Of a stretch of 64,000 nt of DNA, positions 1-64,000 are shown piece by piece. Source of the DNA: Candidatus Obscuribacterales bacterium (GTDB lineage: Bacteria; Cyanobacteriota; Vampirovibrionia; Obscuribacterales; Obscuribacteraceae); the NCBI GenBank assembly GCA_965228855.1, contig CBDDIJ010000003.1, forward strand, positions 2,464,001 to 2,528,000. The letters run 5' to 3'. How positions within the stretch are numbered: the first letter of the stretch is position 1; each line of letters begins with the position of its first letter. The notes under the pieces were generated by a model. That model made no database searches, was not told the origin of the DNA, and saw only the letters and a list, made by a program, of their open reading frames with translations. The position numbers and the translations under genes were made by a program.

Positions 1-676
1 TATCAGCATCGGTATCAGCGAGGTTGATGGCATTGTTCGCAGACTTACCCATTTTGGAACCGTCTATGCCCTTGAGCAAAGGCGTGGAGGTAAACTCCGG
101 TCGGCATTCCGGGAAGAAATCGACGCCGTACAGGTGATTGAACTTGCGAGCCAAACCACGCGCAAATTCAAGGTGCGATTCCTGGTCTTTACCGACTGGA
201 ACCAACTCGCCTTTGAACGTCAGAATATCGGCGCTCATCAAAACGGGATAACCAAGGAGCCCGTAAGTAGCCTTTTCACGTGCTTCTTCCTCATCGGCAG
301 CCAGCATGCGCACCATATCTTTGAGAGTAGGTTCGCGCTCAACCCAATTTTGCTGAGTAATCATCGAGAGCAACAAATGCAACTCTGCGATCTCTGGAAT
401 ACCGGACTGAACATAAATGGTCGAGACTTCCGGATCAATGCCGGCAGCAAGCCAATCAAGGGCAATCTCGTGTATGTTGGCTTTGATCTGGCTCGTATCT
501 TGATACTTGGTGGTAAGCGCATGCCAATCAACGATCGAAAAATAGGACTCGTATTCGGTTTGAAAACGAACCCAGTTGATTAACACGCCGAAGTAATGTC
601 CGAGATGCAGCCGACCAGTCGGGCGCATTCCGGACATGATTCTTTTGGTCTTAGTTTTTGAAAGTGTCGCCGACAA
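1..676 (-). CDS. trpS: Tryptophanyl-tRNA synthetase, 3' end beyond window edge (missing from the ORF track)
   Basis: Minus strand reads TTG-SATLSKTKTKRIMSGMRPTGRLHLGHYFGVLINW... (HLGH = HIGH motif) and, in the same frame, LKGIDGSKMGKSANNAI at about 41-55 (KMSKS-type motif). Confidence 0.95.
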   Translation of the reverse strand, partial: MSATLSKTKTKRIMSGMRPTGRLHLGHYFGVLINWVRFQTEYESYFSIVDWHALTTKYQDTSQIKANIHEIALDWLAAGIDPEVSTIYVQSGIPEIAELHLLLSMITQQNWVEREPTLKDMVRMLAADEEEAREKATYGLLGYPVLMSADILTFKGELVPVGKDQESHLEFARGLARKFNHLYGVDFFPECRPEFTSTPLLKGIDGSKMGKSANNAINLADTDAD

Positions 677-682
677 AAGTGA

Positions 683-811
683 TTAGCCTTCCTGCGAACG
701 GCCTTTTTTCTCCTGGCTCTTAGCAATCGCTTCGCGCACTTTGTCTTTTTTGCGATTTTCTTTTGCTTTTCTGCGAGCCTTTTTCTGTCTTGCGTTGTAT
801 TGAGCGGTCAT
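683..811 (-). CDS. Small very basic protein, 42 aa
   Basis: ATG at 811 preceded by AAGGAG; MTAQYNARQKKARRKAKENRKKDKVREAIAKSQEKKGRSQEG; stop lies 6 nt before the proposed trpS start. Confidence 0.6.
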   Translation of the reverse strand: MTAQYNARQKKARRKAKENRKKDKVREAIAKSQEKKGRSQEG

Positions 812-995
812 TCGAAATAAACTCCTTACAGTACTCTTCGAAGATAAGCCGGCGCGCCCGGCACACGGAGCCGTTATACGGCATTCGCCCGTGCAGTGAT
901 TCAGGACGGATTCTCTCGCGCCCAATCACAGCAATGAATATACCATGTCCAGCGCTTTGCAGCTTTAGCAGCCTTTGAAAAGCGTAATTTAGCCG

Positions 996-3182
996 TTACC
1001 TGGCTCTGAATCTTTCCCGCTCTTTGTTAACCCTCTCCATATCTATGGGAAGCATGTAACCGGCGGCAACAAGCAATTTGTCAAGCGAGATTCCCTGGCG
1101 GTTTGAGATGGCAACCATGTCACGGAGCTGATCGCCCGTAATCCTGCGCCGTTGCAGCAAATACTGTTCCAGCTCGAGTCGCCCCAGCAACAAATCGACG
1201 GTTAAGCTCATGACAGGGTCGGTATGCTCGATATAACCACGATCCAGACAGTATCTGTAACTTGCCAACACCGCCGATTCCGATCTATTAGAATCAGTCA
1301 ATACGAGTAACAGAGTTTTACCTCGCTCCGCATCGAGGAGAACTTGCTTTAGTAACTCATCGAGCTGAGAGTTCGTCAACGCAATTGAGCCGATGTTTGT
1401 AATTTGGAATGTGCTGACCAACAATCGTTCAATATCGATGCTGACTAGCGGCAGAGGGTCCGTGCGCCTCTCGTCGAATTGTTTCACCGGTATTTCCGGT
1501 GCCACTACATGCAATACCTCTTCGAATTCCGAAATATCAGCCTGAAAGTCAGCCAGAGCCTTCGCAGCAACTTCATCTAAATGATCGGCGAGAGGTTCGT
1601 TCAGAGTATCGTTCGGGTTCGTTTCCACCGCCGGCAAGTCTTGCGTCTGATGCGGTTTCTTGTCGCCGTTCTTGTTTTCCTTCTCAGAAGATCCTGAAGA
1701 GGAAGCCTTCTTTAATTGCTTCTTGAAGTTGTCAGCCACATCAGCGTCTTCGGCCGCTATAGTTTCACTGAGATTTGCTTCCTTTCTGTTCTTCGGTGAC
1801 TCATCATCATTGGGAGCTATCGGATCTCGAAGCAGGTCTATTATTTTTCTCTTCGGAACAGCATTTTGCGCTGCGACACCGGTGTCAGTTTTCAAAACCG
1901 GCTCAGCATCAGCTTTTGCAGCGACACCAACTTTCTGCCGCTCGTCGGCACTTTCCACCGCGATAGCTGGATCAATCGCTTTCAGTGGACCGGTTGTTTT
2001 TAAAGTGTCAAGGGAAACCGCTGGCTCTGCCTCTGTTTTAGCTGCACTTTTCGCCGCCGGTTTCTCAACGTCTTTGTAAGACTTCTCCCCGTCCTTCGGC
2101 GTCGATTTGTCGCCATCACGTCTTGCGACGGAGACGTTGTGCCAACCTGCAGTCTTCTCCGCTTTGGAAGAGATCTTATCATCGCCTTTGGCAGAAGCCT
2201 TTTCGCCGTCTTTGCCGGAACTATTCTTCTCACCTTCTGCGGTCTCGACATCCCTGGAAACAGCCTTATTGTCTTCCTGTCCGCCTTTCGGAGCGGTCTT
2301 CTCACCATCTTTTCCTGAAGGTTTGCCGGAATCCCTGGCGGAATTCTTGTCGCTGTCTTTGACTACTTTCGAAGAATCTTTAGCAACCGGTTTATCAGAA
2401 GCAGGTTCTGCCGATTGAGACGATTTTGTATTATCGCTTGCAGCCGGATTCAAAGCTCGCAATCCGGAAGCCGTGTCATCAGCGCCACGCGGTCTGGCGC
2501 GTGCACCACCGATATCAGTTGCATGAAACTCGACAGTGACGCCTTTGGCTGCGGGTTCGGCATGTTTGGCGAGTTCCTTACTTGCCAGCTTCACGAGATC
2601 GGTATCAACCGGTTCACTGAACGCAGTAGGTCGAACGACTTCGACTGAACGCGTTATCAGAAGCCGGTAAAGAACTCCGATAGTTTTCTTCAGGTCAAAC
2701 TGAAACTCGCGCATCGCTTGACGCATAGTTCGTCCGTCAGTGATCCAGCCCAGAATTGCATAGTCTTCCTTCTCGAGCGGCTGCACGTGCAGAGCCTCTT
2801 GCCACTCGGCAGTTCCAAATGTTCGAGATGGAACCACTTCCGTATTCAGACCGACATTGCTCTCGCGAAGAAATGCGCATTGATCGGAAAAACATCCCGG
2901 TTCGGACAGATTCAGGTTTATATTGCTCCGAATCGTGCTCTTGAAATGCGACGGCAGTTTTTCCACCACAAACTCGCCGTCTGTCCAGTTTAGAAATTCG
3001 CAGAGCGCATCCAGACCTTCAAGCAGTCCAAAAGTAGCGACCAGAAGATGACCCTCACAAACAAAGACATCGCCATGCTGACCGCCTTTGTTAATGCGCA
3101 GTCTGTAATTTTTCGTCGATTCGGCAGCAAGCAATTGCAATAGACCTGGCAGACTTATGTCTTCTAGGTTGCCTTCAATCAT
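996..3182 (-). CDS. DUF4388/PATAN-like domain protein with two winged-helix-like segments, charged low-complexity linker and degenerate C-terminal MshEN-like motif
   Basis: N-terminus MIEGNLEDISLPGLLQLL...G.V....G......G....DAL..FLNW.DGEF matches the DUF4388 pattern; C-terminus LEQYLLQRRRITGDQL...GISLDKLLVAAGYM. Confidence 0.75.
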   Translation of the reverse strand: MIEGNLEDISLPGLLQLLAAESTKNYRLRINKGGQHGDVFVCEGHLLVATFGLLEGLDALCEFLNWTDGEFVVEKLPSHFKSTIRSNINLNLSEPGCFSDQCAFLRESNVGLNTEVVPSRTFGTAEWQEALHVQPLEKEDYAILGWITDGRTMRQAMREFQFDLKKTIGVLYRLLITRSVEVVRPTAFSEPVDTDLVKLASKELAKHAEPAAKGVTVEFHATDIGGARARPRGADDTASGLRALNPAASDNTKSSQSAEPASDKPVAKDSSKVVKDSDKNSARDSGKPSGKDGEKTAPKGGQEDNKAVSRDVETAEGEKNSSGKDGEKASAKGDDKISSKAEKTAGWHNVSVARRDGDKSTPKDGEKSYKDVEKPAAKSAAKTEAEPAVSLDTLKTTGPLKAIDPAIAVESADERQKVGVAAKADAEPVLKTDTGVAAQNAVPKRKIIDLLRDPIAPNDDESPKNRKEANLSETIAAEDADVADNFKKQLKKASSSGSSEKENKNGDKKPHQTQDLPAVETNPNDTLNEPLADHLDEVAAKALADFQADISEFEEVLHVVAPEIPVKQFDERRTDPLPLVSIDIERLLVSTFQITNIGSIALTNSQLDELLKQVLLDAERGKTLLLVLTDSNRSESAVLASYRYCLDRGYIEHTDPVMSLTVDLLLGRLELEQYLLQRRRITGDQLRDMVAISNRQGISLDKLLVAAGYMLPIDMERVNKERERFRAR
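2052..2381 (-). repeat. Degenerate ~8-aa (K/R)D(G/S/V)xK repeats inside CDS 996-3182
   Basis: KDSSK, KDSDK, RDSGK, KDGEK (x3), RDGDK, KDVEK in the translation. Confidence 0.7.
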
Positions 3183-3440
3183 TTGTAGTTATACCTTCTC
3201 GCTTTCGGCTCTGTTAGCGGTTTTTCAGAGGGTCTTTTTGCAAATAAAATCAATAAGTGGTGGGAAAAAGATCTCTCTAAAAAGGGTCAGCCCGAAAATA
3301 ACAACCCATTCACGGTTGGCACGATGTTAATTTACAAAAGTTAATTAACACGCGAAGTGCTAGGGCTTGTGAGGAATTGGGTAGATACACACAAGAGAGA
3401 CCCATTACCACATCAATTGTATAGGGAGCTAGTACGAGTT

Positions 3441-4400
3441 GTGAGCACTCGAGTCACCGACGAAATGACCGATGAATGGTCCGAAACAGACTTTGACCCA
3501 ACCGATGACGACGAGTTCGGCGACGAGGAAGGTACTGCCACAACGGCAGGTAAGAAGAAGCAAGACGGATTCACCGAAGACTCCGTGAGACTGTATCTGC
3601 GCGAAATTGGCCGCGTGCGCATGATCAAGCCGGACGAGGAAATCGAGTTGGCGCGCCGCATAGCCAAGGGCGATGGCGAAGCGAAGAAGAAACTGATTCA
3701 GGCGAATTTGCGCCTGGTCATATCGATCGCAAAGAAATACGTCAACCGCGGTCTTCCGTTCCAGGACTTGATTCAGGAAGGAAATCTCGGTTTGATCCGT
3801 GCAGCTGAGAAATTCGATCACACAAAAGGTTTTAAGTTCAGCACCTACGCCACCTGGTGGATAAGACAGGCCATCAGCCGTGGTTTGGCTGATAAATCGC
3901 GTACCATCCGTGTGCCTGTGCACATGGTTGAATCAATCAATAAATTAAAGAAAACCAGCGCAAGATTATCACAAGAGCTTGGTCGCAAGCCGAACGAAGA
4001 CGAACTGTCAAACGCGATGGAACTGTCTGTCGGCAAGATACAAGAGATTCTCGCAGCCGATCGTGAGCCGGTCTCCATGGAGATGCCGCTAAACCGAGAT
4101 GAAGAAACCTATCTCGGTGACTTGATCGAAGACAATGAATCCGCCCGGCCGGATTCGAGCACGGAAGAGGAGCTTTTGCGCCAGGACATTGGACGAATGC
4201 TCAGCCAACTCACGCCGCGCGAACGAGATATCATGCATCTGCGCTACGGTCTGGAAGATGGACGGCAGAGAACGCTTGAAGAAGTCGGCAGGCTCTTCAA
4301 CATCACACGCGAGCGAGTCAGACAGATTGAACACAAAGCTTTCCGGAAACTGAGACAGCCATCCTGGAGCAATAAACTGGTCGGATATTTGGACGACTAG
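3441..4400 (+). CDS. RNA polymerase sigma-70 factor, RpoD/SigA family (no region 1.1; possibly group-2-like). Start uncertain: 3357, 3441 or 3465
   Basis: [11 protein letters not shown] (1.2), [35 protein letters not shown] (2), [16 protein letters not shown] (4.2); AGGGAG before the GTG at 3441. Confidence 0.95.
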
Positions 4401-4431
4401 TCCAGCTCAACATCTGTGCATTCCACTTTCG

Positions 4432-4466
4432 AACCGCGATCGTCAAAGGCGACGATCGCGGTTTTT
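4432..4466 (+). terminator. Intrinsic terminator of the sigma gene
   Basis: AACCGCGATCGTC-aaaggc-GACGATCGCGGTT followed by a T run. Confidence 0.85.
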
Positions 4467-4530
4467 GCTCAGCTTGAAAAGCATTAGATAAATGGCCTTT
4501 ATTAGAACCTCCTCAAGTTGATAACTTATA

Positions 4531-4638
4531 AGGGACTTCAGGTCGATCGGTTGCGCTAACCATCTCGGCTCCCCGCAGATGTTCGCGCCAACTCAACCCG
4601 ACTGTGGCACCAGGCAGCTCAGGAAACCCAGCTCATGA
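4531..4638 (+). promoter_or_regulatory. Candidate structured mgtE leader containing a 19-codon uORF
   Basis: Nested complementary segments; uORF 4579-4638 whose TGA overlaps the mgtE ATG. Confidence 0.3.
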
Positions 4639-6020
4639 CGCCAGCAACAGAGACAGAAACAACGAACTTGCTGGAACTCACCGCACTGGCGGATAGCGGG
4701 CAGCGTCAAAAATTGCGTCTGGTTCTAAATGACCTGCATCCGGCCGATCTTGCAGTCATGCTCGCTGACATGGATTTCGAGCATCGCCTGTCATGTTTTC
4801 GCCTGCTTGACTTAGACCACGCTTCGGAAGTGCTCGCCGAGCTGGACCTGGACGTGCAAGCCAATTTGCTGAAAGCGCTCGGCGACATTCGCGTTGTTCC
4901 AATCATCAGTCGCATGTCTCCTAATGACGCGGTCGACCTGCTCGGCGAGCTGCCGGCGGAAGAAGCCTCCGCGATTATCAGCCAGATTGCAGACACCGAT
5001 GCCAAAGAAGATCTAGAAGAACTTTTGAAGTTCGACCAGGACACGGCCGGCGGTATAATGTCGACCGACTATCTATCCGTCTTCGAAAGAATGACAGTTG
5101 GTGAGGCTCTTCTAAACCTGCGAGAAATGTACGCAGACCTGGAAGAGAATATTTATGACGTCTACGTCGTTGACGAGACGGACAAGCTCGTCGGGCATAT
5201 TGCCGTAAAGGACTTGCTGACAGCCGATCCGGCCCTGGTTATTTCATCCTTGATGGACGACACTGTCGTATCGGTTACAACCACGACGGACCAGGAAGAA
5301 GCTGCAGAAAAACTGGGACACTACGATCTATTGTCGCTGCCCGTTGTCGATGAAAACGGCACCCTGCGCGGGATTATCATGGCCGATGATGTCATCGATG
5401 TTCTCAAAGAAGAAGCGACCGAAGACATCTATCAATCGTCTGGTATTGCCAATCCCGGTGGCGATTCTCAAGACATGCTCGGCAGTCACGTTGGCAAGGC
5501 GTTCGGAGCGCGACTGCCCTGGCTCATCGCCACACTCTTAATCGAGTCCGGCGCAGCGACCGTGATCACTCATTACGACAGCGTCATCCGAGACACCGTC
5601 GCGGCAGCCTCCTTCATGCCGCTGCTGTCAGGTGTTACCGGGAGTGTTGCCACTCAGAGCACCTGCATTATCATTCGCGGAACCAAAGAGAAATCCAGTC
5701 TCAACGCAAAGATGATCGCGCGAAATTTGTTTCACGAGATGAAGGTGGGACTGCTCCTAGCCTTGCTCTGCGGGACGTTCACATACTTCTTAAGTCTGAT
5801 TATTCACCAATCACATCATCAACTTGGTATCATCGTTGCGCTCTCGCTGGTGTTGACGATGACAGTAGGTGTCACCATCGGCACTTTGATTCCGATGGTC
5901 TTTCAAAAGATTGGTATAGACCCGGCCCATGCCAGTGGACCTTTTATCACAAGCGTTCTCGACGTATCCACGATGACGATTTATCTAACTATAGTGCACT
6001 TCTTTCGCGCCATGCTTTAG
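4635..6020 (+). CDS. mgtE: Magnesium transporter MgtE
   Basis: MgtE_N (LHPADLA), TAGGIM plus CBS pair, membrane part RLPWL...GIDPAHASGPFITSVLD. Confidence 0.95.
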   Translation: MTPATETETTNLLELTALADSGQRQKLRLVLNDLHPADLAVMLADMDFEHRLSCFRLLDLDHASEVLAELDLDVQANLLKALGDIRVVPIISRMSPNDAVDLLGELPAEEASAIISQIADTDAKEDLEELLKFDQDTAGGIMSTDYLSVFERMTVGEALLNLREMYADLEENIYDVYVVDETDKLVGHIAVKDLLTADPALVISSLMDDTVVSVTTTTDQEEAAEKLGHYDLLSLPVVDENGTLRGIIMADDVIDVLKEEATEDIYQSSGIANPGGDSQDMLGSHVGKAFGARLPWLIATLLIESGAATVITHYDSVIRDTVAAASFMPLLSGVTGSVATQSTCIIIRGTKEKSSLNAKMIARNLFHEMKVGLLLALLCGTFTYFLSLIIHQSHHQLGIIVALSLVLTMTVGVTIGTLIPMVFQKIGIDPAHASGPFITSVLDVSTMTIYLTIVHFFRAML

Positions 6021-6071
6021 CGTGGCAAAGCCTCTTTGAGACTGGATTTCAATCCGATTAGGAGAATGGTA

Positions 6072-7619
6072 ATGACGACAACAGGACTCAGCCCGAGCGA
6101 CAGATTGACGGAAAAACGCCAGGTCTTAAGCGAGGCGGAGAATAAAAGTCAGAAGAAACAGAGCGGACGTGGAGCGCTGACCGCCAGACAGCGCATAGAG
6201 AAGTTAGTTGATCCGGACAGCTTTATCGAGATCGACAAATACGCGATGCACAATTGCAGCGACTTTGGCATGAACGAAAAACGCATGCTTGGCGACGGCG
6301 TCATAACCGGACAAGCGACGATTGAAGGTCGTCCCGTCTATCTCTTCAGCCATGATGTCACATTCGTCGGCGGCGCACTCGGAGAGGTTTTCGCGCGCAA
6401 GGTTTGCAAAATCATGGATCTCGCTTACCAAGCCGGATGTCCAGTAATCGGTTTAAACGAGAGTGGTGGCGCGCGCATTCAGGAGGGAGTGAAGAGTCTC
6501 GCTGGTTACGCAGACATTTTCTACCGCAACGTGAAGAGTTCCGGCGTGGTTCCGCAAATTTCAGTGATTTACGGCGCATGCGCTGGTGGTGCTGTTTACA
6601 GTCCGGCCGTTACTGACTTCACCATCATGGTGAAAGACAAGAGTTACATGTTTATCACCGGACCGGAGATTGTTAAAACGGTGACCGGAGAAGACGTGAC
6701 ACAAGAGGAACTTGGTGGAGCCGTCGCGCATAATACCAAATCCGGTGTCGCGCAATTACTCGCGGAAGACGAGGACGACTCGTTCGAACTCACTCGTCAA
6801 TTGCTTTCATACTTGCCATCTAACAACCTTGAGTCAGCACCATTCGTAGAAGTGGGAGACGATGCGATTCCTGCTGATGCTCATCTATTGGATTCGTTGA
6901 TTCCAAATGAGAGCACCAAGCCCTACGACATGCATGACGTTATCTCCAAAATCTTCGACTACGGAGAATTTTTCGAAATCGCACCACTTTACGCGACTAA
7001 CATCATCACCGGCTTCGCCAGACTGGGCGGGCATGTCGTCGGAATTGTCGGCAATCAACCGAATCGTCTTGCCGGTTGTCTCGATATAAACGCTTCGGTG
7101 AAAGCGGCTCGCTTTGTGCGTTTCATCGATGCATTCAACATTCCGGTCATCACTTTCGTGGACGTGCCGGGTTATCTGCCGGGTACATCACAAGAATTCA
7201 ACGGCATCATTAGACATGGAGCCAAACTGCTTTATGCCTATTGCGAAGCGACGGTTCCAAAGCTGACCGTCATCACTCGTAAAGCATACGGTGGGGCCTT
7301 CGACGTACTCGGATCTAAAAACGTCGGCGGCGACTATAACTTTTCCTGGCCGACAGGCGAGATTGCGGTCATAGGTGCAGAAGGTGCGGTCAACTTGCTT
7401 TATCGAAAGGAACTCAAGCAAGATCCGACCATCCACAGCAAACTCGTGGGTGAATATCGCGAGCGGTTCGCCAATCCTTATATTGCTGCAGAGGCCGGCT
7501 ACATTGATGACGTGATTGCACCGTCGGAGACGCGCAGGCATTTGCTGGCCGCACTCAATTTTCAGAAGAACAAACGGGTCGAGCGTCCAAAGCGCAAGCA
7601 TGGAAACATTCCGCTTTAA
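6072..7619 (+). CDS. Acyl-CoA (propionyl/methylmalonyl-CoA-type) carboxylase carboxyltransferase beta subunit
   Basis: [72 protein letters not shown] before the ATG at 6072. Confidence 0.93.
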
Positions 7620-7712
7620 ACAGCCTGCGCCCTGGTTTTCAAGCCCATAACCGAGTGGCGACTTGGTGTTGAAAGCATTAGATCACAAAAACCATTCTGC
7701 AAAACAAGCAAT

Positions 7713-8534
7713 CTATTTCTTAGACAATTCCGGATGCACGAGCGTAACTGGAAAGAGATCCGCTTCCGGATAAATCAGGCGCAAGTTTGTTGAAGCTGAA
7801 TCTTCGCTGTCACCATTGCGTTCCGACAAACTGGAGTTGGAAGCAAGAGGCGCATATTGACCCGATTCTACGCCCACCCCGCCATAATCCATCGCTGCAA
7901 GATTCAGCGATATTCCTGATTGAGGCAAGCGCGAATCGAAGCGATTGACCGGATCGTTAGCTCCGACTTTCTGTTGGATTTTCTGAATTACCGCAGCCGG
8001 AGCCGGACTCGGAACGCAGATTATTGCGCCGGTCAATGTTCCTTTTTTTGTTTGCAGTTTATTGACCTTGGTTATAAACGAACTGAGATATCGCGACGCA
8101 CGCTTGTCGAAATCCTTGCGCTTTTGCGGTTTCACCAGACGCGCAATCACCAGCGGACTGTTTTGACTGTTGTAAAACACGATGTCAAAAACCGGAATTC
8201 TGATTGGTACAAGAAAGCCCTGACGAACAACTTCTACTTTGCAGGACGTCAATCGAGAAATCGATTCCCACAATTCTCTCTGGCGATTGTAAAGACCAGT
8301 TCTGTGAGCCATCTCGAAGTAGCCGGAGAGTACATAATTGACAAGAGAGACGACATCTCGGGCCGGCTTTTTCCCATCAAATTCCAGAACAATATTTTCA
8401 CCGGCACGCTTCACGTCATACGGTGTTACAGAGCGTGGATTGGCGACAACAGAGAAGAGTCCGAAGGCATCGGTCTCCAGACATTTGATTTGAATATGGC
8501 GTGAAGAAAGCCGACTCATTTTATTTCCTGACAC
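7713..8534 (-). CDS. Hypothetical protein
   Basis: 273-aa ORF filling the space between convergent and divergent neighbours; no confident family. Confidence 0.65.
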   Translation of the reverse strand: MSGNKMSRLSSRHIQIKCLETDAFGLFSVVANPRSVTPYDVKRAGENIVLEFDGKKPARDVVSLVNYVLSGYFEMAHRTGLYNRQRELWESISRLTSCKVEVVRQGFLVPIRIPVFDIVFYNSQNSPLVIARLVKPQKRKDFDKRASRYLSSFITKVNKLQTKKGTLTGAIICVPSPAPAAVIQKIQQKVGANDPVNRFDSRLPQSGISLNLAAMDYGGVGVESGQYAPLASNSSLSERNGDSEDSASTNLRLIYPEADLFPVTLVHPELSKK

Positions 8535-8858
8535 AAGTATATTGAAGTGATCAATCGTGGTACATCTATGTTAACGACTTGAAATCGGCACCACATCAAT
8601 GAAAGGAGGACCAATCAAGTTATCCGACACATGCTGACCCACGGTCAGCTGATAATACTGTAAACTGGAAATAGGCGTGTAGGCGGCAGGCTCTTGCTTT
8701 CGATGGGGGAAAGCAATTGCTGGTGAGGGATGATAGCGCGGCTCCTTAAACGTATTAAAATCGATAAGACGCGATACTTCTCAAGCGCGCCCATTCGGGC
8801 CTACTTTTCCACGAGTCTTGAGTTCCAAACAGCCATAGGAAACTAGTAGCACAACGCG

Positions 8859-9431
8859 ATGACACTTATACCTTCTCGAACCAGTTTCAACATGTCCGCT
8901 GCCTCGGTTCTTACCGAGATAAAGAAGGGAGGCAACGAAAAGCGGAACGAATTCGTTTGGGTAAACCAGGAACGAGTTTACGCGATTGCGCTGATAGCCA
9001 CTGGTAGTCCTCAAGACGCACAAGAGATAACAATCGCGACTTTTAGAAACGCATTCGCCACCTTGAAAACGGCGTTGCCAAAGAAAGAGAGTGACATGAC
9101 CATTTGGGATTGGTTGTCACAGTTTGTCGTTGAAGCTTGCGAAGAATACCATGCGCGTCATTCTGACCCCCCGCAAGAACGCGACATTGATCCGTCCGCC
9201 GATGGGTCGGCGAACATGGATTGGGAAACCACTGTACTTTTAGGTGTCCAGAGAATAAGAAGATGTCTCGGCTCACTGCCTGAAGACCAGCAAAGGGTTT
9301 TCTATTTAAGGCATCACTTAGACCTCAACTACGATCAGATTTCGAGAGTCTTGAATCAGTCCAAGGAAATGACGATGGCTTCGCTTTTCCGGGCTAGAGT
9401 TCAAATCGTAAAGTGCCTGGGTCGAGGATAA
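8859..9431 (+). CDS. ECF-type sigma-70-like protein with degenerate motifs (alternative start 8892)
   Basis: Region-2-like RVYAIAL..TGSPQDAQE...F...F...WL; region-4-like LPEDQQRVFYLR...LNYDQIS.VL...LFRAR; directly upstream of a zinc anti-sigma domain gene. Confidence 0.8.
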   Translation: MTLIPSRTSFNMSAASVLTEIKKGGNEKRNEFVWVNQERVYAIALIATGSPQDAQEITIATFRNAFATLKTALPKKESDMTIWDWLSQFVVEACEEYHARHSDPPQERDIDPSADGSANMDWETTVLLGVQRIRRCLGSLPEDQQRVFYLRHHLDLNYDQISRVLNQSKEMTMASLFRARVQIVKCLGRG

Positions 9432-9473
9432 GTTGAATGCCCCCCATGATGATTTTGCAGGTAAGAATTTGAG

Positions 9474-12400
9474 ATGAGCTGTCACGAGTATAGATATCTA
9501 ATCCAACACAGGTTCGACGAGGACCTTGACGCCGACGAAGTTGAGTCGGTAGATGATCACATCGATCAGTGTGAGTCATGCCAGAAGTTTGAGCATCAAC
9601 TAGATCAGATGATCCAGGGCGCTGAGGAAATGCCCCTACCGGAGGAGCTGACTCCGCCCAATCCGGAAGCTCTTGCCAAAATGGTCCAGGACAAATTGCC
9701 GCAACAGAAGTCTTCGGTGTTCTCGATGTTCACCGAAATGTTCAGCGGCGGAAACAAGCAAGCCTCGCGGGGCAACAAAGCTTCCAAAGACAAAACCGAG
9801 TTTCCGAAACGTGGAAAGTCGGTCGCCAACAAGCGCGAATCTAGATCGGCAGAGGATAACGAAAGCGAAGAAGCAATGTCCGGCAGGCTGAAGTCACTCG
9901 CTCGCGAGCCTGACGAAAGTCGCGATTTGCAGTCCACCACCAGAGGTCTTGGTGAGAAATTCGGATTCGCAAACGCTCCCACAAGCGAGGCGAACGCCGC
10001 ACCGCTGACACTGGCAGAATCTATTCGCAGGAAAATCTCCGAATCGCAGAAATTGTCTGTCGAAGACGAAGGAGACATGACATCGGACGACCGCCTCACG
10101 GCTCCGACTCCGCCCCCAGGAATTGCGCAAACAAACGCGCCTCCGCCTGGTATCGCACAGACCGGAGGTGATCAGTGGAATGCTCCGATGAAGATATCGG
10201 GTCAGGCTCAGCCGGACGCCGGCTGGACTCCCGGTGGAGCACAACCTAATTCATGGACACCGAATCAAAATCAATCGCCGCCTTCAAGTCATCCGGGCAG
10301 CGCTATTGGACTTGCTGCGCCCGGTTCGGAGAGTGGATGGAACGAAGATAAGCGCCCTCCTCGCGGGACCAATGCCGGCGACGAGAACGCAGGCTGGGGA
10401 CCTCCCCCGGCAGGTGGTGCATGGGAAGATCCATCGGGCGGCGGTGGCGCTCAGCCACCAGCCGGACAGGAAGGCTGGGGCGCAGGAGCTTCATCGAGCT
10501 GGGCAACCTCGCCATCGCCAACGCAGCCAGGAGCCGATCAATTTGGAAGCGGCGGCTGGAATGTCCCATCAGCAAAAGAGAATCAAACTAGCGGTGCTGC
10601 TCCGGCCCCCGCGGCACCAGCTCCAGGCTGGGGTGGCGGCGGCGCTGGATCTGCGGACGGATGGGGAGGCGGCGGAAATGCTGCAGCTCCGGCCGGCGCT
10701 GGCGCAGTCAACTCCTGGGGAGCACCTCCATCCGGAGCTGCTCAAGGTCAGCAAGGCGGCTGGTCTGATGGCGGCGGCGGCAGTGCTGGTGGAGCATCGT
10801 GGGATGCAGGCAAATCAGACACGGCATCGGGCTCCTGGGCACCGACTAACACGCCACCTGCTGCAGCCGGCGATTCTTGGTCAGCAGGAGGCGGTAACGA
10901 CAGCTGGGGGGCACCCAACAACCAACAAGGCGGCGGAGCTGCTGACAGTTGGGGAGGAGCTCCCGGCGCCGAGCAACAATCGAATTCATGGGGTAATGGA
11001 GCCGCAGCGCAGGCTCCAGCACCAGCGCCGACTCCGGCGCCAGCACCGGCGCCAGCCAATGACGCAGGCTGGGGACAGCCAGCCGGTGGCGGCGATCAGG
11101 GCGGCTGGGGTTCAGGCAGTGGTCAATCCTGGGGCGGAGCTCCGGCGGCCCAAGCTCCAGCACCTCAAGCACCAGCACAACCAGCGGACCAGGGTGGCTG
11201 GGGAGCACCGGCGGCAGCCACACCAGCATCGAATCCCGGCGGAGGCTGGGGCGGTGCGCAGGGAGGAGGCGGAGAAGGTGGTTGGGGCTCAACCCCGTCT
11301 GCAGCTCCACCAGCGTCTGCAGCTCCGGGCGCGACAGCATCCGGCGATTGGACGGCTACTTCCGGTGGTGAGACTACCGGAGGATGGGGAGGCGCGGCAG
11401 CACCTGCGCCGGCAAAACAACCTGAGGGCGGAGCACCCGGTTGGGGCGCAAGCGCCAGCCAGGGAGGCTGGGACACGCAACCATGGGACGATAAGTCAGA
11501 AGCTAAACAACGTGGCAACTGGTCCATAGAAGCAGAACAGATGGAGACGGGGACCTGGAGCAGCTACAGTGGCGCTCAGGCAGCCACGGGCGGTAACGCA
11601 CTGGGCGCAAAGCCGCCCGCGCAGGCCGGACAAATGTCCAGCGAAATGTCTCAAGATCGCTGGGACACTCCGATTCAAGAACGCGGAGCACCAGCTGCTC
11701 CAGCGGCAGCCCAAGCAGCCGGCGAAAGTCATTGGGATGTGCCGATTCAAGAAAAGTTGAAAGGAAAGACGGATCCAGGCGCGGCACCACCGGCGGCACC
11801 AGCTGCACCGGGATGGGGAGCTCCCGCAGCAGCACCGGCAGCACCGGCAGCAGCTCAAGGAGCGGGCGAAAGCCATTGGGACCTTCCAATCCAGGAGAAG
11901 TTGAAACAACAGCAAGCCGGCGGAGCGGCACCATACGAAAACACGCCGCCCCAACCGTTCGGACAACCACCTGCCCCAGCGGATTCGTTCGGCGGTTCGA
12001 CAGGAGCACCGCCATCATTTGGAGCGCCTCCCGGTGCACCGGCCGCGCCACCAGCATTTGGTGCTGCGCCAGGGGCACCGTCAGCAACTCCGGCATTCGG
12101 AGCGGCCCCCGGCGCACCAGCTGCGCCACCAGCATTCGGTGGAGCACCTTCGGATAACGCCTTTGGCGCGCCGCCGGCATTCGGCGCTGCACCCGGCGCT
12201 CCAGCATCACCACCGGCATTCGGTCAGCCGCCAGCAGACACGACACCTCCGGCGTTCGGTGCACCACCGGCGCCATCTTTCGGTGGAGCACCAGCGCCTG
12301 CAGCACCGGCTCCAGCCGCTCCAGCTCCAGCAGCCGCATCCGGCGGCGCAGGATTGTTCTCGAAACCTCTAGACGACAGTGCCATGGATCAAATTTTCGA

Positions 12401-14081
12401 TGGTCTCGGCATTAAGGAAAGCGGCGTCCAACCAGTTCAATCTGCGCCCGCAGCGGCTCCACAACAAGCGACCCTGCAACAGGCGCCTAATGTGCCACCA
12501 CCGGCACAGGCTCCGGCACCAGGTGGATGGGGAACACCTCCAGCACCGGCAGCTCCAGCTGCAGGAGGATGGGGAGCGCCTCCGGCACCAGCAGGAGTTC
12601 CGGACACAATGTCGTTTGCACCGGAAGTTCAGGCTCAAGCTGAAGCCCCCAGACTCACAGCTATTCCTCCGAAGGCTCCAACAACCGAAACGCAAGCACC
12701 ACTTCCAGCTCCGGCACCACCGGCGATGCCAGGAATGCCGGCACCTTCGGCCGCACCACAGGTCGCCCCCGTCCAATCTAAGAAAGCGGGCGGCGGAATG
12801 TTCTCGCTGGACGACGATGCAGTCGATCAAATCTTCGCGAAAATCGGTGTCGAAGAATCTTCGATTCCGGTCAACCAGGGCGCAGCAGCTCCGGCAATGC
12901 CAGCCGCAGCAGCGCAAATGCCGGCAGCAGCGGCCGCAACGCCGGCGCCACCGGCGATGCAATCAATGCCTGCCCCTCCAGCCATGACACCGCCGGCACT
13001 GGGTCAGCCTCCGGCTCCGAGCGGCATGGCGCCACCACCAGCGATGCCGAATTCAGGTGCGCCACCAGCTTTTGGCATGGCACCACCGGCAGGCATGACA
13101 CCGCCCGGCGGAATGGCTCCTCCAGCAGGTTTTGGAGCTCCTCCAGGAGGTATGCCGGCGGCACCGATGCCACCACAAATGCCAGCAGCACCAGCGGCGG
13201 CACCACAGCAAAACAAATCCGGACTGTTCCAGGTCGATGATAAAGACATGGACAGCTTATTCGACAAAGTTCTTCTCAATCCTGGCTCCGAAGGCGCTAC
13301 AGCCGCTGTCAGCGCCCCTGCGCCGCAAGCCCCTGTGGGCGCCGCTCCGCCTCCTGGATTTGGCGCACCGCCGGCTCCGCAAGCAGGCAACGGTCAGTAC
13401 CCTCAGCAAGGAGCGATGCCGGCAATGCCTCCAGCGATGCCGGGGATGCCACCCGCCATGCCCGGCATGGGAATGCCCGGAATGGCCCCTGCCCCAGCTC
13501 CTGCTCCGGCGCCGGAACCGCCGGCAGCAGCAGTGGCTCACGTGCCACAATCAAATTTGCCACCACCAAAAATTGAAGGTATCGGTAAACTTGACGCAAG
13601 CGCTGATGTTGCGGAGACAGGCTCCGGAAGAATTGCGGCAATCGGCAAATTCTTGCTGGACCAGAAAGATCTGGAGAAGCTCAGCAAGATCACTGCCGCC
13701 GATCAGCAAGATATAAAAATGCGCATCCTCACGCTCGAAGCATCTGAGGATCTGCAAACTCTCTTGAGCGAAATCGGCGGACAAGAGAAGGTCATTGGTT
13801 CAGTTATCGTCGGACACGACGGTCTCTTGATTGCCAACACGATGCCGGAAGAAGTGGATGCTGAGTCAATCGGCGTATGGGCTCTGGGTGTCTATATGAA
13901 CACTGAGCACGTGACAAAGAAAATGGGTCACGAGCGCGTGCACCAGGTCGTCTCACGAACACCTCGGGGTTACGTGGTTATCGCGGACTTCGGTGGCGGC
14001 TTGCTCGTCACGATTACCGAAGGAACCGACACTGACACCTTGATTCCACTGATGCGCAAGATCACCGATCTGGTTTCCTAG
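9474..14081 (+). CDS. 1535-aa protein: N-terminal zf-HC2 (ZAS) anti-sigma zinc finger, ~1300-aa low-complexity region, C-terminal Roadblock/LC7 (MglB-like) domain
   Basis: MSCHEYRYLIQHRFDEDL...DHIDQCESC (C...HxxxCxxC); C-terminus LQTLLSEI...VIGSVIVGHDGLLIA...G.....QVV..T..G.VVI......LLV; no transmembrane segment seen. Confidence 0.88.
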   Translation: MSCHEYRYLIQHRFDEDLDADEVESVDDHIDQCESCQKFEHQLDQMIQGAEEMPLPEELTPPNPEALAKMVQDKLPQQKSSVFSMFTEMFSGGNKQASRGNKASKDKTEFPKRGKSVANKRESRSAEDNESEEAMSGRLKSLAREPDESRDLQSTTRGLGEKFGFANAPTSEANAAPLTLAESIRRKISESQKLSVEDEGDMTSDDRLTAPTPPPGIAQTNAPPPGIAQTGGDQWNAPMKISGQAQPDAGWTPGGAQPNSWTPNQNQSPPSSHPGSAIGLAAPGSESGWNEDKRPPRGTNAGDENAGWGPPPAGGAWEDPSGGGGAQPPAGQEGWGAGASSSWATSPSPTQPGADQFGSGGWNVPSAKENQTSGAAPAPAAPAPGWGGGGAGSADGWGGGGNAAAPAGAGAVNSWGAPPSGAAQGQQGGWSDGGGGSAGGASWDAGKSDTASGSWAPTNTPPAAAGDSWSAGGGNDSWGAPNNQQGGGAADSWGGAPGAEQQSNSWGNGAAAQAPAPAPTPAPAPAPANDAGWGQPAGGGDQGGWGSGSGQSWGGAPAAQAPAPQAPAQPADQGGWGAPAAATPASNPGGGWGGAQGGGGEGGWGSTPSAAPPASAAPGATASGDWTATSGGETTGGWGGAAAPAPAKQPEGGAPGWGASASQGGWDTQPWDDKSEAKQRGNWSIEAEQMETGTWSSYSGAQAATGGNALGAKPPAQAGQMSSEMSQDRWDTPIQERGAPAAPAAAQAAGESHWDVPIQEKLKGKTDPGAAPPAAPAAPGWGAPAAAPAAPAAAQGAGESHWDLPIQEKLKQQQAGGAAPYENTPPQPFGQPPAPADSFGGSTGAPPSFGAPPGAPAAPPAFGAAPGAPSATPAFGAAPGAPAAPPAFGGAPSDNAFGAPPAFGAAPGAPASPPAFGQPPADTTPPAFGAPPAPSFGGAPAPAAPAPAAPAPAAASGGAGLFSKPLDDSAMDQIFDGLGIKESGVQPVQSAPAAAPQQATLQQAPNVPPPAQAPAPGGWGTPPAPAAPAAGGWGAPPAPAGVPDTMSFAPEVQAQAEAPRLTAIPPKAPTTETQAPLPAPAPPAMPGMPAPSAAPQVAPVQSKKAGGGMFSLDDDAVDQIFAKIGVEESSIPVNQGAAAPAMPAAAAQMPAAAAATPAPPAMQSMPAPPAMTPPALGQPPAPSGMAPPPAMPNSGAPPAFGMAPPAGMTPPGGMAPPAGFGAPPGGMPAAPMPPQMPAAPAAAPQQNKSGLFQVDDKDMDSLFDKVLLNPGSEGATAAVSAPAPQAPVGAAPPPGFGAPPAPQAGNGQYPQQGAMPAMPPAMPGMPPAMPGMGMPGMAPAPAPAPAPEPPAAAVAHVPQSNLPPPKIEGIGKLDASADVAETGSGRIAAIGKFLLDQKDLEKLSKITAADQQDIKMRILTLEASEDLQTLLSEIGGQEKVIGSVIVGHDGLLIANTMPEEVDAESIGVWALGVYMNTEHVTKKMGHERVHQVVSRTPRGYVVIADFGGGLLVTITEGTDTDTLIPLMRKITDLVS
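10170..11906 (+). repeat. GW/WG/SW sticker block (>30 Trp in Gly/Ala/Pro/Ser spacers) including three WDxPIQE motifs
   Basis: GWG, SWG, GGWG recur throughout; GESHWD(V/L)PIQEKLK duplicated at about 11720 and 11865. Confidence 0.85.
11955..12290 (+). repeat. xxFG block with ~13-aa (39-bp) GAPxxPPAFGAAP units
   Basis: About 11 FG dipeptides in (P/N)AFG, PSFG or similar context. Confidence 0.85.
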
Positions 14082-14118
14082 CAAGCCAATAGATTCAATC
14101 GAAATTTGAACAACTTGA

Positions 14119-14146
14119 AAAGGTTCATCAGTCTGATGAACCTTTC
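14119..14146. terminator. Bidirectional terminator-like palindrome between convergent genes
   Basis: AAAGGTTCATCAG-t-CTGATGAACCTTT. Confidence 0.75.
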
Positions 14147-14188
14147 TTGCATTTCAATACCTGGTGATACCAAATTGAGCGCAACTTC

Positions 14189-16123
14189 TCAGGTCTGAAC
14201 AGCGTCATCATCGTCGTCGATATCCCAGTCTGCGGGAATAGTGAACCAGAAACGGCTTCCGATTTCACAATCGCAATCGACGCCTATCGAACCTTTATGC
14301 TGCTCGACTATCGCTTTGCAGATAGCCAGACCCAGCCCTGTCCCGCCTTTGTGTCCACTCTCGTCCTTCACCTGTTGAAAGCGTTCAAAAATAATGTCAC
14401 GATAGAGCGGAGGGATACCGGGTCCCTGGTCCACGACTGAAAGCTCTAAAATGTTCTCGCCGCCAGACTTTGCGCTGCTGCGTTCCTGGCTTGTAATTGT
14501 GATCTCTCCTCCCTCAGGAGTAAATTTCAAGGCATTCGAGAGGAAGTTAACCAGTACTTGCACGATCCTATCCTGATCGAAGTAATAGGTATTTTCAGGC
14601 ATCTCAGCAATTTCGATCTTAATTTTCTTCTTGTCTGCAAGGTCATTAACAGCATCGACAGCCCGTTTTACAGTCTCGCCGACATCGCAGTCATCCGGTG
14701 TCAGGCTAATCGTTCCCGACTCAATCTTTTCCAGATCCAGCAAATCATTTATAAGCGTGATCAGCCGTTCAATATTTGCAGAGGCGCGAACAGAACCGTC
14801 TCGAGCCTCATTCGAGAGGTCACCAAAGACACCCATTTCGAGGAGTTCTAAAAAGCCCTGCACCGAATTTAGTGGCGTCCTTAATTCATGACTCACCATC
14901 GCAACGAAGGCTTGACGCATTCGCAGAATTTCCAGTTTTTCCGTGATGTCCAAAAGGGTGATAAGAAATCGCTTTTCACCCTTTATATCAAAGGGAGTAA
15001 TTGAAAGATCAACATCTACTTGTGTGTTAGAACTTGTGGTCGCACGGACTTCCATAGACTTATCTTTTAATTCGTTGTAGAGGTGAGGCATACCTCCTCC
15101 CTCTTCGCCTCTCCGAAGATCCACTGTCGGCAATAGTTTCGAGAAGTGCATTCCTCTAAGATCCGAAGTGCTGTAGCCGAACATAGATGAAACTCGGGGG
15201 TTGGCAAATAAAATCGTCCCACCTCGATCGGTAGAGAGGACGCCAGTCGGCATGCTGTTTATGACCTGGCGGATTCTCGCCTCTGCGTCTTTAGCGTCGT
15301 TCAAAGCAAGCTGCTCCTTACGAGCAGCCTCGGTTAGTTCAAAAGCCATGTCATGAAATACGCGGTCAAGCTGAGCGATTTCATCGTTTCCTGCGAGTCG
15401 AGGACGAAGCGCCTCCCTGGCTTGCAGACGCCTGGTGTTATCGACAAGAACGGCAAGCCTTGTAATAATACTGCGCGTAAAAAATGAAGCGATAGCGATC
15501 GCTATCACCACATTCAATACCAACCCCCAGGTCAAAAGTTTTTTAGTCTCTTCGCGCCACTTCCGTTGCAGAGCAGGCGATTTTTCTTCTATTCGTCGTT
15601 CGGCCCGCAACAGGTCCTGGAAATCGGGTATGAGCTGGCGGTTTAGCTGTTGAAACTCGCCTTTGCTCTTCATTATGTCGGCTAATTCTAAAAGCGATCC
15701 GTTGCCATCAATAACATCTCGTGCGCGGTCCGCAACACTGAAGGCAATGTTGAACTTACTTCGAATCCTGTGGACGAGCTCCAGCTGATATGGCTCTGTT
15801 TTAAGAGACTTCTCCAGGACATCGAGACTTCGCTTCATCTCCTTGACGGACGCATCATACTTGCGCTCGTGGTATCGATCTTTAGTTGCTACGTAATCCC
15901 GAATGGCATAGACGGCAACATAGTTTAATTCGATCAATCGATTAGTGGCGCCAATGATTTTGCGAAAGTGCTCCTGACTGCGAGCCTCCACTTCCGCTGC
16001 ATGCAGCAGGTTCAACAGACTGCCGACAAAGACGAATTCAATCGCGAGCAGGGCGATAACAAGTAACAAGCCTTGATGGCTCAGCTTAAGGCTAAATGCT
16101 GGCTTTTGTTCGTTATCGGACAT
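14189..16123 (-). CDS. Membrane sensor histidine kinase (periplasmic helical sensor, HAMP, PAS, HisKA, HATPase)
   Basis: Two TM segments, GNDEIAQL (HAMP), VSHELRTPL (H box), NFLSNALKF, DQGPGI, GTGLGLAIC. Confidence 0.95.
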   Translation of the reverse strand: MSDNEQKPAFSLKLSHQGLLLVIALLAIEFVFVGSLLNLLHAAEVEARSQEHFRKIIGATNRLIELNYVAVYAIRDYVATKDRYHERKYDASVKEMKRSLDVLEKSLKTEPYQLELVHRIRSKFNIAFSVADRARDVIDGNGSLLELADIMKSKGEFQQLNRQLIPDFQDLLRAERRIEEKSPALQRKWREETKKLLTWGLVLNVVIAIAIASFFTRSIITRLAVLVDNTRRLQAREALRPRLAGNDEIAQLDRVFHDMAFELTEAARKEQLALNDAKDAEARIRQVINSMPTGVLSTDRGGTILFANPRVSSMFGYSTSDLRGMHFSKLLPTVDLRRGEEGGGMPHLYNELKDKSMEVRATTSSNTQVDVDLSITPFDIKGEKRFLITLLDITEKLEILRMRQAFVAMVSHELRTPLNSVQGFLELLEMGVFGDLSNEARDGSVRASANIERLITLINDLLDLEKIESGTISLTPDDCDVGETVKRAVDAVNDLADKKKIKIEIAEMPENTYYFDQDRIVQVLVNFLSNALKFTPEGGEITITSQERSSAKSGGENILELSVVDQGPGIPPLYRDIIFERFQQVKDESGHKGGTGLGLAICKAIVEQHKGSIGVDCDCEIGSRFWFTIPADWDIDDDDDAVQT

Positions 16124-16229
16124 CGCTTGTGCTCTGCGATTCGAAACGACATGGACTTAAATTGTTTGAATTGTGATTCGAACGAGTGATATCAGGTCAG
16201 TGTCAATCTCGATCAAAACCAGCAATCGC

Positions 16230-16913
16230 TCACGAATTCTTGGTCTCAGTCTCTAACATATATCCCACTCCGTGCACCGTCCTAATCAAAGTGCCCTCGG
16301 GATCAATCTTCTTACGCAGACGCTTCATCGTGGTTCGAAGAGCCTGGGATGCAGAGCTTGAGGTGTTCGGCCAGATCCGATTCAGCAAAGCCTCCGCGCT
16401 GAACACCTGATTAGGATGTCGCATAAAGAATTCGAGCAACTGAAATTCACGGTTGACCAGCTGGATAACCTCGCCGCCTTTGGTGACTTGAAACTTAGAG
16501 GTGTCGAGCGTCACGCCGGCGACAGAGATAGTGTTGTTTCCAGCAATCGGCGGTGGACGACGCAGCAAGGCCCTTATCCGTGCTCCAAGCTCCTTCATGT
16601 GAAATGGCTTTGTCACGTAATCATCGGCTCCGGCGTCGAGCCCCTTCTCTTTTTCCTCCACCGAATTTTGCCCGGTAAGAATCAACACAGGTGTCCTGCT
16701 GCCGGATTCACGCAAACCCTTGAGCACATCAATGCCGCTCAGATCAGGCAGACCCAGGTCGAGCACGATAACGTCGTAATCGTAGGTTTTCACCCGCGAC
16801 AAGCCTTCACGTCCATTGAACACATTTTCGACTTCGTAGTGCTCAAAGAGCAAATAACTCCTCACGACCTGCGCGAGGTCTTCGTTGTCTTCGACTACGA
16901 GGATTTTTGTCAT
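16230..16913 (-). CDS. OmpR/PhoB-family response regulator
   Basis: MTKILVVED, VLDLGLP, GADDYVTKPF, C-terminal wHTH RTVHGVGY; start trimmed from 16994 to the ATG at 16913. Confidence 0.95.
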   Translation of the reverse strand: MTKILVVEDNEDLAQVVRSYLLFEHYEVENVFNGREGLSRVKTYDYDVIVLDLGLPDLSGIDVLKGLRESGSRTPVLILTGQNSVEEKEKGLDAGADDYVTKPFHMKELGARIRALLRRPPPIAGNNTISVAGVTLDTSKFQVTKGGEVIQLVNREFQLLEFFMRHPNQVFSAEALLNRIWPNTSSSASQALRTTMKRLRKKIDPEGTLIRTVHGVGYMLETETKNS

Positions 16914-16999
16914 CGGACTCTCACTACCAGTGATACCATTCGAAGGGTTCGATCGTCTGCTGAATTGCGATTCTGAATCCAGCTTCCATGCCACCAGAT

Positions 17000-17467
17000 T
17001 TAATGGCAGTAGTTTACACCATTCTTTTCGAAGTATTTCTGGTGATACTCCTCCGCCTTGTAGAAAGGCTGTGCCGGAGTGATTTGCGTCACGATCGGTT
17101 TAGAAAACGTATTTGATTTATCAAGACGTTCCTTGATCTCAGTCGCAACTTTCTTCTGCTCGTCGTTGTGATAAAAAATCGCAGAGCGATATTGGTCGCC
17201 GATGTCCGGTCCCTGACGATTCAACTGCGTCGGGTCGTGCATGTCGAAGAACTTCTCGACTAACGCGGAAAAGGAAACCACCGCTGGATCGTAGTGGACC
17301 TCCACGACTTCGGCATGACCGGTCGCTTTGCTGCAAACGTCACGGTAGGTAGGGTTTTCAGTATGTCCACCCTCATATCCGCAGAAGGCCTCTTTTACGC
17401 CGGCAATTTTTCGGAATTCGTGCTCCACACCCCAAAAGCAACCGGCGCCAAACGTTGCAACGTCCAT
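17000..17467 (-). CDS. msrA: Peptide-methionine (S)-S-oxide reductase
   Basis: [33 protein letters not shown]. Confidence 0.97.
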
Positions 17468-17633
17468 ATTTACAGTCCTCCCACACGACTCTGTTGAGTC
17501 TAATAGATTTTACCCGACTGGCGGGACACATTCACGCACCGACTTGAGACGAAGGGCAGCGCCAATGCACTGCCCCTCGAAATCATCTGTTTAAACCGAG
17601 TCTGCATTGCAGAATCGCGTCAGCCTTACGCGC

Positions 17634-19562
17634 TTAAGATTGAACTTCAGCGTCGATGATGTCGTCGGCATCAGAGGCGGAACGAGAACCAGCGCTATTG
17701 CCGTTTGAAGCAGAAGGTCCGGCGCCGTTTCCAGCAGCAGCACCTGCTCCGACCGGTTGTCTCGACTGGATGTCTTGTTGAATCAGGACTTCCAATCCAC
17801 GCAGCTCGTTCATCAAGTTTTTGATCTCGTCTGCTTTCGGCTCCGGTGCGGCAGTCTTTTTGCGGATATCGGCAATCAGCGTTTCAGCTTTGGATTTGTT
17901 TCCATCACTGACGGCGTCGCCTGCTTCCTTGAGAGCTCGCTCCATGCCGTAGCACATCGAATCGGCTTCGTTTCTGAGTTCGATGTTCTCTTTGCGGACT
18001 TTGTCCTCTTCAGAATGGCTCTCGGCTTCACGAACGAGGCGATCGACATCATCTTTCGACAAGTTAGTCGAAGCGGTGATCGTGATCTTCTGTTCTTTAC
18101 CGGTGTTTTGATCTTTAGCAGAAACCGATACGATGCCGTTTGCGTCGATATCGAATGAAACTTCGATACGAGGCATACCTCTTTGTGCAGCCGCGATTCC
18201 GTCGAGACGGAAGTTGCCGAGCATTTTGTTATCGCGTGCCAGGGGTCTTTCACCTTGGAAAACGTAAACATCAACGCCAGGCTGATTATCTTCAGCCGTC
18301 GAGAAGATCTCGGATTTGTGGCACGGGATGGTTGTGTTTCGCTCCACCAGCTTGGTGAAGACACCACCCATGGTTTCAATACCGAGCGAGAGCGGGGTGA
18401 CGTCGAGCAGCACCACTTCTTTTACTTCACCAGCGAGAACGCCGGCCTGTACAGCAGCACCAATCGCGACGACCTCGTCCGGGTTCACGCTCTGGTTCGG
18501 TTCCTTACCGCCTGTGAGACTCTTAACGAGCTCTTTCACTGCCGGAATACGAGTCGAACCACCAACGAGAACGACCTCGTCGATTTGCTCATAGGTCAAT
18601 TCAGCATCTTTCATGGCTTGCTCTACCGGCTTGCGGCAGCGCTCGACCAGGTCATGCGTTAGTTCGTTGAACTGAGCTCTGGAAAGGCGCATATCGAGGT
18701 GTTTCGGACCAGTTTCATTAGCCGTGACAAATGGCAACGAAATTGTGGTCTCAGCAACCGACGAAAGTTCGATTTTTGCTTTTTCAGCCGCTTCGGTCAA
18801 ACGTTGCAAGGCTTGCGGGTCCTTGCGCAGGTCAATGCCGTCAGACTTTTTGAATTCATCGGCAATCCATTCGACAACTGCGTGGTCGAAGTCATCACCA
18901 CCCAGGTGGGTGTCGCCGGAAGTCGACTTAACTTCGAAAACCCCCTCGCCGACTTCGAGAATCGATACGTCGAATGTACCGCCACCAAGGTCGAATACGA
19001 GAATTGTTTCGTCGGCTTTCTTATCGAGCCCGTATGCAAGCGCTGCGGCTGTCGGTTCGTTGATGATCCGAAGTACATCCAGACCAGCAATCGCCCCGGC
19101 GTTTTTCGTCGCCTGTCTCTGTGAGTCGTTGAAGTAAGCCGGCACGGTGATGACAGCTGACTCGACCTTCTCACCCAGATACTTTTCGGCGTCTTCTTTG
19201 AGCTTGCGAAGAACCATTGCGGAGATTTCTTCCGGCGCATAGTCCTTGCCGCCGATGCTTACTTTGCAACTTTCGTCCGGTCCTTTAACGACACGATACG
19301 AGACTTTCGATCTTTCCGATTCGACTTCATCGTAACGGCGACCGATGAAACGCTTAATCGAATAAACCGTTTGTTGTGGGTTGACGACGGCCTGTCTTCT
19401 TGCCAATTGTCCAACCAGGCGCTCTCCGTTCTTGGAGAATGCGACCACGGACGGTGTGGTTCTTCCACCTTCAGCGTTGGCGATGACGGTCGGCTGTCCA
19501 CCTTCCATGACGGCGACTACCGAGTTTGTAGTACCCAAGTCAATTCCTACGGATTTTCCCAT
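17634..19562 (-). CDS. dnaK: Molecular chaperone DnaK (Hsp70)
   Basis: [43 protein letters not shown], terminal IIDAEV. Confidence 0.98.
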
Positions 19563-19858
19563 GTATATTCGCCCCCTGTGCGATTCCTTACTAATTCCGG
19601 CTTCTGAAAAAAGCGGCAGCTATCTAGGCGCCAGCTTTGTCAGGAAGTCGGTGTTTTGAAGCGACTTAATATTCCTGCGAGTCAAAAATTGACGCACCTA
19701 ACTCTCAATGTATAAAACGCTCAAACGCATACCCCAAAACTCTATCTTTCCTTAATCATCTATTGCGCTAAAGTCGGGTTTGGCTAATACTTTCAGTTCC
19801 CACTGAAAACAACCCTTCAGCGGCGCCATAGCCTGATTATGCAAGGAAACCTTTATCG

Positions 19859-21259
19859 ATGCCCAAGTTGAAGTCAAAACAGTATACGAGTATGTCGAAC
19901 GCCTCTATGCTGGTCTGTTTGGCTCTTCAGCTGTTTCAACCAGCACTGGCTCAATATTCTTTACCTCAAGATCAGATGTCAATTCCGCCCGTTCAAGACG
20001 GAGGTCTCCCGATCACGAATCCGTCTCAGAATGGATTGGTACCGGGTGCAGTTCCACAATCGCAGAACGGTGCCGCGCCGGGTGCGGTTCCTCAAACCCA
20101 GGACGGCGCCCCTCCAATTACTCTTCCGCCTCTCGATCCTGCTCCGGTTCCGATTCCCGATGCCGATTCGCAGCCCCAGGGAGCACAGATACCTAGCAAC
20201 GGCGCGCCCAACGTTCCCCTCTATGTCGGGCCGGACCTGACAGAGCGACTCATGTTGCGCAAAGGCATGCAGATTGTTTTTCCGATCAAGAATGGTTTAG
20301 ACACGAGATGGCAACTGATTGGAAACTACAACTTCGTTGCCGATATCGAATATAACGACCAACGCGGCTATAGATTCGACTGGAGAATGACTTCGCCTGC
20401 CAACGTACAGGGTCTACGTGCGGTCGAGCCGGAAGACATAAAAGATGCTTACAAGGTAAGCCTGTTCTATCCCGCGAATGAATCGCAGTCGCTGATTGGC
20501 TTTACGAGCATTGTCCGTGTTTCAGATTTTCTGTACCACAAACTTAAATCCGGACAGGTAGCTCAATTCGCTACCGATGGACCGGACAGTCCCGTAGTGA
20601 TGAAACGCGAGACACGCTCGGTCGCGCATGAAATTAGAGCAGAAGGAATCGATAAAGTCACTGTCGAGATCGACGGAGTGCACGTCCCCGTGCGAGCAAT
20701 CAAGGCGCGCACAGATGCCGGTTGGACATACTGGATATTGGACAATCCTCGCTTCCCGATTATGCTTGCTGGTACCGGTCCTTTCCAATGGGCGGATCTA
20801 AAATTTAGCAACACAGGAATTCTTCCAAAGGCAAACAAGAAATCACCTGGTGGCGCCGGCGGTGACCTCAACAAAGCTAAGCGCGAAGCTGACAATGTGA
20901 TCAAGCAGCTTAAATCCAAGGGACAAGCGACCTCTTATCTGATTTTGTTCGACTTTGATTCGGACAAATTGCGACCCCTGTCTCAGCAGATTCTGAATGA
21001 GTTATCCAAATATCTGCTGGAAAATCCTACTCTCAGATTGACAGTTGAAGGTCATACTTGCACGATAGGCGGCAAGGATTACAACTTAAAACTGTCTACG
21101 CGAAGAGCTAACAGTGTGAAGGATTACCTTGAACATTGCGGAGTGGCCGAGCATAAGCTAAAACCAATCGGTTACGGTTTCTCCAAACCGATTGCGACCA
21201 ACAAGACCGGTGCTGGTCGCGCGAAAAACAGACGCGTGGTGTTTACCGAAATCAAATAA
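19859..21259 (+). CDS. Exported protein with C-terminal OmpA-like peptidoglycan-binding domain
   Basis: Signal-like N-terminus, Pro/Gln linker, ILFDFDSD, EGHTC..G...YN.KLS.RRA.SV, GYG..KP......GRAKNRRV. Confidence 0.88.
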   Translation: MPKLKSKQYTSMSNASMLVCLALQLFQPALAQYSLPQDQMSIPPVQDGGLPITNPSQNGLVPGAVPQSQNGAAPGAVPQTQDGAPPITLPPLDPAPVPIPDADSQPQGAQIPSNGAPNVPLYVGPDLTERLMLRKGMQIVFPIKNGLDTRWQLIGNYNFVADIEYNDQRGYRFDWRMTSPANVQGLRAVEPEDIKDAYKVSLFYPANESQSLIGFTSIVRVSDFLYHKLKSGQVAQFATDGPDSPVVMKRETRSVAHEIRAEGIDKVTVEIDGVHVPVRAIKARTDAGWTYWILDNPRFPIMLAGTGPFQWADLKFSNTGILPKANKKSPGGAGGDLNKAKREADNVIKQLKSKGQATSYLILFDFDSDKLRPLSQQILNELSKYLLENPTLRLTVEGHTCTIGGKDYNLKLSTRRANSVKDYLEHCGVAEHKLKPIGYGFSKPIATNKTGAGRAKNRRVVFTEIK

Positions 21260-21456
21260 GCGGGTTCCTTGATCGCTGGAAAACGCCATCGCTGAAGTGA
21301 CATCGTCGAAACGGTCACCGTTTTTATTCACTTGCTTTCATGAATTCAGGGATGCGGAATTAATCTTTCGCATTCGTAGTTTCACCACTGACTTTACTTC
21401 TAAACAGATATCTAATAGAAGCCTGCAAAGCATTCCCGCTCAACCGTTTCTATCGA

Positions 21457-23325
21457 ATGTCACATACCAGCGACCTGCTCAACAGTAAGAAGGGCGAAAC
21501 CGCCATTCCCGCCGAAACCTTCGGTGCTAGTCTGACGGGCACGCACGAGGAGCGACAGGCGCTCTCACAATCTGTGATGTCGGAGATGAAACTCAACTCT
21601 CAGAAGGCCAGGAATGAAGAAACCCTGGTTACAAAAGTCGGTCGTGAATTAGATGTGATTGTCGGTGGTACAGTGTCAGGCACACTGGATCACGGCAAGA
21701 GCGCTCTGACCGATCCGGAAACGCTTGTGAAACTGGGAACCTCGGCGGTAATCGCTACTGGTCTGACTCTGGCTCAGGGCAAGAGAGGAGTACTGAAACT
21801 CTCGGCGCAGGTCGCCGGTCTGGCTATGGCCGGAGCATACGCGACCGATGTTTACGGTAAGGGCGAAGAGACCTGGGGCGTCATGAAGGACACATGGAAC
21901 ACTCCTGAAAACGCCACAAAAAATCGAGAACACATAAAGAATACGCTGGGGCCCTTCGTAGTGGATTTCGGCATTTATGGCGCGGGTGGTGCCCTCGGTA
22001 TCGGCGCTGGAAAGTATGGAGCCAACAAACTTTTCGGAGAGAACAAACTCGGCATCAGTCTCGCAGAGACAACGCCCGGCGTTCGACGCATGAATGCAAC
22101 AGTTGAACCAGGGACACTTACAGGCGAGAAAGTCGTTCCTCCTTTTAAACTCCAAAAAGAAAACGGTAACGCCACTGGTTCACGCTCCGCAGCCGAAGTA
22201 GCCAAACCCCAGCTAGTAGAAATTCCCGTAGTAGAGGGTCATACTCCCACAACCAAACCGTTTCCGGCAGACGCCCCTCTCGCCAAGCTCTACCAGAATG
22301 CGAAACAGGAAGTTGGAAAGATAGAAGTAATTTCTGTTGCCGGCAACGATATTTCGGCCCGCACCGCCAACGCCACCAGTCTTGGTGAAGGCAAACTTGT
22401 GACAAACTTCCACGTGGTTGAAAACGCTACCGATATCTATATCATGGATGCCGCCGGCAAATCGCACAAGGCTCACACAGTGGCGTACGATCAAACGGCG
22501 GATCTGGCAATCGTTCAACTATCCAGCAAAGAATCGTGGGGCGCTTTCAAAGCCGCAAATGTGAAGAATACTTCGAAGGTAAGCTCAGATGAGGGTGTGG
22601 TTGTTGCGGTTGGCCACTATGAAGGTTCGAACTCTCTTCATGCCTCGCCTGGTATCATTCCGCCCGAGTGGAGACAATCAGCGTTAGACTTCCGATTCAT
22701 GGGCTGCATTCGAGAGGGTAATTGTGGCGGTCCAGTCTACAACATGAAAGGAGAAGTACTCGGCATCGTGAAAGCCGGTCTGGACGGCACAAACGGAACA
22801 TCTGCCTATGCTTCTCCAACATGGCACTTCGACAGAATTCTAAAGAGTGGAACCAAGGTTGAAGCACCGCCTGTGGTGCCCTTCAAACAGCCTGCAACCA
22901 GGGAATTCAATGTTGAAAACATTCAGGCCGCAAAAGATAACATCGGCAGAATGTTCGGCAGCGCGCTCGAAGGTCCTCTACCAGCAGATTTCTTCCACTC
23001 GACTATCAAGCGGGTGCCAATTCACGTGGAAGGGAGTGCGCCGAAAGATTTGATCTTAAAAACTCAAATTACTCCAGCAACGAAGGAAGTTGTGATTGAG
23101 CCAATTGCATTTGGTGGCAAATCGCTCACAGCCGACACGCACTGGCCTGGAACCGAAATCCCGATGCTATCATCGCGCCTCAACTTACAATTCGACTCCA
23201 GACTTGCCGGCGCCCGCATGCGATCGGTAAACGATCCGCTCGGAGTTCTAAATCTCGGCTTTGCATTCCGCTCTGAAACGAGTTACCTGGCAGGACTAAA
23301 GCCAGTCTCTAAACCGGGTGGATGA
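21457..23325 (+). CDS. Trypsin-like (S1) peptidase-domain protein with Cys at the nucleophile position; hydrophobic Gly/Ala-rich N-terminal region
   Basis: LVTNFHVV (His), DLAIVQL (Asp), GNCGGPVYNMKGEVLGI (normally GNSGGP). Confidence 0.8.
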   Translation: MSHTSDLLNSKKGETAIPAETFGASLTGTHEERQALSQSVMSEMKLNSQKARNEETLVTKVGRELDVIVGGTVSGTLDHGKSALTDPETLVKLGTSAVIATGLTLAQGKRGVLKLSAQVAGLAMAGAYATDVYGKGEETWGVMKDTWNTPENATKNREHIKNTLGPFVVDFGIYGAGGALGIGAGKYGANKLFGENKLGISLAETTPGVRRMNATVEPGTLTGEKVVPPFKLQKENGNATGSRSAAEVAKPQLVEIPVVEGHTPTTKPFPADAPLAKLYQNAKQEVGKIEVISVAGNDISARTANATSLGEGKLVTNFHVVENATDIYIMDAAGKSHKAHTVAYDQTADLAIVQLSSKESWGAFKAANVKNTSKVSSDEGVVVAVGHYEGSNSLHASPGIIPPEWRQSALDFRFMGCIREGNCGGPVYNMKGEVLGIVKAGLDGTNGTSAYASPTWHFDRILKSGTKVEAPPVVPFKQPATREFNVENIQAAKDNIGRMFGSALEGPLPADFFHSTIKRVPIHVEGSAPKDLILKTQITPATKEVVIEPIAFGGKSLTADTHWPGTEIPMLSSRLNLQFDSRLAGARMRSVNDPLGVLNLGFAFRSETSYLAGLKPVSKPGG

Positions 23326-23452
23326 TGAAGTAGTGCTTGAGATTCGGTAGTTGAGACTCCTGATCTACGTCCTGAACTGCTTCTGTAAGTGCAGTGCAGT
23401 TGGGCACGTGGAAGAGACTACGAAGAGTGGGATCGGCAGAATGAGCGAACTT

Positions 23453-23929
23453 CTAAGCGCCCGAAAGCGGCGGAGGTCCTATCTCTCCTGGGGCTCCACC
23501 AACACCCTTAGTCATGCAGCACCATGCGTGCAATTCCTTCAAAGTCATTTTGCTATGAACGAGAAATTGCTCCAACACGAGCATGTCGGTACGCGAAATT
23601 TTCGTTTCACCGTCCTCTTCGTCTTGGGACAGATTGATGATCGTATCGAAATACTTCACGACGAGCCGCAACACTTCGTACTCTTCGCGACTGAAGGCTG
23701 ATGGATTCATCAGAGCGACCATTATTTCTTCGCGGCTGATACCATCACCATTCGGATCGAGTCTTTGAAAGTTCCTCTCGAGCAACTGCATGATGGTCTG
23801 TCCATCAAGCTGAGTATCATCTTCTTCAGCCAGCGGTGCCGCGAGTTCCTCCTGCTTGGTGCCGGTGAGGAGCCAGCGAATGTCCGCAAGTGCTTGTTGT
23901 GCTGCTTCTTCTCGTTTGTTTGATGACAT
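23453..23929 (-). CDS. EF-hand-like protein
   Basis: FQRLDPNGDGISREEI and a second degenerate loop DEEDGETKISRTD. Confidence 0.65.
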   Translation of the reverse strand: MSSNKREEAAQQALADIRWLLTGTKQEELAAPLAEEDDTQLDGQTIMQLLERNFQRLDPNGDGISREEIMVALMNPSAFSREEYEVLRLVVKYFDTIINLSQDEEDGETKISRTDMLVLEQFLVHSKMTLKELHAWCCMTKGVGGAPGEIGPPPLSGA

Positions 23930-24017
23930 ATCGAGCGCCGCAAATCTCCGCTAATCAGGATAATAACAGTCGCTTGTTACCAACTCAAGATCACCATATA
24001 TTTATGCCCAGATAACT

Positions 24018-24848
24018 CTACAGCCACACAGGCAGGCATCGCTGAAACTCAGAATTGATTAAATCTTCGTAGGTCATGCAGATAAAAAGCTCACGTTTTT
24101 CTCCGGGTAGCAGGCGCTGTAAGCCTCCTAGACGCCAAAGCACTACCATCTGTTCAGCCGCATCTACCAGGTGTTTGTAATGAGAATCAGCCCTTCTTGC
24201 CAGGTCGTACGAAATTCCGTTTGCGTGGAAAGCGGCAACTATCAGCGCCTCCCGAGCCTTCATGGATTCAACACCCAAAACCTGCTGGCAGTCGGCCATT
24301 CGCAGGTCAATTTTGTCTTTCCAACCTTGCAGCCAGGCTTCAACAGCGTCGCGCTCATCTGGCTCTATGTTAGCTGCCGCCGAATGTAAGAGCTCAGGAG
24401 GCACATACTCAAGTCGCTCGGGTTTTAGTTCATACGCCGAGTGCGGGTCAGCAAGCGCCTCCACAATCTCAGCCTCTAAATCTTCAGTTCTAAAAACCAG
24501 GCGATACCAACCCTGATCTTTCGCTTTGAAAGAGCGATAATCCCGACTTATAAACAACATCAACACACCGTGACGCGGGCAATTCTTCAATCCGCCCATG
24601 ATTCCGCCCATTTGCTCAAAATTGATTTGAGCCCAAAACTGCATCGCGTTTCGGTTCTTATCCAGCGGCCAATCGCCAGGATCACTGATCAGTGGCGCTC
24701 CACCGCACCGGCTGTCGGTGGCTGTGGTGGTGTCGGATTCGATTGCGTACTCCAGAGCCATTGTAGTGACTTCATTGAGCGCGAATGCCTCGAGGAGACG
24801 GTTGCGAGTGGTTTCGCTGAATTGGTTTAACTCATCCCTGTTTATCAT
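24018..24848 (-). CDS. DUF1963 (YwqG-like) domain protein
   Basis: SRCGGAP......WP......MQFWAQINF......P..GVL.LF and terminal L.NSEF pattern. Confidence 0.7.
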   Translation of the reverse strand: MINRDELNQFSETTRNRLLEAFALNEVTTMALEYAIESDTTTATDSRCGGAPLISDPGDWPLDKNRNAMQFWAQINFEQMGGIMGGLKNCPRHGVLMLFISRDYRSFKAKDQGWYRLVFRTEDLEAEIVEALADPHSAYELKPERLEYVPPELLHSAAANIEPDERDAVEAWLQGWKDKIDLRMADCQQVLGVESMKAREALIVAAFHANGISYDLARRADSHYKHLVDAAEQMVVLWRLGGLQRLLPGEKRELFICMTYEDLINSEFQRCLPVWL

Positions 24849-24919
24849 GTTGATATGGTAGCGCAAGCGTCGATCGACTACACTAAATTCAACATATTTT
24901 CGATTGCAAAACCAGGAGC

Positions 24920-25504
24920 TTGATTATGTATTCCGGGCGATTGGCATTAAGACTGGCACTGGGGCTATTGCTCGTTTCAGGAATCAATTGGGCAACTCGC
25001 TCAGAGGCGCAAGCTGCCGACGATAGGGTGAAACCGAAGGTCGAAATTCTAACCGTAACCAGCAAATCCATCAAAGAAGGGCAATCGGTTCCGAAGATTC
25101 ACACAGCTGACGGCAAGGACACTTCACCGGATTTATCCTGGACAAAGGCGCCCGCAACAGCACAGAGCGTCGCAGTCACATGCGAAGACCCGGATGCCCC
25201 GGGCGGTACCTGGTTTCACTGGATAGTGTTTAACTTGCCGGCGGCAACAAGCAACTTACCGGAAAACTTGCCAAAGAAGGAAACGCTTACAAACGGGGGC
25301 TCGCAGGGCAAGAACGATTTTGGAAAGCTTGGCTACAACGGTCCCTCACCGCCAAAGGGCGAGGAGCACCACTATAACTTCAAAGTTTTCGCGCTTGATA
25401 GAAAACTGGAACTCCCGCAAGCGGCAAACAAAAAGCAGTTCTACGAAGCGCTATCGGGTCACGTTGTAGGGCGCGGGAAGCTCACCGGGCTATACAAACG
25501 CTAG
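24920..25504 (+). CDS. YbhB/YbcL-family (PEBP/RKIP-like) exported protein
   Basis: SPDLSW, EDPDAP..TWFHW, NDFG..GY.GPSPP...HHY.F.VFALD. Confidence 0.92.
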   Translation: MIMYSGRLALRLALGLLLVSGINWATRSEAQAADDRVKPKVEILTVTSKSIKEGQSVPKIHTADGKDTSPDLSWTKAPATAQSVAVTCEDPDAPGGTWFHWIVFNLPAATSNLPENLPKKETLTNGGSQGKNDFGKLGYNGPSPPKGEEHHYNFKVFALDRKLELPQAANKKQFYEALSGHVVGRGKLTGLYKR

Positions 25505-25608
25505 CTACCCCATTAATAAAATGTTGCGGACAACGCCAGAGTTGGAAAACGGCGCTATACAAAGAATAGGACCGAGTAGAAATCGGTTTCGATCGGAGGG
25601 ATCACCAA

Positions 25609-26511
25609 GTGTGGACAATTGCTAAACGAGTAGGATTATTTTTGCTGCTCAACTTCCTTGTAGTCATGTCGATGTCAATCGTCATGCGCATCTTCGGAAT
25701 TGGTTATTACATCGAAGAGTACGGATTAAACTACACCAGCCTGGCGGTGTTTGCACTCGGCTACGGTATGGTCGGCTCGCTGATATCACTGGCGATGTCG
25801 AAGCAAATGGCTAAGTGGAGCTACAGAGTTCAAGTCATTGACCCGAACACATCCGATTATCAGCTTCGCGCGCTAGTCCAAATCGTTCATTCATTGAGTA
25901 AGCGAGTCGGCATTCAAAAGATGCCCGAGGTTGGAATCTATCAGTCAGATGACATCAATGCTTTCGCTACCGGAATGACGAAGAACAGCTCTCTGGTGGC
26001 TGTATCGACTGGCTTGCTGAATCACATGGATTCGGACGAAGTCGAGGCTGTTCTCGGTCACGAAATCAGTCACGTGGCCAACGGAGACATGGTGACAATG
26101 GCTCTGCTGCAGGGTGTAGTCAACGCGTTTTGTATTTTTCTCGCTCGTGCAATCGCATATGCCATCACGATGGGACGAGGAAATGACAATAACAACGGAA
26201 GTTCTTGGGCATACTGGTTGGTGAGCATGCTGCTTCAGACCGTATTCATGATATTCGGCTCGATACTGGTTGCCGCATTCTCTCGATATCGTGAGTATCG
26301 AGCAGATCACGGCGCGGCGAAATTAGCCGGCACAGAAAAAATGGTTCATGCACTCGAGAAGTTGCGCGCTCAGTTCGACAGGATTCAGCCTGTTACTGGT
26401 AATGCCAGTGCTTTGATGATTACGAACAAGCCTACCAACCTGATAGAGAACCTGTTTTCCACACACCCTCCACTAGAAAAACGAATCGAAAGATTGCGCT
26501 CGTCAAAATAG
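25609..26511 (+). CDS. htpX: Zinc metalloprotease HtpX (M48)
   Basis: NAFATG, HEISHVANGDMVTM, FSRYREYRAD, FSTHPPLE.RI; GGAGG RBS. Confidence 0.96.
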   Translation: MWTIAKRVGLFLLLNFLVVMSMSIVMRIFGIGYYIEEYGLNYTSLAVFALGYGMVGSLISLAMSKQMAKWSYRVQVIDPNTSDYQLRALVQIVHSLSKRVGIQKMPEVGIYQSDDINAFATGMTKNSSLVAVSTGLLNHMDSDEVEAVLGHEISHVANGDMVTMALLQGVVNAFCIFLARAIAYAITMGRGNDNNNGSSWAYWLVSMLLQTVFMIFGSILVAAFSRYREYRADHGAAKLAGTEKMVHALEKLRAQFDRIQPVTGNASALMITNKPTNLIENLFSTHPPLEKRIERLRSSK

Positions 26512-26535
26512 AGCCACCACGGGTAATGCGCGAAA

Positions 26536-26631
26536 TTGAACCGAGCGATAAAGCAGGTCGTGCCCGGCGCGACGCCGCAGAAGTTGGAAACAATGCACGG
26601 TAGATACCACTACCGAAGCCGAGCCGAGAAT
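26536..26631 (+). mobile_element. Short decayed IS5 (IS903-group)-like transposase fragment
   Basis: With frameshifts it reads LNRAIKQV...RRRRSWKQCT/RYHYRSRAEN, resembling the RNxxI...GRxxWKxxxGYHxRSxxE motif. Confidence 0.45.
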
Positions 26632-26664
26632 GGGGGCTGTGCAAACAGTCCCCATCTCTTTTCT
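26626..26664 (+). terminator. Intrinsic terminator downstream of htpX
   Basis: ATGGGGGCTGT-gcaa-ACAGTCCCCAT followed by CTCTTTTCT. Confidence 0.75.
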
Positions 26665-26728
26665 GTGCTATCATCGAGCGACGTGAACCGACCGGGTCCA
26701 CGATTGAGAACTCGCGGAATCAGCTTCC

Positions 26729-27286
26729 ATGGCGGAAAAGCCTAAACATATTGCTCCAGCTATCATAGGCGCGCTTATCGCAGGCGTTATTGCAATGCCT
26801 ATCTCCAACTATTTCTTGAAGCGCCAACCAATCAAAGTAACAGGCGGAGTGCCAGAGTTCAAAGCGGTTTCACAAATATTGCAGAACAAATGCGCTGATT
26901 GCCACAGCCCCGGCATGCTTGTGGAGCCGATCTACGGAAATTTTCCTTTCGCCAAACAGCTGATTGCTGAAGACGTTGTAGCCGCACAGAAAGAAATCGT
27001 ATTCAGCCGGGAAAATTTGAGTGGTGAAAAGCCGTTTACCAGACAGCAGGCTGCTAAAATTCTCAACGTCGTGGAAAATAATGAGATGCCAATCGCTCCA
27101 TACAGATTGCTGCACTGGAACGCGATCTTGACGGAAGAGGATACGAATTCTGTAATACACTGGCTTGAAGCCCAGTTTCAGACCGGCGAAAAATCCCGGC
27201 AGCCGCAACAATCGGCAGACCAGATGCCGGGCGGAATTCAGGGATTCGATCCAAACAACACGCCAGGTCACAATCATTCTCACTAA
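26729..27286 (+). CDS. Membrane-anchored monoheme c-type cytochrome (Haem_bd-like domain)
   Basis: N-terminal TM, CADCHS, distal EMP...Y..LHW.A.L. Confidence 0.85.
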   Translation: MAEKPKHIAPAIIGALIAGVIAMPISNYFLKRQPIKVTGGVPEFKAVSQILQNKCADCHSPGMLVEPIYGNFPFAKQLIAEDVVAAQKEIVFSRENLSGEKPFTRQQAAKILNVVENNEMPIAPYRLLHWNAILTEEDTNSVIHWLEAQFQTGEKSRQPQQSADQMPGGIQGFDPNNTPGHNHSH

Positions 27287-27289
27287 CCG

Positions 27290-27853
27290 ATGGGGGGTCC
27301 GATGCTCAAAAACTTTGACCGAGTGATACCACTCTTCTGCGCACTGCTCGTGCTCTCAGAAAGTGCTCTGGCTGCAGAGAACTGGGCGGATAAATCAACA
27401 TCGGTTTCGATCAAGGAATATTTCGAGTTGGTACTAGCTTCCAAGTTTCGGAATTTAAATCCGACGGAACCGGCAGAGGTTCACTTCGTGGCGGACTCAT
27501 CTCCAGAGAAGGCACTTTTGATTGTCGTCCGCTCAGTCGTGACACCAGACTTGGACCTGACAGATGATTCAAGCGAGAAGAAAGAGATAGTTTCGGAATT
27601 TAGAAACAATGTTTCGAAGCAATCGGATTCGTTTATCGCCTCATGCAAAAAACTATTCGGAGACCAATCGGTTGCAACTCGCTGGCCGAACGCCACAGTA
27701 GAGAAGAATGTAGCAATTCGGTTCGTCCGTTCTGATAATGCGAAGCAAACAGTTGCATTAATGGTCAACGGAAAAACGATATTCGAGCCGTCTCAAATAG
27801 CAGCTGAGTCGAAAGAGCTGATGAATCGGGCAGGCGATTACTGGTCGCAGTAG
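27290..27853 (+). CDS. Hypothetical exported protein
   Basis: Signal peptide ending SALA; 3 nt after the previous stop. Confidence 0.7.
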   Translation: MGGPMLKNFDRVIPLFCALLVLSESALAAENWADKSTSVSIKEYFELVLASKFRNLNPTEPAEVHFVADSSPEKALLIVVRSVVTPDLDLTDDSSEKKEIVSEFRNNVSKQSDSFIASCKKLFGDQSVATRWPNATVEKNVAIRFVRSDNAKQTVALMVNGKTIFEPSQIAAESKELMNRAGDYWSQ

Positions 27854-27885
27854 AATAATACAGACATTTATTCAGGGAAGGCGCT

Positions 27886-29706
27886 GTGAAAAACGAACGA
27901 TTTTCAAAACTCGCTCTTTTGATTCCGGCAGTTCTCTTGTTCGCGAGCGGTCAGTACCAGCAGGCCGACGGCAAGCTGGAAAAGGCATTGCTTGCGCAAG
28001 GCGAAGACAGCGATCAGAGTTCGGGAACTATTACGCCGGAAAAAATTCGAGCGGTCGTAGAGATTTATTTACGCCAGAAGTGGCAACCGGCAGGTGGTGC
28101 AGAAGGTGCTACGGCGACCATTCGATTCGTGATCGATAAATCGGGTCAGGTCTTTGGCGATCCATCCGTAAAAACCAGCGGTGGTGGCGCGGAATTTGAT
28201 AATGCCGCAGTCAACGCAATTAAGAGCGTTGGGCCGCTACCGGCGTTGCCGCCGTACCTGGGAGACAGTATCGCCTTCATCGCCAAGTTTCATGCAGGGA
28301 AAGGGGCATGGATGGAACTGAACGTCGATGAGAACGGTTCTCCATCCGGAGCAGGCATGTCTTCGACTTCCGCAAACAGAACCGCGCCGGCCAGTGCATC
28401 GGCGACGGCGGTTTCACTTGATGCAAGTTCTGCAAGCCTGGATGGTTCAACCGGCAGCACTGCAGCTGGTGGCACCGGACAGTCCGGCTGGACGCAGCCA
28501 TCCGGTTCCGCAACAGGTCAATCGGGATGGACACAACCATCCGGTTCCGCAAGCGGACAATCGGGATGGACACAACCATCCGGTTCCGCAACAAGTCAAT
28601 CGGGATGGACACAACCGTCCGGTTCCGCAAGCGGACAATCCGTATGGACTCAACCATCATCCGAACCTGCCAATAACATGCCTGCAGGGAATCAACGCGT
28701 CAGTTCAAAGAAGGAAAGTTCGACGCCAAGCCAACCTTCGCAAGTGTCGACTATTTCTGGCATGCAGAATCCTTCTGAGGAAATGAGCCAACAGGTAATA
28801 TTGCTGAACAATAAAGCCGTGGTCGCAATCGCTGACAACAACTACGAGTTGGCTATCAAGCACTTAGAAGACGCCCTGAAAATAGACAGCAGATATCAGC
28901 AAGCACGAGCGAACCTGGCTATTGCATACAACAACTATGGGTTGCAATTGAAGGACCGACCTGATGAAGCAATCAAAGTTTTCCATAAAGCGCTCGCCCT
29001 GGATCCCGCCAACGAAAAAACCAAAACGAATCTGGACACCATCATTCAGTACATGGGAAAAAATCCGAGAGTGTTCAAAGACCGCCTCGATCTGGGCAAC
29101 AAAGCAATCGCTCAGGGCGATAAGCTTGGTGCTCGTATCGAATGGGAAGCTGCACTATCAATCAAACCAGATCCGATAGTGCAGCAAAAGCTCTCGGCAT
29201 TGATGAGCGGCACATCACCCAACGGCACACCCGACGATCCCCGAAGACACCACGGAATACAACAGGGGCATAGTACTACTGCTGGTGCCCCGCAAAACAA
29301 TGTAAGTGCAACCGGCATGCAAACAAAACAACCGAACAAAGCCGCGCCCGGTAAAGCTGGCGCTCCGGCACGTCCAGCGGCCGTCCCCGGATCGATGCTG
29401 AGCGGCGGAAGACCGGCAGCTGGCGCTATCAAAGTCGTCCCAGGTTTCGGAAGCGGTCCGACAGCCAAAGTACCGCAGTCGGGGCTGGGTGATGATACCA
29501 TAGGCGGTGCCCCTGTAGGACCGGTTTCAAACCAGCTCGATTCAATGTACCGAAATCTGAAAAACCTGGAAGTAAAAACGTTCGGCAAACCATTCGATTC
29601 CGAAGATATACTTTCGAGACTCTCACGCCTGGAAAAGAAACTACTGGGCAAAACCCAAGCAGGAAAGCCAATGAGAAGGCTTGATGCGCTTCTGCTACTG
29701 CAGTGA
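27886..29706 (+). CDS. Exported TonB-C-terminal-domain protein with tandem repeats, TPRs and a C-terminal helical motif
   Basis: W.P......I.F.I.K.G.V.......SGG..FD.AA..AI....PLP.LP; TPRs (AYNNYG...A...F.KALALDP.N); terminal LKNLEVKTFG...RLSRLEKKLLG. Confidence 0.82.
   Translation: MKNERFSKLALLIPAVLLFASGQYQQADGKLEKALLAQGEDSDQSSGTITPEKIRAVVEIYLRQKWQPAGGAEGATATIRFVIDKSGQVFGDPSVKTSGGGAEFDNAAVNAIKSVGPLPALPPYLGDSIAFIAKFHAGKGAWMELNVDENGSPSGAGMSSTSANRTAPASASATAVSLDASSASLDGSTGSTAAGGTGQSGWTQPSGSATGQSGWTQPSGSASGQSGWTQPSGSATSQSGWTQPSGSASGQSVWTQPSSEPANNMPAGNQRVSSKKESSTPSQPSQVSTISGMQNPSEEMSQQVILLNNKAVVAIADNNYELAIKHLEDALKIDSRYQQARANLAIAYNNYGLQLKDRPDEAIKVFHKALALDPANEKTKTNLDTIIQYMGKNPRVFKDRLDLGNKAIAQGDKLGARIEWEAALSIKPDPIVQQKLSALMSGTSPNGTPDDPRRHHGIQQGHSTTAGAPQNNVSATGMQTKQPNKAAPGKAGAPARPAAVPGSMLSGGRPAAGAIKVVPGFGSGPTAKVPQSGLGDDTIGGAPVGPVSNQLDSMYRNLKNLEVKTFGKPFDSEDILSRLSRLEKKLLGKTQAGKPMRRLDALLLLQ
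28477..28662 (+). repeat. 39-bp tandem repeat, 4 full units plus 1 partial, encoding GQSGWTQPSGSA(T/S)
   Basis: Near-identical in-frame units starting at 28477, 28516, 28555, 28594 and 28633. Confidence 0.95.
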
Positions 29707-29712
29707 TCTTGT

Positions 29713-29899
29713 TTCCAAAACTCGCCACGCCCACATGACGAACATCACGCTTGGGGGTCACGTTATAGGCCCCGTCAATCCCAGAGCGACGGATCTAGCG
29801 AATTCCGTCGCTGTCTCATTGACGGACCTCCGTGTCGGCATCTCTTTACAACCGCAGGTAGTGGCATTGATTAGCAACGCTTAATCTGCGTCGCGGGAA
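29713..29899. ncRNA. Candidate structured RNA (~140-190 nt rod-like fold, 6S-like size); strand uncertain
   Basis: Nested inverted repeats AGCGACGGA/TCCGTCGCT, CCGTCAAT/ATTGACGG and GCCAC/GTGGC, plus a side hairpin; no credible ORF. Confidence 0.4.
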
Positions 29900-30136
29900 C
29901 ATGACTTTTTACGCATCGTCATTTTCTTCAGACCGACGATGAATGAATTTCCACAGCATTCATTCCGATAAGCACTTCTCGCCCAACTCCCCAAAAGCAC
30001 GGACTAGGTAAAGGTAGTCCGTGCTTTTGATTTGCTGAGCGAAATTGTTGCCTTCAATACCAATTGGAAATATCGCCTCATAATTTTCGCTGCAACTTGG
30101 TACTAAAGAAATGTGAGTCTTCCGAGGTTGCTCGTC

Positions 30137-30775
30137 ATGGACAAGAAGAACGCGATTACCGCTCTGGTCGTTTTGAGCCTTTGCGCCGGCTATGCCGATT
30201 CGGCTAATGCGCAAGGTCTCTTGGGTTTGTTCAGGGCAGCCGCAAGTCTCGGCAAAACAGCCGGAGCTGCCGGCAAGGTCGCAGGAGCGGCAGGCAAGGG
30301 AGCCATGGCGGCAGGCACTGCAGCGAAGGCTGGCTCGGCAGCAGGTGGCGTCGGGAAAGCAGCAGCGGTCGGCGTAGGCGCCGCAGCTGCGCATGACGCG
30401 GCTATCGGCGGACGGGCGGCAGCAGCGGCGGCTGGGGTTTCAGCTGCTGAAGCTGCGGACGGAGCCTCTTTGGCAGGAAGAGCCGCGGCACACGCGGCGG
30501 GAGACGCAAGCGTCACCACTGGAGTGAATGCCACTGGCAAGGGCGCGAAAGGGGTTTCCAATCAGGCTAAAGGCGTATCAAACGCGGAGGGAATTCGCAG
30601 AGGCGGTAAAGCCAAAGGCTTAACAGCTCAACCGAAGACCAAGACAGCGCCGAGCAAAGCCAAGATTGCAAAAGAAACGGCGGATTTGGCGAGCAATGCG
30701 GCATCGTTCGCAGGCAATGACGACCAGGACAGTGCCGCAGCGAAACCGGCGCCTCGCCAAACTCGAAGCAAATGA
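30137..30775 (+). CDS. Exported Ala/Gly/Lys-rich low-complexity protein
   Basis: GAGG RBS, signal peptide ending ANA, AAGK-type repeats. Confidence 0.7.
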   Translation: MDKKNAITALVVLSLCAGYADSANAQGLLGLFRAAASLGKTAGAAGKVAGAAGKGAMAAGTAAKAGSAAGGVGKAAAVGVGAAAAHDAAIGGRAAAAAAGVSAAEAADGASLAGRAAAHAAGDASVTTGVNATGKGAKGVSNQAKGVSNAEGIRRGGKAKGLTAQPKTKTAPSKAKIAKETADLASNAASFAGNDDQDSAAAKPAPRQTRSK

Positions 30776-30785
30776 TAGCCTCAGT

Positions 30786-31622
30786 CTAGTTTCCCCAGTA
30801 CTTTTGACCGTCTGACATGCTCGAGCTGCCACTGCGGAAGCGATCGGCAGCAGCATAGTCGCCATAGCGTTCGGCGTTCTGCGCCTGACGCTCCCAACTC
30901 GGCACCGCCGAAGAACTTGACTCACCGCCGCTGCTGCTACTTTCCGAAGGAGTGTAAAACGAATTGCCTGATGAGAAATCAACCCATTGAACCGGTCGCT
31001 TGGCCCATTCTTTTTCGGCTGCACGTAACTTCTTCAAATCCTCATCAAACCAGGCGCGTTGCTGGTCGTAAGCCGGCTTTATGTGCGCCATCAATACGCG
31101 GGCTTTGTTTTTAACTTCAGGAGAACCGGAAGGCATATTCGAACATCGGCGCAACAAGCCAGTCGCTTTGATGTAGTTGCGCTGGTTCGCAACCATAACA
31201 GCGTCGAGATAAATCCAGGTCGGGTTTTCTGGCTCAAGCACCTGCATCGTCTTGTACATCCGTTGCATTTCTCCAGTCAAGGAACGAACGGCCATTTTTC
31301 CGGATGGAGCAGCAATCTCCTTGTCGAGCAATTGCTTCTGCAGCGCAAGAGCGCGACGAGCCACGTTGCTCAACGGCTCCCCGCCAAGCGTCAAGCTGCG
31401 TCGGAAAGCTTCATCAGGAGAGGCTTGCAGTGCGTATCCTACTGCATTGAAATAAGCATTGCGCGCGCCTTCGAGAAGACCATCCGCCTCTGCCTTGCGT
31501 GCGCGGACATACTCCGACTCCGCCTCGTTCAGCGAAGAACGATTCGTGACAGGAGACGCCGCAAAACAGCTGCCGATAAGGAGCAGCGACGAAATGGCGC
31601 TAGTGAACAACGCGGTTTTCAT
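30786..31622 (-). CDS. Hypothetical exported helical (TPR-like) protein
   Basis: Signal peptide; LEPENPTWIYLDA..A....Y..A..L TPR-like segment. Confidence 0.7.
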   Translation of the reverse strand: MKTALFTSAISSLLLIGSCFAASPVTNRSSLNEAESEYVRARKAEADGLLEGARNAYFNAVGYALQASPDEAFRRSLTLGGEPLSNVARRALALQKQLLDKEIAAPSGKMAVRSLTGEMQRMYKTMQVLEPENPTWIYLDAVMVANQRNYIKATGLLRRCSNMPSGSPEVKNKARVLMAHIKPAYDQQRAWFDEDLKKLRAAEKEWAKRPVQWVDFSSGNSFYTPSESSSSGGESSSSAVPSWERQAQNAERYGDYAAADRFRSGSSSMSDGQKYWGN

Positions 31623-31694
31623 TTAGACTCCGCTCGTGATGGATTCATGATACATTGTCAGAGGCACTCACGAAAGTACCTGATAGGGTGAAAA

Positions 31695-32636
31695 ATGAGG
31701 ACGCTGGTCGCGCTCGCAGTGACACTTTTCATTTCGACTACGGCCGCTTGGGCTGCGGTCGAAGGTCAGATTGCCGGAAGTTGGAAGGCGGCCGACGGCA
31801 CCATTTTGCAAATTAAAACCGACGGCAGCTACAGCAAACTTTCGGGCAGCCGGGTAGTAGAGACTGGCACCATAACCGCTTTGGACGGTAAATGGAATTT
31901 ACGTTCGAGTTCCGGCAAACCAGACAGCGGAACCTTTTCGATTATTGGCGGCACATTGACCTTGCGCAGCAGTGTTGTAGGGACAACATCTTGGTCTCGG
32001 GCCACGTCGCTTCCATCGAACTCTCAGACTTCGTTGCCGTTAAGCACCATATCCTCGGTTAAACCAACTGCGATTGCATCAGCGCCACCGCTACAGTCGG
32101 GAGTTTCAGTCAATTCACAACAGTCGACCTATCAAGGCTCGGCATCCGGTGCTAATCAAGCTTCATATCCAGCACCAGTGGCGGTGCCAAATCAATTACC
32201 GACGGGTCGCGGAATTAAAGGCGGATTGAAGAACTTCGCATCAGCTATCCAACAGGCTGCGGTAGATGGTTATACCGGCAATTCGGTCTCAGGCAACACA
32301 AGAAATCTATATGGTGGGAGTTCCAGCAGACAGAATTTAAATGGTACCGCTTTTGGTGCGCGCCGGTTGAACTTCAATCAACCTCATCACCAGAGTCAAG
32401 GAGCACCAGATCCGTTTCTTATGAAGGGAGGTTCGTTCAGGGATCCCGGAGACGGACACGGCACCTACAGCGCCATGAAAAAGAACTGGGAGCAACAACA
32501 GCTGAGCAGTTTACCCGCAGTGAAACCTATTCCGCGCGTGAGCGACGAGACACTGCTATACGGCGTTTCCGCTTTTGAAAAACGAGCACTCGGACCCGCC
32601 GTGCCTTTCAGGATAAAGTTCCTCGGTCTCGAATAA
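31695..32636 (+). CDS. Hypothetical exported protein: small beta-barrel (lipocalin-like) N-domain plus Ser/Gln-rich tail
   Basis: Signal peptide AWA; IAGSW......L.IK.DGSY...GT...GTF.I.G.TLTL. Confidence 0.7.
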   Translation: MRTLVALAVTLFISTTAAWAAVEGQIAGSWKAADGTILQIKTDGSYSKLSGSRVVETGTITALDGKWNLRSSSGKPDSGTFSIIGGTLTLRSSVVGTTSWSRATSLPSNSQTSLPLSTISSVKPTAIASAPPLQSGVSVNSQQSTYQGSASGANQASYPAPVAVPNQLPTGRGIKGGLKNFASAIQQAAVDGYTGNSVSGNTRNLYGGSSSRQNLNGTAFGARRLNFNQPHHQSQGAPDPFLMKGGSFRDPGDGHGTYSAMKKNWEQQQLSSLPAVKPIPRVSDETLLYGVSAFEKRALGPAVPFRIKFLGLE

Positions 32637-32677
32637 CTAACCGACGAGTGAGTTCAAAATCGAAAAAAAATGACAGC

Positions 32678-32944
32678 TTAAGCCGGGCCTACCGCTGGAG
32701 GCGCTTCTGCTGGAGGCGCTTCCTCGCCGGCCGGTCCTTTCTTCGGAGGCGGCGGTGGTGGTGGCGGCGGGGGTGGCTGCTGCTGGCGCTGACGAATCAA
32801 ATTGAAGATGAGCGCATTTACAACTTGCTGCTCTTCAGTCGAAAGGTTGTCGCCGCCTTTGTCACCACCAGCCCAAACTGCTTTCGGGCACACTATTGCC
32901 ACCACCAGCAATATCAGAAATAAGCGAATCAATTTAACCGACAT
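32678..32944 (-). CDS. Small exported polyproline protein
   Basis: MSVKLIRLFLILLVVAIV signal, then a QQQ-polyP tract. Confidence 0.6.
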   Translation of the reverse strand: MSVKLIRLFLILLVVAIVCPKAVWAGGDKGGDNLSTEEQQVVNALIFNLIRQRQQQPPPPPPPPPPPKKGPAGEEAPPAEAPPAVGPA

Positions 32945-33255
32945 GTAGTAATTTTGCTCCGAACTGATCAGCGGACAACACTCTCCGCTTGAGTCTATAG
33001 CTACCCTGAGATTATTCAAATCGCTTTTCACGAAATTTATAACTTGGTGTATCCGATCAGCCACCAATAAAAACTCTAGCTGAACACCGAAACGCCTTGC
33101 ATAAAAGCGAATAATCGAATTGCGAACATGGTACCGAAAACTATTTTAGATGAACTCCTGCGCGATTCCTTCATTACTCTTTCTTAATCACATGAGAACC
33201 AGTCCAAAACAGCTGATAATTGGATTCTCACAACAGTACATGACATGCGGCCGAG

Positions 33256-35004
33256 ATGAGCAATAACGACGGATACGTTCGACTACAACAACTCATCGGC
33301 GCGAACAGCGCTGGATGTTGCAGCGCCGATACAAGCGCTGAAAGGAAAGGATGCGCCGGAGGCGGATGCGCATGTGGACAAATTTCCGCACCTCAGTATT
33401 TGCAAATCGAGCGTTCGCGACCAGCTACTGAAGTCGCTCCCGCCCCGCCAGCCGAGCCACAGGCCCCTGAGCCTCTTCGTGGAAAACTTATCGCGCTGGC
33501 AGTCTCGGCAGTTGCCGGCGCATCCCTCGCACTTTCGTCTCCCGGATTCGATCAATCGTATATAGCTTGGTTTGGACTGGTGCCGTTCTTGTTTGCGACA
33601 TTCACCGCGCGAACACTTCTACAATCCTTCAACCGTGCCTTCGTATTTGGTGCCGCATATACACTGATGTACGGACATTGGCTACTGACCCTTCACCCTG
33701 CTTGGGCGTGGGTATCACCGGCCTACATAGGTGTCACTGCTACCTTCTGGTGGATAATTTGCGCCATTCACCAGGGCATTGTATTCGGTATCATCGCGAC
33801 GATTGCGAGAAAACTTCCATTGTGCTCAGGCTGGTTCCCTGAGTTTAATCAGGGCGTAAAACTGCCCATAATGCTCGTTTTCCCGCTTCTCTGGGTTTTG
33901 ATGCTCAACAAGTTAGCAAACTGCCCTGCTACGCTCGGCTTCCCTTGGACAATGCTCGAGTACTCGCAGTACAAGTCGGTGGAATTGCTTCAGGTAGCTA
34001 AATTCATTGGTGGTATCGGGATTGGTGCGCTAATTGTTCTCGTCAACACAGCGATCTTCTCTTTACTCGTCAACCTTTTTCCGCGCCTATCTTGCTCGCT
34101 TCCGCCGATGAAGTCAAAATTCAGTGCCATCGTAAGCTCTATATGGGTAGCGTTGATCGTTGTCGGTTTTCTCAACTTCGGACAATCAGCGCTCGTGAAT
34201 GCTGCTTCAACACAGTCCAGAACAATACCGGTTTCGCTGCTGCAAGGAAACTTGAGCGGAAAGGCAGATGATTCAAAAGCTTCGGAAATTATCTCGCGAT
34301 ATCTCAATTTGTCCACACAGGCGCCGCCTGGTTTATGCGTCTGGACTGAATGGGTTTTACCGCTGAATCTAGCTCATTCAAATGACAGAACACTTCAGGG
34401 CTTGGCAACGCTGGCAAAGTTGCAAGGTCAATCATGGCTGCTTGGCGCACTCGAAAAGAACAAAAACGGCAGAACGTTTAACGCAGCTTGCGCCCTTACG
34501 CGAGATGGAGTCATGATCGAGCCTATTTATCGAAAACGTTTTCTTGTACCGTTCCTCGAACATCTACCCGACTGGGTAAGCAAGACTCCGCTCAGAACTA
34601 TCGCCTCAACTCTCGCTCCAGGTGAGGTAGATCTTCAGCCCGGCACGACTCCGAATGTAATGGAGCTGCCTGATGCGAAAGTCGGCGCATTAATCTGCCT
34701 TGAAGTCGTACAGCCAGAACTGGTAAATGAAAGCGTAAGAGACGGCGCCGAACTTCTAGCAGATTTGAGCAATACGTCCTGGTACAACTCAGCGTTTCCC
34801 GGGAGGCAGATGATAGCTTTCTCGGTACTACGGGCGGTGGAAACATCCAGAACGGTTCTGTTTTCAACAACTGTCGGTCCGTCTGCCATCATCGATCCGA
34901 ACGGCAGAATAATAGCGGAGACGGAGCCAAGGACCTCAGCTATCTTGAGGGAGGAAGTTCCGATTAATTCTGAAATCACACCATTCGTGCGGTGGTTCCG
35001 CTAG
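33256..35004 (+). CDS. lnt: Apolipoprotein N-acyltransferase
   Basis: Multi-TM N-half with GFPW, nitrilase domain QGN, WTE, YRKRFLVPFLE, LICLE, RAVE, GPSAIIDP.G. Confidence 0.92.
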   Translation: MSNNDGYVRLQQLIGANSAGCCSADTSAERKGCAGGGCACGQISAPQYLQIERSRPATEVAPAPPAEPQAPEPLRGKLIALAVSAVAGASLALSSPGFDQSYIAWFGLVPFLFATFTARTLLQSFNRAFVFGAAYTLMYGHWLLTLHPAWAWVSPAYIGVTATFWWIICAIHQGIVFGIIATIARKLPLCSGWFPEFNQGVKLPIMLVFPLLWVLMLNKLANCPATLGFPWTMLEYSQYKSVELLQVAKFIGGIGIGALIVLVNTAIFSLLVNLFPRLSCSLPPMKSKFSAIVSSIWVALIVVGFLNFGQSALVNAASTQSRTIPVSLLQGNLSGKADDSKASEIISRYLNLSTQAPPGLCVWTEWVLPLNLAHSNDRTLQGLATLAKLQGQSWLLGALEKNKNGRTFNAACALTRDGVMIEPIYRKRFLVPFLEHLPDWVSKTPLRTIASTLAPGEVDLQPGTTPNVMELPDAKVGALICLEVVQPELVNESVRDGAELLADLSNTSWYNSAFPGRQMIAFSVLRAVETSRTVLFSTTVGPSAIIDPNGRIIAETEPRTSAILREEVPINSEITPFVRWFR

Positions 35005-35005
35005 A

Positions 35006-36112
35006 ATGTCCCTCCTCGATCGCATCACCATTTCTGAAACCTGGCAGATGCTGGTAATAGGCATTGCGATGGTCGCAGGAGTATTCTTCGCAACTCAAGA
35101 ATTTTCGAAAATTATGAGTTTAATCTGCGATCTAGGTCTCGAACCATCAACAGCACTCTTGATCACAGCACTCCAGTTGCCTGGCACAATCGTCTGGTGC
35201 CTTCCGGCAGGCGTTCTGCTCTCAACAGGCATCGTGTTGTGGCGCAGGATTTACGATTACGAAACGCTGACGTTGCATGTGAACGGAGCGAGTACTGCAA
35301 GAATTATGGTTCCCTTCGTGCTCATGGCATTTGCAGCAAGCGTGCTCTCTCTCTGGCTCTCAGACTCGATTGTACCGGAAACGAAAGTAGTGTCGAACAA
35401 ACTCTTTTTGTCTGGCGCGCTCAACTCAAATTTGCCCAGAAGCGAAAAGTGCCTGACCTTTTTCCAATACGACATGGAAAATTCAGATCAGCCATTGAAA
35501 CAGATTATGCTTGCCGGCAGGAATCTCGATAAGAGCCTGCAAAACGTAATCATTTTCGAACTTGCGCAAAACCAGGCTCAGAAAGTCATCTGGGCGAAGA
35601 CCGGTGAATGGACGCACGGACAATGGCAACTGAGTGACGGTCACATCTATGAGGTTGTGTCGAAGAACAGTGGAGCCATGAATATGACGTTCAAAAAACT
35701 GGGCATAGACGCAATTGGCAAGATCACCGACAAATTTGCCAGCCGGGGTCCGTTCTCGACAGAACTCACAATTCAGCAACTCGGAGAAATGATTGAGAAG
35801 AAAAAGGCTAACGGCGAGAAGGTCTCAAATTCTCTTCTCTTGCGTTATCAGCGGCGTTTTTCACAGCCCGCATCGTGCCTACTTCTTGTCTTTGCCACGC
35901 TGCCACTATGTGTCGCCACGCCGAGACGCCGCAGTTTCTGGGGCTTAGCATACATCGGTATCATGGTTTCAGCTTTCTTTATCGCGCAGCAAGCAACAAC
36001 TGCGCTAGGCGACAATGGTGTACTCCCCCCCATCGCGGCCGCCTGGCTGCCAGGGATGATTCCGGTCGTTATCGGCTGCTTGACCTACGCGCTTGTACGT
36101 GGAAGAAACTGA
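35006..36112 (+). CDS. LptF/LptG-family LPS export permease
   Basis: LLDR.., LP..VL.., E...L...G.S..RI..P, beta-jellyroll W.L.DG, RFS.P, LPP..AAWLP. Confidence 0.88.
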   Translation: MSLLDRITISETWQMLVIGIAMVAGVFFATQEFSKIMSLICDLGLEPSTALLITALQLPGTIVWCLPAGVLLSTGIVLWRRIYDYETLTLHVNGASTARIMVPFVLMAFAASVLSLWLSDSIVPETKVVSNKLFLSGALNSNLPRSEKCLTFFQYDMENSDQPLKQIMLAGRNLDKSLQNVIIFELAQNQAQKVIWAKTGEWTHGQWQLSDGHIYEVVSKNSGAMNMTFKKLGIDAIGKITDKFASRGPFSTELTIQQLGEMIEKKKANGEKVSNSLLLRYQRRFSQPASCLLLVFATLPLCVATPRRRSFWGLAYIGIMVSAFFIAQQATTALGDNGVLPPIAAAWLPGMIPVVIGCLTYALVRGRN

Positions 36113-36161
36113 ACGGCACCACCTGCGACACCACTGCTACTTCAAAACGCGATATAACACA

Positions 36162-37217
36162 TTAGCGTGCAGTATCGAGAAGCGCAGTCATCAAGCCTGT
36201 TCGAGAAACTGAACCGAAGTTTCGGCTCGATACGATATCGAATTTAGCGCCTTCCGGAACGAGCCCCAGATCAAGTTCCGGCAAAAGCTGGTTGCCCTGG
36301 TCGTCACTGCCAATCTGCAGAAAACTGATCTGCATTTCGGCGGGACTGTTTAGCTTCATGGATGTCTCTATCAATAGATCCTTTAACGAGCGTGGACTTG
36401 ATGGGGCACCGTCCGTGATGACCACAACCGAAAGCGGGCGAGTTCTGCCGAAATCTCGCTGTCTTTCGAAATACTCTTGAACAGCTGTTTTAAGAGCTTT
36501 TGTCGCATTGGTGCCACCGGAAGGTTTATACCTGGTAAAAATATCGCTGACTGATTCAATTGATACGTTGTCGAATTCAGTTACGCGATCGTCGAACAAC
36601 ACTAACTTAAGATTGCTACCGGGCATGCGCGACAATTGCGATGCAACATGCATTGTTTGTCGCCTACACCACTCCCAGCGCGTAATTCCCCCAGCACCAT
36701 TCATCGGACCGCCCATGAGGAATCGATTCAACATTGGCGGCATATTCCCGGAGGGACAGTCAGCTTCGCTCATACTGCGAGACTTGTCGATAATTATCAC
36801 AACGTCACGAGAACTGATTCGTTTCAACTGAGCCGTTGTCGGGACGCTAAACATCGCAGTGGAACCGCTCAGAGGTGCGGTCTGAGGAAAGCTGTTGTGG
36901 GGGATCGGCACAGCCTGTCGTATCGCCCGAGGGGCAACATTCGAAGCAAAACTTCCAACCAGAGCCTTACCAATCTGTAGCATCTCCGGTGAAATTTTCA
37001 CCGGTTCACTCTGAACCTGGGGAGCAGTGCGAACAACGTATTGCGAAGACTGGGAATTTGACAGAGTCTGCGTAGGGGGAACATTTGAAGTGCTGGGAAA
37101 CTGATCTTGCACGTTTCCATCAGTCACACGGTCGAGCCTGTAACTCTGCGCCCCTACAGACTGCGTCGATGACAGCATCAAAGCGCAAATAATCAGAGAG
37201 GGCAATCTTCGCAACAC
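36162..37217 (-). CDS. Exported von Willebrand factor A domain protein
   Basis: MIDAS IIDKSRSM, P.GGT, VITDGAP, FLQIG.D, FDIV. Confidence 0.85.
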   Translation of the reverse strand: MLRRLPSLIICALMLSSTQSVGAQSYRLDRVTDGNVQDQFPSTSNVPPTQTLSNSQSSQYVVRTAPQVQSEPVKISPEMLQIGKALVGSFASNVAPRAIRQAVPIPHNSFPQTAPLSGSTAMFSVPTTAQLKRISSRDVVIIIDKSRSMSEADCPSGNMPPMLNRFLMGGPMNGAGGITRWEWCRRQTMHVASQLSRMPGSNLKLVLFDDRVTEFDNVSIESVSDIFTRYKPSGGTNATKALKTAVQEYFERQRDFGRTRPLSVVVITDGAPSSPRSLKDLLIETSMKLNSPAEMQISFLQIGSDDQGNQLLPELDLGLVPEGAKFDIVSSRNFGSVSRTGLMTALLDTAR

Positions 37218-37309
37218 GACTTCGTTCCGCCATCGGTCAACAGAACCAACGACGAGACAACCTTCACGATGTTCCGAGACACTAAATTCTGTTCTAGCGA
37301 GAACTAAGA

Positions 37310-37555
37310 CTAGAACTGTTTAGCGCTCTGTTGCACGTTCTGCGCACCACCCGTGTAATTATAAAGAAGCAGAATTCTTCCGCCGTGCGGTCCGACGGTT
37401 AGAGCCATCATGCTCACCATCTGATACCGATACTTCAGATGCTCCAAGACCGATTTAGCAACATCATCAGCCGGCACGATGTCCTGACACACGGGGAAGG
37501 GATTCTTAAAAAACACTCCGGTCTTCAAATCGACCATGTCTGTAAGCTTAGCCAT
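37310..37555 (-). CDS. Small hypothetical protein (81 aa)
   Basis: AAGGGA upstream of the ATG at 37555; lies directly downstream of the response regulator. Confidence 0.55.
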   Translation of the reverse strand: MAKLTDMVDLKTGVFFKNPFPVCQDIVPADDVAKSVLEHLKYRYQMVSMMALTVGPHGGRILLLYNYTGGAQNVQQSAKQF

Positions 37556-37617
37556 AACTTGACTTCCCTTAAATTGCAAAGATTCCAGGCGTAAATATTA
37601 TCAAAAAAGCGGACGAG

Positions 37618-38295
37618 TCACACGCGTAACCGATAGCCAACTCGCGAGATGTTCTCGATAATCGATTTAGATAAATCTTCATCGCCATCCAGAGCCTTAC
37701 GAATTCTTCGGATTGAGGCGCGTAAACCTTCAGCCGACGCTTCCGATTCGAATTGCCAGACCCGGGCTAACAAAGTGTCGGCAGGAAAAACTTCATCCGG
37801 ATGGCGCATAAGAAATTCGAGCAGAGCAAAATCGCGCGGTAACAAATGCACTGACTGTCCTGCTTTGGTCACTCGATGCTTAACCGGATCAAGAGCGATA
37901 TCGCGCACCTGAAGAATATTGCTGGCAACGACTTCCCGGCGGCGAAGCAACGCTCTCACGCGCGCGACAAGTTCTCGCATATCAAACGGTTTCGTCAGAT
38001 AATCATCAGCACCGGTATCCAAACCTTGTTCCTTGTCTTGAATCGCGCCTTTGCCGGTCAACATCAGAACAGGCGTTTTGCCGCCGTTCGCTCGATATGA
38101 TTTCAGCAAATCGATTCCTGCCAGACCCGGCAAATTCCAGTCAAGAACGATTACATCGTATTCTGCGGCGAGCAGAAATTCCATTCCTTCGGTTCCGGTC
38201 GCGGCCCTTTCGATTGTGTGACGCTCAAGGGTTAGTCCGTCCACGATGGTCGCGGCGAAGTCGTCATCGTCTTCAACTACCAGAATCTTAGCCAT
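37618..38295 (-). CDS. OmpR/PhoB-family response regulator
   Basis: MAKILVVEDD, VLDWNLP, GADDYLTKPF, terminal VGYRL; start trimmed from 38619. Confidence 0.95.
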   Translation of the reverse strand: MAKILVVEDDDDFAATIVDGLTLERHTIERAATGTEGMEFLLAAEYDVIVLDWNLPGLAGIDLLKSYRANGGKTPVLMLTGKGAIQDKEQGLDTGADDYLTKPFDMRELVARVRALLRRREVVASNILQVRDIALDPVKHRVTKAGQSVHLLPRDFALLEFLMRHPDEVFPADTLLARVWQFESEASAEGLRASIRRIRKALDGDEDLSKSIIENISRVGYRLRV

Positions 38296-38377
38296 AATCT
38301 CGACATCCTGAGGTGCCTCAGGAAGACTATATCGCCCCTTATATGTTTTGCCTAGACATAAAGGGAATAATGGATTT

Positions 38378-40204
38378 ATGCGCCCGCACATGTCTTTATC
38401 AAACCAAGTTTTGTGTCTGGTCATCATCCCACTGGTGGTGCAACTGATCTCGCTTGGTGTACTTGCGTCGCTGCAGAATGAATTGGACAACGACCTGCGG
38501 AAAGCTGACCGAGCGCGGCGCATCGCGGATACTGTCCATGCGATTTGCGCCGACATGTATGATGCGATGGCGAAGAACTCCGGTGAGAAACACCGAACGG
38601 TCGAAATGCCTGATGACAAACTCTATGGTATGCCGGAAAGATTCGAGGCGAACTACAAGACGCTGAAAGCGGCAACCAGAGACAATAGTCAGGAATATCA
38701 AGTCGTCGTAAAGTCAGAAACAGCGGCAAAGGAAATTCTCAAAGTCTTTCACGCGCTTCAATTTTCGATAAATATACAAAGCGAAGAAGAAGGAAGAGAG
38801 TACCGCAAACCCTTATGGAAAGCCATTCGAGAGAAGAGCAAGGTCTTGCTCAATCAAGATCTAATTGATTTAGGCGCAAGTCAAAAATTGTTGGCGAACA
38901 AAAGCCCGGAGAAGCAAGCAGAAATTCGTGAGCGAATTCAATCAACTTTGTTTTTTGCAGGCATGTTCAATCTTATTTGCCTGCCCTTGATTGCGGCAAT
39001 CTGGGTGCGAGGCTTCGCGCATAAGGTGAAAACAATTAACGATAACCAGTTTAGACTTGCAAGCAATCTTCCACTGAACCCTGTTCTCGAGGGTGAAGAC
39101 GAGCTTGCAAAACTCGATTCTGTTTTTCACAGAATGGCTAGCGAACTGCAGGAATCTGCAAGAAAAGAGAGAGCACTGCTGGACAACGCCAAAGATTTGA
39201 TATGTTCAATAGATGCCGGCGGCAAGTTCGTCGCAATTAACCCGGCAGCCGAACCTTTACTGGGATACCATCAGGACGAACTTATCGGTGCTCATCTCGT
39301 TGACTTGATCGCACCTGATGATGCCGGTCGAGCACTTTCCTATCTCGATAAAATCAAGAATGAAACAGACGCCGCTCCTCTTGAATTAACTCTCCGGCGA
39401 AAGGACGGTACGTTTACCGAGGTGGTTCTTTCCGCGCACTATGAGCAAACCGAAAACTCGATCTTCTGTGTTGTACACGACATAACCGCACGCAAACAGG
39501 CAGAGCGTCTGCGCCAGGAAGTCGTGGCGATGGTTACGCATGATCTGCGCACTCCCCTTGGCACAGTTAAAAACGTTCTCGATTTTTTGGAAAGCGGAAA
39601 TTTTGGAAATCTTGATGAGAAGGGCAACCGATATGTTTTATCGGGGCAGAGAAACGTCGACCGCATGATGACACTTATAAACGATCTGCTGGACGTCGAA
39701 AAAATTTCTTCAGGACGCATGGAGCTCGATCTAGAAGTTTTCGAACTGGATGATTGCTTCCAAAACTGCTCGGAGCTGCACGGGGGGCTCGCGGAGGAAG
39801 CAGGTGTAAAACTAAATGTGGTGCCAACGGACATCGTAATCAAAGCGGATCACGAAAAACTTCAGCGTGTTCTTTCCAACCTTGTGACAAACGCCATCAA
39901 GTTTTCTTCTTCCGGCAGCACCGTGACCGTTAGCGCGGAAAGCCTTATTGTGGATGGTTCGAGTAAAGCGCATATAAAAGTAGAAGACCAGGGCACCGGA
40001 ATACCGGAGGATCAGATTGAATCAATCTTTGAACGGTTTCAACAGGTCAGTGGAACAGCAAAGAAATTCGGTGGATCCGGACTGGGACTTGCGATTTGCA
40101 AAGCTATCACGACTTTGCACGGCGGTCGAATCTGGGTTGAAAGCGTTCCTCATAAGGGGACTACCTTCACAGTGGAACTCGATTGCGTTATACAATCTGC
40201 CTAA
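38378..40204 (+). CDS. Membrane sensor histidine kinase (HAMP, PAS, HisKA, HATPase)
   Basis: Two TMs, GEDELAKLD, PAS ending HDIT.RK, THDLRTPL, NLVTNAIKF, DQGTGI, GSGLGLAIC. Confidence 0.95.
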   Translation: MRPHMSLSNQVLCLVIIPLVVQLISLGVLASLQNELDNDLRKADRARRIADTVHAICADMYDAMAKNSGEKHRTVEMPDDKLYGMPERFEANYKTLKAATRDNSQEYQVVVKSETAAKEILKVFHALQFSINIQSEEEGREYRKPLWKAIREKSKVLLNQDLIDLGASQKLLANKSPEKQAEIRERIQSTLFFAGMFNLICLPLIAAIWVRGFAHKVKTINDNQFRLASNLPLNPVLEGEDELAKLDSVFHRMASELQESARKERALLDNAKDLICSIDAGGKFVAINPAAEPLLGYHQDELIGAHLVDLIAPDDAGRALSYLDKIKNETDAAPLELTLRRKDGTFTEVVLSAHYEQTENSIFCVVHDITARKQAERLRQEVVAMVTHDLRTPLGTVKNVLDFLESGNFGNLDEKGNRYVLSGQRNVDRMMTLINDLLDVEKISSGRMELDLEVFELDDCFQNCSELHGGLAEEAGVKLNVVPTDIVIKADHEKLQRVLSNLVTNAIKFSSSGSTVTVSAESLIVDGSSKAHIKVEDQGTGIPEDQIESIFERFQQVSGTAKKFGGSGLGLAICKAITTLHGGRIWVESVPHKGTTFTVELDCVIQSA

Positions 40205-40331
40205 GCCATGCAGTTCGGCTCAGTCTGAAACGCCGTCACAGATTCGTCACTTATCAATCACCGATCCATCACTCGCCAATCGTAAAGTGAGAGTCATGCA
40301 CCCACGACTCCCTTACTTCGAGGATCAAACC

Positions 40332-41051
40332 ATGTCAGACGCTAGACCAGTTTCAGATGGTGCCGTTATTAATCTCAAACCAACGACACACGAAATGTCA
40401 TCGATGCATAAGGAATCGTGGCAGTATAACCCCTCTGAGAAAAAACAATTGCCGACCAAGGAGCCCGCCAACGGAACGCTTGAATTCGACGATATCTATA
40501 AGTCCACCGCTCACGTAGGAAAGCCTGTCGATTCGTTTAAAGCAACAAAGATCTCCGAAGGCAAAATGGTTGAAAAATCTGTGGACAAAACAGAAAAGCC
40601 TTTCGACAAAACTCATAAATTGGATGGAAAGACTGTAGAGAAAAATCTCGACATCGAAAAAAATAATGAGAAGAAACCGCTAGAGAAAGAAGCGAAACTC
40701 AAGAAGTTAACTGAGGAAGACATAATCGCTCTGAAGAAAAAACTAGGAGAAGCGGGCGGACGTTTGGGCGGCTCGAAATGCGACATAAAGCCAGACTTTT
40801 GGAGCGGTATTGCAAAGACGTTTGGATTTGATTCCACTCCGAAGTGTTTCTCAGGCAGCATCGGTGGTCACTTAGAGAGAGTTGACAGACCAGAAAAGCT
40901 TGAGAAGCTGAACCCTCAATACATCAAGCCACCTGTAAAAGATATGGCTGAGGTCGAAAGACAAAATATCATTGACAGAAAAAAATTCGAACAAAGCATG
41001 ACGCCGGAGCAGCTCAAAAAGATCGAAGAGATGAAAAAGAACCATAAGTAA
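40332..41051 (+). CDS. Hypothetical Lys/Glu-rich cytoplasmic protein
   Basis: GAGG RBS before the ATG at 40332; internal near-repeat KPxDxxxKxxGKxVEK. Confidence 0.65.
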   Translation: MSDARPVSDGAVINLKPTTHEMSSMHKESWQYNPSEKKQLPTKEPANGTLEFDDIYKSTAHVGKPVDSFKATKISEGKMVEKSVDKTEKPFDKTHKLDGKTVEKNLDIEKNNEKKPLEKEAKLKKLTEEDIIALKKKLGEAGGRLGGSKCDIKPDFWSGIAKTFGFDSTPKCFSGSIGGHLERVDRPEKLEKLNPQYIKPPVKDMAEVERQNIIDRKKFEQSMTPEQLKKIEEMKKNHK

Positions 41052-41163
41052 CACTCTCGAAAAGTGTTCTGGAAGAGTTTTTTAAACAAGATGAGCAAAC
41101 GAAAAGTCCGGCGCAATAGCTCGCCGGACTTTCCGTTCATGGCGGAGCGACACCAAGGAACGC

Positions 41164-42612
41164 TCACCGACCCAGAACCCCTCCGAGGAGCCCGGTTCTG
41201 CCAGTCAGTCCACTCGTCAGACCGCCAACGGTACCTCCTACAACGCCACCGACTGTGCCACCAACGACGCCACCGACAGTAGAACCTATTCCGGCGGGAA
41301 GCACATTGGTTATATTGGTCACACCGGCTAGACCAGCATTTCTGCCGCCGCCGCCACCGAGGATGGACGTAACGGAGCTGATAGGCGAGTTTTTGCCTCC
41401 CAGGATGGAAGCTGTATTGCCGCTGAGAGCAGAGCCCATTGCCCCATTGATGAAGGTTGCATTAAGCCTGGTTTGTTTCTTTCCATATTTCACGCGAAAC
41501 TTCTTCACGCCAGCCATATTTCTTGTGGAAGAACTATTCCCGGTGACTGAATTTAGCACCGAAGTTGGTGCCCAGGTTACGAGATCTAGCGGATCTATTT
41601 TGGCTACGTCAAGCACGTCGCCGCCCAGATTATAAGAAGAAAGAATCGGTAGCTGCTTGATCTGCAGCCCTTTGAGAACCGACCCCTTCCCGCTCAAAGA
41701 TTTGAGCAAAGACCTCTGAATGAAGTCACCCTTGGCGAGCGAGACGGGGAACCCATTCAATAAGGAATTGTCGAGCGTTTTGCCGGTCAGTGAATTTACT
41801 AGCGAAACAGAGTCCAGCGAATCGAAAAGCAGTAACTCTTCCACTAGATCTCCAACAGCCTCCACTGTGCCGGGAAGGTCTAAGAGCTGGAAACCAATTA
41901 CATTTCCGAACACGTCGCATGTTCCATTTCTAGTCAACGCTTCAAGCACATCGGTTTGAGTCAGACCGCCGGTTAAAAATCCAGTATCCGGAATGGCGCT
42001 GCTCGTACTGCTTGAAGTCTTACGAGCGCGATGTGGCGCTCGATCGTTTTGCTTTCCTCGGTCTCTCTTGTCTCTTTTGTCTGCAGCTACGTAGCTCATA
42101 CCTGGCGTCAACCGCAGAACACTCTGGTCCAGTCGGTTTGTAATCTCAGCTACACCTTCCAGCACGCTTACGCGTGTACCATTAATTCCCTGGTCGAACA
42201 ATAAGGTTGTTCCCTTTGCCACGACCTGCGCGTGCTCGGTCCAGATTGTGTAGTCGCTATCGCCCGCTTTTCGATCATGATTGAAAAGGAACTTTCCGCC
42301 AACTACATATATCAAGTTTTGCTTTGGACTGACAGTGTACACCGTATTCGGTGCAGAACGTAGAGTGATGTTGTCGAACTTGGCTTCACTGAAAGAGTCT
42401 TTTCCGGTGCCAATTTGCATTCCATCGTCAATGGAATCGCCCTGCGCTGCGGGTACAGGCGCAGCCCATTGCGTGTGCTCATCGTCAGAGAAACCGCGCT
42501 TAAACACCTGCCCTTCGGCAAAAGTGAGTGTGCCGTCGCCTTCGGCAAAGGCCGCCGGTGCTTGAAGGGCACACAACGTTATTAGTGATAATGCTAGTGA
42601 ATGTAATCGCAT
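41164..42612 (-). CDS. Exported FecR-domain protein with Gly/Val/Leu-rich tail
   Basis: Signal peptide AFA; GD.I..G.I.TG.DS, I.T..A.V..KGT, T.VSVLEG.A.I; C-terminal GGVVGGT repeats. Confidence 0.8.
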   Translation of the reverse strand: MRLHSLALSLITLCALQAPAAFAEGDGTLTFAEGQVFKRGFSDDEHTQWAAPVPAAQGDSIDDGMQIGTGKDSFSEAKFDNITLRSAPNTVYTVSPKQNLIYVVGGKFLFNHDRKAGDSDYTIWTEHAQVVAKGTTLLFDQGINGTRVSVLEGVAEITNRLDQSVLRLTPGMSYVAADKRDKRDRGKQNDRAPHRARKTSSSTSSAIPDTGFLTGGLTQTDVLEALTRNGTCDVFGNVIGFQLLDLPGTVEAVGDLVEELLLFDSLDSVSLVNSLTGKTLDNSLLNGFPVSLAKGDFIQRSLLKSLSGKGSVLKGLQIKQLPILSSYNLGGDVLDVAKIDPLDLVTWAPTSVLNSVTGNSSSTRNMAGVKKFRVKYGKKQTRLNATFINGAMGSALSGNTASILGGKNSPISSVTSILGGGGGRNAGLAGVTNITNVLPAGIGSTVGGVVGGTVGGVVGGTVGGLTSGLTGRTGLLGGVLGR

Positions 42613-43048
42613 GATCTTCGCTCCGTTCAAGTGGGGTCCGTGGTCGGCCAAGAAAAGCCGGACCTATGCGCGTACAGCACATGGACTAAACTAGCCCAGT
42701 GTGTTGAAGCGCGATGAACCGGACGAGGCTAAGCGGCTTGCCTGTCATGGTTCTGTGCTTAAATCTAGTGATACCTGATGTGATACCGTTCCGGTCAATC
42801 GAATGGAAAAATTCCGAATCAACGACTCAGTACACTTCCCGGATTTTTTTGTTTCTCTCGAAACATCCGTGTGAATTCTGTAGCATACAGTTCACATGTC
42901 CACACTCTATTCTTCAGATTTCCAACAACGCAATTGGAACGCACTACAACTTCCAACACTGGCGATTCGCTATTCATGCCGTTTTTCATTTACTCTGAGA
43001 CCATCACGTTTCAGAATAGTTGTAGAACATTTTACGCTAAAAGTTTTA

Positions 43049-43186
43049 AGTGCCACCACAAGCAGTGCACTAAAGTGTGATTAACATCCCACCAGAGTGG
43101 GATAGACCGAAGCACAATCACACCCAGGTGCATCAACCGGGTGAACGAAGGTGTGACAAGCGCCTTCGGCAATGTTACACCGTCGT
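43049..43186 (+). ncRNA. Candidate structured RNA (run of four hairpins) in a long ORF-poor intergenic region
   Basis: GTGTGATT/AATCACAC enclosing ATCCCAC/GTGGGAT; CACCCaGGT/ACCGGGTG; ACGAaGGTGTGACA/TGTTACACCgTCGT. Confidence 0.3.
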
Positions 43187-43278
43187 CTGAGTAAGTGTTA
43201 CGCGCACAGAAAAGGATTGACTCTGGTGAAATAATTGAATATCGACATGACCACGATAACAAGGAGAGCGAACACTCC

Positions 43279-43881
43279 CTAGGTTTCGATAATAGGAGCG
43301 TATTCTCTCCACGACATTCCGAAGGTCCATGCGACAGCCTCCTTAGCGGTTCTCATATAAGGTGGTACACGCAGGAAATACCGAGAGGGTTTTCCGGAAG
43401 GACCAACAGTCGCGTCGTAAACGCACAGGAGCATGATCGGCTCGTCCCCTGCTGTTAGCTGCTTTCGGTACAGTTGCCCGTAACGGCTTTCGTCAAGCAA
43501 AGTCGCGTTTGAGTCACGCAAAAAATTGTCCAGTCCGAATTGCTGTATCAAGCTCTTGTAGTTTGCCCACAATCCATCCGCTTCTCCGTCAGAGATCACA
43601 TTTCGGAACCAAGCAAACAATCTACTAAGAGATACAAAATGCAACCAGACATACAACGTGCAAACGAAGAAAAACATATGAACGTCTTTGTCTTGAGGAT
43701 TGGCTATCCAGCCAAATAGGCGGTTTACGGATAGTTGAAGAAGTTCAATCCCCTTCAACGCACTGAGACCGAACAGAAGCCAGAACAGAAATACGAGGTT
43801 AAGAACAACGGGTCCAATCCTGTCGTCGAAATCGTCAAGGTCATGAATTTTGACTTCAGTTAAGCACTCTTTGCCTGTCAT
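43279..43881 (-). CDS. Two-TM membrane protein with a C-terminal module typical of DUF6745-associated proteins
   Basis: YG.LY......DEP...L.V...T..P.G....YFLRVPP...TA.EAVAWTFG.....Y.P..ET. Confidence 0.7.
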   Translation of the reverse strand: MTGKECLTEVKIHDLDDFDDRIGPVVLNLVFLFWLLFGLSALKGIELLQLSVNRLFGWIANPQDKDVHMFFFVCTLYVWLHFVSLSRLFAWFRNVISDGEADGLWANYKSLIQQFGLDNFLRDSNATLLDESRYGQLYRKQLTAGDEPIMLLCVYDATVGPSGKPSRYFLRVPPYMRTAKEAVAWTFGMSWREYAPIIET

Positions 43882-44053
43882 AATCCATCCGTCCTTTAAG
43901 CCTCCTCTTCCACCTTACCAGAACAATCGCCGGGGTGTTAGCACTGTTGCAAAACAGCAGATCTAGAGGCGGGATCAACACTGCTAACGAAAAACAAGCA
44001 CCTGATTTCGCCTGCAACTATAATGGGCAACAAGCAAAATTTGAGGGAATCGT

Positions 44054-45031
44054 GTGTCCAAAGTCAGAGCAGCCGTGACGCTAAAAAGAATCATTTCAAT
44101 ATCGCTCATAACGCTGGGCACAATAGTGACCAGCGCCACCCTCGCCGGATTTGTCCCGAATCTGCAGCTTTGCGACATTGCCAGCCAGTTTCGACTCGTC
44201 TATGTCATAGTTCTCGGTTTAATTTTGGTGCCACTGATGGCAGTTCGTTCGGTGGTCGGAACCGCAATTGTCGCAATCGGTTTTGTAATCAACTCCGTCC
44301 CCATAATTCTTCTTTCGATTAAACCGAGCTGCGAGCATCCCAACAAAATGCAGACGGTTACGCTGCTAAACTACAACTCCGAATTTCAAGCAAATAACCG
44401 AGTGGATCTACTCCGACAGGAGATCGACAAAAAACGTCCTGACGTAATCGCGCTGGTAGAAATCAATCAAGATTGGCTGGACAAGCTTCAGCCGTCCCTA
44501 ACTGAATATCCACATCAAACACTTGCGCTTGACGGTCCGGGACTCGCTCTCTTCAGCAAATTCCCAATCAAGAAAGCAGAAATCAAACATTTTGGAAAAA
44601 CTAATCATCCCAGAATACTTGCGACACTCGCAGTTGGAAGCAAGCATTTAAATTTGATCGTTGCTCATCCAACTACGCCCAAAGTATCCGGTTTTGCAGA
44701 GCGCAATCAGGAACTCAAGTTGATAAGCGACGAGGCGAAGGCACTCGCATCACCCAAGATAGTTGTCGGAGACTTCAACTGTACGCAGTTTTCACCAGCG
44801 TTTAAACAGTTTGCAACTGCAGGTCTCCATGACTCCTCCCAGGGATTCGGTCCCCAACCAACCTGGCCCGCTCGGACAGGGCGTGTGATTCCTAATACCT
44901 TCATACCACCTGTGGTGCCAATCGACCATGTGCTTGTAAGCGGCGATATCTGCGTTAAGAAACGGGAGGTTGGTCCGCCTATTCAATCGGACCACCTGCC
45001 TGTTTTCGTCACTACTTTGATTCCCCAATAG
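44054..45031 (+). CDS. Endonuclease/exonuclease/phosphatase-family membrane protein
   Basis: N-terminal TMs, PDVIALVE, GDFN, PTWP, IDHVLVS, SDHLPV. Confidence 0.9.
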   Translation: MSKVRAAVTLKRIISISLITLGTIVTSATLAGFVPNLQLCDIASQFRLVYVIVLGLILVPLMAVRSVVGTAIVAIGFVINSVPIILLSIKPSCEHPNKMQTVTLLNYNSEFQANNRVDLLRQEIDKKRPDVIALVEINQDWLDKLQPSLTEYPHQTLALDGPGLALFSKFPIKKAEIKHFGKTNHPRILATLAVGSKHLNLIVAHPTTPKVSGFAERNQELKLISDEAKALASPKIVVGDFNCTQFSPAFKQFATAGLHDSSQGFGPQPTWPARTGRVIPNTFIPPVVPIDHVLVSGDICVKKREVGPPIQSDHLPVFVTTLIPQ

Positions 45032-45245
45032 AAGGTTTCGATAGGCAAACTCGGCTCATTCTCCGGATCGTTTTCTAGAATTCGTTAAAAACAGTTGCAA
45101 ACAAGTGAGCCAATGGTTTCCATGCAGGGGAGACGATTGTCATTAAGCGATAATTGAAAGCTGTCCGAAAGTGCAATAGCGTCGGATTATGGTGTCGCGG
45201 GCTTTAGCCGCTGCACCCGCAAACACACATAAACAAGAGGCCAAG

Positions 45246-47681
45246 ATGACATATAGGAAATTTCGCGCGCTATTAGCGTCAACCCTGCTTCTTACAACTC
45301 TCTCCAGTCCAGGCAACGCAGAGACGCTGAATCCTGAGTCATCTATGGATCGCTCCACATTGCCCATTCCAGAACCGAAAATTCCGCACATCACGACCCT
45401 CGACGCAAGAAACGCAACACCGCCTCCGCGTTTTGAGGTAAAAGCTCCGAAGAAGGCACCAAATGTGGTGATTGTCCTGATTGATGATATGGGATACGGA
45501 CATTCAAGTGCATTCGGAGGTCCGGTTAATATGCCGACTCTCGAAAAACTCGCAAACAATGGACTGCGTTACCGAGACTTTCATACGACCGCGTTATGTT
45601 CACCTAGTCGTGCCGCGCTCCTCACCGGCCGCAATCATCACATGAATAATATGGGTTCGATTACGGAGACTGCGACAGCGTTTCCTGGACAGACCGGACA
45701 ACGGCCCAATAGCGTGGCCCCACTTGCGGAGATGCTACGCCTAAATGGCTACTCAACAGCAGCGTTTGGTAAATCACACGAAACTGCAGCCTGGGAAGTC
45801 AGCACTTCAGGACCGACTGATCGCTGGCCAACGCGATCGGGATTCGATAAGTTCTATGGTTTCATCGGCGGTGAGGCCAATCAGTGGGCTCCGACTTTGT
45901 ATGACGGTTTAAATCAGGTCGAACCGCCCAAAGATCCGAACTATCACCTTGTAACAGACATGACTAATCAAGCGATCCACTGGCTACAGTCGGAAAAGTC
46001 GCTAACTCCGGAAAAGCCATTTTTCATCTACTTTGCTCCGGGCGCGACCCATGCTCCGCACCACGTACCAGCTCAGTGGATCGAAAAGTACAAAGGGAAG
46101 TTCGATAAAGGTTGGGATAAACAACGAGAGGAAACTCTTGCCAGACAAAAAGAAATTGGCATGATGCCTCCCGATGCCGAGCTTGCGCCGAAACCAGCGG
46201 CAATTAAGGATTGGGACAAGTTGACAGATGATGAGCGAAAACTCTTTGCGCATCAGATGGAGGTGTTTGCGGGTTACGGAGAGTTCGCCGACCACGAAGT
46301 TGGACGTCTAATTTCTGCAATTGAACGGGTTGGACAACTCGACAACACTCTCATCTTCTACATCGCCGGCGACAATGGCGCCAGCGCAGAGGGAGGATTT
46401 AATGGGCTCTTCAACGAAATGAGTTATTTCAACGGCATGCCGGAAAGCGTCCAAGACATTTTGAAGCACTACAATGAGCTTGGTGGACCAAAATCGTACG
46501 GACACTACGCAGCTGGTTGGGCTGTGGCGGGCGACACACCGTTTACCTGGACGAAACAAGTTGCTTCCGATTATGGTGGCACTACTAACGCAATGGCGGT
46601 ACATTGGCCCGAGCGCATTCAGGGCAAAGGAGAAGTTCGTTCTCAATTTCACCACGTCATAGATGTGGCGCCGACCGTTCTTGAAGCAGCTGGATTGCCT
46701 GAACCCAAGAGCGTTAACGGAGTCGCGCAAACACCGATTGAAGGTGTGAGTATGCTGTATACGTTCGATGATGCGAAAGCAAAGAGCACCCACACGACAC
46801 AATACTTTGAGATTTTCTGTAATCGTTCTATTTATCATGACGGCTGGTTGGCAGGAACTATGCACAGAGCGCCCTGGGAGATGAAACCTTCCCATTCTAT
46901 CGAGGATGATAAGTGGGAGCTTTATGACACCAGAAATGATGCCTCTCTGAAGAATGATCTTTCAATCAAAAATCCTGAAAAACTCAAAGAGTTGCAAGCC
47001 TTGTTCCTCAAGGAAGCGGTGAAATACAGTGTTCTCCCGCTGGACGATAGAGTGCTTGAACGCCTCAATCCAACCTTATGCGGGCGCCCGGATCTGATGG
47101 CCGGCAGAAATTCGCTCACGGTATACCCGGGTATGACCGGCTTGACGGAAAACGTTTTCATCAACACGAAAAATCGCTCTTACTCGATCGACGCCTCGAC
47201 AAAAATTCCAGAGGGCGGAGCTAGCGGTGTCTTGATCGCTCAGGCAGGACACTTCGGAGGCTGGAGTTTCTACTTGAAAGGCGGCAAACCGGCCTTCACC
47301 TATAACTTACTGGGAATGAAACAATTCACTATCGAAGCACCAGATGCAGTGCCAAGTGGTCCGGCAAAAATACAATTTGAATTCACGTATGATGGCGGCG
47401 GTACTGGAAAGGGCGGCACTGGAAAAATCCTCGTAAATGGTAAGAGCGTTGCTTCCGGCCGAATAGAACAAACCCAGGGCTTCATGTTCTCTGCCGATGA
47501 AGGCGCAGACGTAGGAGTCGATTTGGGCACACTGGTTACCGACTACGGAACTGACGAAAACAAATTTTCAGGAGAGATCGAATCCATCACAATCACTGTG
47601 AAGCCCATAGAAACTGCCGATAAACTCGACCACGAAAAGCTTCACGCAGTAGGTTCGCTAAAGAAAACTCTATCGGACTGA
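45246..47681 (+). CDS. Exported arylsulfatase (Cys-type, formylglycine-dependent) with C-terminal beta-sandwich
   Basis: PNVVIVLIDD.G, CSPSRAALLTG (CxPxR), GYST..FGK.H, GDNGAS, WELYD; GAGG RBS before the ATG at 45246. Confidence 0.95.
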   Translation: MTYRKFRALLASTLLLTTLSSPGNAETLNPESSMDRSTLPIPEPKIPHITTLDARNATPPPRFEVKAPKKAPNVVIVLIDDMGYGHSSAFGGPVNMPTLEKLANNGLRYRDFHTTALCSPSRAALLTGRNHHMNNMGSITETATAFPGQTGQRPNSVAPLAEMLRLNGYSTAAFGKSHETAAWEVSTSGPTDRWPTRSGFDKFYGFIGGEANQWAPTLYDGLNQVEPPKDPNYHLVTDMTNQAIHWLQSEKSLTPEKPFFIYFAPGATHAPHHVPAQWIEKYKGKFDKGWDKQREETLARQKEIGMMPPDAELAPKPAAIKDWDKLTDDERKLFAHQMEVFAGYGEFADHEVGRLISAIERVGQLDNTLIFYIAGDNGASAEGGFNGLFNEMSYFNGMPESVQDILKHYNELGGPKSYGHYAAGWAVAGDTPFTWTKQVASDYGGTTNAMAVHWPERIQGKGEVRSQFHHVIDVAPTVLEAAGLPEPKSVNGVAQTPIEGVSMLYTFDDAKAKSTHTTQYFEIFCNRSIYHDGWLAGTMHRAPWEMKPSHSIEDDKWELYDTRNDASLKNDLSIKNPEKLKELQALFLKEAVKYSVLPLDDRVLERLNPTLCGRPDLMAGRNSLTVYPGMTGLTENVFINTKNRSYSIDASTKIPEGGASGVLIAQAGHFGGWSFYLKGGKPAFTYNLLGMKQFTIEAPDAVPSGPAKIQFEFTYDGGGTGKGGTGKILVNGKSVASGRIEQTQGFMFSADEGADVGVDLGTLVTDYGTDENKFSGEIESITITVKPIETADKLDHEKLHAVGSLKKTLSD

Positions 47682-47708
47682 GGAAACAACACTTCCTCAC
47701 ATCCATCT

Positions 47709-47749
47709 TTCATCCAGTAAGTTAGACAATATCTAACTTACTGGATGAA
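47709..47749. terminator. Perfect 18-bp inverted repeat between convergent sulfatase and tRNA-His/feoB
   Basis: TTCATCCAGTAAGTTAGA-caata-TCTAACTTACTGGATGAA. Confidence 0.7.
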
Positions 47750-47830
47750 TTTATCAACAATAAACCATCAGTCGATGTCTGGACTAAACAACAAAAGAGT
47801 TGCGGTTTATAAATCGTAGAAATAAGAGAG

Positions 47831-47904
47831 GGCAGACGAGGGGACTTGAACCCCCGAGTGCTGGAACCACAATCCAGTGCCTTAACCACTTGGCGACGCC
47901 TGCC
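47831..47904 (-). tRNA. tRNA-His(GUG); G-1 genomically encoded, CCA not encoded
   Basis: GGCAGGCG..GCCAAGTGGTTAAGGC.CTGGA-TTGTGGT-TCCAG...GGGGG-TTCAAGT-CCCCT-CGTCTGCC forms a cloverleaf with 8-bp acceptor stem. Confidence 0.97.
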
Positions 47905-47959
47905 ATAGACGCGGAGAAACAGCTCCGGACTGCATTATACAAAAAATTCGCAAGCCATC

Positions 47960-50017
47960 TCACTTTAGATTGAGAAACGCAAAGAAGGGCGGCAAAACCC
48001 AAGCCAGTGCACCGCCTGCGGCGAAGGCGAAAATCCATGACCCGATCCAGATTGTGAGCGCCACCTTAGGTCCGCGCTCTTTTATCATGACGCCCACGGT
48101 TGCAATACAGGGCACAAACAAGGTAATGACAATCATGGCGGTCACAGCTTGAGCCGCTGTCAGAGCCACATCTGTTAGACCGAACGCGGCAAAATCGCGC
48201 CTCACAATACCTAATATAAAGGTAGTAGGAATGCGGGGGTCGTCAGGCAAATGCAGCCAGTGCACCACCAATGGTTGCAACGCGGTGACAAATAGATCTA
48301 ATAGACCGATCATTTGCGCAACGGTAACGAGAAATCCAGCAAGGCAAAACATGGGCGCTGCTTCGGTGAGAAACAACCAGGATTTTTTCCAGGTCTTTTT
48401 CGCGACGTTATCCCAACGGGGAAGACGCATGGGTGGCAGATCGATGAGAAGCGCTTGAGATTTTCCCGGAAGAATTTTGTTTAGTAGAAGACCGGAAACG
48501 GCAAGAATTCCGACAACGAGTAAACCGTAAACAGCCCAGGCCGCACCACCGCCAGCCCGAGCCAACGTTCCCGACACAACTCCAAGCTGTGCAGAACACG
48601 GAATGGCAATTCCAAGTAAAGCCGTTGCAATCATTTTCTCTCGATTGGTTGTGAGCAAACGAGTAGTAATCGTCGCCATCGTCACGCATCCCAAGCCGAG
48701 AATCAAGGGAATGATTGCGCGTCCGTTCAACCCGAGCTTGTTCATCATGCGATCGACGAGTACCGCCAGGCGAGGAAGATATCCGGAGTCCTCCAGCAAT
48801 GAAAGTCCCAGGTAGAAACCGAGCACAAGCGGCATCAATAGCCCAAGAAGATACGTTACTGTTAAGGTCAGAATTCCGTACTCTCCGACAAGAATGTTTC
48901 CAACTATCGTCAAAAAGTTGTTCTTGTACTTCCAAAAATCAAACTTGATCTCGTCTGGTTTCGTTGCAGCAATCGCAGCGTTATACTCAACAAGCGTTTC
49001 CTTAGAAACCTTTGAAGAAGCTGTTCCTTCGGGGAATTCAAACGTCTTTCCATTTGCTTCGATTGCAACTGGCGCGTAGGTTGCAACTGCTTTCCTCACC
49101 ACCGGTTCATAATAAACGCGCATAGTCTGATTCTCAGTAATCTCGACAAGATCACCGGCAATCCAGACGCCAAGCACCTGGTAAAAGATAAAGTAGCAAA
49201 CGAATAATGCAATCGCGCCACCATATATGGGGTGCAAGAGAAAACGTCCAAGTCGCACAGATAACTTTGTCGACTTCGCGCTCTCTTCTACACAATCGTG
49301 CACGAGCTCGTCAGCAAGGCGTCTTCGAGCGACATAGATTTCGTTTCTCGCGTCTTCGGAACTGACTCCGGTCTCTTCGATAGTTTGTTGATCCGCCTCA
49401 AGAACTAGCAAAGCGCGCGCCTGATCGAGACCACGCGCGACCAATGGTTGCAGTTTTTCCTGCATCTCAGGCAGTATCGCACCGGGCCGCGCACTTTTAA
49501 CGAGCGTCCCGATTTCTCTAACGCCCTTGTTCTCAACTGCAATGCAATACATCACAGGAACGCCCAGACGTTCTGACATCAAATCGAGGTCGATCGTAAG
49601 ACCTCGCTGCAGAGCTTCATCCCACTGGTTGAAGACGACTATGAGCGGCTTGCCCATGTCTATCAGTTGCAGGGTAAGAAACAGATCGCGATCCAAACTG
49701 AGAGCCGAAACTACATTGACCACAACGTCCGCTTCAAGAATCATCCGACGCGCCGCCCGCTCTTCGTCGTTCAGACTTGAAATGCCATATACCCCTGGCG
49801 TGTCAGCGAGCTCATGGGCGCCGAGATGTCCACGCGCGATGTCAATGGTGGTTCCAGGGTAGTTCGAAACATCAGCGCTGAGCCCGGTAAGCGCATTGAA
49901 AATTACAGACTTGCCTACGTTAGGATTGCCGGCCAATACGATACTGGCGCGAGCAGACACAGCCGGGTGACCACCCGAACTCTGATTATCTTTTGTCAGG
50001 TCGCGAACGCCGACCAT
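47960..50017 (-). CDS. feoB: Ferrous iron transporter B
   Basis: GNPNVGKS, NYPGTT, DTPG, LEDSGYLPR, GLGC, IPCSAQL, LFVPCIA; start at ATG 50017 after GAGG. Confidence 0.96.
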   Translation of the reverse strand: MVGVRDLTKDNQSSGGHPAVSARASIVLAGNPNVGKSVIFNALTGLSADVSNYPGTTIDIARGHLGAHELADTPGVYGISSLNDEERAARRMILEADVVVNVVSALSLDRDLFLTLQLIDMGKPLIVVFNQWDEALQRGLTIDLDLMSERLGVPVMYCIAVENKGVREIGTLVKSARPGAILPEMQEKLQPLVARGLDQARALLVLEADQQTIEETGVSSEDARNEIYVARRRLADELVHDCVEESAKSTKLSVRLGRFLLHPIYGGAIALFVCYFIFYQVLGVWIAGDLVEITENQTMRVYYEPVVRKAVATYAPVAIEANGKTFEFPEGTASSKVSKETLVEYNAAIAATKPDEIKFDFWKYKNNFLTIVGNILVGEYGILTLTVTYLLGLLMPLVLGFYLGLSLLEDSGYLPRLAVLVDRMMNKLGLNGRAIIPLILGLGCVTMATITTRLLTTNREKMIATALLGIAIPCSAQLGVVSGTLARAGGGAAWAVYGLLVVGILAVSGLLLNKILPGKSQALLIDLPPMRLPRWDNVAKKTWKKSWLFLTEAAPMFCLAGFLVTVAQMIGLLDLFVTALQPLVVHWLHLPDDPRIPTTFILGIVRRDFAAFGLTDVALTAAQAVTAMIVITLFVPCIATVGVMIKERGPKVALTIWIGSWIFAFAAGGALAWVLPPFFAFLNLK

Positions 50018-50074
50018 ACATACCGCCTCGAATCCACCACAGCTAAAACGTCGCTGCCCGGCGGACCACATCTA

Positions 50075-50093
50075 ATTGAGAAATTTTATCAAT
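50075..50093. promoter_or_regulatory. Fur-box-like 9-1-9 palindrome upstream of feoB
   Basis: ATTGAGAAA-t-TTTATCAAT, one mismatch from a perfect palindrome, in the feoB/M16 divergent region. Confidence 0.7.
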
Positions 50094-50187
50094 AAAGGCG
50101 GCTCAAGAGCGACCCACCTGAGCAAACATGCTAATGTAGCCACGGACTTGAAGCCGGAAACGCAAACAGGCAGCCGAACTTACAGGA

Positions 50188-53100
50188 ATGGCAATTTTGA
50201 TGACACTCAAAAAAATTAGTCAATTGAGATTCTCTGCCCCGTTCAAGAGGCTCATGACGCTCGTGCTGGTTACCTGCCTTTCACTTGGGTTTCTGAGTTC
50301 CGCTGCGGTCGGTCAGTCCGCGCCCAGGACTATCAACGCCGTAAAACTTGCAAATGGTTTGCGCGTAATATTGATTGAAGAACCAGCCTTCCCGATGATT
50401 TCCAGCCAACTCTGGCTGCACGTCGGCTCATTCGACGATCCCGCCGGAGCCAGCGGCACCTGTCACGTAATAGAACACCTCCTGGCCGAAACCATGAAAG
50501 CCAACGGCGCCAGCCTCGCTCGACGATTGATCGGAAGCGGTGGGCGTTACGACGCCTTCACGAGCGACGACTTCACCGTGTTTCTTGAGAATCTTCCTTC
50601 CACCCAACTGGAACTGGCGTTGTCTCTCCAGGCTGAGCGCTTGAAGGACAGGAATTTTTCCGCGCAGGCTGTCGATGTAGCGGCAAAACAGGTGGCACTG
50701 GAAATCGAAGCCTCGCATTCCAATCCCGACCGAACCTTATTGAGAGAAGTTCGCGCTCTTCGGTTCACCAGACATCCATATAAGAACCTACCTTCCGGAA
50801 TCGAAGAAGAAATCAAGTCACTTAACCCGCAAATCGCCACCGATTTTTTCAAAGAACATTTCATCCCCTCCAACGCAACGCTTGTTTTATCAGGAGACTT
50901 GAAGGCCAATCAGGCATTGAAGCTGGTGGAACAGTATCTTGGCTCAATTCCTGCTCGCAAGGGGATGTCACCGAATCTAATACCATACGAACCACTTCAA
51001 ACGGGTGAAAGAAGAGTCTACTTAAAGTACGGCGGGAAGAAAAACAAACTGCTTATCGCCTTCCAGGCTCCAGCAGCAACTGATCCTAGCGCCGCTCCCA
51101 CAGCGGTCCTTGAGAGTCTGCTAGGAAATTCGACCTGCGGGCTTCTGCATGATTTCGCTGTCAATACAAAAGTCTGCGACTCCGCCTCAGCATCATACGA
51201 ACTGAGAAAAAATCCGGGAGTTCTCTCCATCTCCTGCGAGGCTCCGGCAAACGTCAGCTCGACAAAAATGCTCTCCACCATCGAGGAGGTGTGCGACAAA
51301 ATTAGAGAGGGCAGTTTCGACGATGCGGCACTTGCCGAAGCAAGAAAGCGCGCCGTATTTTCCTTTCTGAAAAACAAAATCGGTCCATACAAAACCGGTT
51401 TTCAGCTCGGCTTCTTCGATTCCCTCGAAAAATTAGACCAGGCGGAACTCTGGCAGCGCCAGTTGGAATCGGTTTCAAAACAGGATGTGTTGCGGCTGGC
51501 AGCATCATATCTGGTGTCATCGAAGCGCAGCGTCGGATTTATGCTCGGTCAAACCAGCGCATCGTCAGTTCAGAAAACAGCATACAGGCCATCTGTGAAA
51601 ACGCTGGCCTCGTCGTCCTGTGCAAAACCAGACCGCCAACAAATGCACTTTTGCAGATCTGCGCTCGGGAATATGCAAATTGCTGCCTACGATCCATATC
51701 TAGATGGTTCGAGAACAGACTCAACTGACGAACCCCAGGATGAAGCCCCGGACGCCCCTGCTGAAGACTCATCGACGGGCACGTCGATTCCCCCTGCCGC
51801 CGGCTCCGCTGGACCAAGCACCACCACTTCGTCAGGCCCATCTGGTTCTACAACCGTCACTGGAACGCCGGTTAAACAAACGCAGCCACCACAGGTGACG
51901 ACAGAACCGGATACGGTGGCGGCACCACAGGAAGAGGCACCTCGCGCACCAGCCTCCGCAACCCGTTCGAATATCAGCGAGTTCATCCTTATAAACGGAA
52001 TTCGATTGATAGTGTTCAAAGCAGACTCGAGTCCTGTAGTACGCATATCTGGCGCTGTACGAGCCGGGCACGTCTATGACCCTATCAATAAACCTGGATT
52101 GTCGGACACCACGGTAGCCCTGATGAATGGAAGCTCCGCGAAGATATCGAAAGAAAACTCAGCACGTATGCAAGCGCAAAACGGGTTAGACCGCGCTGAC
52201 CAGATAAGATTTTTCGAGGGTCGCGAACAAATTTCATTCCACACGAGCTGCCTGGTGCAAGATCTGGCAACTCAACTCAAATTGGTTAGCCACCATTTGA
52301 CAGACCCAGCCCTCGACGACGCATCGCTAAGCGCAGCTCGCAACACGGTCGCTGGTACCATCAAGCGCAGACAGAACACCGTTCAGGATCGCGCCAATCG
52401 GCTTCTTCTTCAAAACTTACTCTCCGACAAGTCTCAGTTCAATCCGCCCAGCCCTCATGAACTCCTCGCGTCCGTTCTAAAAATCACCGCGGATGATATC
52501 AATCAGTTTCGCGGAACCAACATCGCACCCTCAACTACCACTATCGTATTATCAGGGAATATAGACCCTCAAGACGCGAATCGACTGGTTACGAGTGCGT
52601 TGGGTCAGTGGCAGGGCAAAGCAAAAACACCGGCAGTCAGCGCTCAGGCAAACAAGCGTCTGGTCACGAAGGTGAATTTGCCCTCCGACGACAACGTCAA
52701 AGTGGAGCTTGCACTCGGTCGTTTGTTGCCGACGCCTGTTTCAAAACCGGAATACGCACGCCTGATTTTGGCAGACTGCGCTCTTCTCAAGCATCCGCTT
52801 TACGCGCGCCTGACGAATCCTAAGAAGATGCCCGACCTGGATGACTCAGTCTCGATTCAAAGTATTTTGATGCCGATGGCTCAACAGTGCGCCTGGATTC
52901 TGGACGTTAACTTGACCGAAGCGAAGCTGCCTGGTATCGCGGGCGCTATCAAACAACAATTCAGAGACTTGCAGACGACAGGTCTGAGTAATTCCGAACT
53001 GTCTGAGATGAAGCGATTTATCAGCGGACAAGTTTGTGTAAATCGATTGAATGATGTGATTCACAGCGCTGACAGCATAATCGACGCGGTTTCGACCGAC

Positions 53101-53271
53101 CGAGAACCAGACTACTGGTTTAACTTGCCCTCAGCGATTGAGGCAACAGCTCTTGGCGATGTAAACCAATTCATCAAAAACGAGTTCCAGCCGGATAAAG
53201 CGTGTGTCGTTGTTGCCGGAAGTAAGAAGGCAATCAAGCTTGTCCCGTCTTTTAGACGCGGAAAAGATTAG
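50188..53271 (+). CDS. Exported M16 (insulinase/pitrilysin) family metallopeptidase; two halves joined by a Ser/Thr/Pro linker
   Basis: LANGLRV, GS.DDP.G..G..HVIEH (HxxEH), HPY, second L.NG.RL repeat. Confidence 0.9.
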   Translation: MAILMTLKKISQLRFSAPFKRLMTLVLVTCLSLGFLSSAAVGQSAPRTINAVKLANGLRVILIEEPAFPMISSQLWLHVGSFDDPAGASGTCHVIEHLLAETMKANGASLARRLIGSGGRYDAFTSDDFTVFLENLPSTQLELALSLQAERLKDRNFSAQAVDVAAKQVALEIEASHSNPDRTLLREVRALRFTRHPYKNLPSGIEEEIKSLNPQIATDFFKEHFIPSNATLVLSGDLKANQALKLVEQYLGSIPARKGMSPNLIPYEPLQTGERRVYLKYGGKKNKLLIAFQAPAATDPSAAPTAVLESLLGNSTCGLLHDFAVNTKVCDSASASYELRKNPGVLSISCEAPANVSSTKMLSTIEEVCDKIREGSFDDAALAEARKRAVFSFLKNKIGPYKTGFQLGFFDSLEKLDQAELWQRQLESVSKQDVLRLAASYLVSSKRSVGFMLGQTSASSVQKTAYRPSVKTLASSSCAKPDRQQMHFCRSALGNMQIAAYDPYLDGSRTDSTDEPQDEAPDAPAEDSSTGTSIPPAAGSAGPSTTTSSGPSGSTTVTGTPVKQTQPPQVTTEPDTVAAPQEEAPRAPASATRSNISEFILINGIRLIVFKADSSPVVRISGAVRAGHVYDPINKPGLSDTTVALMNGSSAKISKENSARMQAQNGLDRADQIRFFEGREQISFHTSCLVQDLATQLKLVSHHLTDPALDDASLSAARNTVAGTIKRRQNTVQDRANRLLLQNLLSDKSQFNPPSPHELLASVLKITADDINQFRGTNIAPSTTTIVLSGNIDPQDANRLVTSALGQWQGKAKTPAVSAQANKRLVTKVNLPSDDNVKVELALGRLLPTPVSKPEYARLILADCALLKHPLYARLTNPKKMPDLDDSVSIQSILMPMAQQCAWILDVNLTEAKLPGIAGAIKQQFRDLQTTGLSNSELSEMKRFISGQVCVNRLNDVIHSADSIIDAVSTDREPDYWFNLPSAIEATALGDVNQFIKNEFQPDKACVVVAGSKKAIKLVPSFRRGKD

Positions 53272-53822
53272 GCTAAATTCATGGTTCTGAACTGCCTTAT
53301 AGCAACCCCTCAAATGAGTTTTTGATAAACAACGAGAACTCGATCCTCATGACAATTAACACGAACTCATCCAGACATATAGCCGACCAATATTGTGGTT
53401 GAGCAGTGCTCATATAAACAAGGCAACCGCCAGCAACAAGGCGTTTTGGCGCAAATCTGTGCCTATCGGCTGTTTACAGGGTAAAAAACGGCAAGAGCGT
53501 TAGCCGCCCTATCAATGGAAATAGCGTTAAACAGAAGATTGTAAAGGTTAACGAGGTTGTCAATTATTTAATCTCCGACTGTCTCAACGCCCGTGGACAT
53601 TGCGTTTACGGCACTTCGGGAATTGTCAATGCTCGCAAACATAGTCAGAGATAGGCTTTCCAGCCCTTTCCTCCAGTTTGACTTTCTAGTGACAAGTCCG
53701 CTAAGATGCAGCGGTGAATTTTGCATGCGACCGAAAGGATGAAGGTTTGCGATCATTCATTCGCTTAAATAAGTGATGTCGCGGCAAACTGAAAGCACCT
53801 TTCCACAGGAAACCTGAAAGCG

Positions 53823-54611
53823 ATGGTAACAGTGGTAGAAGAAGACAGACAAACAAATATGACGCCAGCAGAACGCGTGGAATCCTTCCTCGAAGACAAT
53901 TCGAATTTTGATGCCACCATGCTCGATTCCATTCCGGAATTCATTCGCGAAGATATAGACGAAGATCGTCGTAAGCCACAACTCGACGCCAAACCCATGC
54001 TGCCCGCAGTAGCCTCGGTAGAGGTGGTAAACAGATCAAGCGAAGCAGGCACGATACCTCTGGTATCGACACGAACGGAGCGCACCGCATCTGGTGATGC
54101 TGCGTCGGACACACCACCGGCCGACGAGCTCGAAGCTCTCTGGCCAGGCGTACACCAAGAATTCATTCCGTCAGCAAAGAGAAACCCAAGCTTCTATATG
54201 ATGATGGGCTTCATGGCTGGTGCCGTGGTATCACTCCTCGGCGTATGGGGATACTCCGCGGTCGGTTCTAAGATAATCGCAGGCGGAGAGTCCAAACAAA
54301 TTCTCGTCGCAGGTGCGGCAACCAAGGCCGCAGATACATCCCAAGAGCAAGAACTCGAGACAAAGAGTACCGATCCAAACGCTACCTTGATTCCGATCAG
54401 CAGCACCTATGAAGTGAAGCCGAACGATACTCTGGTAGTTATCGCGATGAAGAACTACAAGAAAGTGACGCCGCGTCTTCTGGACGAAATCGTGAAAGCG
54501 AACGGACTGAAGAGCGCTAACGTTCTCAGCCTCGGACAAAAGTTGACCTTGCCGAACTACAAGCCGCAATCTAGCGCTATCGCAGCATCGAGTTCGGGAC
54601 AAGTTCATTGA
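53823..54611 (+). CDS. Bitopic membrane protein with C-terminal LysM domain
   Basis: Acidic N-terminus, one TM, YEVKPNDTL..IA......I.KANGL......GQKLTLP. Confidence 0.88.
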   Translation: MVTVVEEDRQTNMTPAERVESFLEDNSNFDATMLDSIPEFIREDIDEDRRKPQLDAKPMLPAVASVEVVNRSSEAGTIPLVSTRTERTASGDAASDTPPADELEALWPGVHQEFIPSAKRNPSFYMMMGFMAGAVVSLLGVWGYSAVGSKIIAGGESKQILVAGAATKAADTSQEQELETKSTDPNATLIPISSTYEVKPNDTLVVIAMKNYKKVTPRLLDEIVKANGLKSANVLSLGQKLTLPNYKPQSSAIAASSSGQVH

Positions 54612-56680
54612 CCAACACGGCTCCGGAGCCTAACAACTTCGCAGGCGAAGACCAGAGTCTCACGCCTGCGTTTGTATCTTCACCCCAGTTAGAGTTCGCA
54701 CCAGCCCTGGTATCGTCGAAAGATCTCTTACCACCACTTGTGGTCGATCTGCCTGACGGAAGTAACTTCACTCTGGACCAAGCTTACGAAGAGCTGCAAA
54801 ACAAGCTGCCCTTTTACGAGCATCGCCAGGAGCAGATAGAGCTTTCGCGCTTGATAGAGCGCGCCATCAAATCAGGTAAAACTGGCGTATTCGAAGCCGG
54901 CACCGGCATCGGAAAGAGCCTTGCCGCTTTGATTCCGGCCGCCCTCTCCGGAAAGCGTGTCGTGGTATCAACAGCGACCATCTCTCTGCAAGACCAATAC
55001 ATCAAAAAGGAAATTCCGCTCCTCAGGCAACTTCTTCCGCGACAAATTCAGGTTGCGTTGCTGAAAGGCCGGGGCAATTATGTAGGTCTGCGTCGCTTCA
55101 ACGATCATATGAAGGAGCAAACCGCCGACGACGATTTTGTCGACTGGGTCAACGAAACCGATACCGGCGACATAGGCGAGCTGGAATTTGTGCCGCCCTT
55201 CGAAGTCTGGTCAGAAATTAATTCCGACAGCGATGATTGTTTGAGAAACAAATGTCCGCAGTTTCAGAACTGCTTCTTTTTCAACTCCAGACGACAGGCG
55301 GAAAAAGCAGATATTATAGTTGTGAACCACGCGCTTCTCCTGGCCGACGCAGCTTCGCGGGGTGCGGTGCTGCCCGAATACGAAGTTTTAATCGTTGACG
55401 AGGCGCATCATTTAAACTCAATCGCCACAGACGCATTTAGCGTTTCGCTCACCAGTCGCGGTATCAGACGTCTTGCCACACGCGCGTTGAAACGGGTAAA
55501 CGCACCGGTTCCACTCGTAGAAGAAGTCGAACAATCGGCTCATGAACTCTTCCAATACCTCAATAGCGAACTGCGCTACAGCCGAATGAGAATCCATCGC
55601 GCGGTTCCGGAAGCTCAGGAATTGGACGATGCGCTGCACGCTCTCAGAAAGTGGCTCAGCGACCAGACATTCGAAAATATTCTAGATGTCGATCAGGCGC
55701 AAGAAAAAGCAAAGCTGAAAGCGAAAGCAATCATAACCAACATCGACACTTACCTGCACTGCTTGAGTCTCCTCATGGACCCGCAGTCCGACTGGGTCAC
55801 ATGGGTCGAGCGCCAGGATTCAACGGCATCTCGCATGTCAATCACCTCCGCTCCACTAGACGTATCCGAATATATTTCCGATTTGCTTTTAAATAAAGAT
55901 GGTCTGGAGTCGGCAAATTTCATGTCAGCGACCCTCGCCACCACAGGCGATGACCCATTCCGATATTTCAAGAAGGAATCCGGCATCAATGGTCGCGTGG
56001 TCCAGGAGAAGTATCTAAGTCCTTTCGACTACGAAAAACAATCAATACTCTACCTTCCAAAACTCATGCCCGAACCCAATTCTCCGGACTTCCTCGGAAT
56101 GGCCGCTTCCGAGATCGAGCGACTCATTGAAATTTCCCAGGGCCGGGCATTTGTCCTCTTCACCAGCAAGTATGCGCTCAATACAACCTTCGATGCGGTC
56201 TCACAGAGCCTCCCCTATCCAGCCAAGCGCCAGGGAGAGTTGTCGCGCCAGAAACTGATCGAGTGGTTCCGCGCGACACCAAATGCGATACTATTTGGAA
56301 CATCGAGTTTCTGGGAAGGCGTGTCCGTTGACGGAGAACAGCTCAGCTGCGTCATCATAGACAGAATCCCGTTTCAAGTTCCCGACGACCCGGTCCACGA
56401 AGCGCGTTGCGACCAGATGAAACAAAGTCAGGAGCGCAGTTGGTTTAACGACCTGGCGCTGCCCCATGCAATCACGCGACTGAAACAGGGTGTGGGCCGG
56501 CTTATCCGTACTCAGACAGACTACGGAGTGGTAGCCATTCTCGATCCGCGCCTGACGAAAAAACCTTACGGACGAAAAATTATCGATTGCCTGCCGCCCA
56601 TGCAACAGACTAATAACCTGCGGGCCGTCGAAGATTTCTTCGACTCTATTCCGAAAGGTCAACAACTGTCATTGTTTTAA
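54608..56680 (+). CDS. DinG/YoaA-family ATP-dependent DNA helicase (start may be further downstream)
   Basis: R.EQ, EAGTGIGKS, VVNH.LL, DEAH, SATL, SPFDY, LFTS, FWEGV, QGVGRLIR. Confidence 0.94.
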   Translation: MTNTAPEPNNFAGEDQSLTPAFVSSPQLEFAPALVSSKDLLPPLVVDLPDGSNFTLDQAYEELQNKLPFYEHRQEQIELSRLIERAIKSGKTGVFEAGTGIGKSLAALIPAALSGKRVVVSTATISLQDQYIKKEIPLLRQLLPRQIQVALLKGRGNYVGLRRFNDHMKEQTADDDFVDWVNETDTGDIGELEFVPPFEVWSEINSDSDDCLRNKCPQFQNCFFFNSRRQAEKADIIVVNHALLLADAASRGAVLPEYEVLIVDEAHHLNSIATDAFSVSLTSRGIRRLATRALKRVNAPVPLVEEVEQSAHELFQYLNSELRYSRMRIHRAVPEAQELDDALHALRKWLSDQTFENILDVDQAQEKAKLKAKAIITNIDTYLHCLSLLMDPQSDWVTWVERQDSTASRMSITSAPLDVSEYISDLLLNKDGLESANFMSATLATTGDDPFRYFKKESGINGRVVQEKYLSPFDYEKQSILYLPKLMPEPNSPDFLGMAASEIERLIEISQGRAFVLFTSKYALNTTFDAVSQSLPYPAKRQGELSRQKLIEWFRATPNAILFGTSSFWEGVSVDGEQLSCVIIDRIPFQVPDDPVHEARCDQMKQSQERSWFNDLALPHAITRLKQGVGRLIRTQTDYGVVAILDPRLTKKPYGRKIIDCLPPMQQTNNLRAVEDFFDSIPKGQQLSLF

Positions 56681-56728
56681 AACCGACGCAGCCGCCATCC
56701 GGTTTTACTGAAAGTTCTGAATGTGCAG

Positions 56729-57229
56729 TTATTGCGCCACTTCAGGCGGTGGCACGTTCTCATCGCCGCCCAGGTCCTCTTCGTCATCTGCAATAGACAC
56801 CATATCCGGAGTTCGGATAAGGACGAGCGAAGAGCCGCAGTGATCCACCAGGTAGTGAACGATCGGATCCCGTTTGAAAAAGAAGTTGGACGGATGTTTT
56901 ACAACATCTGTCGTTCCGATGAACAGCATTTCAGCGTTCAATTCCTTAGCAGTCTCGACAATTGTCTTCGCGACTTCACCAACTTTGACGATTCCGGAGG
57001 CATTGACGCCTTGATTTTTCAAGCGTCCCACAACCTCATCGACCTGGCTCTTCGCCTTGTCTAGCGGTCTGTCGGTGGAAATCAGCTGGGCTACCACGCC
57101 GACCTTCTCCGGGTCGGGAACCACGCGGAGCAATACGACCTCGGCCCCCAGTGCCTTGGCGTGCCTCGCAGCCGTATCGACTGTTTTTGCACTGCGTTTA
57201 GGGCTGCTGAATGCAACCACAAATTTCAC
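56729..57229 (-). CDS. Universal stress protein (USP)
   Basis: MKFVVAFS.., G.V.K.IV..A....A..L.IG pattern; GGGG RBS; follows PiT. Confidence 0.85.
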   Translation of the reverse strand: MKFVVAFSSPKRSAKTVDTAARHAKALGAEVVLLRVVPDPEKVGVVAQLISTDRPLDKAKSQVDEVVGRLKNQGVNASGIVKVGEVAKTIVETAKELNAEMLFIGTTDVVKHPSNFFFKRDPIVHYLVDHCGSSLVLIRTPDMVSIADDEEDLGGDENVPPPEVAQ

Positions 57230-57242
57230 GATCGCTGCCCCC

Positions 57243-58298
57243 TTACGCGTGCCAAACGGCTTTCAAAATCAAATAGCAAACTGCCGCAAGTATAAATGCT
57301 ATCGGAAAAGTCAGCACCCAGGCAAGCAGAATCAATTTAAGAGTCTTAGGATTGAGCTTGTCTTTACCATGCATCGGAATCGTTCCGCCGGCCACAGCGG
57401 AGCTGAGCGTATGCGTAGTGCTTATTGGAGCGCCTATTGTCGACGCCACAAGAATAATCATCGCGGTAGAGAAAGATGCACCGAAACCTTGCGAGTGGCT
57501 TAGCCGCTCTCTACTGATCTTAGTGCCTACTGTTCGAATCACACGCCATCCGCCAATAATTGTACCTAAACCGATGGCAGTGGCCGCTGAGATGACCACC
57601 CAGATTGGCACATGGCTGGTTGAATATCCGGCAAAATGCGTCGCGAGAATGAGCGTGATGATACCCATTGTCTTTTGCCCGTCGTTGCTTCCGTGGCTGA
57701 AACTGACTGAAGCGCTGGCGAAGATGTGCATCCAACGCATAAACTGGTAGTGAGATTGCTTCTTGCTCCCCGGATTTTCCTTTTCCTTGGAATACAGCAG
57801 CGCAAGCCAGGTTGTAAGCGCACCGGCGCCAAAACCGACGAGCGGTGAAATCAACAACGCCAGAAAAACTTTATTGAGTTCGTGCCACTCCACGCCCTCC
57901 ATTCCGGCTGCCGTGACGCCGGCGCCGAAGAGACTGCCGATGAGACAATGCGAGGAGCTGACCGGAATCCCGTACCACCAGGTCACCAGGTTCCAAACAA
58001 CCGCTGAGACGAGAACAGCAACCACGATTGGCAGCGTAACGGTTTCCTGCGGAATGATCTTCGTGATGACCTGAGCAACGGCCGTTCCAACAAGCAACGC
58101 GCCCAAGCAGTTGAGTAAACCGCTCATGACGATCGCCACACCAGGTTTCAAAGCCTTGGTGTATATAACGGTTGCGCAAGCGTTGGCTGTGTCGTGAAAG
58201 CCGTTTACGAAGTCGAATCCAAGTGCGAGGGCAACGGCAAGAACGGCGACGATCGTGTCGGGATTCATTTGTTGCGACGACTCCGTAAGTTCGGACAA
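57243..58298 (-). CDS. PiT-family inorganic phosphate transporter
   Basis: NGFHDTAN, PVSSSH, SHGSNDGQK.MG, PISTTH. Confidence 0.95.
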   Translation of the reverse strand: MSELTESSQQMNPDTIVAVLAVALALGFDFVNGFHDTANACATVIYTKALKPGVAIVMSGLLNCLGALLVGTAVAQVITKIIPQETVTLPIVVAVLVSAVVWNLVTWWYGIPVSSSHCLIGSLFGAGVTAAGMEGVEWHELNKVFLALLISPLVGFGAGALTTWLALLYSKEKENPGSKKQSHYQFMRWMHIFASASVSFSHGSNDGQKTMGIITLILATHFAGYSTSHVPIWVVISAATAIGLGTIIGGWRVIRTVGTKISRERLSHSQGFGASFSTAMIILVASTIGAPISTTHTLSSAVAGGTIPMHGKDKLNPKTLKLILLAWVLTFPIAFILAAVCYLILKAVWHA

Positions 58299-58448
58299 AT
58301 TTCACATCAATAGATATCAACTCAGCGGTTAAGGACACCTTAACCCCAAAGCTAAAAGCAGTTTTTCGTTACACAGGCAAAATAGAACCCAAGCGGCAAT
58401 TGAGAAGCTAAAATCAGATTGAACTAATTCATAATGCGGCAATAAACT

Positions 58449-59489
58449 TTGTCTAACCAAACAAACGACCCGAATGACCTTGAGGACCGCTTCGAGCAGG
58501 AGCGCCTGGCCGACGCGCAACAAGCAAAGCACTTCAGAGATGCTCAAAAACGAGCTGCCGAGTCCTTCACGTCGTTTTCAGAGGGCATGCCGGCTGTCGA
58601 CAAATTCAAGATTTTGGGCGCGACAGGCGAGCAACAAGCGGTCAAGCGAAAGAAAAAATCAAAGTCTGGGAAGAAACCAACCGAGTCGACCGCATCGAAA
58701 AGCGTGATGCGCAGCAAGGCAAATGAGGACGCCTTCACCTCTTTCAGCAAAGGCTTACCGAGCGCCGACAAATTCAACATCGCTCAAATTGAAACCGAGA
58801 GATATATCGGAATTAAAAGCTTCGTGGACGCAACCACATGCAGTTTCATCAAAGAGCATGCCGACGCCACTGCCTCCGGTGAAATCGCAGACTTTAAGTC
58901 AAAGACACTGGATCGCCTGATGTATCTCTTCACTCTCGTGCCCTGGAAAGACAAGATTGTTTTCGAAATCTCAGAAAAACCGGAGTTCACCGAATTCTGC
59001 TTTGACGAAGGCGCCATCCAATTAGGCAAACAAATGGACGAAGAAGAGACCGTTCTTCAATTCGCACACCAGACTTACCATGCCACCAACAAACTATTGA
59101 CCAAGCTCTACGAAGACGGAGAAATGTTGGACAAAGAAACTTTCGTAGACCTCTATATGTGGGCAGAAGTCGCAGCCCTGATTACGGAAGTGAATGTCCG
59201 GAAAGAACTCGGACTCTGGAAAGTGGCACCGCCCAAGGTGCTTTGTCAAGAGAGCGATGGCACTTTCTTCTACATCAACGTCGAGGATATTTTAAAAACC
59301 AGAGGCATGAAAGCGCTTCACGACCTGCTCTACTTCTCACTGCTTCGCGGCAACGACAATCAAAAATTGGTTGATGTATACCAAAGATTATTCGAGGTTT
59401 ATAAAACCAACTTCGACTCCGACAATCGCAATGCGCAATCAACCATCGACTACTGCTTAGACCAGGGACTGGAGCGCGATTGTATTTAA
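58449..59489 (+). CDS. Hypothetical protein with duplicated N-terminal motif and zincin-like HQxxH domain
   Basis: FTSFS.G(M/L)P..DKF.I twice; FAHQTYHA...EVAALITE..VRKELG. Confidence 0.7.
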   Translation: MSNQTNDPNDLEDRFEQERLADAQQAKHFRDAQKRAAESFTSFSEGMPAVDKFKILGATGEQQAVKRKKKSKSGKKPTESTASKSVMRSKANEDAFTSFSKGLPSADKFNIAQIETERYIGIKSFVDATTCSFIKEHADATASGEIADFKSKTLDRLMYLFTLVPWKDKIVFEISEKPEFTEFCFDEGAIQLGKQMDEEETVLQFAHQTYHATNKLLTKLYEDGEMLDKETFVDLYMWAEVAALITEVNVRKELGLWKVAPPKVLCQESDGTFFYINVEDILKTRGMKALHDLLYFSLLRGNDNQKLVDVYQRLFEVYKTNFDSDNRNAQSTIDYCLDQGLERDCI

Positions 59490-59574
59490 ACGTTTTTTAC
59501 TAAAATGAGCATTGGAAAGACGATCCTGCTCGAGCGTTTGGCGCCGAGAGCAATCGTGATGCTGGAATGTGCCA

Positions 59575-59883
59575 CTACGCGTGGCGCGCTTCCATTGCCT
59601 CTAGCATCAGAGGATCGGCATAGACCCACAAGTCACCTGGTCGCCAGGGCAAAGGATGACGAGTCGTCCTGTATCTATATACGAGCAACTGTCTTACAAT
59701 CCGCCTTGCGGATGGATTCTGCTCGCCGCGCTTGTCATTAGCAAGTCTGGTGCGGAGCTGAATTGCATCACGCTTAGTCCAGCAGTAAGCCGGACCCGGA
59801 TTTGACCCGCGCGAACGACACAAGATGGCAATTTTGCCAGAGGGTTGTGGCCAACCTAAAACGAATACCGGTTCTTCATACAT
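59575..59883 (-). CDS. Hypothetical basic protein (102 aa)
   Basis: ATG-initiated, protein-like composition, divergent from GT9. Confidence 0.6.
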   Translation of the reverse strand: MYEEPVFVLGWPQPSGKIAILCRSRGSNPGPAYCWTKRDAIQLRTRLANDKRGEQNPSARRIVRQLLVYRYRTTRHPLPWRPGDLWVYADPLMLEAMEARHA

Positions 59884-59938
59884 AACTAATTATGATAATT
59901 GATGTTGTCCGAAAGTCTAGTGAAGCGTAGCCAATAAA

Positions 59939-60937
59939 ATGAAATCGCCAACGAATATAGTCATATTTCACCCCGCGGCCATCGGCGATGCAATGCTCGC
60001 GACCCCTGTAGCGGCAATACTTAAAAGGAATTTCTCCAACGCACATATCAGTTACTGGACTCATGAGAGTCTCAAAATACTCATCAAAGATATGTGCCCC
60101 CCTGTCGATGGATTCGTAGACTACAAGCGCGGTCAAAACATTTTTAAACTCTCAGGTCAGCTCAAATCTCTTAACGCAGATCTTTTTGTGGACCTCTCGA
60201 ACTCATCCAAAGGAAAGCTGATGTCCCTGATGAGCGGCACGAAAGCCGTCCATTACAAAAAGCGGAAAGACGGAGTTAAACCGATCCGGCACGCTGCAGA
60301 CAACTTTGTTGATACCATTCGAACGATAGCAAACGATATACCGAAGGAGCTCTTCCCGACAGTTTTTCCATCGGAACAACTTCTTGCAGATGCGCGAAAA
60401 ATATATTTGCCGTCAGAAGCTTTCGGCTCTAAACCTTTAATCGCAATCGTTCCCGGTGTAGGGAAACTAAGACCGAACCGAGCCTGGACCATGGACGGGG
60501 TCGGGAGTTTGGTCGATTTAGTTTTAAAGAAAGGATCGCATCTTCCAGTTTTGATTGGCGGTCCGGATGAGACCGAACTCGGTGCAGCAATTGAAACATC
60601 CAGGCAAGGTCAGGTCGCCAACCTTTGCGGGAAATTGAATCTGGCAAATACGGCAGCCATATTGAAACAATGTCAGGTAGTCGTGAGCGGCGATACGGGT
60701 CCGGCGCATATCTCGGTTGCCGTTGGCGTCCCCGTGATCGGATTATATGGGCCAACTGCTTACGAGAGAAGCGGACCGTATGGCTGCGAAAAATTGGTGA
60801 TTGATAAACAAGCCGACTGCCGATGCCAGTATGAGAAACAGTGCCGCTTTACGGAACCAGGCACCGCCGGTGAATGCATGAGCAGAATCACCACGGGCGA
60901 CATCATTGAAAAATTGAACTTGGTTCTAAATTTCTAA
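59939..60937 (+). CDS. Glycosyltransferase family 9 (heptosyltransferase-like)
   Basis: AIGD...TP, L.GG..E, NLCGK..L, DTGPAH...A.G.P.IGLYGPT. Confidence 0.93.
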   Translation: MKSPTNIVIFHPAAIGDAMLATPVAAILKRNFSNAHISYWTHESLKILIKDMCPPVDGFVDYKRGQNIFKLSGQLKSLNADLFVDLSNSSKGKLMSLMSGTKAVHYKKRKDGVKPIRHAADNFVDTIRTIANDIPKELFPTVFPSEQLLADARKIYLPSEAFGSKPLIAIVPGVGKLRPNRAWTMDGVGSLVDLVLKKGSHLPVLIGGPDETELGAAIETSRQGQVANLCGKLNLANTAAILKQCQVVVSGDTGPAHISVAVGVPVIGLYGPTAYERSGPYGCEKLVIDKQADCRCQYEKQCRFTEPGTAGECMSRITTGDIIEKLNLVLNF

Positions 60938-60959
60938 TTGAGTCGGTTTCAAACGCTAC

Positions 60960-63900
60960 TCAGGCTGAAGGTTGAAGTCTAATTTCAATCCTCGTGAAAT
61001 CGACGGGCGTGGGCGGAACACTTTGGACCTGGCTGTTCTTAACGTTGCCGGCAATGTAATTAGTCCTGTACACGCTCCAATTGCGCGAAAAATCTTCAAC
61101 AGCCATCGTGCGGACAACCGGCGACGGGAGGTGCAAAATCATGGTCGACTTGACTCCGTTTTTACCATTGCGAGTCCGCGACGTCGCATCCGGCGTACAG
61201 TCGTAAACAGCAGCAGCGGCCCAAACACCGTCCACGCAAATTTCGAGTTTAACAAAGGAGTTCGACGGGTTGCTAGCGAAATCACTGACGACGATTCTGG
61301 CATCGCGTGCCAAAATTTTGACGTCTATAAGCCGTTCAGGCTCAGGTGCGACAAAGACTGTCGATAGTCCGCAGTCGATATCAGACACGTTGTCTTTTGG
61401 AACGTTGGCTTTTGAAACGTCATCACTTGGAACGACGATGCTGGAAGTCTTATCGCGTGAAACGATGCCGTTCGAAACGATAGGATTCGAAACGTTAGCG
61501 TTCGCGACGATGGCGCCTGAAACGATGCCGCTTGAAACGATGGCCCTTGAAACGATGGCGCTTGGAGCGATCATTGTGTCACCGCCTGTAGAGGCATGCA
61601 CAAACATACCATCGACAAGAGGATGAACTCCATCGTGGACCAAAGCGGTATTCACGACATCGGACTCAATGGCTTTGTTCAGACGATCAATTGCATCGGC
61701 AACGTCTTTGACGGAGTTGGATAAACTCAGTTGAGGCAAATCCCTCACGGTTGTCCGCGGATTCGAGTTTTTAACAGAAGAGCCACAAGTGGCGATGAAC
61801 TCACTTTGAAGGACATCACGTGCTCCGGACTGCTTTTGCTGGGTAACCTCTCCGCTCAACCTTGGAGCAGCTGGGTTGATGCCTCCACTCTTCTTACTAA
61901 AGAAATTTTTTCGATAGATATTCAATTCAGGATCGCTCGGAAGCCAGATAACTTGACCACCGTAGACGAACGGAACTTTCACATTTTCCGCAAGCCTGTA
62001 AAGAATTTCAGCCCTGTTTATCGTGACGATAAGATCGGCAAATCGCGCGTCACCCAGTTGAACTGCGGCGATAGACTCGATGGTTTCACCCTCTTGAACG
62101 GTATAGCGAACTCGAGTGTCAACAGACCAAGTTGAGGTGCCAGCCTCCGATTCAGCTTCATCCTCTTTGGCTTCGACTTTGGCCAAACCGACAACTTCGG
62201 CAAACTTCAACGCCGCTTTCAAGCCCGGGAAGTATAAAACTTCATTGTTGTAGCGGAGCGCTATTTCGCCGTTTTGAAATGCAATGCCTTCCGGTAGTGG
62301 TAATCCCAGCCGTATTGCATCCGCAATACTTGCCACCATATGAGGCGTCAAAGTACCGCGGCTACCGGTATCACCTTTAGCACCATCCAGCGGTCGGCCG
62401 ACGGCTGTGTCAGTTCTCGAACCAGACGATGCGTCACCCTTGATTGCAGTAACTCCATCCGGCTTGCCGGCGGCGACTCCATCACTCTTGTTGCCTGCAG
62501 CACCATCAATTTTTGTCCCGCTGGCGCCGTCGATTTTTATCGAAATTGCTCCATCGCTCTTCACTTGCGCGGAGCCCTCGGCTTTACTTGCGGAAATATT
62601 ATCAACCTTCGGACCGGCAGTAATCTCCGATTTTATAGCGACGGCATCGCTTTTCGAGACGGTGGATATGATATCGCTTTTGGTGACTGGTGACGGTTCT
62701 AACCTGGTTGAGAATGTGAGATCACTTTTTGAAGTTGCAGCGTTATCGACTTTTGAAAATCCAGCAAACTCGATTTTCGTGGCAGTAAGAGCAGCATCAA
62801 TCCTGTTCTCGGAATTGAACTGAACTTTCGCAACACCGGAATCGAGCCTGGTGGCAGTTGAAATCGGCGCACCATTGAGAGTTCCTCGGATTGACGGCTG
62901 TAATTCTCGAAGATTCAAACCACTTGCGCTTCCAGTGCTCGATGCCGCATCAGAGCTCCGAGCGACAGTCACGGTTTTCAATACAGGAATTTCTTTAGGG
63001 GCAACAGAAATATCGATTCGAGTCGAGTTCATAGGCATCTTCGCAACGAATCTGCCAATCGCCGTGACGTCGAGTGGAGCCGTATCAATCCTGCTTCCGT
63101 CAGATTTTCTTTGGCTGCCCAGATCTACGGGTTTCAACAACTCCCGGGAAACATATTCATTAGCCAAGCCACCGCTTTTGGTGACATTTTCAACGGCATC
63201 CTTCGAGATGAGAGCAGAACTTCTGTTTAAATTAGTTCCAGAGTGGGATTCAGGAACGGAGCCTGTTCGAGTACGACTGGTGACCACACTCGATACTTTT
63301 TCGATTCCAACAGTTTCGTTTGCCGTTGCTCTGATTCCATTTCCGACAGTGCCATCAACCAGAGAATTTTGACGATTTAGAACGCTTGCTTTCTCTGGCA
63401 AAACTTCCAGTTGGGGAAGTTTAGTCACGGCAGTCGAGGTTGTGAGATTTGTCGGATGCCCGACGTTCTCAATTGCTGAATTGACTGATTCTACACGATT
63501 GGGTACGGGCAACTTAGGCAGTACCTCGGCACCGTTTTCGATACCAAGATTTTTCGATGATGATGGAATGGCAGGAAGAAAAGACTTTTCAATTGCAGAG
63601 CCCAGCCCGATTGTTTCAGCTAACGGTTTGCTTTGTACACCGGAAGTCTTACCGTTCTCACTATTCGGAAGGACAGGTGTTAGTAACGGTCCAAGACCAG
63701 ACGGATTAGGACTTGAAGGAACCGAAGCAGGTTTGTCCGTCTGGAGTGACTTGACGGTAATTGGCGAATTTTCCGGAGAAACTGCCGTCCCATTCAAATT
63801 AGCAATAAGCTCACCTAAGGGAACAATGGATCCTTGAGGTGGATCGACAGTCTTCGCCACGGGCTTGTCTGTTGTATGCGCAAGCGCCGGTGCAGGGATA

Positions 63901-64000
63901 ACATCAGGTAACTCTGAATTACCTCCGACAGGCTTGAGCGTTTTTCCAATCAAATCGCCCAGCGTGCCAGTGTCAGTCTTTGCACTCGGTCTAAGCGGTT
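60960..64000 (-). CDS. Large low-complexity protein with a LysM-like domain; frame is open to the window edge (5'-truncated)
   Basis: YTVQEGETIESIA..QLGD.RFA.LI.TIN...GQVIWLPS at about 61935-62110; no stop between 63953 and 64000 in this frame. Confidence 0.82.
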   Translation of the reverse strand, partial: PLRPSAKTDTGTLGDLIGKTLKPVGGNSELPDVIPAPALAHTTDKPVAKTVDPPQGSIVPLGELIANLNGTAVSPENSPITVKSLQTDKPASVPSSPNPSGLGPLLTPVLPNSENGKTSGVQSKPLAETIGLGSAIEKSFLPAIPSSSKNLGIENGAEVLPKLPVPNRVESVNSAIENVGHPTNLTTSTAVTKLPQLEVLPEKASVLNRQNSLVDGTVGNGIRATANETVGIEKVSSVVTSRTRTGSVPESHSGTNLNRSSALISKDAVENVTKSGGLANEYVSRELLKPVDLGSQRKSDGSRIDTAPLDVTAIGRFVAKMPMNSTRIDISVAPKEIPVLKTVTVARSSDAASSTGSASGLNLRELQPSIRGTLNGAPISTATRLDSGVAKVQFNSENRIDAALTATKIEFAGFSKVDNAATSKSDLTFSTRLEPSPVTKSDIISTVSKSDAVAIKSEITAGPKVDNISASKAEGSAQVKSDGAISIKIDGASGTKIDGAAGNKSDGVAAGKPDGVTAIKGDASSGSRTDTAVGRPLDGAKGDTGSRGTLTPHMVASIADAIRLGLPLPEGIAFQNGEIALRYNNEVLYFPGLKAALKFAEVVGLAKVEAKEDEAESEAGTSTWSVDTRVRYTVQEGETIESIAAVQLGDARFADLIVTINRAEILYRLAENVKVPFVYGGQVIWLPSDPELNIYRKNFFSKKSGGINPAAPRLSGEVTQQKQSGARDVLQSEFIATCGSSVKNSNPRTTVRDLPQLSLSNSVKDVADAIDRLNKAIESDVVNTALVHDGVHPLVDGMFVHASTGGDTMIAPSAIVSRAIVSSGIVSGAIVANANVSNPIVSNGIVSRDKTSSIVVPSDDVSKANVPKDNVSDIDCGLSTVFVAPEPERLIDVKILARDARIVVSDFASNPSNSFVKLEICVDGVWAAAAVYDCTPDATSRTRNGKNGVKSTMILHLPSPVVRTMAVEDFSRNWSVYRTNYIAGNVKNSQVQSVPPTPVDFTRIEIRLQPSA
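61459..61563 (-). repeat. 15-bp tandem repeat x7 encoding pentapeptide x(A/G/P)IVS
   Basis: Plus-strand GAAACGATGGCGCTT-like units at exact 15-nt spacing. Confidence 0.88.
62409..62753 (-). repeat. Degenerate ~8-aa KxDG repeats
   Basis: KSDGAISI KIDGASGT KIDGAAGN KSDGVAAG KPDGVTAI and flanking variants. Confidence 0.75.

Follow-up and report, generated by a model that had tools for sequence, protein, structure and literature searches.

A two-gene operon of the Obscuribacterales, non-photosynthetic relatives of the cyanobacteria, pairs a small sigma-like protein with a giant soluble protein that begins with an anti-sigma domain (ASD) and ends in a Roadblock domain. Judged by its residues, the sigma-like protein is likely a pseudo-sigma, because most of the polymerase-clamp and −10-melting residues are gone. 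Rather than switching genes in the usual way, the two proteins together probably act as a tether within the small-GTPase (MglA) cell-polarity machinery. The reading preferred here, held with roughly even confidence, is that a multivalent Roadblock scaffold, belonging to the MglA polarity network, holds the pseudo-sigma.

The operon and its distribution

The window, a 64,000-nucleotide stretch of one Obscuribacterales contig, contains the features listed in Table 1. An earlier note on this DNA described a two-gene operon with a 42-nt gap and a closing terminator; the reading frames and the hairpin agree (stability z −4.85, with 0 of 200 shuffles equally stable). The note also proposed a new fusion of anti-sigma domain, disordered region and Roadblock domain. 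This fusion is real and conserved, being intact at 62 of 80 related loci; each part belongs to a known family, and no description of the joined system was found in print. A misassembled chimera is ruled out by the relatives and by the fact that the whole stretch lies within a single contig, with no differences, in two of four runs compared (possibly the DNA's own source). Split genes occur at four loci of the 80-locus set and two of another set, either as real splits or as assembly frameshifts.

Table 1. Features of the operon and its flanks, by position in the window
Feature	Position	Strand	Remarks
Conserved upstream word GTA[A/C]ACT	8660..8666	+	Resembles sigma70 −10 hexamer (TAnAnT)
Gene 1 ORF, sigma-like protein, 190 aa	8859-9431	+	ECF sigma2 + sigma4 fold; degenerate polymerase and −10 surfaces (likely pseudo-sigma)
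Sigma2-like domain	8898..9161	+	Clamp Q51/E52 and melting R76/N80 equivalents replaced; W73 equivalent kept
Sigma2-sigma4 linker DPxxDGSxxMDWETTxxLG	9189..9245	+	Nearly invariant; likely protein-binding surface
Sigma4-like domain	9249..9419	+	GTVKSR helix replaced by E-x-V-M-A-W; R149, F/Y175, R176, R178 equivalents kept
Gene 2 ORF, giant soluble ASD-IDR-Roadblock protein, 1535 aa	9474-14081	+	
Class I anti-sigma domain	9474..9713	+	C3, H29, C33, C36; conserved D15
Conserved motif pair LGEKFG ... PLTLAESIRRKI	9948..10037	+	
Gly/Ala/Pro-rich block, 30 spaced tryptophans (GWG repeats)	10074..11513	+	Net charge −23; in 71/73 homologues
ETGTW motif and three W-D-x-P-I-Q-E motifs (residues 730, 754, 802)	11544..11897	+	
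PPAFG repeat block	12012..12284	+	39-nt tandem array at 12005-12136
Three acidic-aromatic motifs LF..DD..hDxIF (residues 961, 1109, 1251)	12354..13262	+	55/73 homologues
Pre-Roadblock segment (KIEGIGKLD ... GRIAAIGKFLLDQKD ... RILT)	13554..13733	+	Conserved
Roadblock/LC7 domain	13734..14078	+	pLDDT about 90
Terminator-like hairpin between operon and convergent histidine kinase gene	14119-14145	+	12 pairs

The sigma-like gene adjoins the giant-protein gene at all 66 loci that reach the latter's N-terminus, in the canonical order of sigma followed by anti-sigma. Homologues of the giant protein are 743 to 1842 aa long. Of 39 other genomes of the order, 37 carry the operon in a single copy, as against none of 21 genomes from other orders; in one 98%-complete genome (G023), MglA is present and the operon was not found. 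Relatives outside the order were sought among 1.84 billion representatives and rejected: profile scores drop from 110 bits to at most 68 bits, the level of ordinary ECFs. The ESM Atlas returned generic sigma and Roadblock clusters only, and Rfam gave no matches.

The sigma-like protein

The sigma-like protein has the ECF layout: a sigma2 and sigma4 fold, a short linker, and no sigma3. Pfam r4_2 matches all 52 family members examined, whereas Pfam region 2 matches none of the 52, against 31 of 31 nearest ordinary ECFs. The family therefore fails the ECF classification filter, which requires that both Pfam domains be detected (10.1101/2019.12.11.873521).

Residues were compared between 121 family members and 135 nearest ordinary ECFs, using sigmaE numbering for equivalent positions. 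An ECF sigma would carry the region 2.2 clamp motif (DAED..QE), whose DAED acids contact the β′ clamp (PMC8999054, PMC8103513), and the −10 melting residues W73, R76 and N80, the last being the melting wedge (PMC6648896). The family has lost most of both sets, though the W73 equivalent is kept in every member. Q51 is retained in 0/121 members versus 124/135 controls; an acid at E52 in 4/121 versus 116/135; an acid at D48, the fourth DAED position, in 67/121 versus 133/135; R or K at 76 in 7/121 versus 104/135; and N or H at 80 in 1/121 versus 127/135. At most two of six sigma2 positions remain in 120 of the 121 members, whereas 130 of the 135 controls keep at least four. The net charge of regions 2.3-2.4 is −1.65 in the family and +2.66 in controls, with 5-95% ranges that do not overlap. 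The "ECF-like sigma" of the earlier note stands as to fold; the degeneration, including the missing Pfam region 2, had escaped notice.

Sigma4 is altered as well. G or S at 168 (0/121 versus 122/135) and R or K at 173 (0/121 versus 82/135) are gone, replaced by an acidic residue (93%) and tryptophan (72%), respectively. Of the positions that form the −35 recognition helix (T169, R171, S172, F175, R176), S or T at 172 (24/121) and T or S at 169 (48/121) are infrequent; R176 (120/121), F or Y at 175 (97%), and K, R or M at 171 (110/121) persist.

Other parts of the protein are nearly invariant. In the linker, a region that is non-conserved in ECFs (PMC8103513), residues D115, G116, S117, W122, E123, T124 and L128 are each present in 100% of the 121 members, and the sigma4-like domain ends in an invariant RARVQxVKCLGRG. 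Pseudogene decay is ruled out by purifying selection: dN/dS is 0.02-0.08 in the four of five pairs with finite dS, dS being near saturation.

Some retained features run against a pseudo-sigma. Along with W73, F/Y175 and R176, several β-flap hydrophobics are kept (equivalents of V131, I135, I181 and V185; compared with PMC6648896). Methionine at position 171 is present in the functional SigH and SigR (PMC1540707), and the N80A substitution in sigmaE merely halves the opening rate. ECF43 sigmas, moreover, have no DAED motif and are turned on by phosphorylation.

These features, the canonical gene order, and the complete ECF fold (model pTM 0.80; best structure matches SigW, AlgU, SigH and SigE) would suit a divergent working ECF sigma, sequestered by the giant anti-sigma protein and freed by MglA state or polar position. 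Its acidic linker could serve as a sigma finger. Phosphorylation might restore acidic charge: threonine occupies the third DAED position in 32% of the family and the next-but-two position in 89%, recalling the STTA of EcfP. However, the candidate phospho-threonine at the DAED position is not conserved, and inspection of loci by eye recognized no Ser/Thr kinase gene next to the operon. The joint loss of Q51, E52, R76, N80, G168 and R173, together with the reversed charge of regions 2.3-2.4, makes this explanation unlikely.

The upstream region also speaks against a working ECF. Only the sigma70-like −10 word GTA[A/C]ACT recurs: 16 of the 22 upstream regions have it, 54-208 nt ahead of the start. 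Its promoter role is only putative, because TAAACT upstream of genes in this genome shows hardly any strand bias (420 versus 402). No conserved ECF-type −35/−10 pair was found among the upstream regions compared, ruling out an autoregulatory ECF promoter. Genome-wide scans with the upstream word gave 5 sense versus 3-5 antisense matches, and no coherent regulon.

A second possibility, distinctly doubtful, is a regulator that acts through sigma4 only: once released from the scaffold, it would attach to the polymerase flap or to −35-like DNA, blocking or redirecting transcription without melting DNA. Sigma4 indeed keeps more canonical positions than sigma2 (two to four of six in 117/121 members), including R176 and F/Y175, and is recognized by Pfam throughout. 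But the acid and tryptophan that replace G168 and R173 lie in the recognition helix, whose net charge is +1.1 versus +3.2 in controls, and the equivalents of R149 and R178, present in 99% of the family, are explained by ASD binding.

The giant protein

The ASD has the attributes of class I: N-terminal helices, a gene beside the sigma-like gene, and a conserved helix-1 aspartate. The zf-HC2 profile matches residues 3-37 at 25.6 bits (cut-off 22.2) when the first 100 residues are scanned, and at a sub-threshold 20.1 bits on the whole protein. The N-terminal profile also matches RsiW in the PDB (E 2e-6). Residues R7, Q11, F39, H41, Q42 and Q45 are invariant. D15 is present in 22 of 23 sequences; its conservation, with that of R149 and R178 in the sigma-like protein, matches the D11-R149/R178 contact known from a sigma/anti-sigma pair (PMC7406223). 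The Cys...HxxxCxxC ligands occur in the giant protein and 48 of 66 orthologues. Because the first cysteine and the HxxxCxxC motif are both missing in 15 of the 66, a loss seen in one clade, the zinc ligands are dispensable. The same loss weakens redox sensing as a general role for the zinc finger.

These invariant ASD residues and the fixed gene pairing indicate a private partner, and they bear on a PhyR-like partner switch, in which the pseudo-sigma would be a decoy that draws the anti-sigma head off a true ECF encoded elsewhere. Such mimicry is established for PhyR/NepR/EcfG (PMC4598750, PMC8999054), and one of five true ECFs in genome G000 (C3:3546499) has no ASD-like neighbor. Yet the other four adjoin their own ASD-like genes; the sigma-like protein has no receiver or other switch domain, and the 52 family members show no match to PhyR or receiver Pfam domains; a weak search found no longer fused forms; and a quick tree places the family on a long branch and identifies no ECF as its sister. 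A decoy is very unlikely.

Ala, Pro and Gly make up 23%, 19% and 17% of residues 201-1355, a composition that suggests disorder. Embedded motifs recur among the 73 full-length homologues: the LAESI type in 66, and the W-D-x-P-I-Q-E type in 47, in up to six copies. The LF..DD..hDxIF motifs are common to the giant protein and a membrane-anchored Roadblock paralogue. The pre-Roadblock segment is of low confidence when modeled as a monomer (pLDDT 40-54, module residues 1-60).

Robl_LC7 matches residues 1428-1513 at 28.5 bits (cut-off 23), and the C-terminal model, a five-strand, three-helix fold, matches Roadblock/MglB structures (6hjm, 3t12; E about 1e-6). In sequence, it resembles Asgard Roadblocks more closely; none of the PDB sequence searches with queries from the three Roadblock classes recovered MglB. 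Peak 19-residue hydropathy is only 1.21, inside the Roadblock sheet, so the protein has no membrane helix. The earlier note was correct on the zinc anti-sigma finger, the lack of a membrane helix and the Roadblock end, and both terminal domains pass their profiles, zf-HC2 only within the first 100 residues.

MglA, Roadblock paralogues and pilus genes

The genome carries three Roadblock genes in addition to the giant-protein gene, and encodes two group-1 MglA GTPases, neither of which has a Roadblock gene as neighbor. MglA has R53 and the TVPGQ motif, and matches Myxococcus MglA with E 2e-79. An orphan group-1 MglA was found in every one of 39 genomes of the order; MglA was also found in both genomes from family f3 and in none of 19 others. 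None of the loci read has a Roadblock gene beside mglA. No conservon-type GTPase (PF03029) scored above cut-off.

The pre-Roadblock and Roadblock module is homologous to the membrane-anchored paralogue (99.7%). Pilus gene clusters of sister lineages hold a related module: in both f3 genomes, the homologue of this paralogue directly precedes pilB-, pilT- and pilC-like genes, and a homologous Roadblock module precedes pilT in one f8 genome. Among the Obscuribacterales loci read, no pil genes lie beside the operon or the Roadblock paralogues. Moreover, PilT was not found in three of three f2 genomes or in a 96%-complete genome (G011), all with operon and MglA; the role must therefore extend beyond twitching motility. 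The operon's link to MglA is drawn from co-occurrence among kin plus fold. Of the earlier note's coupling between a polarity GTPase and sigma control, the polarity half gains from the orphan MglA proteins and the pilus-linked Roadblock homologues; the sigma-control output is disfavored by a partner that has lost most clamp and melting residues.

MglB requires small residues at the helix α2 pair A68/A72 (PMC3199381). A candidate i,i+4 pair on helix α2 is bulky in the giant protein (L 97%, M 73%) and small in the stand-alone Roadblock (A 86%, S 81%). MglB-type GAPs are single-domain proteins of 129-179 aa encoded beside mglA (PMC4316618); here the Roadblock is fused at the end of 1535 aa and mglA is an orphan. 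The giant protein's Roadblock thus appears a poorer GAP candidate than the stand-alone 122-aa Roadblock. The least probable alternative makes the tail the GAP for MglA, or a partner of another NTPase, and the pseudo-sigma/ASD head a passive structural relic: an orphan MglA needs a GAP from elsewhere and the fold matches MglB, but the bulky residues at the candidate α2 pair and the strong conservation of the pseudo-sigma argue against it.

A model for the operon

The preferred reading, a pseudo-sigma on a Roadblock scaffold, suggests the following arrangement. The ASD would bind the pseudo-sigma as a stable head module, and the latter's invariant linker and C-terminus would bind a third partner. 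The Roadblock domain may form dimers, either homodimers or dimers with the membrane-anchored paralogue or the stand-alone Roadblock, and its role would be closer to that of an MglC/RomR-like scaffold than to that of the GAP; this tail likely docks the scaffold into the MglA/Roadblock polarity and pilus-control network. The Trp, Phe and acidic motifs could provide multivalent clustering at the pole, and the MglA nucleotide state would move or remodel the polar cluster. A broader and more tentative proposal is that a sigma/anti-sigma pair has left transcription entirely and now works as the adaptor at the head of a polar, condensate-like scaffold. This scaffold would consist of the multivalent disordered chain of 1,500 residues together with Roadblock domains, and a Ras-like GTPase would switch it: a bacterial Ragulator-like organizer with a pseudo-sigma subunit, kept across the Obscuribacterales.

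Related systems

Pairs of ECF sigma and class I anti-sigma (Bacillus subtilis SigW/RsiW, PDB 5wuq; the soluble zinc types SigR/RsrA and RpoE/ChrR) share the gene order, the sigma2 and sigma4 fold, the N-terminal HxxxCxxC ASD, and the contact between ASD aspartate and sigma4 arginine. In contrast, the sigma-like protein fails Pfam region 2, has lost clamp and melting residues, and has an invariant linker; its anti-sigma is 743-1842 aa long, lacks a membrane helix, carries repeated motifs and a Roadblock end, and has lost zinc ligands in one clade.

In PhyR/NepR/EcfG, a sigma fold keeps anti-sigma binding without sigma action, as shown for PhyR and as may hold here. PhyR is receiver-fused, with NepR and a cognate ECF15; the 190-aa protein stands alone, with a class I ASD rather than NepR and no cognate true sigma identified.

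The Myxococcus xanthus MglA/MglB/MglC/RomR module (like MglA of Thermus and Bdellovibrio) shares group-1 MglA, Roadblock paralogues and a pilus link. Here, however, MglA is an orphan, and Roadblocks are fused to very long disordered regions, to which an ASD or a membrane anchor is attached. The available portions of two sources describe no sigma-like component in the Myxococcus module (PMC10329633, PMC4316618).

Finally, DAED is degenerate both here and in ECF43 (EcfP/PknT), whose sigmas are activated by phosphorylation and have a linked kinase and no anti-sigma. ECF43 membership entails a conserved Ser/Thr at DAED; the family instead has threonine in a minority of members, a fixed ASD partner, and altered −10 and −35 residues.

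Implications

If the pseudo-sigma reading holds, the system would be categorically new: a second independent case, after PhyR, in which a sigma fold serves without acting as a sigma. It would also provide either the first connection of a Ras-like polarity GTPase with a sigma/anti-sigma pair or the first example of these pairs working outside transcription. Moreover, an uncultured sister group of the cyanobacteria carries a Myxococcus-type MglA and an expanded Roadblock set, which bear on how orphan MglA proteins are regulated.

Operon and conservation

The pairing of an anti-sigma domain (ASD), a long predicted disordered region (IDR) and a Roadblock domain with a sigma-like protein is real and conserved. 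By the labels of its homologues, the genome falls in Obscuribacterales (Melainabacteria). In the window, the two-gene operon described in the earlier note is confirmed: 42 nt separate the genes, and a strong, terminator-like hairpin lies ahead of a convergent histidine kinase gene. GTDB genomes provided 92 loci; in the best 80, ASD and Roadblock share a single frame in 62 (743-1842 aa) and occupy separate frames in 4; a contig end interrupts 14. The sigma-like gene lies immediately upstream in 66/66 loci extending to the ASD. It is single-copy in 34/36 genomes of the family and 3/3 of the order's second family, and was found in 0/21 genomes from other orders, counts that are not independent, since the genomes are kin. 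It was not found in one genome, G023, although that assembly is 98% complete.

Small extra Roadblock genes occur immediately 3' of the giant gene (loci L028, L029, L034; 8 of the best 80). A divergent 273-aa gene, with no match in Pfam or NCBIfam, neighbors the operon in many loci. The intergenic region contains a second conserved word, GTGGTACATCTA, whose core 8-mer recurs in 7/23 upstream regions.

Coordinates of the operon and related features (window positions, or genome G000 with contig C2, C3 or C5; L numbers are loci)
Feature	Position	Remarks
Sigma-like ORF (190 aa)	8859-9431	ECF fold; Pfam region 2 not matched
Giant ORF (1535 aa)	9474-14081	zf-HC2 residues 3-37; Robl_LC7 residues 1428-1513
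273-aa gene	7713-8534 (-)	divergent from operon
Second conserved word	8557-8568	
Two orphan MglA genes	G000:C2:1561963-1562541; C2:1497793-1498383	
Membrane-anchored acidic-IDR-Roadblock paralogue	G000:C5:463825-466794 (L072)	also L093-L112; L052, L053, L054
Stand-alone Roadblock (122-123 aa)	G000:C2:1643990-1644361 (L070)	also L073-L092
292-aa duplicate of giant protein	G000:C3:560300-561178 (L071)	
1337-aa protein with insert	G000:C5:759306-763319	

The sigma-like protein

The first gene had been read as an ECF-like sigma. Its fold is that of a complete ECF, but it is degenerate, and a working sigma is unlikely. Pfam region 2 matches 0/52 members, versus 31/31 of the nearest ordinary ECFs scanned (from 135 controls). 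Positions were placed on E. coli sigmaE by alignment and counted in 121 members versus the 135 nearest ECFs. Most clamp and melting residues are lost, and canonical residues of the -35 recognition helix are also rarer: Q51 (0/121 versus 124/135), E52 (4 versus 116), D48 (67 versus 133), R76 (7 versus 104), N80 (1 versus 127), G168 (0 versus 122), T169 (48 versus 116), S172 (24 versus 111), and R173 (0 versus 82). Region 2.3-2.4 is acidic (net charge -1.65, versus +2.66 in controls). The separate roles of Q51, E52, G168, T169, and R173 in sigmas are partly background knowledge; published roles cover DAED (PMC8999054, PMC8103513), N80, W73, R76, R171, S172, F175, and R176. Sigma mimicry is treated in PMC8999054 and PMC4598750.

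Several points speak against degeneration, however: members still have W73, F/Y175, and R176, together with a number of flap-binding hydrophobics; working SigH and SigR have Met171 (PMC1540707); and sigmaE N80A merely halves opening (PMC6648896). A working ECF sigma, possibly phospho-activated, is the leading alternative, although an unlikely one. Less probable still is a blocker acting through sigma4 only, and a PhyR-like decoy is improbable.

The family forms a single long-branch group in a quick tree, and purifying selection acts on it. Its linker and C-terminus are invariant, whereas those of ECFs vary. R149 and R178 are retained, and the ASD residue D15 is conserved in 22/23; in ECF/ASDI pairs, the reported charged contact joins R149/R178 to an ASD Asp (PMC7406223). 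Because these features are kept while sigma residues are lost, selection appears to maintain anti-sigma binding and a new surface rather than promoter opening. Two divergent members, P0210 and P0211, have N-terminal extensions of ~100 aa resembling, by eye, an extra helix-turn-helix.

The giant protein

At the proposed zinc anti-sigma finger, zf-HC2 scores above cut-off on the N-terminal 100 aa and slightly below it on the full-length protein. The N-terminal profile matches RsiW. Zinc ligands are complete in 48/66 orthologues and lost in 15/66. No hydrophobic helix occurs, and the C-terminus is a Roadblock domain, both as the earlier note had it. The predicted C-terminal model has pLDDT of about 90 in the Roadblock and 40-54 across the preceding 60 residues; its structural matches are Asgard Roadblocks, LAMTOR, and MglB.

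The middle is rich in Ala, Pro, and Gly. This linker is an ordered motif series, not random: LGEKFG/LAESIRRKI; GWG repeats; ETGTW; W-D-x-P-I-Q-E (47/73 giant proteins); PAFG repeats; LF..DD..hDxIF (55/73); and a conserved pre-Roadblock segment. The 1337-aa protein, alpha-2-macroglobulin-like by eye, bears an insert in which three motifs of the giant protein (TGSW, RWDTPIQERG, and QDSNMDMVFDHVM) recur in the same order.

Roadblock genes, MglA, and pili

Searches suggested in the earlier note yielded two mglA genes and four Roadblock genes: the giant gene, its 292-aa copy, a 989-aa membrane-anchored protein, and the stand-alone gene. The 292-aa copy has an internally shortened ASD (C...HxxxCxxC kept), a short linker, and no sigma-like gene beside it. 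Core MglA has R53 and TVPGQ, and is similar in sequence to Myxococcus MglA (E 2e-79; MglA/MglB background in PMC4316618). MglA was found in 39/39 genomes of the order, 2/2 of sister family f3, and 0/19 others; no Roadblock gene adjoins mglA in the loci read. Across the family, core MglA is 93-100% identical in almost every genome; within the genus, certain genomes have up to 7 MglA-like matches.

The membrane-anchored paralogue, kept throughout the order, shares the pre-Roadblock module (99.7%) and an LF..D..D.IF motif with the giant protein; 6/20 paralogue loci fetched have tandem pre-Roadblock-Roadblock modules. Its layout recalls the polar landmarks FimV and HubP. Homologues lie immediately 5' of pilB-, pilT-, and pilC-like genes in 2/2 f3 genomes (pilT above cut-off; pilB and pilC best matches below theirs), and before pilT in one genome of sister lineage f8. 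The Roadblock module's family is therefore tied to type IV pili, which MglA controls in Myxococcus (PMC10329633). PilT was not found in 3/3 f2 genomes, although the sigma-like gene and MglA are kept there, which counts against a pure motility role.

The stand-alone Roadblock is highly conserved, close to mutS/uppS-like genes and, in many genomes, about 40-90 kb from mglA on one contig. Helix alpha2 carries small residues there and bulky ones in the giant protein. MglB requires small residues on this face (PMC3199381). By indirect mapping onto MglB, the stand-alone Roadblock is therefore favored as candidate GAP, and a scaffold role is more likely for the giant tail. A plain GAP tail with a relic head is the least probable alternative.

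Comparison and model

Gene order and ASD are reminiscent of SigW/RsiW, the inferred loss of sigma function of PhyR, and the Roadblock scaffold of RomR/MglC/MglB; the system nevertheless fails tests that define membership of ECF, PhyR, ECF43, and MglB. Within the literature covered (titles and abstract openings, mostly outside subscription journals), the joined system is undescribed. The main text of the ECF reclassification preprint (10.1101/2019.12.11.873521) names neither Roadblock nor Melainabacteria; its supplements could list such proteins.

We give about even odds to a pseudo-sigma head carried on a multivalent Roadblock scaffold of the MglA network. As judged from sequence, ASD and pseudo-sigma would make up the head, the long chain would contribute multivalent motifs, and the Roadblock tail would dimerize into a Roadblock network switched by MglA. 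The head and a putative partner would thereby be placed at a pole.
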